This document shows positions 1 through 64,000 of a DNA stretch of 64,000 nt, in pieces. A program made the translations under genes and the position numbers. The notes under the pieces were generated by a model. That model was not told the origin of the DNA and made no database searches. It saw only the letters and a program-made list of their open reading frames with translations. This DNA is from Octopus sinensis. Its lineage: Eukaryota. Every line of letters begins with the position of its first letter. Positions within the stretch are counted from its first letter, which is position 1. The DNA lies in NCBI RefSeq assembly GCF_006345805.1, contig NC_043012.1:58466001-58530000 (forward strand). Reading direction: 5' to 3'.

Positions 1-287
1 TCTATTATCACCTCATCTAATAAACGTAACCTTAGCTTTTACTATCTAAATGCATACAAACCTACCATAGACTTACACAATGAAAACACTAATACCGATC
101 GCAATAACATATCTAATACCCCTGGTTCTACCTCTTTAAGTAACTTAAACATACATAATATCATCCTCACCTCGGAGGGTAACGGGCACACAGTCAAAAC
201 CGACGCAAGATCTAATAGGCACACTGATACTAAGAGTAATATATTATAATCACTACAACTAATAATACCTATGCTACATCTACTAAT

Positions 288-581
288 ATGACTAGTAATA
301 ATATTAATAGTAGCACCAAGGGCAATATTACTATTACTGAAAATGATACTACTACTAACACTCCTACCACAAACGCAAATATTAATAGTTGCAATAACAT
401 CACGAATACTACCTACACTACTGCTAGTACTAACATTACTACTACTAACATTACTACTACTAATACTATTACTACTGCTGTCGCTGCTGCTACTGCTGCT
501 GCTACTATTACTAGTACTTTTACTACAATTACTAGTAATAATAATAATAATTCTATTAGCGATGCCAATAACAATAATGAC

Positions 582-652
<71 letters not shown>

Positions 653-1097
653 TAATAATAATAATGATAATAATAATGGTAACGATGTCGTTGACATTGA
701 TAGTAGAAATGACGGCAATGATAACAGCAACATCACGAACAATTCACCCATAACTACCCTAGTCTTTAGCTTGTCCACTAGTAGCACTACCTCATCTCTC
801 TCTCCAACAAACCATCGTGGAACTGATAGCTGCAATTGCAGATCTGGGACAAACTGTCCTCTGCAAGCCCATTGTAGAAAATTCAACGTCGTATACCATT
901 GTACCGTTCACAACATAGAAATTAACTCCAATAGATACTACATTGGATCAACCACAATTTTAAAGCCAAGATGTTATGCACATTTAAACTCTTTTAAATA
1001 TAAAGAGAACAGCAATTCCACATCACTAGCCAGCCATATAATTAATAGAAACATACAATGTAGACTTTCCTGGGCTATAATAGATTTGGGTGTATAA
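288..1097 (+). pseudogene. PLE GIY-YIG endonuclease ORF fragment with Asn/Thr-rich linker; frameshifted upstream (frame +1 stop at 247-249) and lacking the usual C-terminus
   Basis: CNCRSGTNCPLQAHCRKFNVVYHCTV...RYYIGSTTILKPRCYAHLNSF...STSLASHI...LSWAII matches the PLE endonuclease pattern. Confidence 0.8.
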
Positions 1098-1715
1098 TAG
1101 ATTTTGCTAAGTAATAAATTTTGCTAAATATATCTCTACAGTCACTGACCTGAGCCACTAGCACTTACTACTAGATTTCCTTCCCAGCCCCTACTGACTT
1201 GAATAGCACCTACTATTCTCTGAATTCCTTTTAAATTTTACTTTATTTTGTTTTTTATGTTAGCTTCATTTACCTCTTCCTCCTCCTCCTTCTCTCTCCT
1301 TATTTTCCCTTATATATTTGTTTATTTATTTATCTTCTTCGATATTTTCTACACTTTATTCTAATACATTATATCCTTATACACCTTATTTTATCCTTAA
1401 TTTCCTCCCACAATCTCTCTAACTCTCTATTTTTTTAATCTTCTTTCTTTTTACCATCTAACAGCCACCTCTGCTACCATTCTGCTATTGAACGTTGATA
1501 TGTTCACGTCTATTTCTGGATATTTACATAATTAGGACTTTAACTAACATGGATTTACACAGGATTGCACTTGAGGACTTATGGACTTACTTCAATGGGA
1601 TCGGAAAGTTAAACTGTGAGCATTTATGCTTCTTTTTCTCCTCTTCCTTCATCTCCTTATTCGTTTTCTCCTGTACTCTGTGTCTTCATTTCATTAATCT
1701 ATACCCTTCTCATTT

Positions 1716-1780
1716 CCCCTGTTTGTAGACGATGATGGAATATCCCACACTCTGGGATAACACAGAAATAGCTATAGGAC
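1716..1780 (+). ncRNA. Degraded hammerhead ribozyme motif in the PLE pLTR
   Basis: CT[gtttgtagac]GATGA, stem TATCCCA/TGGGATA, GAAATAGCTAT-A (palindromic stem III), then GG pairing with upstream CC. Confidence 0.45.
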
Positions 1781-1892
1781 TTTCAATTTTTCCAATAATA
1801 AAAAGGTATATGACTTCAGAAGTTTGTCTTGCCTTAACGTTTGTTGCCATCTTTAACAATTATATTATATATATAATATATATATATATATG

Positions 1893-1956
<64 letters not shown>

Positions 1957-2082
1957 ATATATAATACCTGTACATATCTCCAACCTTCCAATATTATATA
2001 TATTATATATATATATATATTATATATATATATCCCGAGATCACGTGACCGACCGGGCTATAGATGTTTGCTACACATCGCT

Positions 2083-2182
2083 NNNNNNNNNNNNNNNNNN
2101 NNNNNNNNNNNNNNNNNNNNNNNNNNNNNNNNNNNNNNNNNNNNNNNNNNNNNNNNNNNNNNNNNNNNNNNNNNNNNNNNNN
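2083..2182. other. Assembly gap (100 N)
   Basis: Run of N. Confidence 1.
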
Positions 2183-2317
2183 TAATAATAATAATGATAA
2201 TAATAATAATAATAAAATGATAATATAATAATGATAATAATAATAATTATAATAATAATAATAATAATGATAATTAAATGATAATTATTATAATGATAAT
2301 AATAATAATTATAATTA

Positions 2318-2389
<72 letters not shown>

Positions 2390-2595
2390 AATAATAATAA
2401 TATTAATAATAATAATAATGATAATAATAATAATAATAATAACAACATCGAAAAATACCTTAGGAATGAGAACCTAGATTCAAAATTTCCCGAAGACAGC
2501 TGATGAAGGCTGGAGGGTATACCAGCTGAAACGTTGTTAACAACACAAAAGATGAGGACAAATATCCGTCAAATGTAAATAATATAAACAATGTA
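2183..2595 (+). mobile_element. HHR family A element: (AAT)n followed by hammerhead-bearing tail
   Basis: CTGATGA at 2500-2506, stem GGCTGG/CCAGCT, GAAACGTT at 2528-2535. Same tail as 13092-13245 (-) and 13511-13630 (+). Stem I is damaged in this copy. Confidence 0.75.
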
Positions 2596-2712
2596 GTGAG
2601 GTACTGTTTTGTCAAATATTCCTCAGTTCGTCGATAGGTAAATTGATTTATTCTGTCGTGCTGTTTTCCGGTTCCATATGAGAAACTTACTGTCTCCAGA
2701 TTTGTATCTAAG

Positions 2713-3115
2713 CCTTTTGTCTTTTATTTGTCTCTGTCATTTGATAGCGGTCATGCTGGGGCTTCGCTTTAAAGAAATTTTTAGTCGAATGAATCGACCC
2801 CTGTACTTACTTACGTAGTTTTTAAAAACCGGGTACTGATGCTGTTGATAGATTTTGCCGAACCACTAATGTTACAGGGACGTAAACAAACCAACACCAA
2901 TTGTCAATCAGTAGTGGGGGACAAAGAGAGACTCAAAAATACATACACACACACGCACACAAATACAAGCACACACATACACACTCACATACACGCGCGC
3001 ATACATGCACACACGTATGCATATATCATGGGATAAGCTTTGTCAACCAAATTTCACTCATAATCCTATTGAACGCCCGGGGCAACAGATACACTTGCCG
3101 AAGATGCCACGACAA
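2713..3115 (-). mobile_element. SINE family 1, degenerate copy lacking its head
   Basis: Similar to 3189-3556 and 29863-30513. Confidence 0.65.
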
Positions 3116-3188
3116 TGAAAGAGAAAGAAAGAAGAGGAGAGAGGGGCAGAAAGATAGGAATGCGAGAAAGAGGGACATAAAGAGAATT

Positions 3189-3556
3189 CTTTTACTCTTT
3201 TACTTGTTTCAGTCATTTGACTGCAGCCATGCTGGAGCACCACCTTAAAGTCGAGCAAATCGACGCCAGGACTTATTCTTTGTAAGCCTAGTAATTATGC
3301 TATCGGTCTCTTTGCCGAACCGCTAAGTTACGGGGACGTAAACACACTAGCATTGGTTGTCAACACACACACTTATAAACATATACATATAAACGACGGG
3401 CTTCTTTCAATTTCCGTCTAACGAATCCACTCACAAGGCTTTGGTCGGCCCGAGGCTATAGTAGAAGACACTTGCCCAACGTGCCACGCAGAGGGACTGA
3501 ACCCGGAACCATGTGGTTGGTAAGCAAGCTACTTACCACACGACCCCTCCTGCGCC
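3189..3556 (-). mobile_element. tRNA-derived SINE family 1
   Basis: Pol III B-box-like GGTTCAGTCCC, TTGGGCAAGTGTCTT core, internal (CA/TA)n and (GTAAAAGA)n-type tail. Many copies in the window. Confidence 0.85.
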
Positions 3557-4227
3557 CAGAAATCGATACCCTGTACATAACTGGTATAATATATATGTGA
3601 AATCTGAAGAAATGAAGAGAAAACAGTGCAGAGAGCAGAAACATAGCATAACAGAGTCTCTCCCAGCGATCTAACAAATCTGTAGTAGTGAATGGTTAAA
3701 ATAATTAATACGTTGATGAAGTAGTTAAGATAATTAATGGCATCTGATACTTCTAAGAACTAATGGAATATGCAAATTGCAAGTTACGTGATACGATAGC
3801 TATGATAACAAAATATGATATTGCAATAGCTAATTCACTAGGGTGTTTTGATAATTAATATCACTTAAGACGTATAAATTGGCGAGTCTGCACTATAGTC
3901 ATATCAATTTGTCGAATGGTTTTTATAGTTATTTCCTCTTCAAGTAGGTTGAAAAGGTTTTAGAAATTGTATGTATGTATGTCACAGCGTTCCGTTGAGG
4001 GATCATTTAAAAAAAAGACAGAGAGAGACTTTTGTTTAAGTCAAATGATACTAATATTTATATTTATAACTATGACTCAGAAAAAGAACAGTCTTCAGCT
4101 CTACATAAATGAGACAGTATACATATATTTACATATACAAACACGTGCACACACACATATATATATATCTATATCTATACACACATATATATATACATAC
4201 ATACACACACACACACGCACACACAGA

Positions 4228-4266
<39 letters not shown>

Positions 4267-4291
4267 ACGCGTAAAAATATGCACGTATCCT

Positions 4292-4700
4292 ATTTACTCT
4301 CTTTTACTTGTTTCAGTTATTTGACTGAGGCCATGCTGAAGCACAGCCTTTAGTCGAGCAAATCAACCCCACGACTTATTCTTTGTAAGCCTAGTACTTA
4401 TTCTATCGTTCTCTTATGCCGAACCACCAAGTTACGGCAACGTAAACACACTACCATCGGTTGTCAAGCGATGCTGGTGGGTGAACAAAGACAGTCACAC
4501 AAACACACACACACACACATATGTATATACATACAAACGACGGGCTTGTTTCAGTGTCCGTCTACCAAATCCATTCATAAGGTTTTGGTCGGTCCGAGGC
4601 TATAGTAGAAGACACTTGCCCAAGGTGCCACACAGTGGGACTGAAGCCGGAACCATGTCGTTGGTAAGCAAGCTACTTACCACACAGCAACTCCTGCGTC
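4292..4700 (-). mobile_element. tRNA-derived SINE family 1
   Basis: Colinear with 3189-3556. Confidence 0.85.
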
Positions 4701-5773
4701 TATATTAATATATATGCAAATATATATACATATATATACAAACATCTATTATCTACATGTATGTGTGCCTATACATATAAAGACACACACATATATATTA
4801 AATACGCACACGCACATATATATATATATACACACATAGACATACAGACATACACACTTGTATATAAACATACACACGCATAATCACACGCATATGTGCA
4901 TATCTTATCCTTGGGGAATTGAATTCTTATCTGAGTTTCAATAAGCGTCAGATGGCTAACGGTGGTGGTGATACAGTATAATAGTCATACGGATATCATA
5001 AGTCGCTCCAAAAGAAGGGAAATAGCACCACTATTTCTGAACCTTTTAAATAGCAAACATGCTAAACAATAATTATATATTTTAAGAAAAGATGAAAGAG
5101 CAAGAGAGAGAAAGAGAGAGGGAGACATAAATATATATATATATAGAGAGAGAGGTGGAGGGGTGAGAAAAGTCAAGAGGAGTTTTCTTTTTTTTTTTTT
5201 CTTTTTTTCAAAAATTCAGATGGCAAAGAATGTTTTTCTATTTGAACTACCTCTTGGGAAACATCTTGAAGAACTATTTAAATCGATCAAGTTTCGTCGA
5301 CGTGATAACTATCTGAGGTCATCAAACGGAGGTTAGTGAATACGAACATCTTTTCTGAGAACGAAATTAAATATTAAACGAAAAATATAAATAAAAAAGC
5401 CAACAAAAAATTTAAAAAATAACAACGGAAGACTGCAGGCGTCGTTCCGTTTTATTTTTTTTTATTATCATTATTATATTACATGTATTTATTTATTTTC
5501 ATTTCATTTTTAATAAATTCTGGGATATCAATTCCTACTAGATGGTCGATGATTAAAGACTAATGAAATATTAAATGAAACAAACATTCGCGATAAGAGG
5601 CTTACTAAATAATATATGACAGACAAAGCCATTTGCTGTGCAGCGCGATTCGTTTCATCGCAATTTCAATTTTCATCCCAATGTAGAAATTTTCGATATG
5701 CAGAGAAATAAAAAAAAAATCGACGAACGAACTACAGCAAAGAAATTATGCTATACATAAACATGCATAGATG

Positions 5774-6880
5774 TTCAACAATATATGGATATATATATAC
5801 ACATTATCAGAGTGTTTAAGCTCATATCTCTCCATGCAGACAAAAAATGCTACATTCAGAGCTTATACACACATACACACGCATGTAATATAAGTATAAG
5901 GATATATATACACATCACAATTTTCATATAATCTTTTATTCGCTCATTCGTTTCATACAGCTACGGTCAACCTGGAGCTCCATCGCATTATTCTTACATT
6001 TGTTTCAGTCATTTGTCTGCGGCCATGCTAGTGAACGGCCTATTTCTTTACTGCCCACAAGGGGCTACACACAGAGGGGACAAACAAGGACAGACAAACA
6101 GGTTAAGTCGATTATATCGGCCCCCAGTGCGTAACTGGTACTTAATTTATCGTAAGGTCGTTAGTTCAATTCTGGTAGCATATTGTGCCATTGAGAAAAA
6201 GCCCTTTATTCATCCTTGCTCCAGTTCACTCAGCTGGCAAAAAGGATTAGAACCTATATTACAAAGTACCAGCCCTGTCACATTCTGTGTCACGCTTAAT
6301 CACCCTGAGAAATACGTTAATGGTGCTATTGTCTATAGTGTACTCAGCCACCTGCCCGTTAATGTTACGAACAAATCGTTCCCTTGATCGGATCAACTGG
6401 AAATCGGATTGTTTATTAACTGCCATACGTAGTTAATTTTTCTGGTATTGCTAGAGAAGCACTTTATGTGAATGTTCTACACAATAAACATATTTTTCAT
6501 CACAAGCGACGCTTTTCCTCCATCGTTGAACACTCTTCTCCAAAATTAAGGTGTCCAAATAGACTGCACCAAGATCAGTTTCATCATGGTATTAACTAGC
6601 CCAATTTTCCAGGTGTCTGATTTGTTGCCAATTGTGTAAGTGGTCACGATTTACTCCTGGTGAATATGGAACATTGATCAGGTTCTTGCTTGGTCTCTTC
6701 CTCTCAGTGTCTGAAACGAATGAGCGAATAAAAGATTATATGAAAATTGTGTTGTGTATATATCGTTATACTTATATTACATGCGTGTGTATGTGTGTAT
6801 AAGCTCTGTATGTAGCCATTTTTGTCTGCATGGAGAGATATAAGCTTAAACACTCTAGTAGTGTTCATAAACTTGTTGAA
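5774..6880. repeat. Inverted repeat, arms about 5774-5959 and 6708-6880
   Basis: gagtgtttaagctcatatctctccatgcagacaaaaa...attcgctcattcgtttca recurs as its reverse complement. Confidence 0.9.
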
Positions 6881-7400
6881 TGCCTAAATATACCGCCCAT
6901 TGCTCCTGGTACAGCTACGTCCCAGAAGATCAAGAAGAATGATGCCTTTGTGAACCAGAAAACCATTATCTCCATTTACTCTGCCAATTGCTGGCTCTAG
7001 AATTCCTTAGCTCACAAAGAAAAGGTGTGGATCCATTCCACACACTGAAATTTCGTTTCCAACTGCTTGAGACATACTCAGTTTTCATCACCGATTTTCG
7101 AGATCGCAAAAAAAAAAAAAACCCAAAAACGTCTCCATTTTCTTCAAACGCTTCCAGAAGATAAGACCAAACTTTCACAATTCTTTCCTTCAGATCGAAT
7201 ATCGGCTACCGAGGTAACACTGGTTACACACATGTTTCCTGATAATCATAATGTGATATCCACTCCATAATCAATAGGGCTCGGCTTTATTAGCACTGTA
7301 CGCGACGACCATCGTCTATGATATTATTTGATCAACTTTATGTTAAATTTACGTTTCTGCAAGGCCGAATGTCGATGAAGACAATCACCAACTGGTAGAT
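6480..7400 (-). mobile_element. Highly degenerate mariner transposase remnant, interrupted at 6708-6880
   Basis: Minus-strand peptides LKERIVKVWSYLLEAFEENGD, IGDEN*V...ETKFQCVEWIH...SQQLA..MVFW, KGIILLDL and VPYSP resemble mariner GDETW, VFWD and YSPDL motifs. Confidence 0.65.
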
Positions 7401-7677
7401 TTTATATCGTGTAACGAATCCATTTTTCTTTCGTTTGTATACATAAAAGTGTATGTATATATATATATACTTATACATATGTATGTATGTGTGGATTTAT
7501 GTGTCTATGTATATCCCGGATACATATACACAAGTAGAAACACGTGCATGTACATAGGTATATTGTTCTTGCCTCGCTCTTTTCTGTCCTTACATATATA
7601 TCTATAAAGATACTTGCATATATATGCATGTATAAATATATACATACATACATGCATACATACATACATACATACAT

Positions 7678-7710
<33 letters not shown>

Positions 7711-7776
7711 AGCGTCGGGCTAAATTATATATGAGAGTCCATATGTATGTATTTATACCTACATATATATATATAA

Positions 7777-7825
<49 letters not shown>

Positions 7826-7864
7826 CATACATGCATATATACACACACACAAACACACACACAC

Positions 7865-7910
<46 letters not shown>

Positions 7911-8366
7911 TTACACACACACACAAACACATACATATGCGTGAGTACATGGTTCTGCGTTTATGTTTGTACATTTATTTACATCCTCCTTCTGTGATCG
8001 TTTATGTATAGGATTGTGTAAGTGCGTCTGTGTATGTGCGTGTTTGTGTATGTGTGCGTGTGTGTGTCTGTATGTGTGTGTGTGTGTGTGCATGTGTGTG
8101 CGCGTGTATGTGTGTAAAGTCAATATGGCCAAGTCAATAAATTATTGGACTAACTGCTCAATACGTTTCATTGTGTGTTTCTTGGCAAACCATACTGCTT
8201 TATAGACTGTGTCAGTTAATTTAAGCATTGCATCTATCGGAAGTTGGTACCAGATCAATCTGGATGCTATCCTCAAAGCCGAATCGCCGGTTGTGTTTGC
8301 TTCTCAATACGAGATTTGTGTATCGTTAGGTCTGAACACATACATCTCCACAAATTCATATATATA

Positions 8367-8443
<77 letters not shown>

Positions 8444-8599
8444 ATACATATATGTGTGTATGTGTGTGAATACATATGTGGTAGGTGCTATTATCATACA
8501 TAGAGACTGGGTCAATACCAGCCGAAACTTCAGTTTATGTATGTTTATAGGCAATTATTGGCACGGACCTAATATCCCCCACCATCCCTCAATATGGAT

Positions 8600-9620
8600 C
8601 CAGATGTGTATTTTTAATGCTTAAGTAACTTAAAACGTCAGTGCTATTCTCCTCGAGTATACTAAGCAAGATAAAAATTTTCGGGTTCAGTCCTTAAGCG
8701 GCTAGGAATTGAAACTTGTATCATCGGTTTCTTCACTTTTTTTTTTTCAGTAAGCTTTCTCTAAGCTTTTTGAGTTTCTAAATGTGCCACCTCTTCTTCA
8801 CAGTACATGTACGTTCCAGAAAATGCAGGAATGTGACACCCTTGCAGACCCCACAAAACAACCAGCATGACTTATTTTATCGATCGCTGACTCTTCAATG
8901 CTGGAGGTATTTGAAGTTGTCTGGAAGGAAAACTGATCGAAACTTTGTGAAAATTGTACATTGAAGGTGAGCAAAAATGTTCACAAATTAAACATCCATA
9001 TAAAGTCGTTTCAGAAACTCTATATTTTGTGTTCGGGGTTGAAATAGTCATGTCTAGTACAAAGGATCGTTGGTTAGATGATTGGTGGTAGATTTCTTTG
9101 CTTTCACAAAATGGAAACATCTTAAAATTGTATTAGTATCAAGCGAGAATACTAGTAAGAATTTGGAAATATTTCTGCTAATACAGCAAATGAAACTCGG
9201 TAAGGAATCAATACATTTCTTTAGCTCTTTTGGTTTTGGAAGACATACAGAGCTACAGCCAGAGCCAAGCATCGTTTGTCAGCATGTGTGCCTTGGTAAT
9301 ATGTTGCATGCTTCAAGGCAGCGAGCCTGCAGAATCGTTAGCAAACCGGACAACATGCTTAGCGGCATTCGTCTACCTTTACATTCTGAGTTCAAATGCT
9401 GCCGCAGCCGACTTCACCTTTCATTGGATGTTCCAGGTGATTTATGTTGTCGTGAACAGACATTAATACCCTCTCAGCTTCTTCGTACTTCATCTTTTAA
9501 GTGACTTACGATATTTGACGAAGCCATAGATATCCTTCATTGCATGAGTATCGCAAGTGGCCTGTGCGTCAGTACGCTAATATGTGGTGATGAGCAGATG
9601 AGGATTGGTCTGTTAGTAAA
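8600..9620 (-). mobile_element. Highly degenerate mariner transposase remnant with a nested SINE family 2 fragment (about 9315-9425)
   Basis: Minus-strand peptides HLKDEVRRS, AHMLTND, LKSQRSIK*VMLVVLW, KGVTFLHFLER and ETQKA/KLRE. Confidence 0.55.
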
Positions 9621-10029
9621 CCACGCTCAATTTGTCGTTTCTTTTATGCTCTTCTGTAATTTCATTGCGGCCATGCATGGGCATCGACAAACTACTTGCT
9701 TTGAGTCGGCTTTTTTCTTTTAACAAACCACTACAGCTAAATTATGCGGACGTAAACAAAACAACACCTGTTGTAAAACATTGGTTCAGAGGAAAATGTA
9801 CAGACACACAAACATGCGCGCACATATATGACAACCTTCCACATATTTTCCGTTTATCAAATTCTCTCACAAAGCATTATTTGGCCCGGGGTTGTCGTAG
9901 AAGCCACTTGCGCAACGTTCCGCACTAGTGGACTGAACTCGAAACCATTTGGTGGCAACATGAGCTTCGTGACTATACGGCCGTACTTGCGCTGATACTT
10001 GTTGAAGAATTCCCATCGCTAACGTCATT

Positions 10030-10432
10030 CTTTTCTTTCCTCTTCTTGGCACAAAGCCCGAAATTTGGGGGAGGGGGCCAGTCGTTTAGATCGACCCCAG
10101 TGCGTATCTGGTACTTAATTTATCGACCCCGAAAGGAAGAAAGGCTAAGTCGACCTCGGCGAAATTTGAAATCTGAATGTTAAGACAAGACGAAATAGCT
10201 ATTTCTTTACTAGCCACAAGGGGTAAACACAGAGAGGACAAACAAGGACAGACAAACGGATTAAGTCGATTATATCGACCCCAGTTCATAACTGGTACTT
10301 AATTTAACGACCCCGAAAGGATGAAATGCAAAGTCGACCTCGGCAGAATATGAACTCAGAACGTAACGGCAGACGAAATACCGCTCGGCATTTAGCCCGA
10401 CGTGCTAATGATTCTGCCAGCTCGCCGCCTTA
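10030..10432 (-). mobile_element. tRNA-derived SINE family 2 with 16-bp target-site duplication
   Basis: A-box TGGCAGAATC, B-box GAGTTCA, core GTCGACTTTGCCTTTCATCCTTTCGGGGTCG. TSD catcgctaacgtcatt at 10014-10029 and 10433-10448. Confidence 0.9.
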
Positions 10433-10571
10433 CATCGCTAACGTCATTGAGTAAGCAATAAGAATCTTCTGTCACCAAAATACGAGATTTTAGCGAGCGC
10501 TGTACTAGAAGACGTAATCTTATGAGAAACAAAGTCTGTTTCGATTCACAACTGATGTGCAATGCCTATAT

Positions 10572-11700
10572 TTAACCCTTTTGACATCCGAGGTCATCTT
10601 TGATTCCACGATACAAAACCCTTGTTTTAACTGACCCAAATTTAAATCTTCCAACATAGTTTCATGTTAATTTGTTTTAAACACTAGCTTAATAATGGTT
10701 ACACAATTTGGCACCAGTTCAGCAAATTTAGGGGAGAGTGCAAGTCGATTGCATCGAGTGCTCAAATGGTACTTCTTTTATCGACCCAGAAACTTAAAAT
10801 CGACCTCAGCGGCCTTGAACTCAGAATGTAAAGCCAAAAGTAATACCTATTTCTTTATTACCCACAAGGGGCTAAACACAGAGAGGACAAACAAGGACAG
10901 ACAAACGGATTAAGTCGATTATAACGACCCCAGTGCCTAACTGGTATTTATTTAATCGACCCCGAAAGGATGAAAGGCAAAGTCGACCTCGGCGGAAAGT
11001 AATACGTATTTCTTTACTACCCACAAGGAGCTAAACACAGAGAAGACAAACAAGGACAGACAAACGGAATAAGTCGATTATAACGACCCCAGTGCCTAAC
11101 TGGTACTTATTTAATCGACCCCGAAAGGATGAAATGCAAAGTCGACCTCGGCGGAAAGTAATACGTATTTCTTTACTACCCATAAGGGACTAAACACAGA
11201 GAGGACAAACAAGGACAGACAAACGGATTAAATCGATTTTATCGACTTCGGTGCCTAACTGGTACTTATTTAATCGACCCGAAAGGTTGAAAGGCAAAGT
11301 CGACCTCGGTGGAAAGTAATACCGCTAAGGATTTTGTCTGGTGTGCTAACCATTCTAACGGCTCACCGCCGCCTTAACGTTTTCCCATTCAGATTAAATG
11401 TATGTCAAATATAAAGCTAATTTATTCACATTGCATTGAAGTAATCATCCTTCAAGATTTCTATAATGGATTGTCTATTTTTAGAATGACATTGCAGGGC
11501 AGGTGTGAGAGGCTAGATTTGACCGACATGAAGTCAAAACGAGTGAAATATTTGAGCAAAATATAGCTTGTTGAACTACTGAATGTTGAAACACCAGCTT
11601 AATAATAACAAAAGTATTTTACTAAAGTCTTCATTATTTTCATGTTTAAATGAAACGAAGTCAGTGTATTCCACCAGAAATATGGTAACAAAAGGGTTAC
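10572..11700 (+). mobile_element. piggyBac-type (TTAA) MITE with nested insertions
   Basis: TTAA-CCCTTTTG ... GGTAACAAAAGGG-TTAC termini. Homologous to 16049-17013. Confidence 0.65.
10705..11373 (-). mobile_element. SINE family 2 with an internal ~159-bp unit triplicated (10841-11316)
   Basis: The unit boundary TAATAC recurs at 10841, 11000, 11159 and 11317. Confidence 0.85.
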
Positions 11701-12689
11701 GCTGCAAATGCATGAATGTGTGTGAGGAAAACCATCAACATCACAGAATACAGTTCTCTTTTCTTCCTGTTTATGGTAATACATTCTTGTAAGAGATCAA
11801 TATGGAAATATTCTGGAAAGTAATGTCGACCATCATGTTTAAATAATCATCTTCTATCCAAATGGTCTACTTATTCCGGATAAATACTCTTATTATAAAG
11901 TTCATAACCGTTTTCTTTGAAACTAGTATTCTTATTCGAACTTAGTACATTTACTACAAAGTTCATACTCATTTAAAAACCTACACCGAAGAAGACAACA
12001 ACAACAACAACAACAGCAGCAGCAGCGGCAGTAGTAGCAGCAGCAACAACAACAACAACAACAACAACAAAAATAACAACAACAACAACGACGGCAATAA
12101 CCACAACAATAACAAAAATGAACTGATTTTTATAGTATTCAATTCTGCTGTCTTCTGTTGATCGATTTCTTCACAATTTCCAGTTGATAAACAGAAACCG
12201 TTTCTGGCATTTGTTCAAGTAAACAACAAGCAACCGGCGAGGCATGGAAGGAGAGCGGGAGGGGAGGTAGGGAGGGAGGGAAGGAGTGGGTAGGGGTCGG
12301 GAGAGGACGGTTAGTTTTTCGCAAAGTGTTATCACTATTTACTACCAATGTACATCTGTATTGTTCCGATTAGCTTAGTTTATGATTGGCGGCAAGTAAT
12401 AATGATTTCTTACCGAGGCACAATTCCACATATTTAATGTAGAAAGAAAATGAGAGAATGAATAAAATAACTTTACATCATATTTACCGGTGGCGACCAT
12501 CTTTCTTTTCATATGCATGTATGTATATGTATATGTATGTGTGTATGTCTCTTTGTATGTATGTGTATATGTATGTACCTCATTTCCACACACGCCAGTT
12601 GAATTCAATTCGTCCACAGCCAAAAGACACTTGTTGTTTTGTCCCGTTATTATTGTTTTTATTTTTATTGTATTTATATTTGTGCAACA

Positions 12690-12966
12690 TTGTCCGTTTT
12701 TCCGTCCTTGTGTTTGTATACATTCGATGCTTTCTTCCAAGGAATCTAATGCTCTTACCTTAGATTTTCCTCGGGGCTGACCAGATTGGAGCAATCTCAA
12801 GATTAATCAGCCGAAATTGGGAGGATGATCCGGTTCTTGACTGAGGATAGAAGGCTTCGAATGACCCGTCCTTGTTTTTTTGTATCGTCTATCTGGATAT
12901 TTTGTTCTCCCTTTTTTGTATCACCTAGTTGTCCGGATGTTTTGCGTTCTTGTCCCATTTTGTATT
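12690..12966 (+). mobile_element. Short dispersed element (family B) carrying a permuted hammerhead-like RNA motif at 12721-12863
   Basis: Homologous to 28141-28376 (-). Its 3' end abuts (TA)n. See findings for the structure. Confidence 0.75.
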
Positions 12967-13091
12967 ATATATATATATGTATATATGTATGTTTGTGTGT
13001 ATGTGCGTATATATGTATGTGTATATATATGTATGTATGCGTTTATTTATGAATTTGTGTATACGTGTGTATTTTACAGTTCTATATTTAA

Positions 13092-13343
13092 GAGATGAAG
13101 AATTATGTACATTATTTACATTATTTATATTTGACGGATATTTGTCCTCATCTTGTTTGTTGTTAACACAACGTTTCAGCAGATATACCCTCCAGCCTTC
13201 ATCAGGTGCCTTGGGGAAATTTCGAACCTGGGTTCTCACTCCTATTATTATTATTGTTTTAAAAATAAAATATGGTCCGTTGTCTTCTGCTTAATCGGGG
13301 TCATCCCTTGGCCCTAGCGTCACAGTAGGTCCTCATATCATGG

Positions 13344-13429
<86 letters not shown>

Positions 13430-13510
13430 CTTATTATTATTATTCAGTTCACTGCTTGGAATCGAACTCGGAAACTTGATGTTAGTAGCCCGCGCTCTTA
13501 ACCACTACAC
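13092..13510 (-). mobile_element. tRNA-headed, hammerhead-tailed SINE-like element (family A)
   Basis: tRNA-like head at 13444-13510 (GTAGTGGTTAAGAGC, GAGTTCGATTCC), then (AAT)n, then HHR at 13165-13210: GGCAC-CTGATGA-A-GGCTG..CTGCT-GAAACGTT-GTGTT. Confidence 0.7.
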
Positions 13511-13630
13511 CCTGGTTCGAAATTTCCCCAAGACACCTGATGAAGCCTGGAGGGCATATCAGCCGAAACGTTGTGTTAACAACAAATAAGGTGAGGACAA
13601 ATATCCGTCAAATGTAAATAATGTAAATAA
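13511..13630 (+). mobile_element. Inverted partial copy of the family A hammerhead tail
   Basis: GACAC-CTGATGA-A-GCCTG..CAGCC-GAAACGTT-GTGTT at 13532-13577. Confidence 0.8.
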
Positions 13631-13632
13631 TG

Positions 13633-13666
<34 letters not shown>

Positions 13667-14788
13667 TGTATGTATGTATGTATGTATGTGTGTATGTGTG
13701 TACATATATGTCTGTTTAGGATTTTGGCGAATGCACAAGTCTTCATAAGTGATGGGAGAAAATGAGACGTTGTGATGTTCATGCCTTCAGCTTAAACATT
13801 AGTGAGAATTTGACTTGATATGACTCATGACAAGAACCGAAAGCGTATAGTGTATAGACCCACCTTAGTTAAGCCTTTTGCTTCCTATGCTGTGTGGTCG
13901 ATCGGTAACCTTTCTCCTTTGTTTTCAGCATTGGGCTGTATTTTCTGCTTTTCTTCTCCCTGATATTGAAGCTTTTGAATTATCAATGCTTATGTAACCC
14001 TCCTTTTGTTTCAAGATAGCGATGTTGGCCCTACATAAACCCATTTTTACCTCTCGGAAGTGGTGGTGCATATTAGTTTGGCCTCTATCCTTTGACCTGG
14101 CCGACAAGGCAAGCACTACCAGGAACTTGCACACCGCTGATATGCTGGTAGAGCCTTCAAGTAAGTGAGAGATAGAAGTCACCACATCACAGCAAGGGTT
14201 GGACACTAGGACAAAGTATAAACCGAAGTGCACAAAAGTTAGCGAAGTGAAAGTTGATTACATCAACCCCAGAAATTAATTGGAACTTTATTTTATCGAT
14301 CTTGAGATAACGAAGTGGGTAGTTTGACAGAGATGACATTTGAAGTCAGAAAGTAAAAGGATACATCAAATCTCTACCATCGGAACGCACAGCTATCTTT
14401 TTATCATACAAATTTCCCATTAAGCTATTAATTTCCGGGGAAAGAGAGCGATCATTATTTTCTAGGGTACAGTACTGTTGATTTAATAGATCCGATCTCA
14501 GAATATGATTTGTACTTAAAGATTCTATAGTGACAATAAGCAAAGACCGTCTCCTTTTATTCGTTCACTCTTTTATTGATTTCAAACATTCGAGTTTGGC
14601 CATATTAGCCTAGAACCAAAACACATCATTGTTTTATCAACTGGTGTAAATTAAAACATACGCAGACACACACACAGACATGTACCGTAACTGTATGCAA
14701 ATTATATACGTATGTGTGCGTGCGTGTGCATGTGTGTGTGTATACATAACTATATGTGTGTGCGTGCGTTTGCTTGCTATGTATGGAT

Positions 14789-14853
<65 letters not shown>

Positions 14854-15204
14854 GTATGTATCAATGTTTGAGATGTTTCGGCACATTTTCCATTCACAAG
14901 ATATTGGTCATCTCAAGACTAGAGCAGAAGACACTTTGTAAAAATAGTGCGAGAAACCCAGAAACCAAGTAGTTTCGCATAAGAGTTTTAATCAATTAGC
15001 CATACCTATTTTGACATTTGAACCCCAGGGATTGACAGCGATCGTGTCGAAACAAAACGTCTGCTTAACGTTTTCTGTTGTGAACAAAAACCTTCGTCTT
15101 TATGGAGTAATGTGTTCTCAGAAGAATTCTTTCGTTCCGTTTCCCTGCTTGACTCTCCATCACTGTAGGTCTTGAAAGAGGTAATATCTATTTAAATTTG
15201 GACA

Positions 15205-15740
15205 CCGAGTTGGTAGAATCGTTAGTACGCTGGACTTTAAAATACTTATCGGTATTTCGTCCATCTTTAAGTCATGAGTTCAAAACCAGCCGAGTTCCTT
15301 TTTGTCTTTCATTCTTTCGGGGTCGGTGAAATAAGTACCAGTTGATAGTGGGGTCGATGTAATCGACTTACCTCCCTCTACCAAACATTCTGGCCTTCTG
15401 CTAAATTTTGAAACCATTAAAATCCTTATTCTGTTAATTCAAATTCCACCGAGGTCAATTTTGTCTTTCATCCTTTCGGAGACAAGGAAATAAGTACCAG
15501 TCGAATACTGAGGTTGATGTAATCAATCTACCCTCTCTTCTGAGTTTCTGGCCTTGTACTAAATTTTGAAACCATTAAAACCTATATTCTGTTAATACAA
15601 ATTTCACCGAAGTCGATTTTGCCTTTCAGCCTTTCGGTGACAAAGAAATAAGTACCAGTGGAATACTGGTGTTGATGTAATCGACTTACCCCTTCTCTCT
15701 CGAAATTGCTGGTCTTTTGTTTAAATTTGAAACCAATATT
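15205..15740 (+). mobile_element. SINE family 2 variant with about three tandem copies of a ~160-bp body
   Basis: GAAACCA unit ends near 15416, 15573 and 15735. Each unit has the TTTCATCCTTTCGG...AAATAAGTACCAG core. Confidence 0.75.
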
Positions 15741-16212
15741 TACTCAAATTTCAAATAGGATAAACAAAAATTGTAGATGACGAACAGAACTAGAGAACAA
15801 AAACACGAAATAATTCAAGAAAACTATTTTCGTGTTAATTCAAACTACATGGGAAGGGATTAAAGTAAACAAATAAAATAACAATGAATTTATATGATAA
15901 TCCTATACAAGAACTCTTAACACCCAATGTGGGTGGAAAGCAAAAAAAATATAAAGAGACAGAAATAGAAAAATCTCCAGAATTGAATCGTTTCGTACAG
16001 GAGGCCTTACTACTAAAAATTACTTAAATGAAAATATATTCCTGTCGTTTAACCCTTTTGATACCAACCTGCCCGAAACCGCTCTGGTTTTATGATACAA
16101 AAGTCCCAGTTTTAAAGTAATCTATATTAAAACCAGTGAACCAAATTTTATGTTAATTTACGTGCCAAACATCAGTTTTATAATGACTCAGCTGTTTTAC
16201 TAAATTCTTCTG

Positions 16213-16601
16213 GTGAGGCGCAATGGCCCAGTGGTTAGGGCAGCGGACTCGCGGTCATAGGATCGCGGTTTCGATTCCCAGACCGGGCGTTGTGAGTGTT
16301 TATTGAGCGAAAACACCTAAAATCTCCACGAGGCTCCGGCAGGGGATGGTGGTGATCCCTGCTGTACTCTTTCACCACAACTTTCTCTCACTCTTACTTC
16401 CTGTTTCTGTTGTACCTGTATTTCAAAGGGCCGGCCTTGTCACTCTCCGTGTCACGCTGAATATCCCCGAGAACTACGTTAAGGGTACACGTGTCTGTGG
16501 AGTGCTCAGCCACTTACACGTTAATTTCACGAGCAGGCTGTTCCGTTGATTCGGATCAACCGGAACCCTCGTCGTCGAAACCGACGGAGTGCTTCCATCC
16601 A
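16213..16601 (+). mobile_element. tRNA-derived SINE family 3 (head X, tail P)
   Basis: A-box TGGCCCAGTGG, B-box GTTTCGATTCC. Imperfect TSD ctaaattcttc / ctagattcttc. Confidence 0.85.
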
Positions 16602-16644
16602 CTAGATTCTTCGTTATTTCCAAAATAAATTGAATTATAGTTAG

Positions 16645-16965
16645 CATGGCACTCCTTCCGTAACGCCAACGAGGGTTCCGGTTGATGTGTTCAACGCAAC
16701 AGCTTGCTCATAAAATTAGCGTGCATATGGGTAGGCACTCCACAGACACATGTACTCGTAACATAATTCTCTGTGAGATTCATCGTGACACAGTGTGACA
16801 AGACTGGCCCTTTGAAATCCAGGTACTACTCCATTTTGCCAGCTGAGTGACGTGGACCAAGGGGAAACAAAGTGTCATGCTCAAGGACACAACACGTCGA
16901 CGGGAATTGAACTCACGACCTTGCGATCAAGAGCCGAATGTCCTAACCACTAAACCACGCACCTT
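16645..16965 (-). mobile_element. tRNA-derived SINE (head Y, tail P)
   Basis: Head TGGTTTAGTGGTTAGG...GAGTTCAATTCC...TTGTGTCCTTGAGCA. Tail is the reverse complement of 16410-16595. Confidence 0.8.
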
Positions 16966-17351
16966 CTCAAAGTTAGTATATCTCAACGGAAATATGGTAA
17001 CGAAAAGGATTAAGATGGTTGTTTCAAAAGCAGATCATTCTAGGTTCGACCTTTTTGCTCTCTGCACAGGATATTGAGGTAGTGTAATTCTCATGCAAAC
17101 GTGTGGATAACAATACCTTATGAATAAAGTTTAGTAAACCAGAAGTGCGTTGAAATCTGTCGTCTATAGAGACATAAGGTCAAAATAAGAATATTCAGAT
17201 TACAAGAGTATGTAAGTTGATATTTCACACTAATCATTCGTTGCAGTGTATTGCTAAAAGTCCGTTGTTGTGTCGGGGAAATCATAAAGAAACTATTATT
17301 GATAATTTCTTTATTTTTATCGTTCTATTTTTTTTCAGCTTCGTTACAAAA

Positions 17352-17863
17352 AAAAGAGACAATGTTCACAACAGATTAACGAAAAATTTCCGTTTCCGAA
17401 TCATTTTCCTCAAGATGTTTAAAGTAGTCAGTTGACTGTATATACAAACACACATTATCTCAAGTTCATACGGCTAGATGCAAATTGTATTAGAGTGGCG
17501 TTTGAGGTTATATTAAAGTATTGTATCAACGAAATTGAACAAATTTGAAAACCAAAACAATGCGGTTTTAATAAAACAGCAAAAAAAAGAACCTCTTTGT
17601 GGTCGAAAATTTAAAAGATTAAACGATAAAACTGCGTTTTATTAAAACCGTACTGCTTTGGCATTCAAATTTGTTAAAATTCGCTGACACAATACTTCAA
17701 TATAATCTCAAACAACAATTTAATACTATCTTCAGCTAGCCGGATGAATGCGAAATGGTGAGTATTTGGGGATACAGTCGAGTAACTGGTTTTAGCTTGT
17801 CTAAGGAAAATGATTCGAAAACGGAAATTTGTCGTTAATCTGTGGTTAAAAGCCATCTTTCTT
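17352..17863. mobile_element. Fold-back/MITE-like palindrome with arms of about 230 bp
   Basis: acagattaacgaaaaatttccgttt...gcggttttaataaaac is mirrored by gttttattaaaaccgt...aaacggaaatttgtcgttaatctgt, centred near 17607. Confidence 0.8.
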
Positions 17864-18260
17864 TATGATGGAGCCAAGATGTCTGTAAGGGTGTCATTGT
17901 GATTCATCAATAGAACGACATAATGCTAACCGAACGTCGCATTAACAGATTGGAAGCTGTATCTACGTACTGTTGTCATTCGAACAATTTCATTGCTGAC
18001 TTCCACCAAAACAAAACCTATTGATTCTATATGTCATATGTGCGTATGCATGCTTTGTCTATGTGGTTGTGTTTGTCCCCCCACTGCTGATGGACAACCG
18101 GCGTTGGTATGCTTACGTCCCCATAACTTAGCGGAAAGAATATTTACCAGGCTGAAAAAGAAAATAAGTTCTGTGGTCGATTCACTCGACTAAGAATCCT
18201 CCAAGACGGTACTCCAGCAGGGCCGCAGTCTAATGACTGAAACAAGTAAACAATTAAAAG

Positions 18261-18297
<37 letters not shown>

Positions 18298-18650
18298 CGC
18301 ACAATGCTAGAATAGTTGAGAAGATCGCTTTGCATTCATGAGTCCCGAAGTCCGACTGCCCCTCGAGGGTTCTTCAAAAAATGACATTTTCTATAATCTC
18401 AGGGCGTCTGGTACTTTTTGAGCCAAATTGGATTGACGGAAATTGGATTAAATCCAGTCATGTGGCTGGCATCCGTAATTCGAATTCTACAGCCATGTGA
18501 CATACTGTGTATGGACGATTTGTCCTTAATAATCTTAGTTGGTGAAATGAGTCTAGACAAGAGAAAACTGATTGACTGAACACTGATGTAACAAGTAGGA
18601 GAAAGAAATATATGTTAGTTAAAGTCCGCGTTGGAAGAATTATACATATA

Positions 18651-19800
18651 CAGGGTACGGGAAGTATTTGAAAACATACTTGGTAATTAAATAAAACAAC
18701 TCGGATCCAGCAAGAGGCAAATATATTATAATAAATATTTGTGCGGATGTTCCCGATAAACTTATTTATTAGATCCATTCTATGAATCAGACTTCAGCAT
18801 CCATGACTACTTCAATCCTGGATCGGAATCATTGACATATCACTACTGAACGTTCCTCGTTTATTTCGGATTTCGCCTGGACATTGAAAACCATTAAATG
18901 CAGCTATAGTATTATAATAATGTCAATTAGTTTCCCTTTTAACAAAGCTCCCAAACGTGGGATTTAAATCTGATGAATTCAGACATTTGGTTTTATATGA
19001 CATTAAAGTTTTCTCATAAGCATTGTTTAGTCACGTGTTTGATGGTACCGAGTCCTGTTTAAACATGTATGACCTTCCGCTGCTCACTTCATTCATACAA
19101 GGTTTAACGACGGCCTTCAGCACTTGATTGTATGCAGAAGCAATAATTCTAAGGTCCTCTAAAACGATGTAAGTTGGTCTCACGTTACTTACCACTTCCA
19201 AACATTACAGTTGCGGAAACCTTTGTGGACATCACTCTAGGAACATCAGTATGATCAGTATACATCCATCTCCCACTTCCGTTAGACGTTTGATCTTTAA
19301 AGATTTTGCCAAAAGAAATATGGCATGCCATATTTCTAAGGGTTTTTTAAATCTTATTATGTGACCGATAGTCAAGGGTCAAAGGTATTTTCCAGTCTTT
19401 ACAAGCATGAATTGCCTCTCCCCAACACATACAAGCTACATCGAATGTCCTCGGGTACCACAGTTCTGATAGTCTACGGCGACACCTGAAAGTTGTTGGC
19501 GATGGCACTCATAAATATTCCAGTATCATCATCGATAATGTATTGAACACGTTCAATGAACTGCGCTCTCCTTCTAGTGTTCAAACATTTATAATGTTTT
19601 TGCTTATAATATTTTTCTCTTTGATGTAGTTGAAACATTCCCGCTAGCATCATCCGCTTCTATCTGAAATTCGTGTGCAAACGGTCTTGTAACATTTTGA
19701 AAGTGGGCAATTTTTTTTATCGAAATATTTCGCACATGTGGCAACAACAACTGCAGGGCCATCCATTTGTTGACTTAGAATTTTATCCACCACGAAGAAT
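18651..19800 (-). mobile_element. Degenerate Tc1/mariner-superfamily transposon, maT (DD37D)-like
   Basis: Minus-strand peptides VVPEDIRCS, DVPRVMSTKVSATVMF, VLKAVVKP, GRSYMFKQDSVPS and SSDLNP. TA-CAGGGT terminus at 18649-18656. Confidence 0.75.
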
Positions 19801-19804
19801 ATGG

Positions 19805-20149
19805 AAATATAATAATAATGGTATTTTTATATAAGTTTAAAAATTTTGGCGATTCCCGTGCAGTGACTAAGGAAAATAGTCTAATAAAGGGGCATATAAG
19901 CCCTCGACAGAAAGAAAAGAAGACTTTCCTATCTGCGTGGGAGTCGAACCCACATCCCGTTGTTAATGTGACTAAGTGAGTTACTTTTACGCCAGCCAAT
20001 CAACCTCACTTGCACTGTCAAATTCAAGAACTATAATAGATGATTCGCTGGTGTAAAGGTAACACAGTCACGTTAACAAAGGGATGTGGTCGTTGTACGG
20101 TGATCGCCATAAGGTTTAAGCTTCTATAAAAACACCATTATTACTATTT
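19805..20149. mobile_element. Inverted-duplicated element with back-to-back tRNA-like heads
   Basis: 19805-19861 mirrors 20095-20149, and 19950-20001 mirrors 20042-20090. B-box GGGTTCGACTCCC lies on the minus strand at about 19939-19951. Confidence 0.7.
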
Positions 20150-20476
20150 ACAGGATTGTAAAAAAAGGCACCGTATATAACAAAAAAAAAACACATTCGC
20201 ACGGAAAATATAATAGTCTTAGTTGGTCTGAAGAGAGTAAAATACAGAAAATTAAGTGTCCCCATATGCATTACTAATATATATTCCAATATGCTACAAT
20301 ATTTTACTTAAGGAATTGATATAGTCTGGAGATTAGGTAATATATAAGATGTTTGACGAAGTGAGATGCCCCCGCCACCATCACCACCAGTATTGCTTAA
20401 ACCACAGACCTTCTTACAAGAAAAGCATCTGGAGTTCTCTGTACAGTATGAAGGTTACAATCTGAAAGATTTGATT

Positions 20477-20519
<43 letters not shown>

Positions 20520-20845
20520 AACAAATGTGCATACGAACTTACATGGAGAAATATGTCTATTTGTCTATTTATCTGCACACTCATACACAAGCGTTCACAG
20601 GAAAGTATTAAAGCAGTCTTAATCATTCAGCAATGTTGAACGATTAACAACACGCTCGTACGTACTCAGTCATATTATTTATGTTATCGAAACTACATGT
20701 GTATGAAAGGAAAATAAAATCATGAACACATAGAGATATATGTCAAAATATGTAAAACATTCATGAAATAAGATCGACATATACAATAACATCCAGACCT
20801 GCACCCCTGTGTATATTTGCACATGTCTATGTACAGGCCTACATC

Positions 20846-20877
<32 letters not shown>

Positions 20878-21894
20878 CATGCATACATGCATAGATACAT
20901 GTATTCATACATACATGCATACAGACATACTTACATATACACATGCACCCATACGTATGAGCATGTGCTCACATATAGACACACATTCCTTTTCTCTAAA
21001 GACAAGAGCAGTAAGCGCACAGACGCATAAGTACAACATGCACGCACACACAATCACACACCTAGAGAGAGGAGAGAGAGAGAGAGAGAGAGAGGGGGAG
21101 ATACATACAAATATGCATACGTATACTCTTTCACTGCATCACCCCTTTTATTCATTGATACGAAAGAGAAAAATTCCGTTTACTTAATAATAAGATCCAC
21201 TACAAATTTAGTATGTTGTCCTTCAATAAGTTACAAAAAGCACACATTTCTTTGAACTTCTAACCTCACCGTGTGGGAAAATTGGAAACATAGAAACGCT
21301 TAGGTTTCGCTGCAATGGTGCTGGTAACCCGTCTGTATATATATGTTCGAAGGAGAATGTCACGAAGCTGAGCCTATAAAACTATTACAAAACATTTTTG
21401 TGGTCGACCGACCTGCTAGAAGAAGTAGCCAACCTTAAACAAATCCAATTGTAAAAATAAAACAGTAATATGTTATAGCATGTTGACGCAGATATACAAA
21501 AAGACGGATGACTAAAAAATTTATTTTAGGTCTTCACATTTAGGGCTCGTTTTAAGCTAAACAACTGTAAACACTTCGAGCCAACAAAATACATCAGTAA
21601 TTTTCAATCTTTCCTGTCTTTCACGCCTACGCTCATTTATCTTCTTTCATCCAACCAAAAGCATTCGTATAATAATCACCATATATGAACAATAAAATCG
21701 TTGCGAAAACGTTATCTTTACAGTAGCATGTTAGCACTATTGTTTTCTATGCATGTATGAGAGTGTGTATTAATGTGTGCGTTTGTGTGAGCCTGTGTGC
21801 GTATGAGTGTATGCGTGTATATAAGCATGTATGTATGTGTGTGTGTGTGTGTGTGTGACCGTGTGTGTGTGTGTGTGTGTGTGTGAGTGTGACC

Positions 21895-21925
<31 letters not shown>

Positions 21926-22764
21926 GATTTTTAACTAAGAATAACATATAGATAAATATAAGCCATCTTTAATAAACATTCATCAGTTGTGACGTTATCT
22001 GGAGACGCGGATTTGAGGAAATAAAATAATTGCTCACAATATGACACACAACAATGTATTTCTATGTTAAGTAAATGCAGTAATTTATATCCGTCGTGGC
22101 TTTTTTTAACGAACTATTACTGTTAAAAGCTCAACTTTTAATCGAGAACTATCTTGTTTTAACTTAGGTTACTTTTGGATTAAAGAAGTGTCGTTCGCAG
22201 CTGTACAGTACAAGCAACTACTAAATGCTTGGTTTTAGTAATTCAAAACTCTTTCTCCACCGCGTTCTATTACTATTGGTTTGTAAATCCAGTTCAATGC
22301 CCCGAATAACTTTCGAAAGTCGCTTTCATTTACTACCATATGTGTTTCGCAGTTTGGTACGATTTGATTTAGGATTGGGGAAATGAATTAGCAGAACGGC
22401 GCACTTCGATTTTGCTATTATGAATTCCCCTTCGTCTTAATAAAGATAATAACTATTTATGCTTTACGTATAAAGGCAACGATTTCAAGGCAGGGCATCA
22501 GTCCATAACATCGAACCAGGTAACTTGAGTGGTACTTTACTGTAATGACTCAGGAAGAAAAAAAAAAGACAAAACTGACTTCCTCGGTGGAATTTGAAAC
22601 CTGCAATTAAGGAACTGGAAAAAAAAAAAAAAACATAACAACTTTCCCGTTGCTTTAACAATTCTGCCAGCACGCCGTCCACTTAAGCCGACTACAAATG
22701 CTTAGGCAGGAGGATTTGAAATTGGAGGTAGGGTATTGTCAATTTTATAATATTTTATCAACCT

Positions 22765-23632
22765 AAAGGTGGCAAGATGGCAGAAACGTTAGGACGACGG
22801 GCGAAATGCTTAGCGGTATTAGTGGGTAGTAAAGGAATAGGTATTTTGTCTGTTTTTACGTTCTGGGTTTAAATTCCGCCGAAGTCCACTTTGCCTTCCC
22901 TCCTTTAGGAGTCGATAAATTAAGTACCAGATACGCAATGGGTCGATGTAATCGACTTAATAACTTTGCCTGTCCTTGTTTGTCCTCTCTATGTTTAGCC
23001 CCTGGTGGACAATAAAGAAATAAGACAGGTAGGCACGCCGGGCAAATACTTAGCAGTATTTTGTCTGTCTTTATGTTCTGTGTTAAAATTCCGCCGAGTT
23101 CGACTTTGCCTTTCATCCTTTCGGGGTTGATAAATTAAGTACCCGTTGCGTACTTTGGTCGAGCTAATCAAAATTTCGGGCCTTGTGCTTAGAGTTCAAA
23201 AGCTTTTATAATATTTTATCAGCCTATAGGCAGTGATATGGCAGAAAGGTTAGCACGCCGGGCGAAATGCCTAGTGGTATTTCGTCTGCCGCTACGTTCT
23301 GAGTTCAAATTCCGCCGAGGTCGACTTTGCCTTTCATCCTTTCGGGGTCGATTAATTAAGTACCAGTTACGCACTAGGGTCAATATAATCGACTTAGTCC
23401 CTTTGTCTGTTCTTGTTTGTCCCCTCTGTGTTTAGCCCCTTGTGGGTAGTAAAGAAATAGGCATTTCGTCTTTCATTACATTTTGAGTTTAAATTTGGCA
23501 GAGCTCGACTTTGCCTTTCATCCTTTGGAGGTCGATAAAGTACCAGCTGAGTACCAGTTGCGTACTGGAGTCGAGCGAACCGACTGGCCCCTTCCCCAAA
23601 AGTTTGGGCGTTGTACCTAGAATAGAAAAGAA
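22765..23632 (+). mobile_element. Two tandem SINE family 2 copies
   Basis: Heads at about 22765 and 23228. The flank aatattttatca(a/g)cct recurs near 22750, 23211 and 23631. Confidence 0.85.
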
Positions 23633-24039
23633 TATCTTATCAACCTAGAAAAGAAGCAAATCGAAAACGAACCCTTTGCGAATAAACTACCATGGGACAT
23701 CATCCTAATTCTGCTGCAATAAAACGTAAAGAAGATTCTACAATCAAACTGTATTTGCTACATTTAGGGTAGCTCCTATGTGGCAATGCTTAGCTCTGTC
23801 GAATAATATTGGTTAGAGTTACAATACCTACTCTCTCTCTAGTTTATACGGCACTATAGAATATATCTATAGATTATAGCCAGCAACCTGAGAGACACAG
23901 ATCTAAATATAATACATTACATTTAAATAGAAAATATTAGAATTTATCTCGTTAGAATTATAATTTTCATGTATAAACTACACTGATGTTTCTTCTTTAT
24001 TTTGGAGGAAGACTCCACTGGTCCTCATATGACGAAACA

Positions 24040-24308
24040 ATAAGTTAGATGGACGTAAAGAAACCAACACCACTTGTCAAGTGCTGCTGGGGGGGGGGCT
24101 TACAGAGACACAAAGAAAAACACACATATACCTACACTCACTCACCAATACGCACGCACACATATTTATGCCAAGGTCCTTTCAGTTTCCGTCTACCATA
24201 TCCACTCTCAAGGCTTTTGGTCAGCTCATAGTGCCAAGCAGCAGAACTTAACCTGGAACCATGTAGTTGGCAAGAAAATTGCTTACCACACAGCTACACC
24301 TGCGCCTA
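24040..24308 (-). mobile_element. SINE family 1, degenerate
   Basis: ttcagtttccgtctacc...gaaccatgtagttgg...cttaccacacagc. Confidence 0.65.
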
Positions 24309-24440
24309 TATTAAAACGCTGCAGGCAGGATACATAGATACGTACATTCATATATTATATATACTTACAAGTATATATACATACATAAATATATATTATT
24401 ATTATTACATGTACACACACACACACACACACACAGACAC

Positions 24441-24502
<62 letters not shown>

Positions 24503-24503
24503 G

Positions 24504-24566
<63 letters not shown>

Positions 24567-24586
24567 GTATATATATTATATATATA

Positions 24587-24643
<57 letters not shown>

Positions 24644-24934
24644 AATATATATATACCTCTGAGTGGGTATGTGTGTTTGCGTATTTACACATATGCTGCT
24701 TTTTGTCAGCTCATCCATCACTTTCACCGTGGCATTTCAACTGCCCGTGAAGACTGGAACATGTGAATCTACGTCCCGAATAGATTTTGCGGTGTTTTGC
24801 GGTCTAGGTTTTGTATTGTTATGGATCAAGAAGCACCAACATTTCATGCAGCTTCTATAACTCCATTTTATCATATTTCTTCGTGATGGAATACTGGATT
24901 AAATTCTTCTTAAACGTGTTGATGCTGCTGCTGC

Positions 24935-24968
<34 letters not shown>

Positions 24969-25362
24969 GATGTCTAACCCTCAGTTCATACTTGATTCAG
25001 TCGAGCCGATTTTTGATGGAAAGTCTGCCAGACATGATATTTCCGGAAAGAGTCGTGTTCAGTGTACAATTTCTTTTTTTTTAAAATCCTTTGTTTTAGA
25101 TATGAAGGAATTTCCATTAGGTAGAGAGGTCGCTTATGGCGCAAACCCGTTGACTCGAGATCTCCACAATATCTGATTCCAAGGGAGATAACACTTCGGA
25201 TTTTGTAGGCACTTAAATTACGACCAAGTATTTTGTTCTTGATTCTGTCATCCGATTCTGTCATCTACCTTTCTTTAACTGTTTGTCCTTCTCTTCTCCC
25301 TCTCACTCCTATAACTCTACTACTACTACTACAATAACAACAATAGCAGCAGCAACAGCAAT

Positions 25363-25459
<97 letters not shown>

Positions 25460-25617
25460 TTTATAATAATGGTCGCTATCATCAGTTTCGACGTATGAGT
25501 GTGTGAAGGTATTTCAAGTTAGAGAGTAATAGAAAGAAGAAAAAAGAAACAAAAAAACAAAATAACGTATATAACTATCTATGCGTGTATACACACACAC
25601 ACACATATATATATATA

Positions 25618-25653
<36 letters not shown>

Positions 25654-26134
25654 TATAAAATAATTTTATACGCAGATATATTTATGTATGCTTCCTTAAC
25701 AATTACTCTCGTATATCTGTGACGAAATCTGCGTGTCTGTATGACAATATAAGCCATCTAGATAATCATAAAACAAAAGTGTTAAAAGAATAATGGAAAA
25801 AGACCAAGAAAACTATAAAGCATATTTCTGACCGAGGAGATAATGAATGAAAGTTAATGAGAAAAGTCATGAGGTGAAGATCAACTTAATGGATGTGACT
25901 AACGTTTATACATATATACATGGATACATAGATTGATGGATGCGTAGAAGTATAAATACATACTTATTTGCATATATGCATACATAGAGAGAAGTTTCTC
26001 GCGACCGAGTAAGGCTACACCTTAAATATGTTTTAGTAAAAAAAGACAGCTTCAGTTTGTTATCCCCATTGCTGATGGCGTCCCATATGGCCATCTAAGT
26101 CTTGCAAGGACTTAGATGGCCATACTTAATTGCA

Positions 26135-26835
26135 CCCTTACATACTTACATACATACATGCATACATGCATGCATACATGCATGAATACATATGTGCATA
26201 TATATAGATACATACATGCATACATACATGCATGCATACATACATGCATGCATACATACATACCTACATACATACATAGATGCATGCGTACATATAATTA
26301 TGTAAACATATATGCAGGCTTATATACACACATACGTAAATACTGACGTACATGCATACATATATACATAGGTACTTATGTACATACAGCTATATATATA
26401 TACATACACACACTCATACATTGATGCATGTATGCATACAATTATACATGCATAAATACATTCATGCACACACACATACATATATGCATATATACAGCCA
26501 AACATACATACAAACATACATAGATGCATGCATATATACATACATGCATACATGCATACATATATATATGCAAACATACACACACGCATGCACATATGTA
26601 TATATACATACCTGCATACATACATCCATGCACACATACATGCATAAACGCATGCATACATACATAGATGCATGCATGCATACTTACATGCATACATACA
26701 TACATATATAGATGCATGCATACATACATACATATATGCATACATGCTTACATACATGCATACATGAATACATGCATACATACACAAATATATACATGCA
26801 TTCATACATACATGCGTCCGTACATACATACATGG
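26135..26835. repeat. Degenerate (CATA/CATG)n tract of about 700 bp
   Basis: Direct reading. Confidence 0.9.
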
Positions 26836-27606
26836 CAAAACGCAAGAACTTATATATTAACACTGCATTATAAATTTCGAAGTTCTTCAGGCAACGAAGA
26901 AACTGAATATTATTAATTATTCTGTCAGAAGATTGAAAGATACTGCAATTATCCTATATCTAAATGTACACTCATTCGCTCGTGTATACACGTATGCTGA
27001 TCCTCACGCACGGGTCTGTGCGCGAGTGAGTGTGCGTGTGGATATCCACAGCAAGAAAGAGAGAATGAGAGAGGGACTGAAGGAGAAAGTGTGAGAGGGA
27101 GAGAAATTATGGATTGATACTGGTGTAAATTGCAATTAAGCGAAAAACGTACTGAGATGTTGAGTGGAATGACAGTTTGTGTTGATGTCTGCATGCATAA
27201 ATATATATATATGTATGTATGTATGTATATATGTATGTATGTATGTGTGTATGTATGCATGTATGTATGTATGTATGTATGTATTTATGTATGTATGTAT
27301 GTTTGCATGTATATGTGAGGATCTACGTATGTATGTATGTTAGTATGTATGTATGTATGTATGTATGTACGTATACAAGCATGCAGACATGAATGTGTGT
27401 ATGTACGCATATTTGTCTGTATGCATGTACACGTGTATGCGTAAGTTGATATATATGTGTTAAATGTTTGTGGGTGTGTATTGTGTATGCTTTATCTGTC
27501 TGTCTGTCTGTTTCTCTTTATATATATATATAGATAAATATATATAGTAAATTGTGTACTTACATATAAGAGAACACTTTGTTTTATATATATATATATA
27601 TATAGT

Positions 27607-27669
<63 letters not shown>

Positions 27670-28140
27670 TGTCATATCGCAACACAACATAGTAGCTGTG
27701 AGAGCTACGAAATCCTCGTCGCCACTGCTATATTGCACGTTCGGATGACCTTTACTCAACTCTGACGTCTAAACTTCTCCCTCTATATCAACCTATTGGG
27801 CTAGCCTACTTCATCGTCTGGGGGCGTCCACACAATAGACAGACAGACAGTCAGATAGATAGATAGACAGACAGACAGGCATGCTCAGTAATCAGCTATA
27901 AGTATGTGTATGTATTTATGTATGTACGTGTGTATACGTAAGTTAATATATGTGTTATATGTGTGTGTGTATATTGTGTATGCATTATATATATATCTTA
28001 TATATATATATATATTATATGTGTGTGTGTGTGGTGTGTGTGGTGTGTGTGTGTGTGTGTGTGTGTTTGTGTGTCTATGTGTGTGTGTGTATACATCTGA
28101 GACCAAAGTGTACGTACGTCGCTATATTTATATAAAATGG

Positions 28141-28376
28141 AATACAAAAAACGGGACAAGAACGCAAAACATCCAGACATACGATACAAAAAACAAAGAC
28201 GGGTCATTCGGAGTTTTCTGTCTTTAGTCGAGTTCCGGATTATCTTTGCAATTTCGGCTGGTGAGATTACTCCAATCCGGCCAGCCCCAAGGAAAAACTA
28301 AACTAAGAGCACTAGATTCCTTAGAAAAAAACAGCGAATGAATACGAAAACAAAGACTGTATACGAAAGCAAGAAC
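28141..28376 (-). mobile_element. Family B element, second copy (motif at 28205-28340)
   Basis: Reverse complement aligns to 12690-12966. Confidence 0.75.
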
Positions 28377-28544
28377 TGCATCTTGTTTCATCTTCCAACC
28401 GGGTCTCAACCAGATATCTAAGCCATATATATATATTAGAAGAAGAAAATGTGGGTGGTTCATATCAATACGAGTTTTTGAGACCCATTACGATTTTTTG
28501 AGATTCATACATTATTGGTTTCCGAGGGATATGGTCAAAAAATT

Positions 28545-28698
28545 TGTCAGTTACGTTCTGGGTTCAAATTCCGCCGAAGTCGACTTTACCTTTCGTCTTT
28601 TCGGGCTCGATAAATTTAGTACCAGCTGCGTATTGGTGTCGATCTAATCAAGCGGTTCCTCCCACAAAATTTCGAGCGTTGTGCCTAGAGTAGGAAAG

Positions 28699-28700
<2 letters not shown>
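28545..28700 (+). mobile_element. SINE family 2 fragment ending in (ATT)n
   Basis: ttacgttctgggttcaaattccgccgaagtcgacttt core. Confidence 0.75.
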
Positions 28701-28754
<54 letters not shown>

Positions 28755-28854
28755 CATCATCATTCATCATCATCGGCATCATCATCATCATCATTACTAT
28801 TATTATTCATTCTCTTAATCATGTACAAATGTGTGTGTGTGTGTATTCACCATT

Positions 28855-28928
28855 ATATTTATCTATTTTTACCATTTTAGAAAAATTAAAGCATGTCTTA
28901 TTTTGTACGCAAGTTTTGGCCCACCCTG
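28855..28928. mobile_element. Solo Tc1/mariner-type terminus abutting (TA)n
   Basis: ttttggcccaccctg-TA, whose reverse complement TA-CAGGGTGGGCCAAAA is a typical Tc1-like TIR start. Confidence 0.5.
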
Positions 28929-28941
28929 TATATATAAATGT

Positions 28942-29019
<78 letters not shown>

Positions 29020-29239
29020 TATGTATACATATATATATGTATATATATACATATATATATATATATACATATATATGTATACATATATATATATACATAT
29101 ATATACATATATACACATAAGTATGTGTGTGTGTATGTGTGTGTGTGTGTATGTGTGTGAGTTGGTGTATGCGCATTTGTGTATGCAATTAAACGATAAC
29201 ATGTGGTTTATGTAGATTCTTGCTCTTCATCAATCATAG

Positions 29240-29690
29240 TCCATAGAGCATGGCGGCTGGGTGTTAACAACGAGAAAACACAACCCCTTTCCCTCTGCTA
29301 TGTTTCACACTCATCTGCCAACTCTTATGTTTTCCACTATCTTTGTCCCTGTCCATTCCTTGATGTTACTCAACCGTAACCATTCATAGTCTTTAAGCGT
29401 CAATTTTTTTCCCCCCGGCTGCTATTTCATGCGTGACCATATTCTCTAGTAAGCATGGTGTCATGATGTCATTTTACAAGACCAAACCGCTTCATTTTCC
29501 GCCACTTGGTAATTAACAGTATTCTTTCACGGTTCACAACTTTACCAACAAATTCCTTACTAACGCTCTCCTTAGTCCAAAGCTCTGTCTTTGGAATGCA
29601 AAATATGTCTTTATAACATAGAATTGAAAATGTCATGATGTTACTCTCAATTTCAACATCCACTCACAGCATTTCTTTCGTTGTTATTGT
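29240..29690 (-). mobile_element. RTE-clade LINE 3' fragment, degenerate
   Basis: ESNIMTFSILCYKDIFCI...ILLITKWRKMKRFGLVK...LSNIKEWTG resembles the RTE C-terminus (AFEMxCYRxxL...KRRKLxWFGHV...DNIKEWTG). Confidence 0.65.
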
Positions 29691-29862
29691 ATCCCAAACA
29701 GGGCCTCATTTTGCTAAAGCAGGAGCAGCATCTCTATAATAAAAAGTTAATATTGACCTTTTAATAATTGTGATACTATATTTCTATTGAAATAGTCTGT
29801 TTTTGTTTCGATTCAATTTTAAATTAATCTTCGTTCTTCTGTTTGGTTTGCAAGATCCTGTA

Positions 29863-30034
29863 GGCGCAGGAGTGGATGTGTGGCAAGTAGCTTGCTTACC
29901 AACTACATGATTCCGGGTTCAGTTCCACTGCATGGAACCTTGGGCAAGTGTTTTCTACTATGGCCTCGGGCCGACCAAAGCCTTATCAGTAGATATGGTA
30001 GACGGAAAATGAAAAGAACCCTGTTGTATATATG

Positions 30035-30105
<71 letters not shown>

Positions 30106-30513
30106 AAAGTTTACGAAAAAACAAAAGACGAAGACACGTGGTGTACAAAACAAACAGATGTATTAGTATAACGCTCAGGAATAGAAAAAGTCTTTTACGT
30201 TTCGAGTCTACGCTCTTCTACAGAAAAGTACACAGAAAACACAAGGAGAGAAAAAATGTGATATATATATATAAATATATATATATGTGTGTGTGTTTGT
30301 TTGTGTGTCTGTGTTTGTCCCCCCAACATCACTTGACAATCAATGCTGGTGTGTTTTCCCTGTAACTTAGCAGTTCGGCAAAAGAACCGATAGAATAAGT
30401 ACTAGGGGTCGATTTGCTTGACTAGAATAAGTATTGGGGTCGAGTTGCTCGACTAAAGGCGGTGCTCCAGCATGGCCGCAGTCAAATGACTGAAACAAGT
30501 AAAAGAGTAAAAG
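29863..30513 (+). mobile_element. SINE family 1 with an HHR element nested in its internal (TA)n
   Basis: Full head and tail of family 1. The segment 30102-30260 is foreign. Confidence 0.85.
30102..30260 (-). mobile_element. HHR family C short element
   Basis: Minus strand CTTTT-CTGTAGA-A-GAG..CTC-GAAACGTA-AAAG at 30192-30228. Shares tattagt...acgctcagga with family D. Confidence 0.7.
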
Positions 30514-30969
30514 GGTTAGAGAGTAAGATCCTTGACGTGAATTTGTGTGTTGAAAGGAATCTTGTTCTGAGAGTGTCCTTACATCAATAATACAAAACCC
30601 ACGCACAGGCTAAATATCACTTCTTAATTATTAGTCGGTTAAATATCTAATCGATCGTTTGTTCAATGTGTTGGTTAAAGAATCAATCAAATTTTTTCTC
30701 GAATTCCGTTCGTCGCTATTTGCGACATCTTCAAAAACATGGCCTCAACTTCCAGTGACTGCCTTGAGCCTGAGAATTACTCTTACGCCTGTGTATATAT
30801 GCTTGTATGTGCGTGTGTAGATGTGTAGTATGTTACAAGAGAAGGGAAGGGTGAAAGTAAACGAAGCGTGTGTATTTGACTAATAATAAAGACGTGATAT
30901 TGAACCGGTGCGTGTGTTGTTCTGTATTAGCCTAATGACCCTCCCAAGACAAAAAACAATATTTCATAT

Positions 30970-31390
30970 AATCTTTTACTTGTTTTAGTCATCGAACTGC
31001 GACCAAGCTGAGGTACCACCTTCAGGGTTTCGGTCGAACCAATTGACCCCATATTTATAATTTCTAAATTTTGATACTTATTCTATCAGTCGCTTTTGTG
31101 GAACCACTAAGTTACGTTGACGTAAACAGACCAACACTGACTGTCAAACAGTGGCAGTGACAAACGCTAAGACACACACACACATACACACACAGATATA
31201 CACACATATAAGTGTGCACAGACATACATACATGCACACACACATATATGAGTATGTGTGTATGTATATGTGTGCTGAAAAAAGCTCATCGTATATATAG
31301 AAAAAGACACGCACCCTAGGTGCTGTGCAAAGGGGAATGAACTTGGAACCGTATGATTTGGAGAAAACGTCTTACCACACGGCCATACAG
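30970..31390 (-). mobile_element. SINE family 1, degenerate
   Basis: cttttacttgttttagtcat...cttaccacacggcca. Confidence 0.65.
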
Positions 31391-31408
31391 ACACACTCAC
31401 ACACACAT

Positions 31409-31439
<31 letters not shown>

Positions 31440-31440
31440 A

Positions 31441-31775
31441 ACAAAAATTGCTGCAGCTCGACTGGGATGTGTTACCCCCACCCTCCATATTCACCAGATA
31501 TTGATCCTTCGGAATTCCAATTATTCAGGTCTCTGCAGAATAATCTTAATGGTAAAAATTTCAATTCCTTGGATGACATAAAAAGATACCTTGATGAATT
31601 ATTTGCCATGAAAGCACCTCAATTCTGGGAAGAGGGTATTTTCAGTTAAAGGAAAGACGGAGACGCATTGTGCTACAAAATGTTTCATATTTGGTTGATT
31701 AAAAATGTAATGGCAAGTATTTATTGACATTTTTCTTTCCTTTAAAAACCGGCATGAACTTTCCGGACAACCCAA
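31441..31775 (+). mobile_element. mariner (DD34D) transposon 3' fragment with right TIR
   Basis: QKLLQLDWDVL/PHPPYSPDIDPSEFQLFRSLQNNLNGKNF...FWEEGIF, followed by TIR ...aactttccggacaacccaa-TA. Confidence 0.9.
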
Positions 31776-31859
31776 TATTATACCTTTGAATCACTATGAA
31801 ACGAGGAATAAACATTAACACAAAATTGGGTTCATGTTACACATAGGCACTTACCTTTT

Positions 31860-32480
31860 TTTCTTCCTTGCCCACAGACGGCTAAATATAGAGGAGACAA
31901 ACAAGGATAGACAGAAGGATTAAGTCGATTACAACGACCCCAGTGCGTAATTGGTTTTTATTCAATCGACCCCGAAAGGATGAAAGGCAAAGTAGACCTC
32001 GGTGGAGTTTGAATCTCAGAATGTAATGGCGGATGAAATACAGTTAAGCATTTCGCTCGCCGTGCTAACTATTCTGCCAGGTCGCCTCCCATATGCATAC
32101 ACAAATATTCTTTTCTATTCCAGGCACAAGGCCCGAAATTTTTGGAGAGGAGGCCAGTCGATTTGATCGACCCCAGTACGGAAATGGTACTTATTTTATC
32201 GACCCCGAAAGGATCAAAGACAAAGTCGATCTCCGTGGAATTTGAACTCAGAACGTAAAGACAGAAGAAATACCTATTTCTTTACTACCTACAAGGGGCT
32301 AAACACAGAGAGGACAAACAAGGACAGATAAACGGATTAAGTCGATTATATCGACTCCAGTGCGTAACTGGTACTTATTTAATCGACCCCGAAAGGATGA
32401 AAGACAAAGCTGACATAACGGCAGACGAAATACTGCTAAGCATTTCGCCCGGAGTTTTAACAACTCTGCCAGCTCGCCCC
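31860..32480 (-). mobile_element. Two adjacent SINE family 2 copies
   Basis: Heads at about 32090 and 32480. tatgcatac(a)caaata-like duplication at 32092 and 32481. Confidence 0.85.
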
Positions 32481-33337
32481 TATGCATACATAAATACTAA
32501 TTTAGAAATGTTTCTGCTAATATCAATTCGATTAAAAATAGTACAAAACACATTTTATCCACTTCTTTAATAATTTACTTATTTATTTCTAAAGAAGTGA
32601 AATGGGAAAATATGTTTCAAATGAAGCTGAATTAAGTTTATTTACATAGCATGATAACATTAAAAACAGCAGCGGTAACAACAGCCAAAGAAGTACTTAG
32701 ACAGAAAGAAGGAAAGAAGGAAAATTAGAAAGAGACATAAAAATGGTTAAGAGGAAATTAATACAGCAAGTTTAAAATGTGTAACAAAAACTAAGGGAAA
32801 ATAAATTTTTAAATAGAGTAACAAGTAGTCTTATCAATGACATTATGACTAATCGGAACGAGCTCTACTGACGAACAGCTAACACTGATTTCATTCGTTG
32901 ATAAGTTAAACTCCGATCTATATAAGAAATTCCACTGGAATCATGTAATGTATCCTCGTTGTGTGGTTCGTTGGAAATGTAAGATAAAATCAACTTGTTA
33001 CGAAAAATAAATTCTAAGTATAACCTTGGGAGATAAGCCCTAAATAGTACAGTAAATAGATGGGTTTCAAATGTGTGACGCTCGGGCAATCAGACAGGAA
33101 GATGGGGTAGAATATTTTAGTGGGATTGAATCGAAAACATTGTGGTTTCAGAGCAAAAATATTTAACCAGACAATCGTGTCTCAGTGTGTGTGTGTGTGT
33201 GTGTATGTGTGTGATGTGTGTGTGTGGTGTGTGTGTGTGCGTCTGTATGTGTGTGCGTGGGGGAAATATGTGTGTATGTGTGTGTGTGAGAGAGAGAGTA
33301 ATTTAGTGTGTGTATATACGTACATATGTACAGACGT

Positions 33338-33368
<31 letters not shown>

Positions 33369-33539
33369 AGGGAGAAGACAGACAGTTAAACATATATATA
33401 TATAATATATAATATATATATATATATATATGCACACATACACATATAAACGAGGTAATCTCTCTCTCTCTCTCTCTTTTTCCCTCTCTCTCTCTTTCCG
33501 TCTGTTTCTCTCTCTATATAGAATTTACAATACAAAAGT

Positions 33540-33870
33540 CTGCGTGGCACCTTAGACAAGGCTCTTCTACTCTAGCGTCAGGCTGACGAAAGACTTATGA
33601 GTTGAATTGGTAGATGGAAACTGAAAGAATCCCGTCGTATACAAATATATATATGTATATACACGTGTGTGTGTGTGTTTGTCTCTCCACCATCACTTGG
33701 CAACCGATGTCAGTGTGTTTACGTCCCTGTAACACAGCGGTTCGGCAAAGAGGCCCGATAGAATAAGTATTAAGCTTACAAAGAATAAGTCCTGGGGTCG
33801 ATTTGTTCGACTAAAAGCGATACTCCAGCATGACCGGTGTCAGTGACTGAAAGAAATAAAAGAATAAAAG
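33540..33870 (+). mobile_element. SINE family 1, 5'-truncated
   Basis: tgcgtggcacctt...gaataagtcctggggtcgatttgttcgactaa. Confidence 0.8.
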
Positions 33871-33877
33871 GATAGAC

Positions 33878-33939
<62 letters not shown>

Positions 33940-34280
33940 TACATCCATGTACGTAGTATTGGTGTATGAATTATGTTTGCATGTGTGTATGCACTATATA
34001 TATATGTATATATATATATATATTTTTTTTTTTATATTTCGCTTAGACATTGCGAGACTAATAAACAGGTGTAGAATTCAATATGCATATAACCGAAAGC
34101 GACACGTCAGTCGAGTACAGAGAAGTAATAAAATGACATGGCAAAGGAATAAACGATTATTTATGAGATTCAACAAGTTCAAAGACAATCGTTTTCTTCG
34201 TTTGTCATCCAGTTTTCTTATATGTATATATATATATATATATAATATATATATATAATATATAATATATATATACATAC

Positions 34281-34334
<54 letters not shown>

Positions 34335-34347
34335 TGTATATATTATG

Positions 34348-34386
<39 letters not shown>

Positions 34387-34454
34387 CGTGCGTGTGTGTG
34401 TGTATATATACATACATATACATACATACACACACACACATATATATATATATA

Positions 34455-34479
34455 ATAGATAGAGAGATAGATAGATAGG

Positions 34480-34517
<38 letters not shown>

Positions 34518-34599
34518 TATGATAGATAGATAGATGATAGAAGATAGATAGATAGGTAGGTAGGTATAGATAGATAGAGACATAGATAGATAGATAGTA

Positions 34600-34670
<71 letters not shown>
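34455..34670. repeat. (TAGA)n microsatellite following a long (TA)n tract
   Basis: Direct reading. Confidence 0.95.
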
Positions 34671-35639
34671 CTTAGGTAGGTTGGTAGGTAGATACACATT
34701 TGTAATGCGTTTTGTATCTCCTTCCCTGAGCATTTATGATTATACGAGAAATAGTTTTTTTTTATATTCCATCTTTATATTTTCTTCCTATAGTACATCA
34801 GCATATCAGTTATAGTTGTGGCTTTGATGGGCTTCCATATCCTCTTCAGTCCCTCATTAATTTCCCTGAGTGTATCATCTCGAATTAACTATTTGCATCT
34901 AAGCAAAGTACGACACTTTGCACTTTGTAATGTATCAGAACCATAAATGCTGCATGCTCATGGATTATTTACTGTATTCTTACGGAACATGATGTGGCGA
35001 TCTGTATCCAAATTTCCTTTGCAGATCTCTATTTCAGATTACTAGCTGTTACTGTAGTAATTCTATGGATTTTTTTTCCAAAACTATCAGATTTTTGACA
35101 GCTATAGAGAACCATGAAATACATACTTTCTTTGATATTGTATTATATCAGAAGCTTTCGTTTCTTGAAACGGTAAAAATCCACTGAGGTAGCACTGAGT
35201 ATTTAGTATTGAGAGAGGATAACTTTGAAAAACTATAGTCTTAGTAATGCGTTATGCTTTGAGAGTCGTTATCTATTCACATATTCTGCTTTGAGACTGG
35301 TTATCTCTTATTTTTATCTTCTTTGTCAAGAAGTGATCGCGTTCAACAAAGAACTACGTACAATAAATCCAAGAGAAATATAGAAAAAAGAATCTATTCA
35401 TTTTTCCATTGTGCGTTTGGTATTAAAATAATTGAAAAATGTGTTGGAAGTACAAAGTATATATACCAAATGCTTTAAAGTGTTTAACTACGAAAACAAA
35501 TCGAAAATATAATCCTTCTCTGTGATTCTCTTATTAACACGCCAGGCAAAATGCTTGTCAGCGTTTCGTCCGTTTTACGCTATGAGTTCTAATTCCACCG
35601 TGGTCGACTTTACCTTTTGTGTATGTATAGCTTGATATC

Positions 35640-35944
35640 ATGCGTTACGTTCGTCCAATAGTCGAATGTTCCTATCTGTTGTTATCATCCTTGTTTTCGT
35701 ATATGTACATTCGTTTGTCTTGCCCAGAGTCCATATGCTTTTAGGTCAGGGCTCTGGCCCAGCCGGTTTCGAGTAATATCAGAAATAAATGAGCGAAAGT
35801 ATGTGAATATTCCGGATTTCAACCGAAGAGGCGAATGGTCCGTGTATCTTGGCTTGTCCTGTTTACTGTTGCTTTCATCTCTTTTCTCGCATGTTGTGTT
35901 TTGACGGTTCCTGTTAGTTGCGTTTGTTTGTGTTTTTAGATTTG

Positions 35945-35947
<3 letters not shown>
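35640..35947 (+). mobile_element. Family B-like element, divergent (motif at 35708-35837)
   Basis: CATTCG...CGAATG closing stem, CCGG/CCGG pairing, GAAA at 35795 and CCGAAGA at 35823. Ends at (TA)n. Confidence 0.55.
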
Positions 35948-35990
<43 letters not shown>

Positions 35991-36759
35991 TTATATATAT
36001 ATATATATGAGGATAATTTTATAACTTCATTAAACTGAAGCGCATATATATATATGTATATATTAAATTTGAATTTGGTTCAGGGGTCCCCAACACTACA
36101 TTTGTGAACCAACAGGGGTCCGTGGACAGCAGTTTGGGGACGACTGTGTTATACTATATTGTCTTTGCAGAGGATTTGAAGTTTTCCGAAAGGTTTCGTC
36201 AATAACACTTCACATTTCCAAACGCCCAACCGTTGCCGCTGAGTTGTGCAACATATCCAACACAGCGTAACGTATACTTGAGTTATTCTATGACCACATC
36301 CATTACTACACACTATTCTCGAATCATCACGCTTTGCTTATTGATAATGCTCTGTTTTATAACCAGTTGCTGTTCTTTCTTATTCGTTGGAACTAACTTC
36401 CTTGTGTATAACATCGCAGGAGGTAGGACTGTGGTAATGAAGAGCTGGAAGGTAGAGTCTTTTCCAGCTGTTCTCTGAGTAAATCTTATATTGAAGCAAA
36501 AGCCGTCCAGCACGCTCTAACTCTATGCCATATAATAATTTATTATACACGTATAGTAGATCATGGACGCGATTTCGTGGGATAGCTTAACAATACGTAT
36601 GTTTACTCTAGGGGAATAATAATACAGATTATTGTTTATGTATGTATATATATATATATATATATAATATAAGTACTATATAAATATATGCATATATACA
36701 TAAATATGTACATACCTACATATATGTGTATATATACATGCATATATGGGTACAGGATT

Positions 36760-37225
36760 TTAAAAAAAACGTTGAACACAATGAGAAACGAAAATAAGAA
36801 CAAAAACATAGAAACGAACCTTTTTTCGAACAACGCAAAAAAAAAACAAACAAACAGAGAAACGAGACATGAAACGTAAAGAATATTCCCCTTCTTCAGT
36901 TGTTCCTGTTTCATATACTTCGCGTTCCGAAGGCAAGGACAAGACGCGACTTCGTTGAAACTGTCTTTCCTGCAAAGCAAATTAAATAAAATTTAGGGTT
37001 TTCTGCGGGGGGTGAAAGTGGTAACAAGAACAGGAGAGTAAGAACAAAAAAGTAAAAACAAACATTGAGGGTTGTTAAGCCAAGTCGATAGAGAAATTCT
37101 TCCGAACGCTAGGAGGACGAGCTTATGAAGGAGACAGTATAAGCACGTTGTTGTCTTTACGAAGGTAGTAGTCAGAAAGGCAGATTCTCTTTCGTCACGT
37201 GTCAGCGACGAGAGAGTCGAGGAGG
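36760..37225 (-). mobile_element. Family B-like element, divergent (motif about 36886-37017), possibly preceded by a decayed GIY-YIG C-terminus
   Basis: Minus strand TCGCG-TC-TTGTCC...C-GGAA-CGCGA...GGAACAA-CTGAAGA. Upstream broken peptide LSRR..KENLPF*LLP...RSEEFLYR. Confidence 0.6.
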
Positions 37226-37239
37226 ATATATATATATAT

Positions 37240-37401
37240 AGTGGCTGTGTGGTAAGTAGCTTGCTAACCAACCACATGGTTCCGGGTTCCGGGTTCAGTC
37301 CCACTGCGTGGCATCTTGGGCAAGTGTCTTCTGCTATAGCCTCGGGCCGACCAATGCCTTGTGAGTGCATTTGGTAGACGGAATCTGAAAGAAGCCTGTC
37401 G

Positions 37402-37442
<41 letters not shown>

Positions 37443-37655
37443 CTGTGTTTGTCACCCTAGCATTGCTTGATAACCGATGCTGATGTATTTACGTCCCCGT
37501 CACTTAGCGGTTCGGCAAAAAGAGACCGATAGAATAAGTACTGGGCTTACAAAGAATAAGTCCCGGGGTCGATTTGTTCGACTAAAGGCGGTGCTCCAGC
37601 ATGGCCGCAGTCAAATGACTGAAACAAGTAAAAGAGTAAAAGAGAGAGTAAAGAG
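37240..37655 (+). mobile_element. SINE family 1, well preserved
   Basis: TGGCTGTGTGG A-box, GGTTCAGTCCC B-box and full tail. Confidence 0.9.
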
Positions 37656-37679
37656 TATATATATATATGCATGTATATA

Positions 37680-38065
37680 GACTCAGGTGTGGCTGTGTAG
37701 TAAGAAGCTTTCTTCCCAATCATATAGCTGCGTGGTTCAGTCCCACAGCGTGGCGTCTTCGGCAAGGGTATCCAACGATAGCCCCGGGTTGCCCAAAGCC
37801 TTATGAGTGGATTCGTCAGACGAACTGAAGGAAGACAGTCATGTGTATAAGTATGTGTGCGTGTGTCTGTGCATGAGTCTGTGTGTGTATCTTTGTATGT
37901 GTGATTGTTCTCGACTTTCGCTTGACAACCGGCGTTGGTTTGCTTGCGTCACCATAATTTAGCAGTTCCTTAGAAAAAGGTTGATGGAATAAGCACCAGA
38001 CTTTCAAATATTTAGTACTCGGGTAGATTTGCCGCAGTCCAATAACTGAAACAAGTAGAAGAGAA
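37680..38065 (+). mobile_element. SINE family 1, older copy
   Basis: Colinear with the adjacent copy but diverged. Confidence 0.7.
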
Positions 38066-38181
38066 AGGCATAAATGAATATGTGCCCCAGCATGGCCACA
38101 ACTCGTGAGCTGAAACTAGATAAAATAAAAATATATATACATAGATAGCTAGATAGAGAGATAAAAGAAGATATATATAAG

Positions 38182-38307
<126 letters not shown>

Positions 38308-40151
38308 TTACCAAATATGAATTGCAAAGCTTATTCCATAATATATGGAAGAAAGACGTTTCTTGCTGCAGACATACGATCTGTCCATTCAGCAGATTGG
38401 AGCTTTTAATTAAACAAATTAACAATTCACTTTAAATAATTAGTCCAATGGTTATGAATAATGGAAATCAATTCTTTTCCATTGAGTTGCCTCGAATGTC
38501 ATATATTTGTGAGAGAAAAGAGCTGAGAGGCTGAGATGTTCGTTCGTTTATCATGGCATTTAATGCGAGTCGATTTTCGGTCAGTCTCGAAGAGGAGCAT
38601 TTATCGGCAGAGTATTGTTCCAAAATATACATATAACATTAATGCGAATTTTAGGCCGAAGTAGATTGAAGCAATGCGACAAGATCTGACCTTGACCTTA
38701 TCGTTAGGATCCAAGCAGAAAAGTGAAGTATATCTGCTCAGCACTTGATCGGTAATTTTGTCAAACTATAAAAGAGCAATGAGCCAAGTTGACAACTTTA
38801 GAGTTTGAATACAGAATGTTGAACGAAAACACTATTTAAAATCCCAGCCAACTATTTGAGCATTTTGCGAAAAATACTATCCAAATCTACTTCAAATCTC
38901 ATGCCATTCTGTTAAATATCGAAACAACAGACTGGAAGATGTGTTCTGTGATATACAACTGGACAGGATAATCATGGATGGAATGTCTACTCAAGCAAGG
39001 TTGACCTCAGACTAAACAACATCAACAACAACAGGAGTTCAATGGTTATGAGTAACGGAAATCAATTCTTTTCACCTAGGTTGTATCGTACGAAGGAAGA
39101 GCTGAGAGGCTGAGACAGAAAAAACAACAACGGTAAAAAACAACAGGGGCAGCAACGAAGGCAAATCATTGGTATTTGATTTAAGTAAGAATTGAACTTG
39201 CATTACAAAGTCATCTCACTCAACAAGTTTACCATCACGTAACAGTCTTCTAATCGCTCAATGTTCAATAAACCATTATTCTAAAGATAATTTTCTTGTT
39301 TGGCCTTTAGTCAATTTTCCAAATGCTAATGATAAAATAAAAGTTGTGCATTCTTCAAAATACTGATAGTGTAGAAATCCCTCTGGGAAATTGGTATTAA
39401 TTTTGTAGACAAGATTATGGTTTTCAATAATTATATCGGTCAATGGTATGAGTATGAATACGATGCTAGTGACTATACATCTCTGATGATAACTGAAAAT
39501 GACAGAATATATAACAATGTTGAGTGTAAGGAAAATAATGTTTATTTAAATGGCAAGAAAAGACACTGTATAAGATTTATCTGAGATGAAGCGAGCCGAC
39601 AGCTATGAATTTATGTTTTGGTTGTATTGGTTAATGGTGAAATTATTTGATATATGTATCTTTCCAATGGATGCTGAACAGTAGAATAAGATATTCGCAT
39701 CCTAGCATCAAAAACAAAACGTAAAGGGTGAAAAGAAATAGAAAGGGAAAAAAACAGGGTGTGTGTGGGGGGGGGGGGGGGAGAGAGAAACATTGTAATA
39801 AGTGAAAACCTATTCCAGAGAATATGATTGCGGCTAAGAAACTATAATGTGCTGTAAACATTCTTATTTTTATTATTATTTCTTTTCAGACTCTCCTATA
39901 GTCACTCACTTACTGACAACATTTGCCTCTATACCGAGATACACAGAGGTTAAAGGTGGATGTTACGAGAATATAATGAGGAAAAAAAGTACAAAACATA
40001 CAAACAAATATACATGTAGATAAATGTATATGTCTATACATATACATATATAGATATCTACATATACCTATAAATATATATATATGTATTTATTTATGCG
40101 TGTATATATACGTATATATATATATATACACATATATATATATATATATAT

Positions 40152-40262
<111 letters not shown>

Positions 40263-40879
40263 TATGTATACGTATATGTAATTGACGACCATATCAGGTG
40301 CAGAGAGAATAATGGAGCATCGTATAGAAAATAACAAGAATAAAATTGCATCTGGGGAAGGCATCGGTGAATTGATAAGGCGAAAAGTAATTCCGGATTC
40401 TTTCGAAGCTCTATTTGGTTCTTATTTAATTTCTTATGCATTAATAGTTTGCTTGCGGTTTACACATATCACTTTTGCTAATACTACGTATATTTCCCTT
40501 TAATGAGCCCTACTTGGGTATTTCAGCTTAACGATTGCAACAAAAGGAATAACACACACACGTACACATATGTATATATATATATATACGTAGGTACATG
40601 TGCACGTGCGTGTATATATGTGCATATATATATATATGTGTGTGTGTAATTGTGTGTGTATGTATATTTGTGTGCGTATATGTGCGTATAAATGCATATA
40701 TATATATATATATTTATATATATTCGGCTAATGTTTGTATAATATGTGTGAATATATAGGTGTTCATATATGAATGTGTATGTGTGTATGTGTGTACGTG
40801 CAAATGTATATAGAAATGAAGTGTGTCTGTGGATTGAATATGGACAGATGTACATATATTTCTGAATTCATATATATAA

Positions 40880-40910
<31 letters not shown>

Positions 40911-41002
40911 TATGTATACATACATACATATATCTTTACTATATGTATATATACATATATCTTTATTATATGTATTTATGTATATATATGTATGTATGTA
41001 TG

Positions 41003-41035
<33 letters not shown>

Positions 41036-41875
41036 ATATGTAATAGCATTGTGCTGTGCCCTAGGAAAAGCAAATGAACCTCACATTCCTTGCTTATCGA
41101 GATGTAACACGGATAAGAGAGTGGAAATGTGACAGGGCCGTTATCTAAATGGAAAGCGTTGAGGATATGAAGGAGAGGTGGGGCGGCGTCAGTGTAAAGG
41201 GCTGAGATTAAATCCCTTTACATTGAATTCGAATCTACTGTCATATTGTTGCTTTCAGACGTTTTTCTTCTTTCTCTGCTCTTACTTGACTGATATAATC
41301 TTTTCTCATCTTCGCCATGTTCCTTAATCATTGTCAGCCACAAGTAGGAGAACGTCTTATCTATTTATATTCCATTATATACCATTGTCTGTGCATTACA
41401 CTGTAGTGGCAAAATGGCGTCTCTAATAATTCTCTGTGTGGAACTCTTCATTTTATATATTTTGTTTCACTTCGTCAAGCTGTTAGGAAGAGATAATGAC
41501 CTTGTAAGAGAAAAGATTTTGAGTATTTGGATTATATGTGAATACATGTTGTCGGTTCTTTATTTCGTTTAGAGTAAATACGAGGAGACAGAAAATAGGT
41601 TCTTATGCGCAAGGTTGAAATTTTGAACTTCCTTCTTAGAATACCCAAATCTGTACAATTACTTGAGTTTACATGTAAAATATGTATTTATTCCCATATT
41701 TGTATTAATACCTAAAGGTGTGTTACTAATTCATTTTTCCCAACGCCCCACTTCGAATTACCAAAAACTAAACAGAAAAATATGTAAACCAAAATGCATA
41801 TAATGATTGCCACAAATTGTCACTTCATAGCCGTCTCACATTGAACTTGACTGCTTTGATTTTGTTTCCAGCATT

Positions 41876-42183
41876 GCAATGGTCCAGTGGTTAGGGCAGC
41901 GGACTCACGGTCGGAGGATCGCGATTTCGATTCCTAGACCGGGCGTTGTGTGTGTTTATTGAGCGAAAACACCTATAGCTCTACCAGGCTTCGGCAGGGG
42001 GTGGTGCGACCTCTGTTGTACTCTTTCGCCCCAACTTTCCCTCACTCTTTCTTCCTGTTTCTTGAGTAACGCTGCGATGGACTGGCGTCCCGTCCAGCTG
42101 GGGGGAACACATACGTCACAGAAACCGGGAAACCGGGCCCATGAGCCTTGCTAGGCTTGAAAAGGGCGCATAAATAAATAAAT
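41876..42183 (+). mobile_element. tRNA-derived SINE (head X, tail Q)
   Basis: Head nearly the same as 16213-16400. Tail GCGATGGACTGGCGTCCCGTCCAG...(TAAA)n. Confidence 0.85.
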
Positions 42184-43046
42184 TGCAAGAAGAAAAACGT
42201 CTGAAAGCATCAATATAACAGCTGATTCGAAAGATATGACTTTTAAGCCGAACCAATGGCTGATATGGTACGAAACACAAATGGCAGATGTGATATTGTG
42301 TCTACACAGGATCTATTTCATTATTTTTTGTCAGTTGTTGTTGATGAGCTTTGAGGAGACATTTTAGACTAGAATTGGTCTTGCATGTCTTGTTGGACTT
42401 GCAGCAAATATCTACTGTGTCCTTCAGGTCCCTCTATCTGTAGAAATATCTGTGTTGATATCTAAAAAAAAATTAAAAAACATTACGGAATCATTTTTAT
42501 CCAACAACTGACTACGAATTTCTAAAATCCGAAAAAGAAACAAAAAGCAAAAAAAAAAAAAAGGGAGAGAAACGTTCTGCAGCATGTTGCAAATATTCAA
42601 AGGAACATTTAATTAAAAGTATCGAAAATTTTCTTGTTACTAATGCCCTACTCTGAAGTAACCTACACCTGTCAGTGAGAAACACTGGTCCGTAGACAAT
42701 ATTGGGGCAATAATATAATGGATAAGAGAAGAAAAAAAAAATTAGGAAAATTCCTTTTTTACTGAGCTTCTGTGTTTTCTAGGAGTAAGGCTGCAAATGT
42801 TTCGTAGGCTGGACACATAAACTTAATCCTTGAAATAGAGAAGATTGTTAAATGGACAACTGGGCGAATGTGAGTATTTCAAATCACTCGGTCGGTTACG
42901 TCAGCACATTTATTTCACATTTATTCCAGCTCCCTTCGCCTGAGTGCGATTTTTGCAACGTTTTATCACGGAATAACAGTACATCGCATTTTATGGGAGA
43001 AAATTCCAATTTTCTACATCTGTATCACTAACATACTGGAAATAAG

Positions 43047-43400
43047 TGAAGGTGCATGGTTTAGTGGTTAGAGCGTCGGGCTCACAATCATGGGGTAGTG
43101 AGTCCGATTCCAGTATCGGGCTGTGCGTTGTAATCTTGAGCAAGACACTTTATTTCACGTTACTCCAGTTCACTCGGCTGTAGAAATGAGTTGCGACGTC
43201 ACTGGTGCTAAGCTGTATCGGTCTTTGCCTTTCCCTTGTATACCATGGGTTTCATAGTGGGGGAGGCAGGTATGCATGGGTGATTGCTGGTCTTCCATAT
43301 ACAACCCTAAATGGGCTTGTGCCTTGGAGGGTAACTTTTTTGGTGTTACCCCATGGTCATTTATGACCGAAGGAGGTCATTTACCCTCACCATTTACCCT
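43047..43400 (+). mobile_element. tRNA-derived SINE (head Y, tail R)
   Basis: TGGTTTAGTGGTTAGAGC...CTTGAGCAAGACACTT...(TTTACCC) tail. Homologous to 44095-44435. Confidence 0.8.
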
Positions 43401-44094
43401 TTCATTGGATATAGTATAAGTGGAGTAACACCCATTAGACTTTCATGGTTCCTTGTATTCTTCTATGAAAGCTCACTGCACTTATAACATGTGACCTATT
43501 AAACCCTGTTACATGATTAGGTCAAGGTGGCTAAAGCAGCCGTCCACTAGGTTTTTGAGCAGGGAAGGTTATTTGAAATTCAGCAAGCCAAACACAAAAT
43601 CCTTTTTTAAATGGACAGATAAACACAGAATAAAGCCAATGAGTATTTAGCAATGGTGTGTATGATGGTGGGGGTACATAGATATATCAGAGAGGGTGAA
43701 CAAGTGAGTGTCACTCTAAGGTATTTTTCGGATTGAAAAATTCCTAGATCCTCTTTCAATGTGCCTCGCAGTGAGATATCATGGGATATTTAGCTATGGT
43801 GGATGACTTGTAAACCAGTGAACCCTCTTAAATCATGGTGACTAAAGACGCACTCTTCTACATTTTTCTAGCGGGGAGGGTTGTTTGAAAACTTGAACTC
43901 AACTGTTGAAGAAATGAATGAACCAAGACTAAAAGTGAACGGGTAGCAGTAGTATGTATGGTGGCGGGGGGTGCGCATAGATATAACTGAAAGGGTGAAT
44001 AAATGCTCTCGAAATGTAAGAGCATTCTGAGACCGAAGAACTTTCGGATAATCCCAGAAAGACTATCTCACAGTTAGACATTTACGGTCCATAC

Positions 44095-44435
44095 CTGCAT
44101 GGGTCAGTAGTTAGGGGTCGGACCCACACTCATGAATTAGTGAATTCGATTCCTGGATCAGGCTGTCTGCTGTGTTCGTTAGCAAGACACTTTATCTCAC
44201 ATTGCTCCTGTTCAATCATCTGAAGAAATGAGTTGCGACGTCATTGGTGCCAAGCTTTTTTGGCGTTTGCTTTCCTTTGGGTAAACATCAGTGTCGTGGA
44301 GAGAAATGACTGGTATGCTTGGGCGACTGCTGGTCTTCCATAAACAGCCTTGTCCAGATTTGCGCCCCGGCGGGTAACATTCTTTGTGCAATCCCATGGT
44401 CATTCATGGCCGAAGTGGTCTTTACTCCTTACCCT
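44095..44435 (+). mobile_element. tRNA-derived SINE (head Y, tail R)
   Basis: Colinear with 43047-43400. Confidence 0.8.
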
Positions 44436-45012
44436 TTTCCTGTTGTGAGTAACTATTCCCTTTCACAGCTCTGTTTCCTTATGGGCGACACCACAAAGAA
44501 TAAATCTACATGAGTATAATTTGAAAGAACAACTTGTGGTATTCAGTTTTAAGGCGGATCCAGAGAATTTTGTGGTGACGGCCTTTTGATGTTGGGAGAA
44601 TTACCAGCCGTCTTGGGTAACACATGCTATTCTGCAACCCTCTGATTACCGGTATATCAGTAAAAAATGTGGCCTCTTACATTGTAATTCAATCGAAATT
44701 CAGCATATTGCCATGCATCTAAAGGAAAATATATTCACAGTGGTATTAAAAGGATTTATATTATTGGCACACGCGCAATATTTTGTGAAAGGAAATAGTG
44801 AATTCGCAGTATTTCGCTGGTACCACATTTTATCGACTCGGCTCTCCCATTCCGAAAGCTTTGATGGATTTGAAATCAAAACGTAAAAACCGGAACAAAT
44901 ATCGCAAGCTTAACTATTATAAGTGTACGTATATACGTAAGGATACACACACTTGCTCTCTCGCTCTCTCACACTCACATACATACACATACAGACGGGA
45001 ACGCACACACTC

Positions 45013-45054
<42 letters not shown>

Positions 45055-45161
45055 CTATATCTATCTATCTATCAATCTATCTGTCTGTCTGTCTGTCTGT
45101 CTGTCTGTATGTATGTATGTCTGTATGTCTGTCTATCTGTCAGTCTGTCTGTCTGACTATC

Positions 45162-45245
<84 letters not shown>

Positions 45246-46211
45246 ATCTATCTGTACACACACACACGCGTATGTATGTACGTATGTGTGTCTGTGTGTG
45301 CATGTGTTTCTGTGCTTATTTATATATGCTTATATGTATATCTATGTCTATATCTGTACCTCTTTATATATGCATCTAAAGATACACATACACACATATG
45401 TATATACCTATGCCATATAACCCTTTGGATAACTTAGTATATTCCTCTAACGCCAGCCGTTCTGCATGCAGATGTTATCCGCAGCTATTTCTAAGACACA
45501 ATGCATTACACAGTAGTATAAAGCCCAAACTACTGACATACATATTCCTAAGTGCTTTCTTTCCATTGAAAAAAAAATGTGTCCTATGACTCATCTCAAC
45601 ATTACACTAATCATTGAACAAGTTACTATAGCAGATCGACTCGTAACTTTGCAATGATTATTTTATGAAAAGAAAAGGGAAGGAAGATTTTCCTATAATA
45701 AAATTCGTGCTTTGAATGGGACAACGAAAGTTGAATACCTTTACAGCATACTGTGGTGAACCTTTCAACTGATCACCTCAATTTGACCTGGGCCCACCCA
45801 CCACGTACTTTCGGCAAATAGAACGCATAGAGGCTGATCTGGTTACTTTAATTCAGTGTGCCGGAAATAGTAAAGGATTGGAAGTCTTCTTACATGAAGA
45901 GCAAAGGTTAAATGTATTTTTTGCTGCACGTACACGCACAGAAAATCAAGCGCGCAGACTTACATACACACACGCACACACAAACACACACAGACACACA
46001 TACGCTCGCGCACACCCTCAGACGCACACACACACGTACATAAACACGTACTTACATACTAACGCACACTAACACAGAAATCCACAGGTTCACAGTCAAA
46101 ACGAGATACACGCAAAACAAGTGTATGCACACAATGTGTGCATTCTGTGTGTGCATATGTATATATATGTGTATTTAGATATGATTATGTAGGAGTGGGG
46201 TATGTTTAACT

Positions 46212-46296
<85 letters not shown>

Positions 46297-46302
46297 CATA
46301 CA

Positions 46303-46334
<32 letters not shown>

Positions 46335-46631
46335 CACATACGGCGCGCGCAAGCATACACAAAGGCACACATACATTCACGTATATGTATAAATAAATAA
46401 AAAATAAAAAAAGATATAAATAAGTAAATGAGTGGAAGCTTTACCGATGAGTGTGTTAAGTAATAAGGCACTAAAAGTAAATGAATCTCCCCAAACACAA
46501 AATATGCTTCAAAACACGAAGTCACATAAAGAATCTTAGAAACCAAATCCCAAAACGAAATACATATATATATATATAAACGAAATGAAATACATACATA
46601 CAGATATACATACATACATACATACATACCT

Positions 46632-46667
<36 letters not shown>

Positions 46668-46681
46668 ATATATATATACAG

Positions 46682-46921
46682 ACGATAAGAAAATGGAGAT
46701 AAATAAAGATCAGAAGTGGATCTTTTTCTATAACACCAAGTATCCACTTCTCATTGTTATTGATTTCTGCACTTTCTTATCGTATGTATATACATTAAAC
46801 TACGGTTTACCTTTAAATTACTCACTATCGTATACCTTGTAACAAGGACCATCCATACTGAGGTAATTAACAGGTGTGGCTCTGGATACAACTATCCCTT
46901 ACATGGTTTTCATACATCTAA

Positions 46922-46960
<39 letters not shown>

Positions 46961-47480
46961 CTCTGGTGTTTCTCCACTTGTGTAGCTTATTCCAGAGCTG
47001 ATCTGAACCTAACTGAATAATTCAAACACGTCTTATTATCTTGTGAGCCTTCGAAGTCACTGCCAACAAAATAATGAAACGTAAAATCTGTTTTGTAGTG
47101 TATCATTTATTCAGTAAATGTTCGTTTTATTTTCTGTATATGTGAAAATCACTCATTTTATGCGGATGTATTCCTCTGATCCTCTATACCTATGCATATA
47201 CATATATATATATATATATATATACGATAAGAAAATGGAGATAAATAAAGATCAGAAGTGGATCTTTTTCTATAACACCAAGTATCCACTTCTCATTGTT
47301 ATTGATTTCTGCACTTTCTTATCGTATGTATATACATTAATCTACGGTTTACCTTTAAATTACTCACTATCGTATACCTTGTAACAAGGACCATCCATAC
47401 TGAGGTAATTAACAGGTGTGGCTCTGGATACAACATCCCTTACATGGTTTTCATACATCTAACTTATATATATATATATA

Positions 47481-47511
<31 letters not shown>

Positions 47512-47780
47512 TATATATATATATATAACTCTGGTTTTCTCCACTTGTGTAGCTTATTCCAGAGCTGATCTGAACCTAACTGAATAATTCAAACACGTCT
47601 TATTATCTTGTGAGCCTTCGAAGTCACTGCCAACAAAATAATGAAACGTAAAATCTGTTTTGTAGTGTATCATTTATTCAGTAAATGTTCGTTTTATTTT
47701 CTGTATATGTGAAAATCACTCATTTTATGCGGATGTATTCCTCTGATCCTCTATACCTATGCATATACATATATATATAT
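46682..47780. repeat. Near-identical tandem duplication, unit about 542 bp
   Basis: acgataagaaaatggagataaataaagatcag starts at 46682 and again at 47224. Confidence 0.95.
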
Positions 47781-47820
47781 AATATATATATATATATAAT
47801 ATATATATATATTATATATA

Positions 47821-47870
<50 letters not shown>

Positions 47871-48358
47871 GTATGTATATATGCATATATGCATAAAAAA
47901 AATTACGTTTTTTCTTTTCTTAAGGCTTAAGGCTGTATCATGCGCGGTGACATAGAAATAACCGGACTGAATACCCGATCGCGCAGTTAAACCATTGGAA
48001 GTGAAGGACTCCTAGCTTTTGTATGGGCATCCTTCTAGGAGAAGATAACTCAGGTAACTGGGATAACTCCGACACAAAACCTGCGGCTCAATGGTTACCG
48101 ATGATGTTGACTTGTTCTTCTTTTCGGATTATGGCTGCTGTTGCTTAGTGAGTGGGATTGACTCAGTGCACAGCCTTTCCCCACTTAAAAAAAAATTTCC
48201 TGCACAGGCATTGCACGATAACAACATTGTTCATGACTGTTGATGGTGCTGTGAGTCTCAACTGAATGGCTGGCTGTAGCCTTAAAAAGCAAATAAAAGT
48301 TAAGCTTCATGCAATGGCCATACTCGATAACGAGTGGGCAGACATCATATATGCATAA

Positions 48359-48414
<56 letters not shown>

Positions 48415-48457
48415 ATATTATATATGTATATATATGTGAATGTATGCATAAAATATA

Positions 48458-48498
<41 letters not shown>

Positions 48499-48653
48499 TG
48501 GATATATATATATATGTGGGTGTATGTACTTACGTACTTACGTACAAACACACTCACATATATATACTTATAAACAGCTAGGCACAATGTAGGTGCTTCG
48601 GGACCCTAAGTCACACTTAGTGAGGATTAAATTTTTCCCTTGTACATATATAT

Positions 48654-48990
48654 GGGAGCTAAATACATTATACGGTCTTTCTCGCCGATGAAAACATATT
48701 TGCGATAGCGTTTTGTGGTGTGTAGCAGGTGTAGACGCTGTTTAACAAGTACCTCAATGCACACATCAATTTATATAATGGCGAGAATAGGCAACATAGA
48801 AGAAATTACTGTTACAAATTTGTAACTTTCAATGCAACACGATATTGGAAACCATAGTGCGAAATTAATTTCTACTTAAAATCTTTATAGACCACTTGTT
48901 AAACGGCATCTACACGTGGTGTACAACCCAGACCGCGATCGCGGATATGCTTTCATCAGTGAGAAAGACCGTATAATGTATTTTGCTCCC
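48654..48990. repeat. Inverted repeat with arms of about 100 bp
   Basis: gggagctaaatacattatacggtctttctc... mirrored by ...gagaaagaccgtataatgtattttgctccc. Confidence 0.85.
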
Positions 48991-49081
48991 CTCCATGCGA
49001 CAATACTATGGCGAGAAATTGTCTCTGATATAAAAAATATAATTACTACTTTATCCTTTTAATCATAGATATAATTACCTA

Positions 49082-49227
49082 GTGGTTCGGCAAAAGAGAC
49101 CGATAGAATAAGTACTGGGCTTACAAAAGTATAAGTCCCGGGGTCGAGTTGCTCGATTAAAGGTGGTGCTCCAGCATGGCCGCAGTCAAATGACTGAAAC
49201 AAGTAAAAGAGTAAAAGAGTAAAGAGT
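49082..49227 (+). mobile_element. SINE family 1, 3' half
   Basis: ggttcggcaaaagagaccgatagaataagtactgggc...aagtaaaagagtaaaagag. Confidence 0.85.
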
Positions 49228-50146
49228 ATATAAAGGGGATAGCGTTCTTGTACGACTAAGAATGTGATATGATCTCCGTGTTAAGTAAATGTGTAAATGC
49301 ACGTGGCTCAGAGTGTGAGTTCGTCATCACACGGTCGTGGATTCGAGCTCCAGGCGAGATGGTGTATGCCTTGTCATTCAACAAAGTATTTCTCATTCAT
49401 TTCCTGACGTTCTGTTCTAGTCTACTGAACTATAAACGAGTACTAGCCAGTTGCTTCTTCATCCTCATTTCCCCCCAGCTGTCGCATTTTGGATGTAACG
49501 CAAAGACACGGAAGAAAGAAAGATGAGTGGAGACCAGTTTGTGTCTATAAATGCCCTCATCTACTTAGACACCCACAAACACTTAGCGAAACAGTAATAC
49601 AAGCTATAAGGCCAAACGTGCTTCTAAGTGAAGGCTATGTTTCCCTTAAGAAAGCGTTAAACATGCTAATGGCCCAGGTTGACACAATCTCACAAATTTA
49701 CTTCTCTTAGAAATAAGCAATTAAGAAGGCTTCACTAGCTGCTTTAGCTCACTTTAGGTCAGCACTGGTCAGGCAGGCTGAAGATGAAAGAAAATTTTGC
49801 CATGGTCATCCAGTCCAATGTTATTGACATCTATTCCTTCTGTGTGAAAATCTCACCAAGGTTAACTTTTCCGTTCACCTAACTTGGGTCGGCAAAATAA
49901 AGTATCAGTTGTTAAAATAAAGTACCATTCCAAGTACTTGTATTGGGTTCGATGGTAGCGTCTTGAATTTACAACCCTTGAGACTTCACGAAAATTATTA
50001 TTGATGGTGTTGTAAGCAGTGAAATGCATTATCCAATGTGTTGTTTCGTTTAAAAAGGTGATGTAACGAATGTGATGGAGACATAGTTGCTATTTCTAGT
50101 GGTTTGGCTATCAGTAAGTAATATAGATATGGAATTCTCTCCCCCT

Positions 50147-50230
<84 letters not shown>

Positions 50231-50241
50231 TATATATGTAT

Positions 50242-50525
50242 AGTTAATCCAAACATGAAAACACAAAGAGAAAAACACAACAACGAGAGGACGTGGAACA
50301 AGTATTAGTGTTATTGGACGCTCAGGAAAGGAAAGAAAGAAGGAGGACTTAACGTTTCAAGCGGAGCTCTTCGTCAGAAACATAGAAAAAGGAAAAGTCC
50401 AAGGAAGGGAAGATGGAGGAAGAAAATCGCCAACGATACACACGCGGTCACATATTGAAATGACCGGAAGGGAATGGGTGAAGAAAAAGTTCTTTCAAAG
50501 AGAGGAGAGTGAAAAGGAAGGCGGT
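50242..50525 (-). mobile_element. HHR family D short element
   Basis: Minus strand TTT-CTGACGA-A-GAGC-TCC-GCTT-GAAACGTT-AAG at about 50346-50381. Homologous to 63852-64000. Confidence 0.8.
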
Positions 50526-50952
50526 ATATGTGTGTATATGTGGGTATATGCGTGCGCACAGGTCTGTGTGTGTGCGTGTGTGTAATGATAGCACGTGTGT
50601 GTGTGTATCTGTTGTGTTTATGTGTGCATCTGTGAACAGTGTGAACGATATACAATTAACTTGTGCTTCAGTAAATTTACTGCTTACTAGCGTTGCTCTC
50701 TTCTTCCCACGACTAGATATGTTGGTTGCCCTAGACGTACGTTATTTCAAAAAAAAAAGAAAAAAAAAGAAAAAAGAAGATCGACATTCGCAACAGGCCA
50801 ACATCCACACCGTTATGTCTCATGGGACCCACCGCCTATTCCATCGTAAAATCCTTCAACTAGGCACCCAACCATCTAATCAACCAACCTACCCCATACA
50901 TAGTTGAACAAACACTTTCCATAAGCCTCCCAGAACATTTCCCCCTTATCAG

Positions 50953-50993
<41 letters not shown>

Positions 50994-51003
50994 TCTGTCT
51001 CCC

Positions 51004-51044
<41 letters not shown>

Positions 51045-51266
51045 ATCTCTCGCCAAGATTCCACATGTCTTTATTAAACAAAACCTCAGTTTGGCACGAA
51101 TCACAACGAATCAGAAATAAAGACTTTTAGCAAACATAACCCGACATTCAATATAGATTATTGTGTAAAGAGAATTAAAACATGGTATTTTAATTTGTTT
51201 TACATTAGCTTACTACTATTATTTTCATTATCGTTATTATCATCATCAAGCATCATCGACGTCACT

Positions 51267-51404
51267 TTCTTCTTCTTCTTCTTCTTCTTCTTCTTCTTCT
51301 TCTTCTTCTTCTTCTTCTTCTTCTTCTTCTTCTTCTTCTTCTTCTTCTTCTTCTTCTTCTTCTTCTTCTTCTTCTTCTTCTTCTTCTTCTTCTTCTTCTT
51401 CTTC
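51267..51404. repeat. Pure (TTC)n tract, about 46 units
   Basis: Direct reading. Confidence 0.95.
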
Positions 51405-51886
51405 TAGTTAAGATTATTATCCTTATTATTAGTAGTAGTATTACTATTATCATCATCATCATCATCAACAACATCATTATTGTTATTATATTATTATTAT
51501 TGGTAGTAGTACTAGTAGTATTACTATTATCATCATTATTATTATTACTATTATCGTCAGCATTCTTCTTCTTTTTCTTCTTCTTATTCGTCTTCGTTTT
51601 CTTCTTCTTCTTCTTATTATTATTATTGTTATTATTAATGTTGTTATATTATATTATAGTTATTTGTTAGGTGTTTGCTTGCTTTTTGTCTGACGTCGAA
51701 TTGGTGCCAAAAAGTTTCATATTTCTCTTCTTGCGCCTAAAAGCGTCTACAACATCGTAGTAACAATTTCAAAATATGAAATCCAAATTGAGTATGAACA
51801 AAATAAAAAAAAACAACAACAACAACAAAAACACAACAGCCCTCAAAAAAACACAACAACAGCAGCCAGCTACAACAACATCAACA

Positions 51887-51918
<32 letters not shown>

Positions 51919-52109
51919 GATACATGGCAGAGTATATAACAGTCCTAAAGGAAGTTGTAAAAATGAGATGGCAAAATATATAACAAAATAATTGATCACG
52001 AGAATCAAAACAGCAAACATTAACGTGTAAATAATTCACAAGATTTAAAAGAGACAGAGAAGATTGGAAGGGCAATAAATAAATACATATATATATGTAT
52101 ATAGGTGCT

Positions 52110-52140
<31 letters not shown>

Positions 52141-52218
52141 ATGTATACATGAACGTACATATATATTTGTGTGCATATACACACATAGATACATATATAT
52201 ATACTTATATATATATAT

Positions 52219-52296
<78 letters not shown>

Positions 52297-52750
52297 GAGA
52301 TGACTAATTGTGTACATGTATGTATACAGATATATACACAATAAGTCATCTCGCTTTATCCCCAAATAAGTTTGAAATAAAGTAAAAACATTCAGATAAG
52401 CAGTTTATATAATTTATGTGTGTACGTGTGCGTGTGTGAGTATGTATGTGTTTGTGTGCATATATATATATATATATCTTGTAAATTATGTATATATATA
52501 TATATATATCGAGGAGAGTAAATGTATCCATACTTATACATGTATCAACACATTTATGTGTTTGCGGATAACACTTAACACTCATGCGCACACAGCCAGA
52601 CGCACGGAGACACATCAACACATCACTGTACGGCGCAGATATTTGTGAACTAAATATATGCACATGCATACATACATACATACATACATACATTTGTATG
52701 CAAGTTTAATATCTGCATGTGAGCGTGTTTAATATCTATATGTGAGCGTG

Positions 52751-53050
52751 TGGAGGCACCTGGCCTAATGGTTAGAGCAGTGTAAACGCGGTCGAGGGAT
52801 CGCGGATTCGAATCTCAGACCGGGCGGTGTGTATGTTTATGAACGAAACACCTAAGCTCTACACGTACCGGCAGAAGGTATTGAAAAACTTCTGCTGACT
52901 CTTGCGTCATAACTTTTTCTCACTCTCTCCTCCTTCATCTAGCAGCACGCCTGAGACAGACCGGCGTCTCGTCCTGATGTGGAACCTACACGTCAATGAA
53001 ACCAGGAAACTGGCTCTTCTGAGCTAGGCATGGATCCAGAAGGAACAAAC
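52751..53050 (+). mobile_element. tRNA-derived SINE (head X-related, tail Q)
   Basis: TGGCCTAATGGTTAGAGC, GGATTCGAATCTC, then gaccggcgtctcgtcc tail. Confidence 0.75.
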
Positions 53051-53148
53051 GAGAACAATATGTGAAGGTGCGTGTGCGTGGGTGTATCCGTGTTTGATTT
53101 GGTACTAATGTATGCGTGTGTGTGTGTGTGTGTGTGGTGTGTGTGTGT

Positions 53149-53190
<42 letters not shown>

Positions 53191-53331
53191 TGTACATATG
53201 CTTACAAGTTCGGGTTAAATTTGATAGTTTGCATATAAGGAAAAGAAGACACAATATCGCACCCATAAGTAAATGTTTTTTTATAAATCAAAAAAGTATC
53301 AACTAGATTATAGGTGGGAGATAACGGTTTA

Positions 53332-54788
53332 CTCACAATAACCGTCCTTATCTTCCACCACGGACTCTAAAAGACTGGAACCCGGCACATGCGTACATCA
53401 CTGTATCTTTGTGAAGATCTTGCAATACGTCCTTGATCTCGACCACCAGCCCCTATTTGGTGCTGCTGACAGAGCGGTTGATTTGTTTATGAACATAGAC
53501 CCACACATAGCAATTCATTGGATTAAAATACCCGTAATTAGACGGCCATAACTTGGAACTGGTGAAGTGATAGAAATCCTCAGACAACCACTTCAGACTT
53601 TCGAAATGTATGACAATGTGTTAAACTCTGCTGGCACACATAAGGCCATCCAGATGCAAAACTTTAGCTGTCAAGGTTTGACTACATCTCCAGCAGCTTC
53701 ACATAGCTGTCTGAGTTGAACTTAAACTCCTCTTCATATATGTGGGGCCTGCCATAAAAATGCAATATTTTTATGAGATTGTATAGATTCTTATAAGATT
53801 CGTTAATACTTCTACCTACAAAAATGCATCCAATCACTCTATTTCAAATCTTTCTGGGTTAGGAAAAGCATCCAGCAGTCAAAATTATTCCGATGAAAGA
53901 ACACACGATTGAAACATATTCGACATTTGCCACATCGCAAGGTTAATGCATATGTATATATTACAACGTCAGAGAGCATAGTTTTTCATTAAACATCCAT
54001 TTCGTATCACAGCGAAATTTGTCCCAATATTTCAACAAATTTTTTTATCAGCAAACTCAAAATTAGATGAAAATCCTTACTCGCCTTTTATTTCTTTCGA
54101 TTAATCAGTGATCGCTTAAACCTCCACTGGAAATGGACAAGATAAACAGCGATCAACTACTTATGGAAAACGATAACAAGACAACGGATTGAAATTATTC
54201 AGAAGAAAAAACGCACGATCGAAACGTATTCCATAGTAGCTGCACTACAAGGTTGACACATATGTATGCAGCATCATTCCTTAAACATCGCAGTGAGATT
54301 TGTCTTAATATTTCAACAAGTTTTATTTCAGCAGAAAATCTTTGCACCTATTATTTCGTTTGACCCATCAGCGATCGCTTAAATCTTCCGCTGACAATGG
54401 CAAAGCTAAACAACGAACTATTGTTTGTTTTTTCTCGGGATATGCCTGGCTCATAAGGGCCGGTCCCCCGGTTTCCTTGGCGTATAGATTCCCCACCTGG
54501 ACGGGTGTCATACATTTCGAAAGTCTGAATGGTTGTCTGAGGATTTCTATCACTTCACCAGTTCCAATTTATGGCCGTCTAATTACGGGTATTTTAATCC
54601 AATGAATTGCTATGTGTGGGTCTATGTTCATAAACAAATCAACCGCTCTGTCAGCAGCACCAAGTAGGGGCTGGTGGTCGAGATCAAGGACGTATTGCAA
54701 ATTCTTCACAAAGATACAGTGATGTACGCATGTACCGGGTTCCAGTCTTTTAGAGTCCGTGGTGGAAGATAAGGACGGTTATTGTGAG
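53332..54788. repeat. Near-identical inverted repeat, arms 53332-53615 and 54506-54788
   Basis: About 283 bp reverse-complement match with only a handful of differences. Confidence 0.95.
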
Positions 54789-55027
54789 CTGCAAGATGCA
54801 GGAGGAAAGAGTGAGAGAAAGTTGTGGCGAAAGAGTCAGCAGAATTTCACCATTACCTTCTGCCGGAACCGCGTGGAACTTAGATGTTTTGCTCGTAAGC
54901 ACACACATCGCCCAGTATGAGATTCGAATCCGCGATCCCTCGACCGCTGCTCTAACTTCTAGGCCATGCGCCTCTAATAAGCAACTAACTATTACTTATG
55001 GAAAACGTTAACAAGGCAGCGGATATT
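53881..55027 (+). repeat. Old tandem duplication with a unit of about 310 bp; second unit split by a SINE
   Basis: aaattatt...gaaac(a/g)tattc...aatatttcaacaa...gatcgcttaaa...tacttatggaaaacg occurs from 53882 and 54192, and resumes at about 54990. Confidence 0.75.
54441..54974 (-). mobile_element. tRNA-derived SINE (same family as 52751-53050) interrupted at 54506-54788
   Basis: Head at 54790-54974, tail at 54441-54505. Confidence 0.8.
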
Positions 55028-55474
55028 AATATTTCTGGTTGTTGTTTGACGGCCTACAAGCGATAATGTCTAACAACACAATATTCCGATTTTGTTATGT
55101 CCTTACTGTATGTCCTTACTTTTTAAAAGCTGAAATGTGTTTTGAGAAATATTTGAATTTTACCTCTAGCGCATTTGGGGGTCTTATTTGATGCTTATCT
55201 ATTGACTGTTGATGTGTTTGATGGTCCAGATAAGTTCTGCACGAGCATCAGCATCATTAAAATTGGTCTAGCCATAAAACCGTCATTCTTTAATTTCTTT
55301 CAAACAATGTATTTTGAATGACATTAAAGGTATGTGTCATTCCTGGCCTGAGATCGTTTGCTTTGAGGGAGGTTCAGATAAATACTTAATGTTACGGAGG
55401 CGAAAACTAACAACTATCATAGACAATGTACAAGCGCACATACATACATACATACATACATGCACGTCTATGTA

Positions 55475-55569
<95 letters not shown>

Positions 55570-55577
55570 TATATATA

Positions 55578-55622
<45 letters not shown>

Positions 55623-55692
55623 TATTATATATGTATGTGTGTGTGTGTATGTATGTATTCATATGTATATCTGTATGTGCCAGCATGTAGTA

Positions 55693-55734
<42 letters not shown>

Positions 55735-55938
55735 ACTATCCATTTTATCACTCAAGGATATGTTATATAATTAGAAATAATATAGCAATTAAATATTTGT
55801 CAGAAACAGATTTTACAATTCAATTTGTTTTCACGAGATTGCATGATAAACTTCTTCCTTTAGGAAATCCTGAAAACACCGAAAAAGGAGTTGTGATATC
55901 GTCGATATAAAATTGCATCTTCATAAAGTAACCTTGAG

Positions 55939-55991
<53 letters not shown>

Positions 55992-56055
55992 TTATATACA
56001 CACATACATATACACATACATGCATACATATATATAAATATATATATATATATAT

Positions 56056-56091
<36 letters not shown>

Positions 56092-56194
56092 ATAATACAT
56101 ACATACATAAGTAATACATATATTCATATATACATTCATCTATATATATATGTATGTTTGTATGTATGTATGTATTTATCTTTATATATATATA

Positions 56195-56251
<57 letters not shown>

Positions 56252-56692
56252 TAACAAAGGCAAAGGCGCTTTCTTATGTTTGTATTTATTTCACTTCTTT
56301 TGTGTTATGTTGTTTTTACATAAAATGTACATTGCTTAAATAATGATAAGTCCCGTCTAAGGCAGAGATATGCTAATTTGTCTGTCCATCAGAGAAATAA
56401 CTTAATATTAATTACGGAATGCTTTACAAATTTAGCTAGACATTTTGTGCTGTCAGTTGAGAGATGACATTAGTATATCAACGAACGGAGCGGCCAATAG
56501 TCGGTAGGTCAGCATGGAAGTAATACTTTTACCTTCATAAATTGTACATCATCACACCTAAGGTGAAGAAGCAAGAGAGAGGGAGAGGGAGAAAAGACAG
56601 AGAGAAGGGGAGAAAGAGAAAGGGCATCTGATAGATGTAATTCCAGAACCTAAGATCTTGGTTATATTATTGTTACTGTTATCCATAGTTTG

Positions 56693-57640
56693 AAGGCAGC
56701 GGGAAGGGCAGAATCGGTAGCATGCTGAGCAAAATTCTCAGTGGGATTTCCTCTGTCCCTACGTTCTGAGTTCAAATGTCACCGGGGTCAAAGTTTGCTT
56801 TTCATTCGAATCGATAAAATAAGTACTAGTTGAATTGGCTGGGCGTGTGCCAAAGCTTCGTCTCATTATTATTATCAATAGTTCAAAGAGCTGGCTGAAT
56901 CGTTAACAGCGCCGCACGAAGTTCCTAGCAGAATTTCTTCCAGTTTTACGTTTTGACTTCAAATTCTGCCGAAGTTGACTTCGCCTTTTATATATCCTGG
57001 GGTCAATAAAATAACTACCGGCTGAGTACTGTCGTCGAAGTAATTTAGCAGCCCCCTTTTCCAAAATTTCACGCTTGTACCTATTGCAGAAAGGAGTATT
57101 ATCTATAGCTTTAAGACGGCCAGTCAGCACACAGGGAGAAAATTGTTAGAATTTTTCAGCTGTTTCTGTTCGATGTTCTTCTTCTTCTACCGACGTCAGC
57201 TTTGCATTTAATCGTCTCGAAATCGGGAAAAAGTACAAGATGAGCACTGGGAACGATATAATTGAATAACCAGCCCTCACCTCAAAACATGTAGGTCTTG
57301 CCCTAAGATTTGAACATTCGTTCATACCGTTTGTTCCGCTTTTTTATGAATCAATTGCTGGAGTCGATGCAATTGTCTTGAATACTTCCCTCGAACTTCG
57401 GCCCTTCTGCCAATATTAGAAAGAGATATTATTATAATTACTATTAAGACTGTGAGATGGCAGAATCGTTAGCACACCGGGTAAAATGCTTAGCAGCATT
57501 TCACCCGCCTTCACAATAGAATTCAAATCCCGCCGAGGTCGACTTTGCCTTTCATCTTTTCGGGGGTTGATGAATTAAATACCAGTGACACACTGAGGTC
57601 GATGTAATCGACTAGTCTCCTCCCCGAAATTTCAGCAGAA
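56693..57640 (+). mobile_element. Cluster of about four degenerate head-to-tail SINE family 2 copies
   Basis: Heads near 56695, 56888, 57115 and 57447 with gaatcg(g/t)tag and gttca/ttcaaat boxes. Confidence 0.65.
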
Positions 57641-57650
57641 AGGATTATTA

Positions 57651-57694
<44 letters not shown>

Positions 57695-58053
57695 TTTTTT
57701 TTTTTTTTTTTTTTTTTTCTTCTTCTTTCTTTAAATTTTCCTCCGTTTCTCGCCGAGTGTTTTCCGTACACCTAGGGCAGAGAAGCTCATTGTATGCATT
57801 CCCAGATTACACACGCAAATTCACAGGTAAAATGTGTATTTAAAAAATAAAAAATAAATAAATTCATGAATGGATGTTGTTTTCACAGCGATAATGCTCT
57901 TCTCAGTACATGAGCCGTTCCACTTAACACGAATTATTATTATTATTATTATTGTTCAGTAGTTTTATTTTTATAGCGTGCTTTCACTTCACTACCGAGC
58001 GCAGCTCTGTGTGCCTTGGGTATGTGCTGTGATTTGTTGTGATGCTCTGATGG

Positions 58054-58407
58054 TTATTGTATGGAAAGTGTTCTGCGTAGGATGTGTGCAGTGCTTAGTA
58101 GTGCAATTTTCTGTATATTATATGTGTTTGTAAGTCCTGGTGTTTTTGTTATGTATTTGTCTGAATATTTTTTTATCATGCCTAATGCACCTACTATGAT
58201 AGGAATTGTTTCTGTTTTCAGATTCCACATTCTAGTTACCTCTATTTCCAGGTCTTTATATTTTGAGAGTTTCTCCATTTCTTTTAGAGACACGTTGTCA
58301 TCAGCCGGTATTGATACATCAATTAGAAAGCATTTTTTTTCTTCATGATCTCTGACAACTATATCTGATCTGTTGGCCTTAATTTCTCTATCTGTGTGTA
58401 TCGGCAT
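58054..58407 (-). pseudogene. RLE (PD-D/ExK) endonuclease portion of the LINE ORF
   Basis: NRSDIVVRD...FLIDVSIP...EKLSKYKDL...PIIVGALG. Confidence 0.9.
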
Positions 58408-59799
58408 ATCCCAGAGTATGGTTGCTTTCTCGTTTTCTGTGACCTTTTCTGGTTGTGTGCCTATAACATCTTTTTTCTGTTGTTACTCCATAATGTTGGC
58501 ATAGCTTCCAATGTATGTAGGTTCCAACTCTGTCATGTCTGTGATATATTCCTTCTTAGCCAGGACTGGGCAGCTAGAGATAATATGATTTATTGTTTCT
58601 TGTCCATCTCCACATATTCTGCAGTTACTTGTAATATTTCTTTTCATTACATGTTTCTGGTAATTTCTGGTGGGGAGGCTTTGGTCTTGTGCCGCAATTA
58701 AAAATCCCTCTGTTTCTGCTTTGAGTCCTGAGCTTCTCAAACATGCTGGGATTTTTCTTTGTCTATTTCTTTTGCGTTTAGTTTAGTCCAGTATTTACCA
58801 TGAAGGGGCTTTTCTTGCCATCGTTTTATCATGGTTCGTTGCTGTTATATTTTTAGTTTGGATTTCATTTTTTTATAGCTTTTGTTGCTTCTTCATCTTC
58901 TTCTTCTTCTTCATTTTTATTAGGTGGTATGATTTCTTGTTTGTATTTGTCAGCTTCCTTAAATACTGAGAACAGTTTTTGTTTTGCTCGTGTTTTGCCG
59001 CTATCTGGATCAGTTTTCCTTCCTTCTGAAGTAGATATTTCTGCAGTCCTATGATGGTTATTTTATAGTAGTTTTCCAGCTGTATAAGGCCTCTACCACC
59101 TTCTATACGTTGTATATATAGTCTTTCTATGTCAGATTTTGGGTGATGCGTCCTAGATCCTGTCATTATTTTTCTTGTTTTCCTATCTATTTTGGTCAGT
59201 TCATTTCGTGTCCAGTTAAGGATATTGTAGCTGTAACTTATAACTGGGACAGCTAAAGTGTTGATACCTATTATCTTGTTTTTAGCATTGAGCTCTGTGT
59301 TAGTATTGATCTAATTCGTCTATAATATTCTTTTTTATTTTCTCTTTCATTGTGTGTGTTGTGTCTTATCTAGTTCATGGATTCCTAAGTATTTGTAAGT
59401 TTGGCTTTGGTCTAATTCTTTTATTTCATTGGTTTTATCTAGTGTGATGTTGTTGCTCTTAACTAGTTTTCCTCTTTTCATGGTTACTTTGGCGCATTTT
59501 TCTAATCCAAAATTTTATATCTATTTCTTTGGTAAATCCATGAACTGTCTTAATAGTGTTTCCAGCTGTTTGTCATTTGCAGCGTATAGTTTTAGGTCAT
59601 CCATATAAAAGGTGGCTGATCGTTCTGCCGTAACATTATATCCGCATCCAGTTCTATTAGCATATCAGATAGAGGTGACAGTGCCAAGCAGAAAAGGAGT
59701 GGAGAGAGCGTGTCTCCCTGGAATATTCCTCTTCTAATGGGGATTGTCTTTGGTTTTCATGAGTCCCTCTTTTGTTTGGGGTGTGTAGGACTGTTGCCA

Positions 59800-60099
59800 T
59801 TATTCATAGAGTGCTCTATGAATTTTATGATGTTGTTGTGCTACTTTGTTAATGGCTAGTGTTTCGAGGATCCATGTGTGGGGGATGCTATCAAACGCCT
59901 TTTTGTAGTCAATCCAGGCCATACTGAGGCCTTTCTTCTTTCTGTGGCTGTCTTCAGTTATGGCTTTATTAATCATTAGTTGATCTTTACAGCCATATGA
60001 GCCTTTGCGGCATCCTTTCTGCTCTTCTGGGAACAGTTTGTTTTCGTCCAGGTGCTTGTTCAGCCTTTGTGATATCACTGCAGTAAATGCCTTGAACAT
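59800..60099 (-). pseudogene. Reverse transcriptase portion of the LINE ORF
   Basis: EEQKGCRKG...MAWIDYKKAFDSIPH. Confidence 0.9.
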
Positions 60100-60744
60100 A
60101 GTAGGGTTATTATTATTATTATTATTATCATTATTATTATTATTATTGTTGTTGTTGTTGTTGTTGTTGTTGTTATTATTATCATTATTATTATCAATAT
60201 CAAGTGAGAGAGCAGCTCATGCCATTAAAATGATACTGGGTTACAAATATACGAAACCCTATACACCCATCATCAGACTCCTCGTCTGATAAGGGTGCAC
60301 GAAGCACATGCGTCACAACCATATGTGCGCAACATGGTGATCTCATATCAAAATAAACAACGCATGCGCTTGCAGGTTGGGCCCAGTCAGAATTTTCTTC
60401 ACGTGGCGTGGCTCATTCCGCTCAAAAGGTCGTTGAATAAGATTCGTTTAAAAATGAAGAATGGAATAGCCATGTTTCAAGAGGTGCATTATTCCAACAC
60501 CCAAAAATTCCTTTCAACATATGGCTATGTTGTTCCTCTACTACTCCTGCACATGATGAAATATGCACATATCGTCAGCCACTAAGGGACATGTTCAAGC
60601 GGTTAAAGTCGAGCAGCTGTCAGGCAAATCTTTGGTATTGAGCAGTATATTTGCTGTAGTCCGTATTTTGCAGGAAGACAAAACATGTATGTTAACACTT
60701 CCAGTTATGAATAGAAGCTATGAGAGCCGCTGCCTGTTCCTTCT

Positions 60745-60982
60745 CGAGTCATGCCAGGCTCATAAGGGCCGGTTTCCCGGTTTCAGTCACGTAGAAATTC
60801 CCCACCTGGACGGGACGCCGGTCCGTCGTAGGATTACTCATTTTTGCCAGCTGAGTGCACTGCAGCAATGTGAAATGAAGTGTTTTGCTCAAGAACACAA
60901 CGCATCGCCCGGTCAAGGAATCGAAACCACAACCTTACGATCATGAGTTCAATACACTAACCACTAAGCCAGGCGCCTCCAC
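60745..60982 (-). mobile_element. tRNA-derived SINE (head Y, tail Q)
   Basis: TGGCTTAGTGGTTAG, GTTTCGATTCC, TTGTGTTCTTGAGCAAAACACTT, then GACCGGCGTCCCGTCCAGG tail. Flanked by the duplication gagccgctgcctg. Confidence 0.85.
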
Positions 60983-61134
60983 AGAGCCGCTGCCTGGTAC
61001 AGCAACAAGGCATTGACACTTTCCTAGATCGAAGAAAGTCTTTAAGAATATTGCCGTCATCAATTAAATCACAGATTTTGATGAGAAACAACTGTAACAA
61101 GGCAATTAAACTGTTGCTTAATATACTTTTAAAC

Positions 61135-61443
61135 GTACAGATGTAGCTCTGTGGTAAGAAGCTCGCTTAACAACCACTGGGTTTCGGCTTCATTCCCAAT
61201 GTGTGGCACTTTGGACAAGTGTCTTCTACTTCTCGGTGTGTGTGTGTGTGTGTGACTGCGTGTGTGTTTTTATCCGTATTTGTCCGTCACCACCAATTGA
61301 CAACCGATGTTGGAAGATATGACACCATAACTTAGCGGATTAATTATCAAAATAAAGTACTAGGGTGGATTCACTCGATAAAATATTCTTCAAGGCGGTG
61401 CCTCTGCATGGCCGCAATTTAATGACTAAAACAAATAAAAGAA
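61135..61443 (+). mobile_element. SINE family 1, degenerate
   Basis: tgtggtaagaagc...ttggacaagtgtcttctact...catggccgca...aatgactaaaac. Confidence 0.7.
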
Positions 61444-62006
61444 GGAAAAAAAAACTAATTATCTAAATATCTGGTTGTGAATTGTAATTGATTTCAATCA
61501 ATGTATAAGACATAATTAGCACCTAAGAATGTTCCTGGTTAACATGCGTTGTGTGGGAAGGGTTTAACCAACGAATATCGATTATAGCTTCACTATTTTC
61601 TGGATCGTGCTCATATCTATCCTCAGAGGTAATTTGTTAATGTGTCAATTGGATCAATAAAACGCCTTTCCAATAATCAGTTACCTTCCGCCAAAGTTAT
61701 AAATCATTGTTAATGTTGATATGTTGATACATTGTCTTTTATCACAAATGAATCGATACGAACGCTATTAGTTTATGGTGGGGGGTCTTGCAAAGAAAGA
61801 GAGAACGAGATGAGGGGCAGAAAAAAAGAGGCCAACTGAGTCAGGCGTATCCCTTTCAGCTAGAACGTCTGTGGCCCTATGCCAATGTTAAAAATCATTA
61901 TAATAATTATCGTAGTTAATTAGCCATTTTACTTGAACAGTCCCAAAATGGAGTAGTTTGATGAACTATTGTTTCCGTGGCATTCTGTATATATATATTA
62001 TATATA

Positions 62007-62071
<65 letters not shown>

Positions 62072-62259
62072 CATTCATACATACATATATATATATATAC
62101 ATATATACCCACCCAACACATAATATATATATATATATATTATATGTCTGTAAGTATGTATGAATATTCGTGTTTCTATTTAGGAATGTGTCTATTATAT
62201 GTATGTATATATTTATATATATATGTATGTATATATTTATATATATATATGTATATATG

Positions 62260-62310
<51 letters not shown>

Positions 62311-62327
62311 GTGTGTGTGAATGTATG

Positions 62328-62358
<31 letters not shown>

Positions 62359-62659
62359 AGACAGCCATTGCTATTCAATCAATGATGTGGTGTGTAGATT
62401 GCTTTGTTTACGCGTTTGCTCTTTTCTTTTACGAAGATTTGAATATTACATTGAGCAAACGAGAGCGACTATTTAGAAAGAAAGAAAAAAAACATCTCAT
62501 TGGCTCGTATCATATATGTTAATTTGTACGGAGGCTGTAAATCAAGATTTTCCCGACCGAGGGGTGATATTTATTATTATATTTTTTCGCCATGTAACAA
62601 TGTTTACTAAGCTAACTTAACAGAAACGAAAAGAAATATAATGGACGTAATAGAAGGAG

Positions 62660-62797
<138 letters not shown>

Positions 62798-63732
62798 TAA
62801 TGATAAATAAAAATCAACCATATAGACAAATAAAAACATCAAGCAAATATCAGAAGCAAAATACAAAAAAAAAAAGAAAAAAGAAACGAGCCACAACAAA
62901 GAACAAACAACAAGAGTGTGTAATTTAGCCTGTTAGATATTTACATAAATCAATAATATCGGTCTCCTTTCAGGCAAACGAATGATGCAGTGTAAGGTGA
63001 TAATCATAAATCTTCTAAACTCAAATACTAATTAGAAATATTTCATACTCAAGTATTTCGCTTCCTTTCTGAAATCTTCTTTGATATATTGCTAATTTAT
63101 TGTACACGAGAACAGGATTTATTCTTTCTGTATATTTCATCATTATTATGCTTTTTTTTCTTCTCTTTTGCTTCTGCATATATTGGTATTTTTTTGTTTT
63201 TGCACGGAAAATCCTATAAGAAACTTATAAGATTCCATTACAAATTGTTTTAAAACGAACGCTTTTGTTTGTATTTCTGTATACTGAAGTATCAATCACC
63301 TAACCGGCCGATACACACGCATACATAAGCTCATGTCTCTATACACTTGCAGACACACACAAGAAAATACATAGATACATATATTTCTGTATCAATTTAT
63401 TCATATATGTTTGCATATGTGTACTTGTAAATAGATATGCATATCTATCTATGTATGTTATATATTTGTTAATGTATATGTATATCTATATATAGTGGGT
63501 GGCTTGGTATCAACACATGACGATTCATTTGAGAAGCCGTGTAGGCCCTAGATGGCTCCAGCACACTCTTTACTCACCCAAGTTGTGGAAACTGTAAAAT
63601 GGATAATGCATTGCTTCATCTGTCCGAAAATCCTTTTATCATCAGTCCCCGAAAGAATGACTGACTTCAGCATTCGAGCTAAAAGTATACAGAGATAGGA
63701 AATAATGACAGCTTAGAATATTTATGCATATA

Positions 63733-63842
63733 GGCGTAGGAGTGGCTGTGTGGTAAATAGCTTGCATACCGACTAAGTTCAGTCTCACTGCGTGGCACCT
63801 TGGGCAAATGTCTTCTACTATAGCCTCGAAGCCCGTCGTATA
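63733..63842 (+). mobile_element. SINE family 1, 5' part, interrupted at its (TA)n by an HHR element
   Basis: ggcgtaggagtggctgtgtggtaa...gaagcccgtcgtatata. Confidence 0.8.
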
Positions 63843-63851
63843 TATATATAA

Positions 63852-64000
63852 AGTTAATCCAAACATGAAAACACAAAGAGAAAACACAACAACGGGAGAA
63901 CGTGTAACAAGTATAGTATTATTGGAAGCTCGGGAAGGAAGGGAAGGAGGGTTTTACGTTTCGAGCGGAGCTCTTCGTCAGAAACATAGGAAAAGGAAAG
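63852..64000 (-). mobile_element. HHR family D short element, runs off the window
   Basis: Homologous to 50242-50400. Confidence 0.8.
63951..63985 (-). ncRNA. Minimal type I hammerhead ribozyme with intact core
   Basis: GTTT-CTGACGA-A-GAGC(TCC)GCTC-GAAA-CG-TA-AAAC: stem I 4 bp, stem II 4 bp, palindromic ACGT stem III, GUA cleavage triplet. Confidence 0.8.

Follow-up and report, generated by a model that had tools for sequence, protein, structure and literature searches.

A candidate split-core hammerhead ribozyme of the non-circularly permuted family near the 3' end of Naiad-type retroelements

The repeat copy and its predicted fold

The window, a 64-kb stretch of genomic DNA, contains at positions 12580..12966 (+ strand) a 5'-truncated family A copy of an ORF-less retroelement with tandem units of ~780–810 nt; the ends of the copy were placed by eye against other copies. 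The copy has its 3' end fixed at a (TA)n run, and the adjoining (TA)n/(TATG)n microsatellite (12967..13060, + strand, right edge approximate) is the putative insertion target, (TA)n being the probable target of the ORF-less element in general. Copies of the family share a common 3' end at (TA)n, ~170 nt 3' of the cut predicted below, and vary in their 5' ends. Such a fixed 3' end with variable 5' ends suggests target-primed reverse transcription, and the polarity of the copies would fit this process with the + strand as the RNA. The longer copies are head-to-tail arrays of ~780–810-nt units without an ORF, as in the tandem at locus L014 (810-nt unit), and families A–C were all found as tandem arrays.

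The original prediction described the repeat as dispersed, and this was borne out in G000, the animal genome that holds the window copy (2.7 Gb, rich in microsatellites, with Naiads closely like the published Octopus Naiads). A first look gave 3306 candidates, the best of the other copies being 93–95% identical to that of the window. A pattern combining the core with stem III had 4145 exact matches, compared with 0 for the reversed control, and a 3' anchor had 6143 matches. Subfamily B is very young (its 40 best copies are 99–100% identical), and subfamilies A and C are older. A second copy in the window (28142..28357, − strand) is decayed and subfamily C-like; its core is mutated, and it has a 7-nt deletion just after the predicted cut. 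Copies L360, L394, L395, L398, L433, and L436 are fused to an inverted, 5'-truncated piece of themselves, as described for PLEs.

The fold of the window copy lies on the + strand and starts with the 5' strand of helix a (12721..12735), the closing stem, which pairs with 12849..12863 in 14 of 15 positions. It is followed by hairpin b (12737..12774), which ends right before G10.1. The 5' strand of stem II (12775..12780, GGCUGA, with G10.1 at 12775) comes next, displaced from CUGANGA, and then the 5' strand of helix X (12781..12787), which is analogous to helix “I” of the type-SGC ribozymes and represents the putative stem I–stem II interaction helix. Block S (12792..12802) consists of the 5' strand of stem III (CAAU, 12792–12795), H17 (C12796, with the predicted cut 3' of it), and UCAAGA of stem I (12797–12802). 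A linker of 1–4 nt leads to block G (12807..12819), in which UCAGCC (12807–12812) pairs with GGCUGA as stem II and is followed by GAAA (12813–12816) and UUG to 12819, the block ending with the 3' strand of stem III. Downstream are the 3' strand of helix X (12827..12833), with one A–C mismatch in this copy, and a truncated block C (12835..12847), composed of UCUUGA (12835–12840), the stem I partner of UCAAGA, and CUGAGGA (12841–12847). A single unpaired U follows A9, and the 3' strand of helix a (12849..12863) completes the fold. Every strand lies inside ~145 nt of one unit. The blocks follow one another in the order S-G-C, with a break in block C between A9 and G10.1 that is spanned by two helices.

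The hammerhead core (CUGANGA, GAAA, UH, A15.1–U16.1, and R10.1–Y11.1) was found in the window copy and in all nine representatives of the families described below; its letters were partly fixed by the search patterns, with the exception of the G10.1–C11.1 pair, which was present in 9/9 representatives. In the folded representatives, 0–1 nt separates the 5' strand of helix a from hairpin b, hairpin b ends at G10.1 or one base before it, and the 3' strand of helix a begins 0–1 nt past A9. In the family consensus stem III is 5 bp long; at 12820 the window copy carries a G where the consensus has C. Although the entire core is kept, the window copy carries three weakening changes (in stem III, helix X, and hairpin b), because of which it may be slower than the master.

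A base-by-base reading found all the predicted coordinates of the core blocks, stems, hairpin, and closing stem to be right. The claim that the order of the pieces matches none of types I, II, and III also stood: these types have the order C-G-S or a rotation of it, without crossing stems, and here the order is S-G-C. A search against Rfam gave no match at the gathering level in the 64-kb window and no hammerhead match at E<=2 in 12500–13700, where only microsatellite-driven miRNA/snoRNA noise was detected; three metagenome loci gave one chance match. The minimum free energy of the window copy was unremarkable (z −1.86), which is expected for a fold with crossing helices. Two other pairings were considered and rejected. 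Stem II could be read as the letters right after CUGAGGA, paired with AGCC, but this reading requires an insertion of 5 nt and does not hold for the consensus of family A, and the segment 12841–12870, read as a type I hammerhead, has GAAU rather than GAAA and lacks the A15.1–U16.1 pair. Elsewhere in the window, ordinary type I minimal hammerhead-like motifs (CUGANGA, an extra A, stem II, and GAAAC) are located in other PLE-type repeats at 2500 (+), 13537 (+), 13205 (−), 50377 (−), and 63981 (−), those at 13205 and 13537 forming an inverted pair.

Covariation, related families, and their hosts

Within the family, stem I occurs as UCAAGA/UCUUGA, UCGAGU/ACUCGA, and UCAAGU/ACUUGA, so that pairing is kept in subfamilies A and C and in the intermediates. 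Helices a and b also show compensatory changes among copies: a C–G pair of helix a is U–A in some copies, and an A–U pair of hairpin b is replaced by G–C between subfamilies A and B. The N7 position is U, G, or A. A second search pattern, restricted to the fixed core and three stem III pairs, gave 1465 matches in G000 compared with 83 in the control, and from these matches families E, N, and D emerged. Family E is a distant relative of A. These three other repeat families have the same architecture, one being the 3' UTR of a Naiad PLE and one the 3' UTR of an RLE non-LTR element, and their stems I and II and helix X are formed by letters different from those of A. The consensuses of all six G000 families (A, B, C, E, N, and D) form the three stems I–III along with helices X and b; helix a also forms and is weak in N. 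Across families H17 is C, A, or U, and the core is otherwise fixed, with N7 also free.

The rate at which such folds arise by chance was estimated with a null in which the core and stem III were implanted into random flanks, to which a base-pairing descriptor was then applied. Only 40–49 of 20000 implants passed, and 3–5 of 20000 did so at the observed stem strength; the null pass rate per family was 0.02–0.25%. On shuffled window sequence, the descriptor gave 1 match in 7.68 Mb. In metagenome contigs, among the matches listed, 13 of 120 pattern loci passed the descriptor, against ~0.3 expected, and the passing loci included two recurrent families, L310 and L307 (the latter cut off and with a looser fit). 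Among the 107 listed loci that did not pass, 13 were decayed copies of the two recurrent families, and the rest look like chance. In L223, a further metagenome family, stem I is perfect and the region of helix X is very short; the contig end cuts the locus off.

In the nine representatives, all cells were paired in stem I (54/54), stem II (45/45), and stem III (36/36), with up to five pair types per position (2–5 in stem I, 1–4 in stem II, and 1–3 in stem III); these counts are descriptive, as the families are related, four representatives were picked for passing the descriptor, and the stem III letters were fixed by the patterns. Stems I, II, and III flank the core and covary, as in a hammerhead. 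The comparison shows that the core and all predicted helices are kept across families with different letters. This stem covariation, the invariant core, and the accumulation of 5' ends at the predicted cut (next section) support the original prediction that a retroelement family carries a hammerhead-like fold of the non-circularly permuted kind. Stems I and III pair with different letters across families, and in the core N7 and H17 alone vary. The caveat of the prediction, that stem II is split, turned out to describe the new feature: in each G000 family and each passing metagenome locus the stem II partner is found upstream, and the A9/G10.1 break recurs in every related family, bridged by two helices.

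Two of the related families can be tied to a coding element. Family N lies downstream of the end of a Naiad ORF, its 3' end lies in (TA)n, and it matches the published Naiad_Ovul/Obim 3' ends; the assignment was based on the ORF's C-terminus, compared by eye with the DNA of the published proteins. In the 30 loci with a piece of Naiad ORF, the motif was found within the 1.5-kb flank in ~11. At metagenome locus L310, too, the motif is immediately preceded by the end of a Naiad ORF (tblastn E 6e-10). Family D forms the 3' UTR of a non-LTR element that encodes RT together with a restriction-like endonuclease (PD..ExTVPWEE); the RT + RLE ORF precedes the ribozyme, and both are spanned in 39 of the 40 top copies. 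We take this RLE element to belong to the clade HERO. The ribozyme of family D (L098/L133–L144) has the same stem I and II letters as that of the acanthocephalan Naiad_Plae (PMC8557442 File S5), which suggests that the ribozyme module has been exchanged between retroelement classes or hosts.

Naiads were reported to be free of canonical hammerheads, with eight families flagged “HHR_half_core” (Craig et al., 2021, PMC8557442). We viewed the 3' ends of 30 of the 54 published consensuses (File S5 of the same paper), mostly the last 480–600 nt, and parsed them by eye rather than computationally. In 13 of these 30 ends a non-circularly permuted hammerhead was recognized: 8 were split-core (Obim, Ovul, Esco, Bfor, Amil, 2_Movir, Plae, and 3_Chem), 4 had the intact CSG order (Parc, 3_Nbra, Hpol, and Smim, comprising nematode and spider Naiads), and 1 was SGC. 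The split-core ends include some imperfections, namely one stem II mismatch in Esco and stems I of 2 bp in Bfor and 4 bp in 2_Movir. The SGC example, Naiad_Sdum, has intact SGC in its 3' UTR with a U3:A8 core swap and a long hairpin instead of the short stem I–II linker. A permuted hammerhead fits 6 of the 7 “half core” ends viewed. In the part shown of the other 17 ends viewed by eye (Omin, Adux, 1_Skow, Mmer, 1-3_Dst, 1/2/4_Chem, 1_Movir, Ppla, CGi, Mcor, Scon, 1_Pfla, and Tama), no clear fit was found. Other recurring GC-rich 3' UTR motifs, which are not permuted hammerheads, occur in bivalve and hemichordate Naiads, in Naiad-1/2/4_Chem and 1_Movir, and in Naiad-1/2/3_Dst; they possibly represent other ribozyme classes.

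The ORF-less family of the window corresponds to a non-LTR retrozyme in being a tandem repeat without an ORF and with a hammerhead in each unit. No Naiad ORF (N-terminal GIY-YIG, CxC motif, and C-terminal RT) was found in or beside the examined ORF-less units, and no autonomous partner of families A–C/E was found; judging by its ribozyme, the family of the window probably descends from Naiads. In L084:1-1240 lies the 3' portion of a PLE resembling Neptune (with RT thumb, Cys linker, and GIY-YIG) that ends in the same (TA)n tract, and this PLE is a candidate for the class of partner of the ORF-less family. A link of its ORF to the family was rejected, and the ORF is regarded as an unrelated neighbor: it lies on the opposite strand and has its own type I motif, and only the microsatellite is in common. 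A Pfam search gave no match for this ORF piece or for two other ORF pieces.

Ends of copies at the predicted cut and alternative readings

Positions of 5' ends were compared in copies anchored 3' of the fold; of the 6143 matches, the first 100 listed for contig C1 supplied a sample of 90, and 87 copies remained after 3 duplicates were dropped. Within 0–19 nt past the predicted cut, 20 of 78 copies at risk had their 5' end. The 20 nt before the cut contained the 5' end of 1 of 58 (Fisher P 6e-5), and the interval from +20 to +39 that of 2 of 80 (P 2e-5). Two 5' ends were located exactly at the predicted cut, and one internal deletion starts exactly there. In an overlapping earlier sample, viewed by eye, 26 of 29 (TA)-flanked ends lay at or after the cut. 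The peak is centered 5–12 nt past the cut. The sequence there is AT-rich and has microhomology to (TA)n; this microhomology, or stalling of the RT at stem II, could account for part of the peak. Upstream stretches equally rich in TA/AT steps have few 5' ends. The count in family N, viewed by eye, was ~11 ends after and 7 before the cut over a high background (54 rows, control 19), and family E contributed 6 rows only. The pile-up is possibly a footprint of cleavage in vivo. Internal deletions starting at or a few bases past the predicted cut were also noted in L413, in the second copy of the window (28142–28357, −), and in L014:705-899; deletions from the cut onward are expected if the RT sometimes jumps a nick.

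These data were weighed against three other readings. The least probable is that the short motifs of a young repeat are arranged by chance and that the copies agree by descent only. Copies within a family are 93–100% alike and carry little information, and the folding energy noted above is just −1.86 in z; however, independent families with different stem letters all pair, and with null rates of 0.02–0.25% per family we regard this reading as refuted. More plausible than chance, and still very improbable, is that the fold derives from a hammerhead but is catalytically dead and is retained at the 3' end of the element to bind a protein or to signal where the RT starts. Its position near the 3' end of several retroelement types would agree with such a role, as would the offset of the 5'-end peak from the cut and the many copies that run through the site (46/87 extend >100 nt upstream beyond it). 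On the other hand, the 5' ends fall off sharply at the cut, and the catalytic core is fixed across phyla while N7 and H17 (C, A, and U) vary; together with the known U3:A8 swap in one spider family, this is the pattern of selection on catalysis.

Slightly less improbable, and nevertheless unlikely, is a ribozyme active only across tandem units or in circular RNA, with a silent lone linear copy and cutting restricted to multimers. A CSG core with a ~650-nt insertion closed by helix a would then be assembled from two units, with CUGANGA supplied by unit n and stem II, block S, and block G by unit n+1. The tandem arrays of families A–C would suit such an arrangement, as would the nematode and spider Naiads with intact CSG, of which the split form is a circular permutation, and dimers were proposed as the working form of canonical PLE hammerheads (PMC4209133). 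Against it, all strands are present in one unit within ~145 nt, Naiad_Ovul and Naiad_Esco are given as lacking a pLTR (PMC8557442), and family D is a plain 3' UTR; the helices are identical either way.

The reading that we strongly favor on the basis of the sequence comparisons is a hammerhead of the non-circularly permuted (SGC/CSG) family with a new, split-core topology, located near the 3' end of Naiad-type PLEs and of elements that adopted it. In such a ribozyme, a continuous strand (a 5' strand, 0–1 nt, b 5' strand) would pair both with the strand that follows A9 and with the one leading up to G10.1, and the stacked helices a and b would splint the broken backbone. The break would sit at the one place in the core at which an additional base is already tolerated in natural hammerheads; PLE hammerheads have an unpaired base between A9 and stem II (PMC4209133). 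Helix X with the 1–4-nt linker may stand in for the loop I–loop II contact. Cleavage would very probably occur after C12796, and tandem or read-through transcripts cut there would yield RNAs of unit length, with both ends held together by pairing and available for rejoining into circles; that rejoining produces circles which template tandem insertions has about an even chance of being right. The partner reverse transcriptase would prime at the nicked (TA)n target ~170 nt downstream of the cut, so that cut templates would give copies ending at the cut, and uncut or rejoined templates longer, tandem copies. Internal initiation of the RT is known for one PLE (PMC11167929), and animal retrozymes have been argued to derive from PLE pLTRs (10.64898/2026.07.22.740005).

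Comparison with known hammerheads and elements

Six block orders have been defined for hammerheads (Eckert, Friedrich, Weinberg, and Weinberg, 2023, PMC10085705), and block C was assumed to be uninterruptible. In that work the permuted types came from metatranscriptomes; type CSG comprises two metagenomic sequences, types SGC and CSG cleave in vitro, and the genomes of known organisms yielded none except one weak GCS candidate. Natural non-circularly permuted hammerheads had been brought up in the original prediction for comparison, and the order found here is indeed that of the published type SGC; new is the split-core topology, with the break between A9 and G10.1 bridged by two helices. Related variants could be present in the supplement of the same paper. 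In the covered parts of Forgia 2023 (PMC10162972) and de la Pena 2021 (PMC7936874), no hammerheads with helices inside the core were seen. The literature covered outside subscription journals, including these two papers and PMC13725137, contained, in the parts consulted, no report of a split-core hammerhead and none of non-circular hammerheads in animal genomes, in Naiads, or in RLE elements.

If the proposed reading is true, this would be the first hammerhead with its most conserved block broken and re-assembled from distant strands, which would contradict what the scheme of six permutations presupposes. It would likewise be the first case in animal genomes of an RNA permuted non-circularly. 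For ribozyme engineering, the A9/G10.1 junction would offer a new insertion site. Naiads are the most abundant PLEs of many invertebrates, and their reported lack of hammerheads was taken to hint that ribozymes merely parasitise PLEs; the published view of Naiads proliferating without hammerheads would be overturned. The role of PLE ribozymes would become testable, with thousands of copies recording RT stops relative to the cut. We consider it likely, as a joint picture, that non-circularly permuted hammerheads serve much of the Naiad clade, ranging from ctenophores to cephalopods, as the standard 3' ribozyme and occur in three topologies that can interconvert (SGC, CSG, and the split-core form with a two-helix splint for the A9–G10.1 bond), that the split-core module moved between retroelement classes, and that its cleavage takes place in vivo and has left a footprint of 5' truncations in thousands of copies.

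The window fold resembles type SGC in the order S, G, CUGANGA, the crossing stems I–III, the full core, the short stem I–II linker, and the extra helix that joins the far ends of stems I and II. In HRIMA-1 and its variants, which represent type SGC, a short linker and such a helix were described (PMC10085705), and the CCAGAUU/GAUCCGG helix is, by analogy, the counterpart of that interaction helix. In type SGC, however, CUGANGA is directly followed by stem II, within 1–2 nt, whereas here the 5' strand of stem II has moved to the 5' end, and two splint helices lie between A9 and G10.1. The split-core form appears to work like type SGC without being a strict member of it, since its block C is interrupted. 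Unlike that type, it is genomic, is carried by animal retroelements, and is present in thousands of copies in G000. With type CSG it shares the same circular block order, opened here inside block C.

Regarding the elements, the ribozyme is similar to canonical PLE hammerheads in its position near the 3' end of a tandem PLE-type unit and in the existence of ORF-less tandem derivatives. Canonical PLE hammerheads belong to the circularly permuted type I, have a weak stem III, and may need dimers, whereas the fold described here has stable stems of 4–13 bp, is pseudoknotted, and is self-contained. The element departs from the non-LTR retrozymes in its unit of ~800 nt and in having a ribozyme other than type I. 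With Naiad PLEs the family shares the (TA)n preference, the partial tandems, and a 3' UTR motif (Craig et al., 2021, PMC8557442); the family of the window differs in lacking an ORF, and folding of permuted forms does not feature in the covered parts of that paper.

Follow-up and report, generated by a model that had tools for sequence, protein, structure and literature searches.

A putative hammerhead ribozyme with an opened core in a decayed, Penelope-like repeat of Octopus sinensis

Hammerheads of Penelope-like elements and permuted connectivities

Canonical type I hammerheads (block order CGS) occur in the pseudo-LTRs of Penelope/Poseidon, Neptune, Nematis and Hydra elements, according to the available parts of two studies (Craig et al., 2021, PMC8557442; PMC11167929). 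In the portions of the former at hand, Naiad elements are reported without canonical hammerheads; some were flagged as "HHR_core" or "HHR_half_core", Naiad_Ovul and Naiad_Esco among them, with half-cores 35–50 nt apart and no structure given. The same portions describe a preference of Naiads for insertion into (TA)n. A Naiad ORF has an N-terminal GIY-YIG domain and a CxC motif, and it is the reverse transcriptase (RT), not the endonuclease, that is C-terminal. In a Poseidon element, cleavage required protein, insertion in vitro proceeded without cleavage and no reads ended at the cut site (PMC11167929), so that even an RNA that cuts would leave its cellular function undecided.

Among non-circular permutations, type-SGC (HRIMA-1) and type-CSG were reported to cleave (Eckert et al., 2023, PMC10085705). 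In the accessible text of that study, such permutations come from metatranscriptomes, with a single weak GCS candidate from bacteria as the exception, and CUGANGA with its adjoining stem I and stem II strands is assumed to be uninterruptible, six wirings then exhausting the possibilities; the known alignments contain no insertion beyond 1–2 nt beside CUGANGA. The hammerhead core tolerates insertions of 1–2 nt where its backbone faces outward (Perreault et al., 2011, PMC3088659, in part). Neither permuted hammerheads in Naiads nor helices inserted between A9 and G10.1 are described in the literature that we covered, with subscription papers and bioRxiv supplements largely outside it, and the available text of bioRxiv 10.64898/2026.07.22.740005 describes neither permuted Naiad hammerheads nor the wiring presented here.

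We consider it likely that positions 36886..37017 (minus strand) of the octopus DNA analysed here are a dead copy of a doubly unusual hammerhead ribozyme, located at the 3′ end of a Penelope-like retroelement that would most likely be a Naiad or a derivative of one.

The octopus repeat and the anatomy of its motif

The window, i.e., the whole stretch of 64,000 nt, is AT-rich animal DNA, rich in microsatellites. The motif lies in the 5′-truncated 3′ end of a repeat, hereafter family A (36763..37226, minus strand, about 460 nt), flanked by (TA)n-type tracts. When contigs of four sequencing runs from four organisms were aligned at 80% likeness, loose ends were found at 36762/36763 and at 37226 in all four runs, and 3093–5725 contigs per run matched the repeat, so that family A is a high-copy repeat. 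No second copy of it was found inside the window, and its motif gave 0 matches in metagenome contigs and 0 in viral contigs. Beyond 37226, other copies carry on in the 5′ direction with common sequence in all four runs. Upstream of 37049, the summed contig depth, which does not equal copy number, falls in three of the four runs.

The upstream part of the element (37050..37226, minus strand) had been proposed in the original prediction to encode, at 37080–37225, something resembling a GIY-YIG C-terminus, which would have tied the motif to autonomous Penelope-like elements. This proposal was not borne out: there was no Pfam match in six frames, 0 of 75 candidates were homologous, and no tblastn match was obtained from 30 Naiad-like proteins, a search that did not reveal an RT of family A itself either. 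A search among 1.84 billion proteins for homologs of this part returned two matches, both rejected because they are tandem-repeat proteins whose scores add up from weak matches. A link with Penelope-like elements is instead drawn through the Naiads, whose RT is C-terminal. Insertion into (TA)n and a U-rich tail are present in family A as they are in Naiads, but are not diagnostic of them since they are common to other clades.

Other repeats were observed in the window. Abundant SINE-type repeats adjoin the family A element (37241–37600, minus strand) and occupy seven other places; they appear to resemble octopus SINEs. A GIY-YIG-like ORF piece at 780–1097 (plus strand; PF01541, E 0.012, below the cut-off) is probably a Penelope-like remnant. 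At 30180–30225 (minus strand), a short TA-flanked repeat carries a remnant resembling a canonical type I hammerhead with a mutated core, a unit presumably typical of other Penelope-like clades. Broken ORF pieces of a non-LTR retrotransposon, with RT-like and restriction-endonuclease-like motifs recognized by eye, lie at 58054–60216 (minus strand).

Within the motif, every minus-strand word on which the original prediction was built was recovered in place: GUUUCA (36961–36956), UCGCGUC (36949–36943), UUGUCC (36942–36937), GGAACGCGA (36928–36920, the GGAA core segment followed by a stem III strand), UGAAAC (36913–36908), GGAACAA (36906–36900) and CUGAAGA (36899–36893). The helices listed at that stage hold, but stem II, formed by CCUUC (36933–36929) and 36969–36965, and two outer helices had been missed. 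Likewise, the pairing of stem I is real, but its supposed bulge is a C.A mismatch within a 7-bp helix, repaired in the family, where the letter at 36904 is G in 97–98% of depth.

The resulting model comprises 36 pairs, spans about 125 nt and is pseudoknotted; its six helices are P0, P1, II, P4, III and I. From 5′ to 3′ on the minus strand, it begins with the 5′ strand of the outer helix P0 (37009..37012), which pairs with 36889–36892 through three Watson–Crick pairs and a C.A mismatch. The 7-bp hairpin P1 (36970..37008) comes next, directly between P0 and the 5′ strand of stem II (36965..36969, G10.1 being 36969), itself upstream of the cleavage block. The 5′ strand of P4, the GUUUCA helix (36956..36962, pairing with 36907–36913), is followed by block S (36936..36949), composed of a stem III strand, the GUC triplet (36945–36943) and a stem I strand, with the predicted cut between 36943 and 36942, and then by block G (36920..36933), composed of the stem II 3′ strand, GGAA and a stem III strand. 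The 3′ strand of P4 (36907..36913), the stem I strand with the CUGAAGA core (36893..36906; stem I has its 7 bp with the family letter at 36904) and the 3′ strand of P0 (36889..36892), immediately after A9, complete the motif. There are zero linker bases at the P0/P1, P1/II and A9/P0 junctions, and the backbone link between A9 and G10.1 is replaced by two helices, P0 and P1, which hold the chain ends. The upstream stem II strand and the outer helix were predicted for this copy before the read data were examined; the precise pairing registers of P0 and P1 were chosen with knowledge of the family letters.

Regarding the catalytic letters, C3-U4-G5-A6-N7-G8-A9 is present as CUGAAGA (36899–36893), as are the U16.1-A15.1 pair, H17 and the core-adjacent pairs of stems I, II and III, all of them Watson–Crick. 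The segment G12-A13-A14-A15.1 fails in this copy, which reads GGAA at 36928–36925, as had been noticed at the outset. Since any core change is treated as disqualifying in the accessible part of Perreault et al. (2011, PMC3088659), the copy should be inactive; from its GGAA and its five mismatched pairs, it probably is.

Alternative pairings exist within the repeat. In this copy, a second GUUUCA (36875–36870) could pair with UGAAAC, which would connect the distal sides of stems I and II by a helix; P4 is preferred because the family has other letters at 36876 and 36872 (98–99% of depth). When the letters of the family are used, the 5′ strand of stem II (36968–36963) can also pair with the stem I strand (36940–36935), a possible off-state of family A that was unseen in the other families.

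Taken by itself, this copy is not significant and is suggestive only. It ranked first in the window in a three-block hammerhead search (33, vs. 25 for the next), but local dinucleotide shuffles reached this score in 214 of 1043 cases in any block order and in 41 of 1043 in SGC order. On a five-helix descriptor, its score of 46 was equalled by 34 of 1103 window shuffles. Its folding energy was unremarkable (z −0.09 and −0.65), and an Rfam scan of the window gave no hammerhead family among the 150 matches listed of 356, which were mostly microsatellite noise. Pairing by chance within an old repeat would account for these values, 3–20% of shuffled windows reaching the scores of the single copy. 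We nevertheless hold it to be very improbable: the independent read data, which restore all mismatches and GAAA, largely refute it, and the layout recurs in unrelated families at the same position of the element. The case for a hammerhead indeed stands on this family and cross-family evidence, not on the single copy.

Family letters and recurrence in other elements

The majority letters of family A were obtained from the contigs of the four runs at 80% likeness, with 40 listed of 89 differences. Fourteen of the listed differences fall within 36886–37017, and for twelve of these the changed letter is in the majority in three or four of the runs. In the 36-pair model, this copy has 29 Watson–Crick pairs, 2 G-U pairs and 5 mismatches, vs. 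34, 2 and 0 with the majority letters; when these 12 changes were placed at random 200,000 times, no placement was as good. The C.A mismatch of P0 becomes U-A (94–99%), the P1 mismatch at 36971 is repaired (80–87%), the P1 G-U pair at 37003 becomes A-U (98–100%), the A.C of stem II at 36966 becomes G-C (93–97%) and P4 is lengthened to 7 bp by the letter at 36962 (94–99%), while a single majority change converts a stem III A-U pair to G-U. Position 17 is C or A (15–59% A), both being allowed by the NUH rule.

The original prediction had proposed the return of GAAA in a family consensus as a check. GAAA was regained, as were the pairings, with A at 36927 in 54, 61, 64 and 68% of depth; the remaining 32–46% of family A depth is without this A of GAAA (A13). 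As the letter of this copy is rare at the other diagnostic sites, the A13-less share is probably a real and large subfamily whose core is damaged or relaxed, and this argues against a strict constraint on catalysis. Polymorphic family sites were observed at 36927, 36934, 36943 and 36971, at 13–68%; they suggest subfamilies, in one of which GGAA may be fixed. When the sequence with majority letters was folded by a nested method, which leaves pseudoknots aside and for which 40 of the 89 differences were used, the result was a probability of 0.93 for P0, 0.06 for P1, P4 and stem III and 0 for stems I and II, the low values arising because a competing fold wins.

The same architecture was found in a second family. 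The cross-family descriptor consists of five of the helices and contains no family sequence, although it was drawn with these sequences in view. It matched the window three times: at 12.7 kb (62), at the family A copy (46) and in one SINE (39); with its majority letters, family A scored 73. The 12.7-kb match is a family B copy with an intact core (12721..12863, plus strand, predicted cut between 12796 and 12797), whose score was reached by 0 of 1103 shuffles and whose folding z was −2.63. That both motifs share an order of elements under different helix sequences, as originally predicted, was upheld: both match the descriptor, their helix sequences are unrelated and blastn gave no match between them. 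The comparison with shuffles, also suggested at that stage, was clear for the 12.7-kb motif and weak for the family A copy alone. A second, more decayed family B copy (28200..28345, minus strand), 78% identical to the first, has a damaged core and stem I, and scored 52 at looser thresholds.

Published Naiad 3′ ends were then compared, 53 of the 54 consensus ends in the supplement of Craig et al. (2021, PMC8557442) being read by eye, mostly over their last ~280 bases. The opened layout was complete in six, from Acropora, Clytia and Octopus hosts (Amil, Aacu, Anas, 3_Chem, Obim and Ovul), which amount to three independent sequences because the Acropora and the Octopus sets are each near-identical, and partial in two others (Bfor and Esco). 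In Naiad_Obim and Naiad_Ovul, the stem II partner lies upstream of the cleavage block. Six nematode Naiads (Nbra 1–3, Hcon, Hpol and Asuum) were parsed as type-CSG hammerheads with their three stems paired, and two spider Naiads (Ptep and Smim) in S-G-C order, stem II following the core at a short distance in Smim; no full hammerhead was parsed by eye in the remaining 37 ends. CUGANGA, GAAA, U16.1-A15.1 and H17 are conserved across phyla, while every helix sequence differs. The nematode CSG hammerheads are clean and have an extra helix between stems I and II, this type being known from two similar sequences. Many bivalve and hemichordate families, and Naiad-1/2_Chem, have a different conserved 3′ motif, devoid of CUGANGA, which weighs against the hammerhead reading. 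A word search of family A against the supplement consensuses, in which line breaks could hide matches, gave five matches, none of them in a matching 3′ end. On the basis of architecture, position and flanks, we assign family A to Naiad with fair confidence. The recurrence in Naiads of other phyla is in line with the early claim that the architecture is selected and old, although homology and convergence are not distinguished by it.

These ends also bear on a simpler wiring of family A, that of an ordinary type-SGC hammerhead, in which stem II would be built from the purine run after CUGAAGA (36891–36888 with 36929–36932), P0, P1 and the upstream strand being accessory or part of an off-state. 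Four pairs can form there, the linker from S to G is short as in HRIMA-1 (PMC10085705, in part), and the spider Naiads, with their S-G-C order and the nearby stem II of Smim, offer a parallel. We find this wiring quite unlikely, as the downstream helix consists of two G-C and two G-U pairs with a duplex energy of 0.0 kcal/mol, vs. −4.6 kcal/mol for the five upstream Watson–Crick pairs, and is impossible in the coral, Clytia and Octopus Naiads, where only the upstream strand pairs.

A metagenome scan with the Acropora Naiad motif gave at least 120 loci, and 84 of those listed belong to the family of that motif, here called coral-type. Among the listed coral-type loci with enough upstream DNA, 20 of 51 scored 49–76 on the descriptor and 31 of 51 scored 0, many of the latter being cut inside the motif; 5 of 40 other listed loci scored. 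GAAA was intact at locus L011, as it was in the 12.7-kb copy. In 16 coral-type copies, 93.7% of cells pair, vs. 28–45% in slid controls, and double changes occur at three pairs, a result equalled by 4 of 500 shuffles; these copies were hand-chosen as full length, and their alignment, 90% identical, reflects mostly neutral decay. At another locus, L007, an ORF ends 344 nt upstream of the motif, and this ORF retrieved the 30 Naiad-like proteins used above. In 8 of the 9 loci with a tblastn match, the motif is preceded on its own strand by the end of a Naiad-like RT, L007 being the source of the query. One protein, P0019, presents by eye GIY-YIG-like, CxC, DKA and RT segments in Naiad order; its Pfam search gave a weak RVT_1 match only (E 0.017) and no GIY-YIG match. 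Among the 54 listed coral-type copies that do not stop at contig ends (30 of 84 were left out for this reason), 5′ ends do not concentrate sharply at the predicted cut site: 18 copies stop in the interval from 14 nt downstream of it to 1 nt upstream, spread out, and the search pattern and ungapped matching bias these counts.

In another reading, the fold is real and hammerhead-derived but noncatalytic, a 3′ RNA signal bound by the RT of the element, with core letters kept for shape or protein contact. It would fit the large A13-less share of family A, the scattered 5′ ends of the coral-type copies, the Poseidon element, whose insertion in vitro is independent of cleavage and for which no reads ended at the cut site (PMC11167929), and the break between A9 and G10.1, unprecedented in the parts of the hammerhead literature covered. 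It is nonetheless, in our opinion, unlikely: CUGANGA, GAAA, U16.1-A15.1 and H17 are kept across phyla despite changed helices, and the nematode relatives, parsed by eye, are textbook type-CSG hammerheads. A catalytic motif, probably dead in the copy of the window, remains the preferred reading.

Proposed mechanism and comparison with described hammerheads

From a mechanistic point of view, the motif may be regarded as a non-circular, SGC-type connectivity whose backbone is opened between A9 and G10.1, A9 entering P0 and G10.1 being entered from P1. P0 and P1 would meet stem II and the core in a four-way junction. The core of an intact element would fold like that of any hammerhead and cut after NUH, and the cutting may process transcripts of tandem elements, as proposed for the canonical hammerheads of these elements. 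Folding would finish only once the whole unit is transcribed, because the first and the last strands close the junction.

On a broader scale, the sequences incline us, with moderate confidence, to the view that Naiads from various animal phyla bear hammerheads that are active and non-circularly permuted. Those of nematodes would be of type CSG and those of spiders SGC-like, and the Naiads of cephalopods, cnidarians and a ctenophore would have a seventh wiring, whose core is opened between A9 and G10.1 by a four-way junction. If true, this would overturn the description of Naiads as lacking hammerheads (PMC8557442, available portions) and the assumption of three uninterruptible blocks, hence of only six wirings (PMC10085705, accessible text). 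Non-circular permutations, so far a feature of anonymous metatranscriptome RNAs, would be placed in the genomes of named animals, in high copy number; no earlier non-circularly permuted hammerhead would be known from a eukaryotic genome, and the metatranscriptome ones could originate from such genomes. The role of ribozymes in Penelope-like elements would become testable in the clade thought to be the exception, and the helix pair grafted into the core would offer a new insertion point for engineered switches.

Comparison with the described systems, as far as their available texts allow, places the motif as follows. At family level, it passes all sequence tests applied for a hammerhead and is outside type SGC as defined. 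Like type-SGC, it has the S-G-C order, a short linker from S to G, the core letters (family majority) and at least two pseudoknots. By contrast, an intact block C is lacking, since the Watson–Crick partner of CCUUC lies upstream; P0 and P1 are placed between A9 and G10.1, P4 lengthens stem III, and the host sequences are animal retroelements, unlike type-SGC (PMC10085705). Canonical type I hammerheads share with family A the sense strand, the location near the 3′ end of the element and the same catalytic letters, but they are nested and minimal, whereas family A has about 125 nt and six pseudoknotted helices; the nested order C, G, S of canonical type I and retrozyme hammerheads is absent, the order here being S, G, C. 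With respect to tolerated insertions, two helices and the chain ends are accommodated, vs. 1–2 nt in PMC3088659. Finally, the remarks on half-cores in Naiads (PMC8557442) concern the same place as the family A motif, the 3′ UTR.
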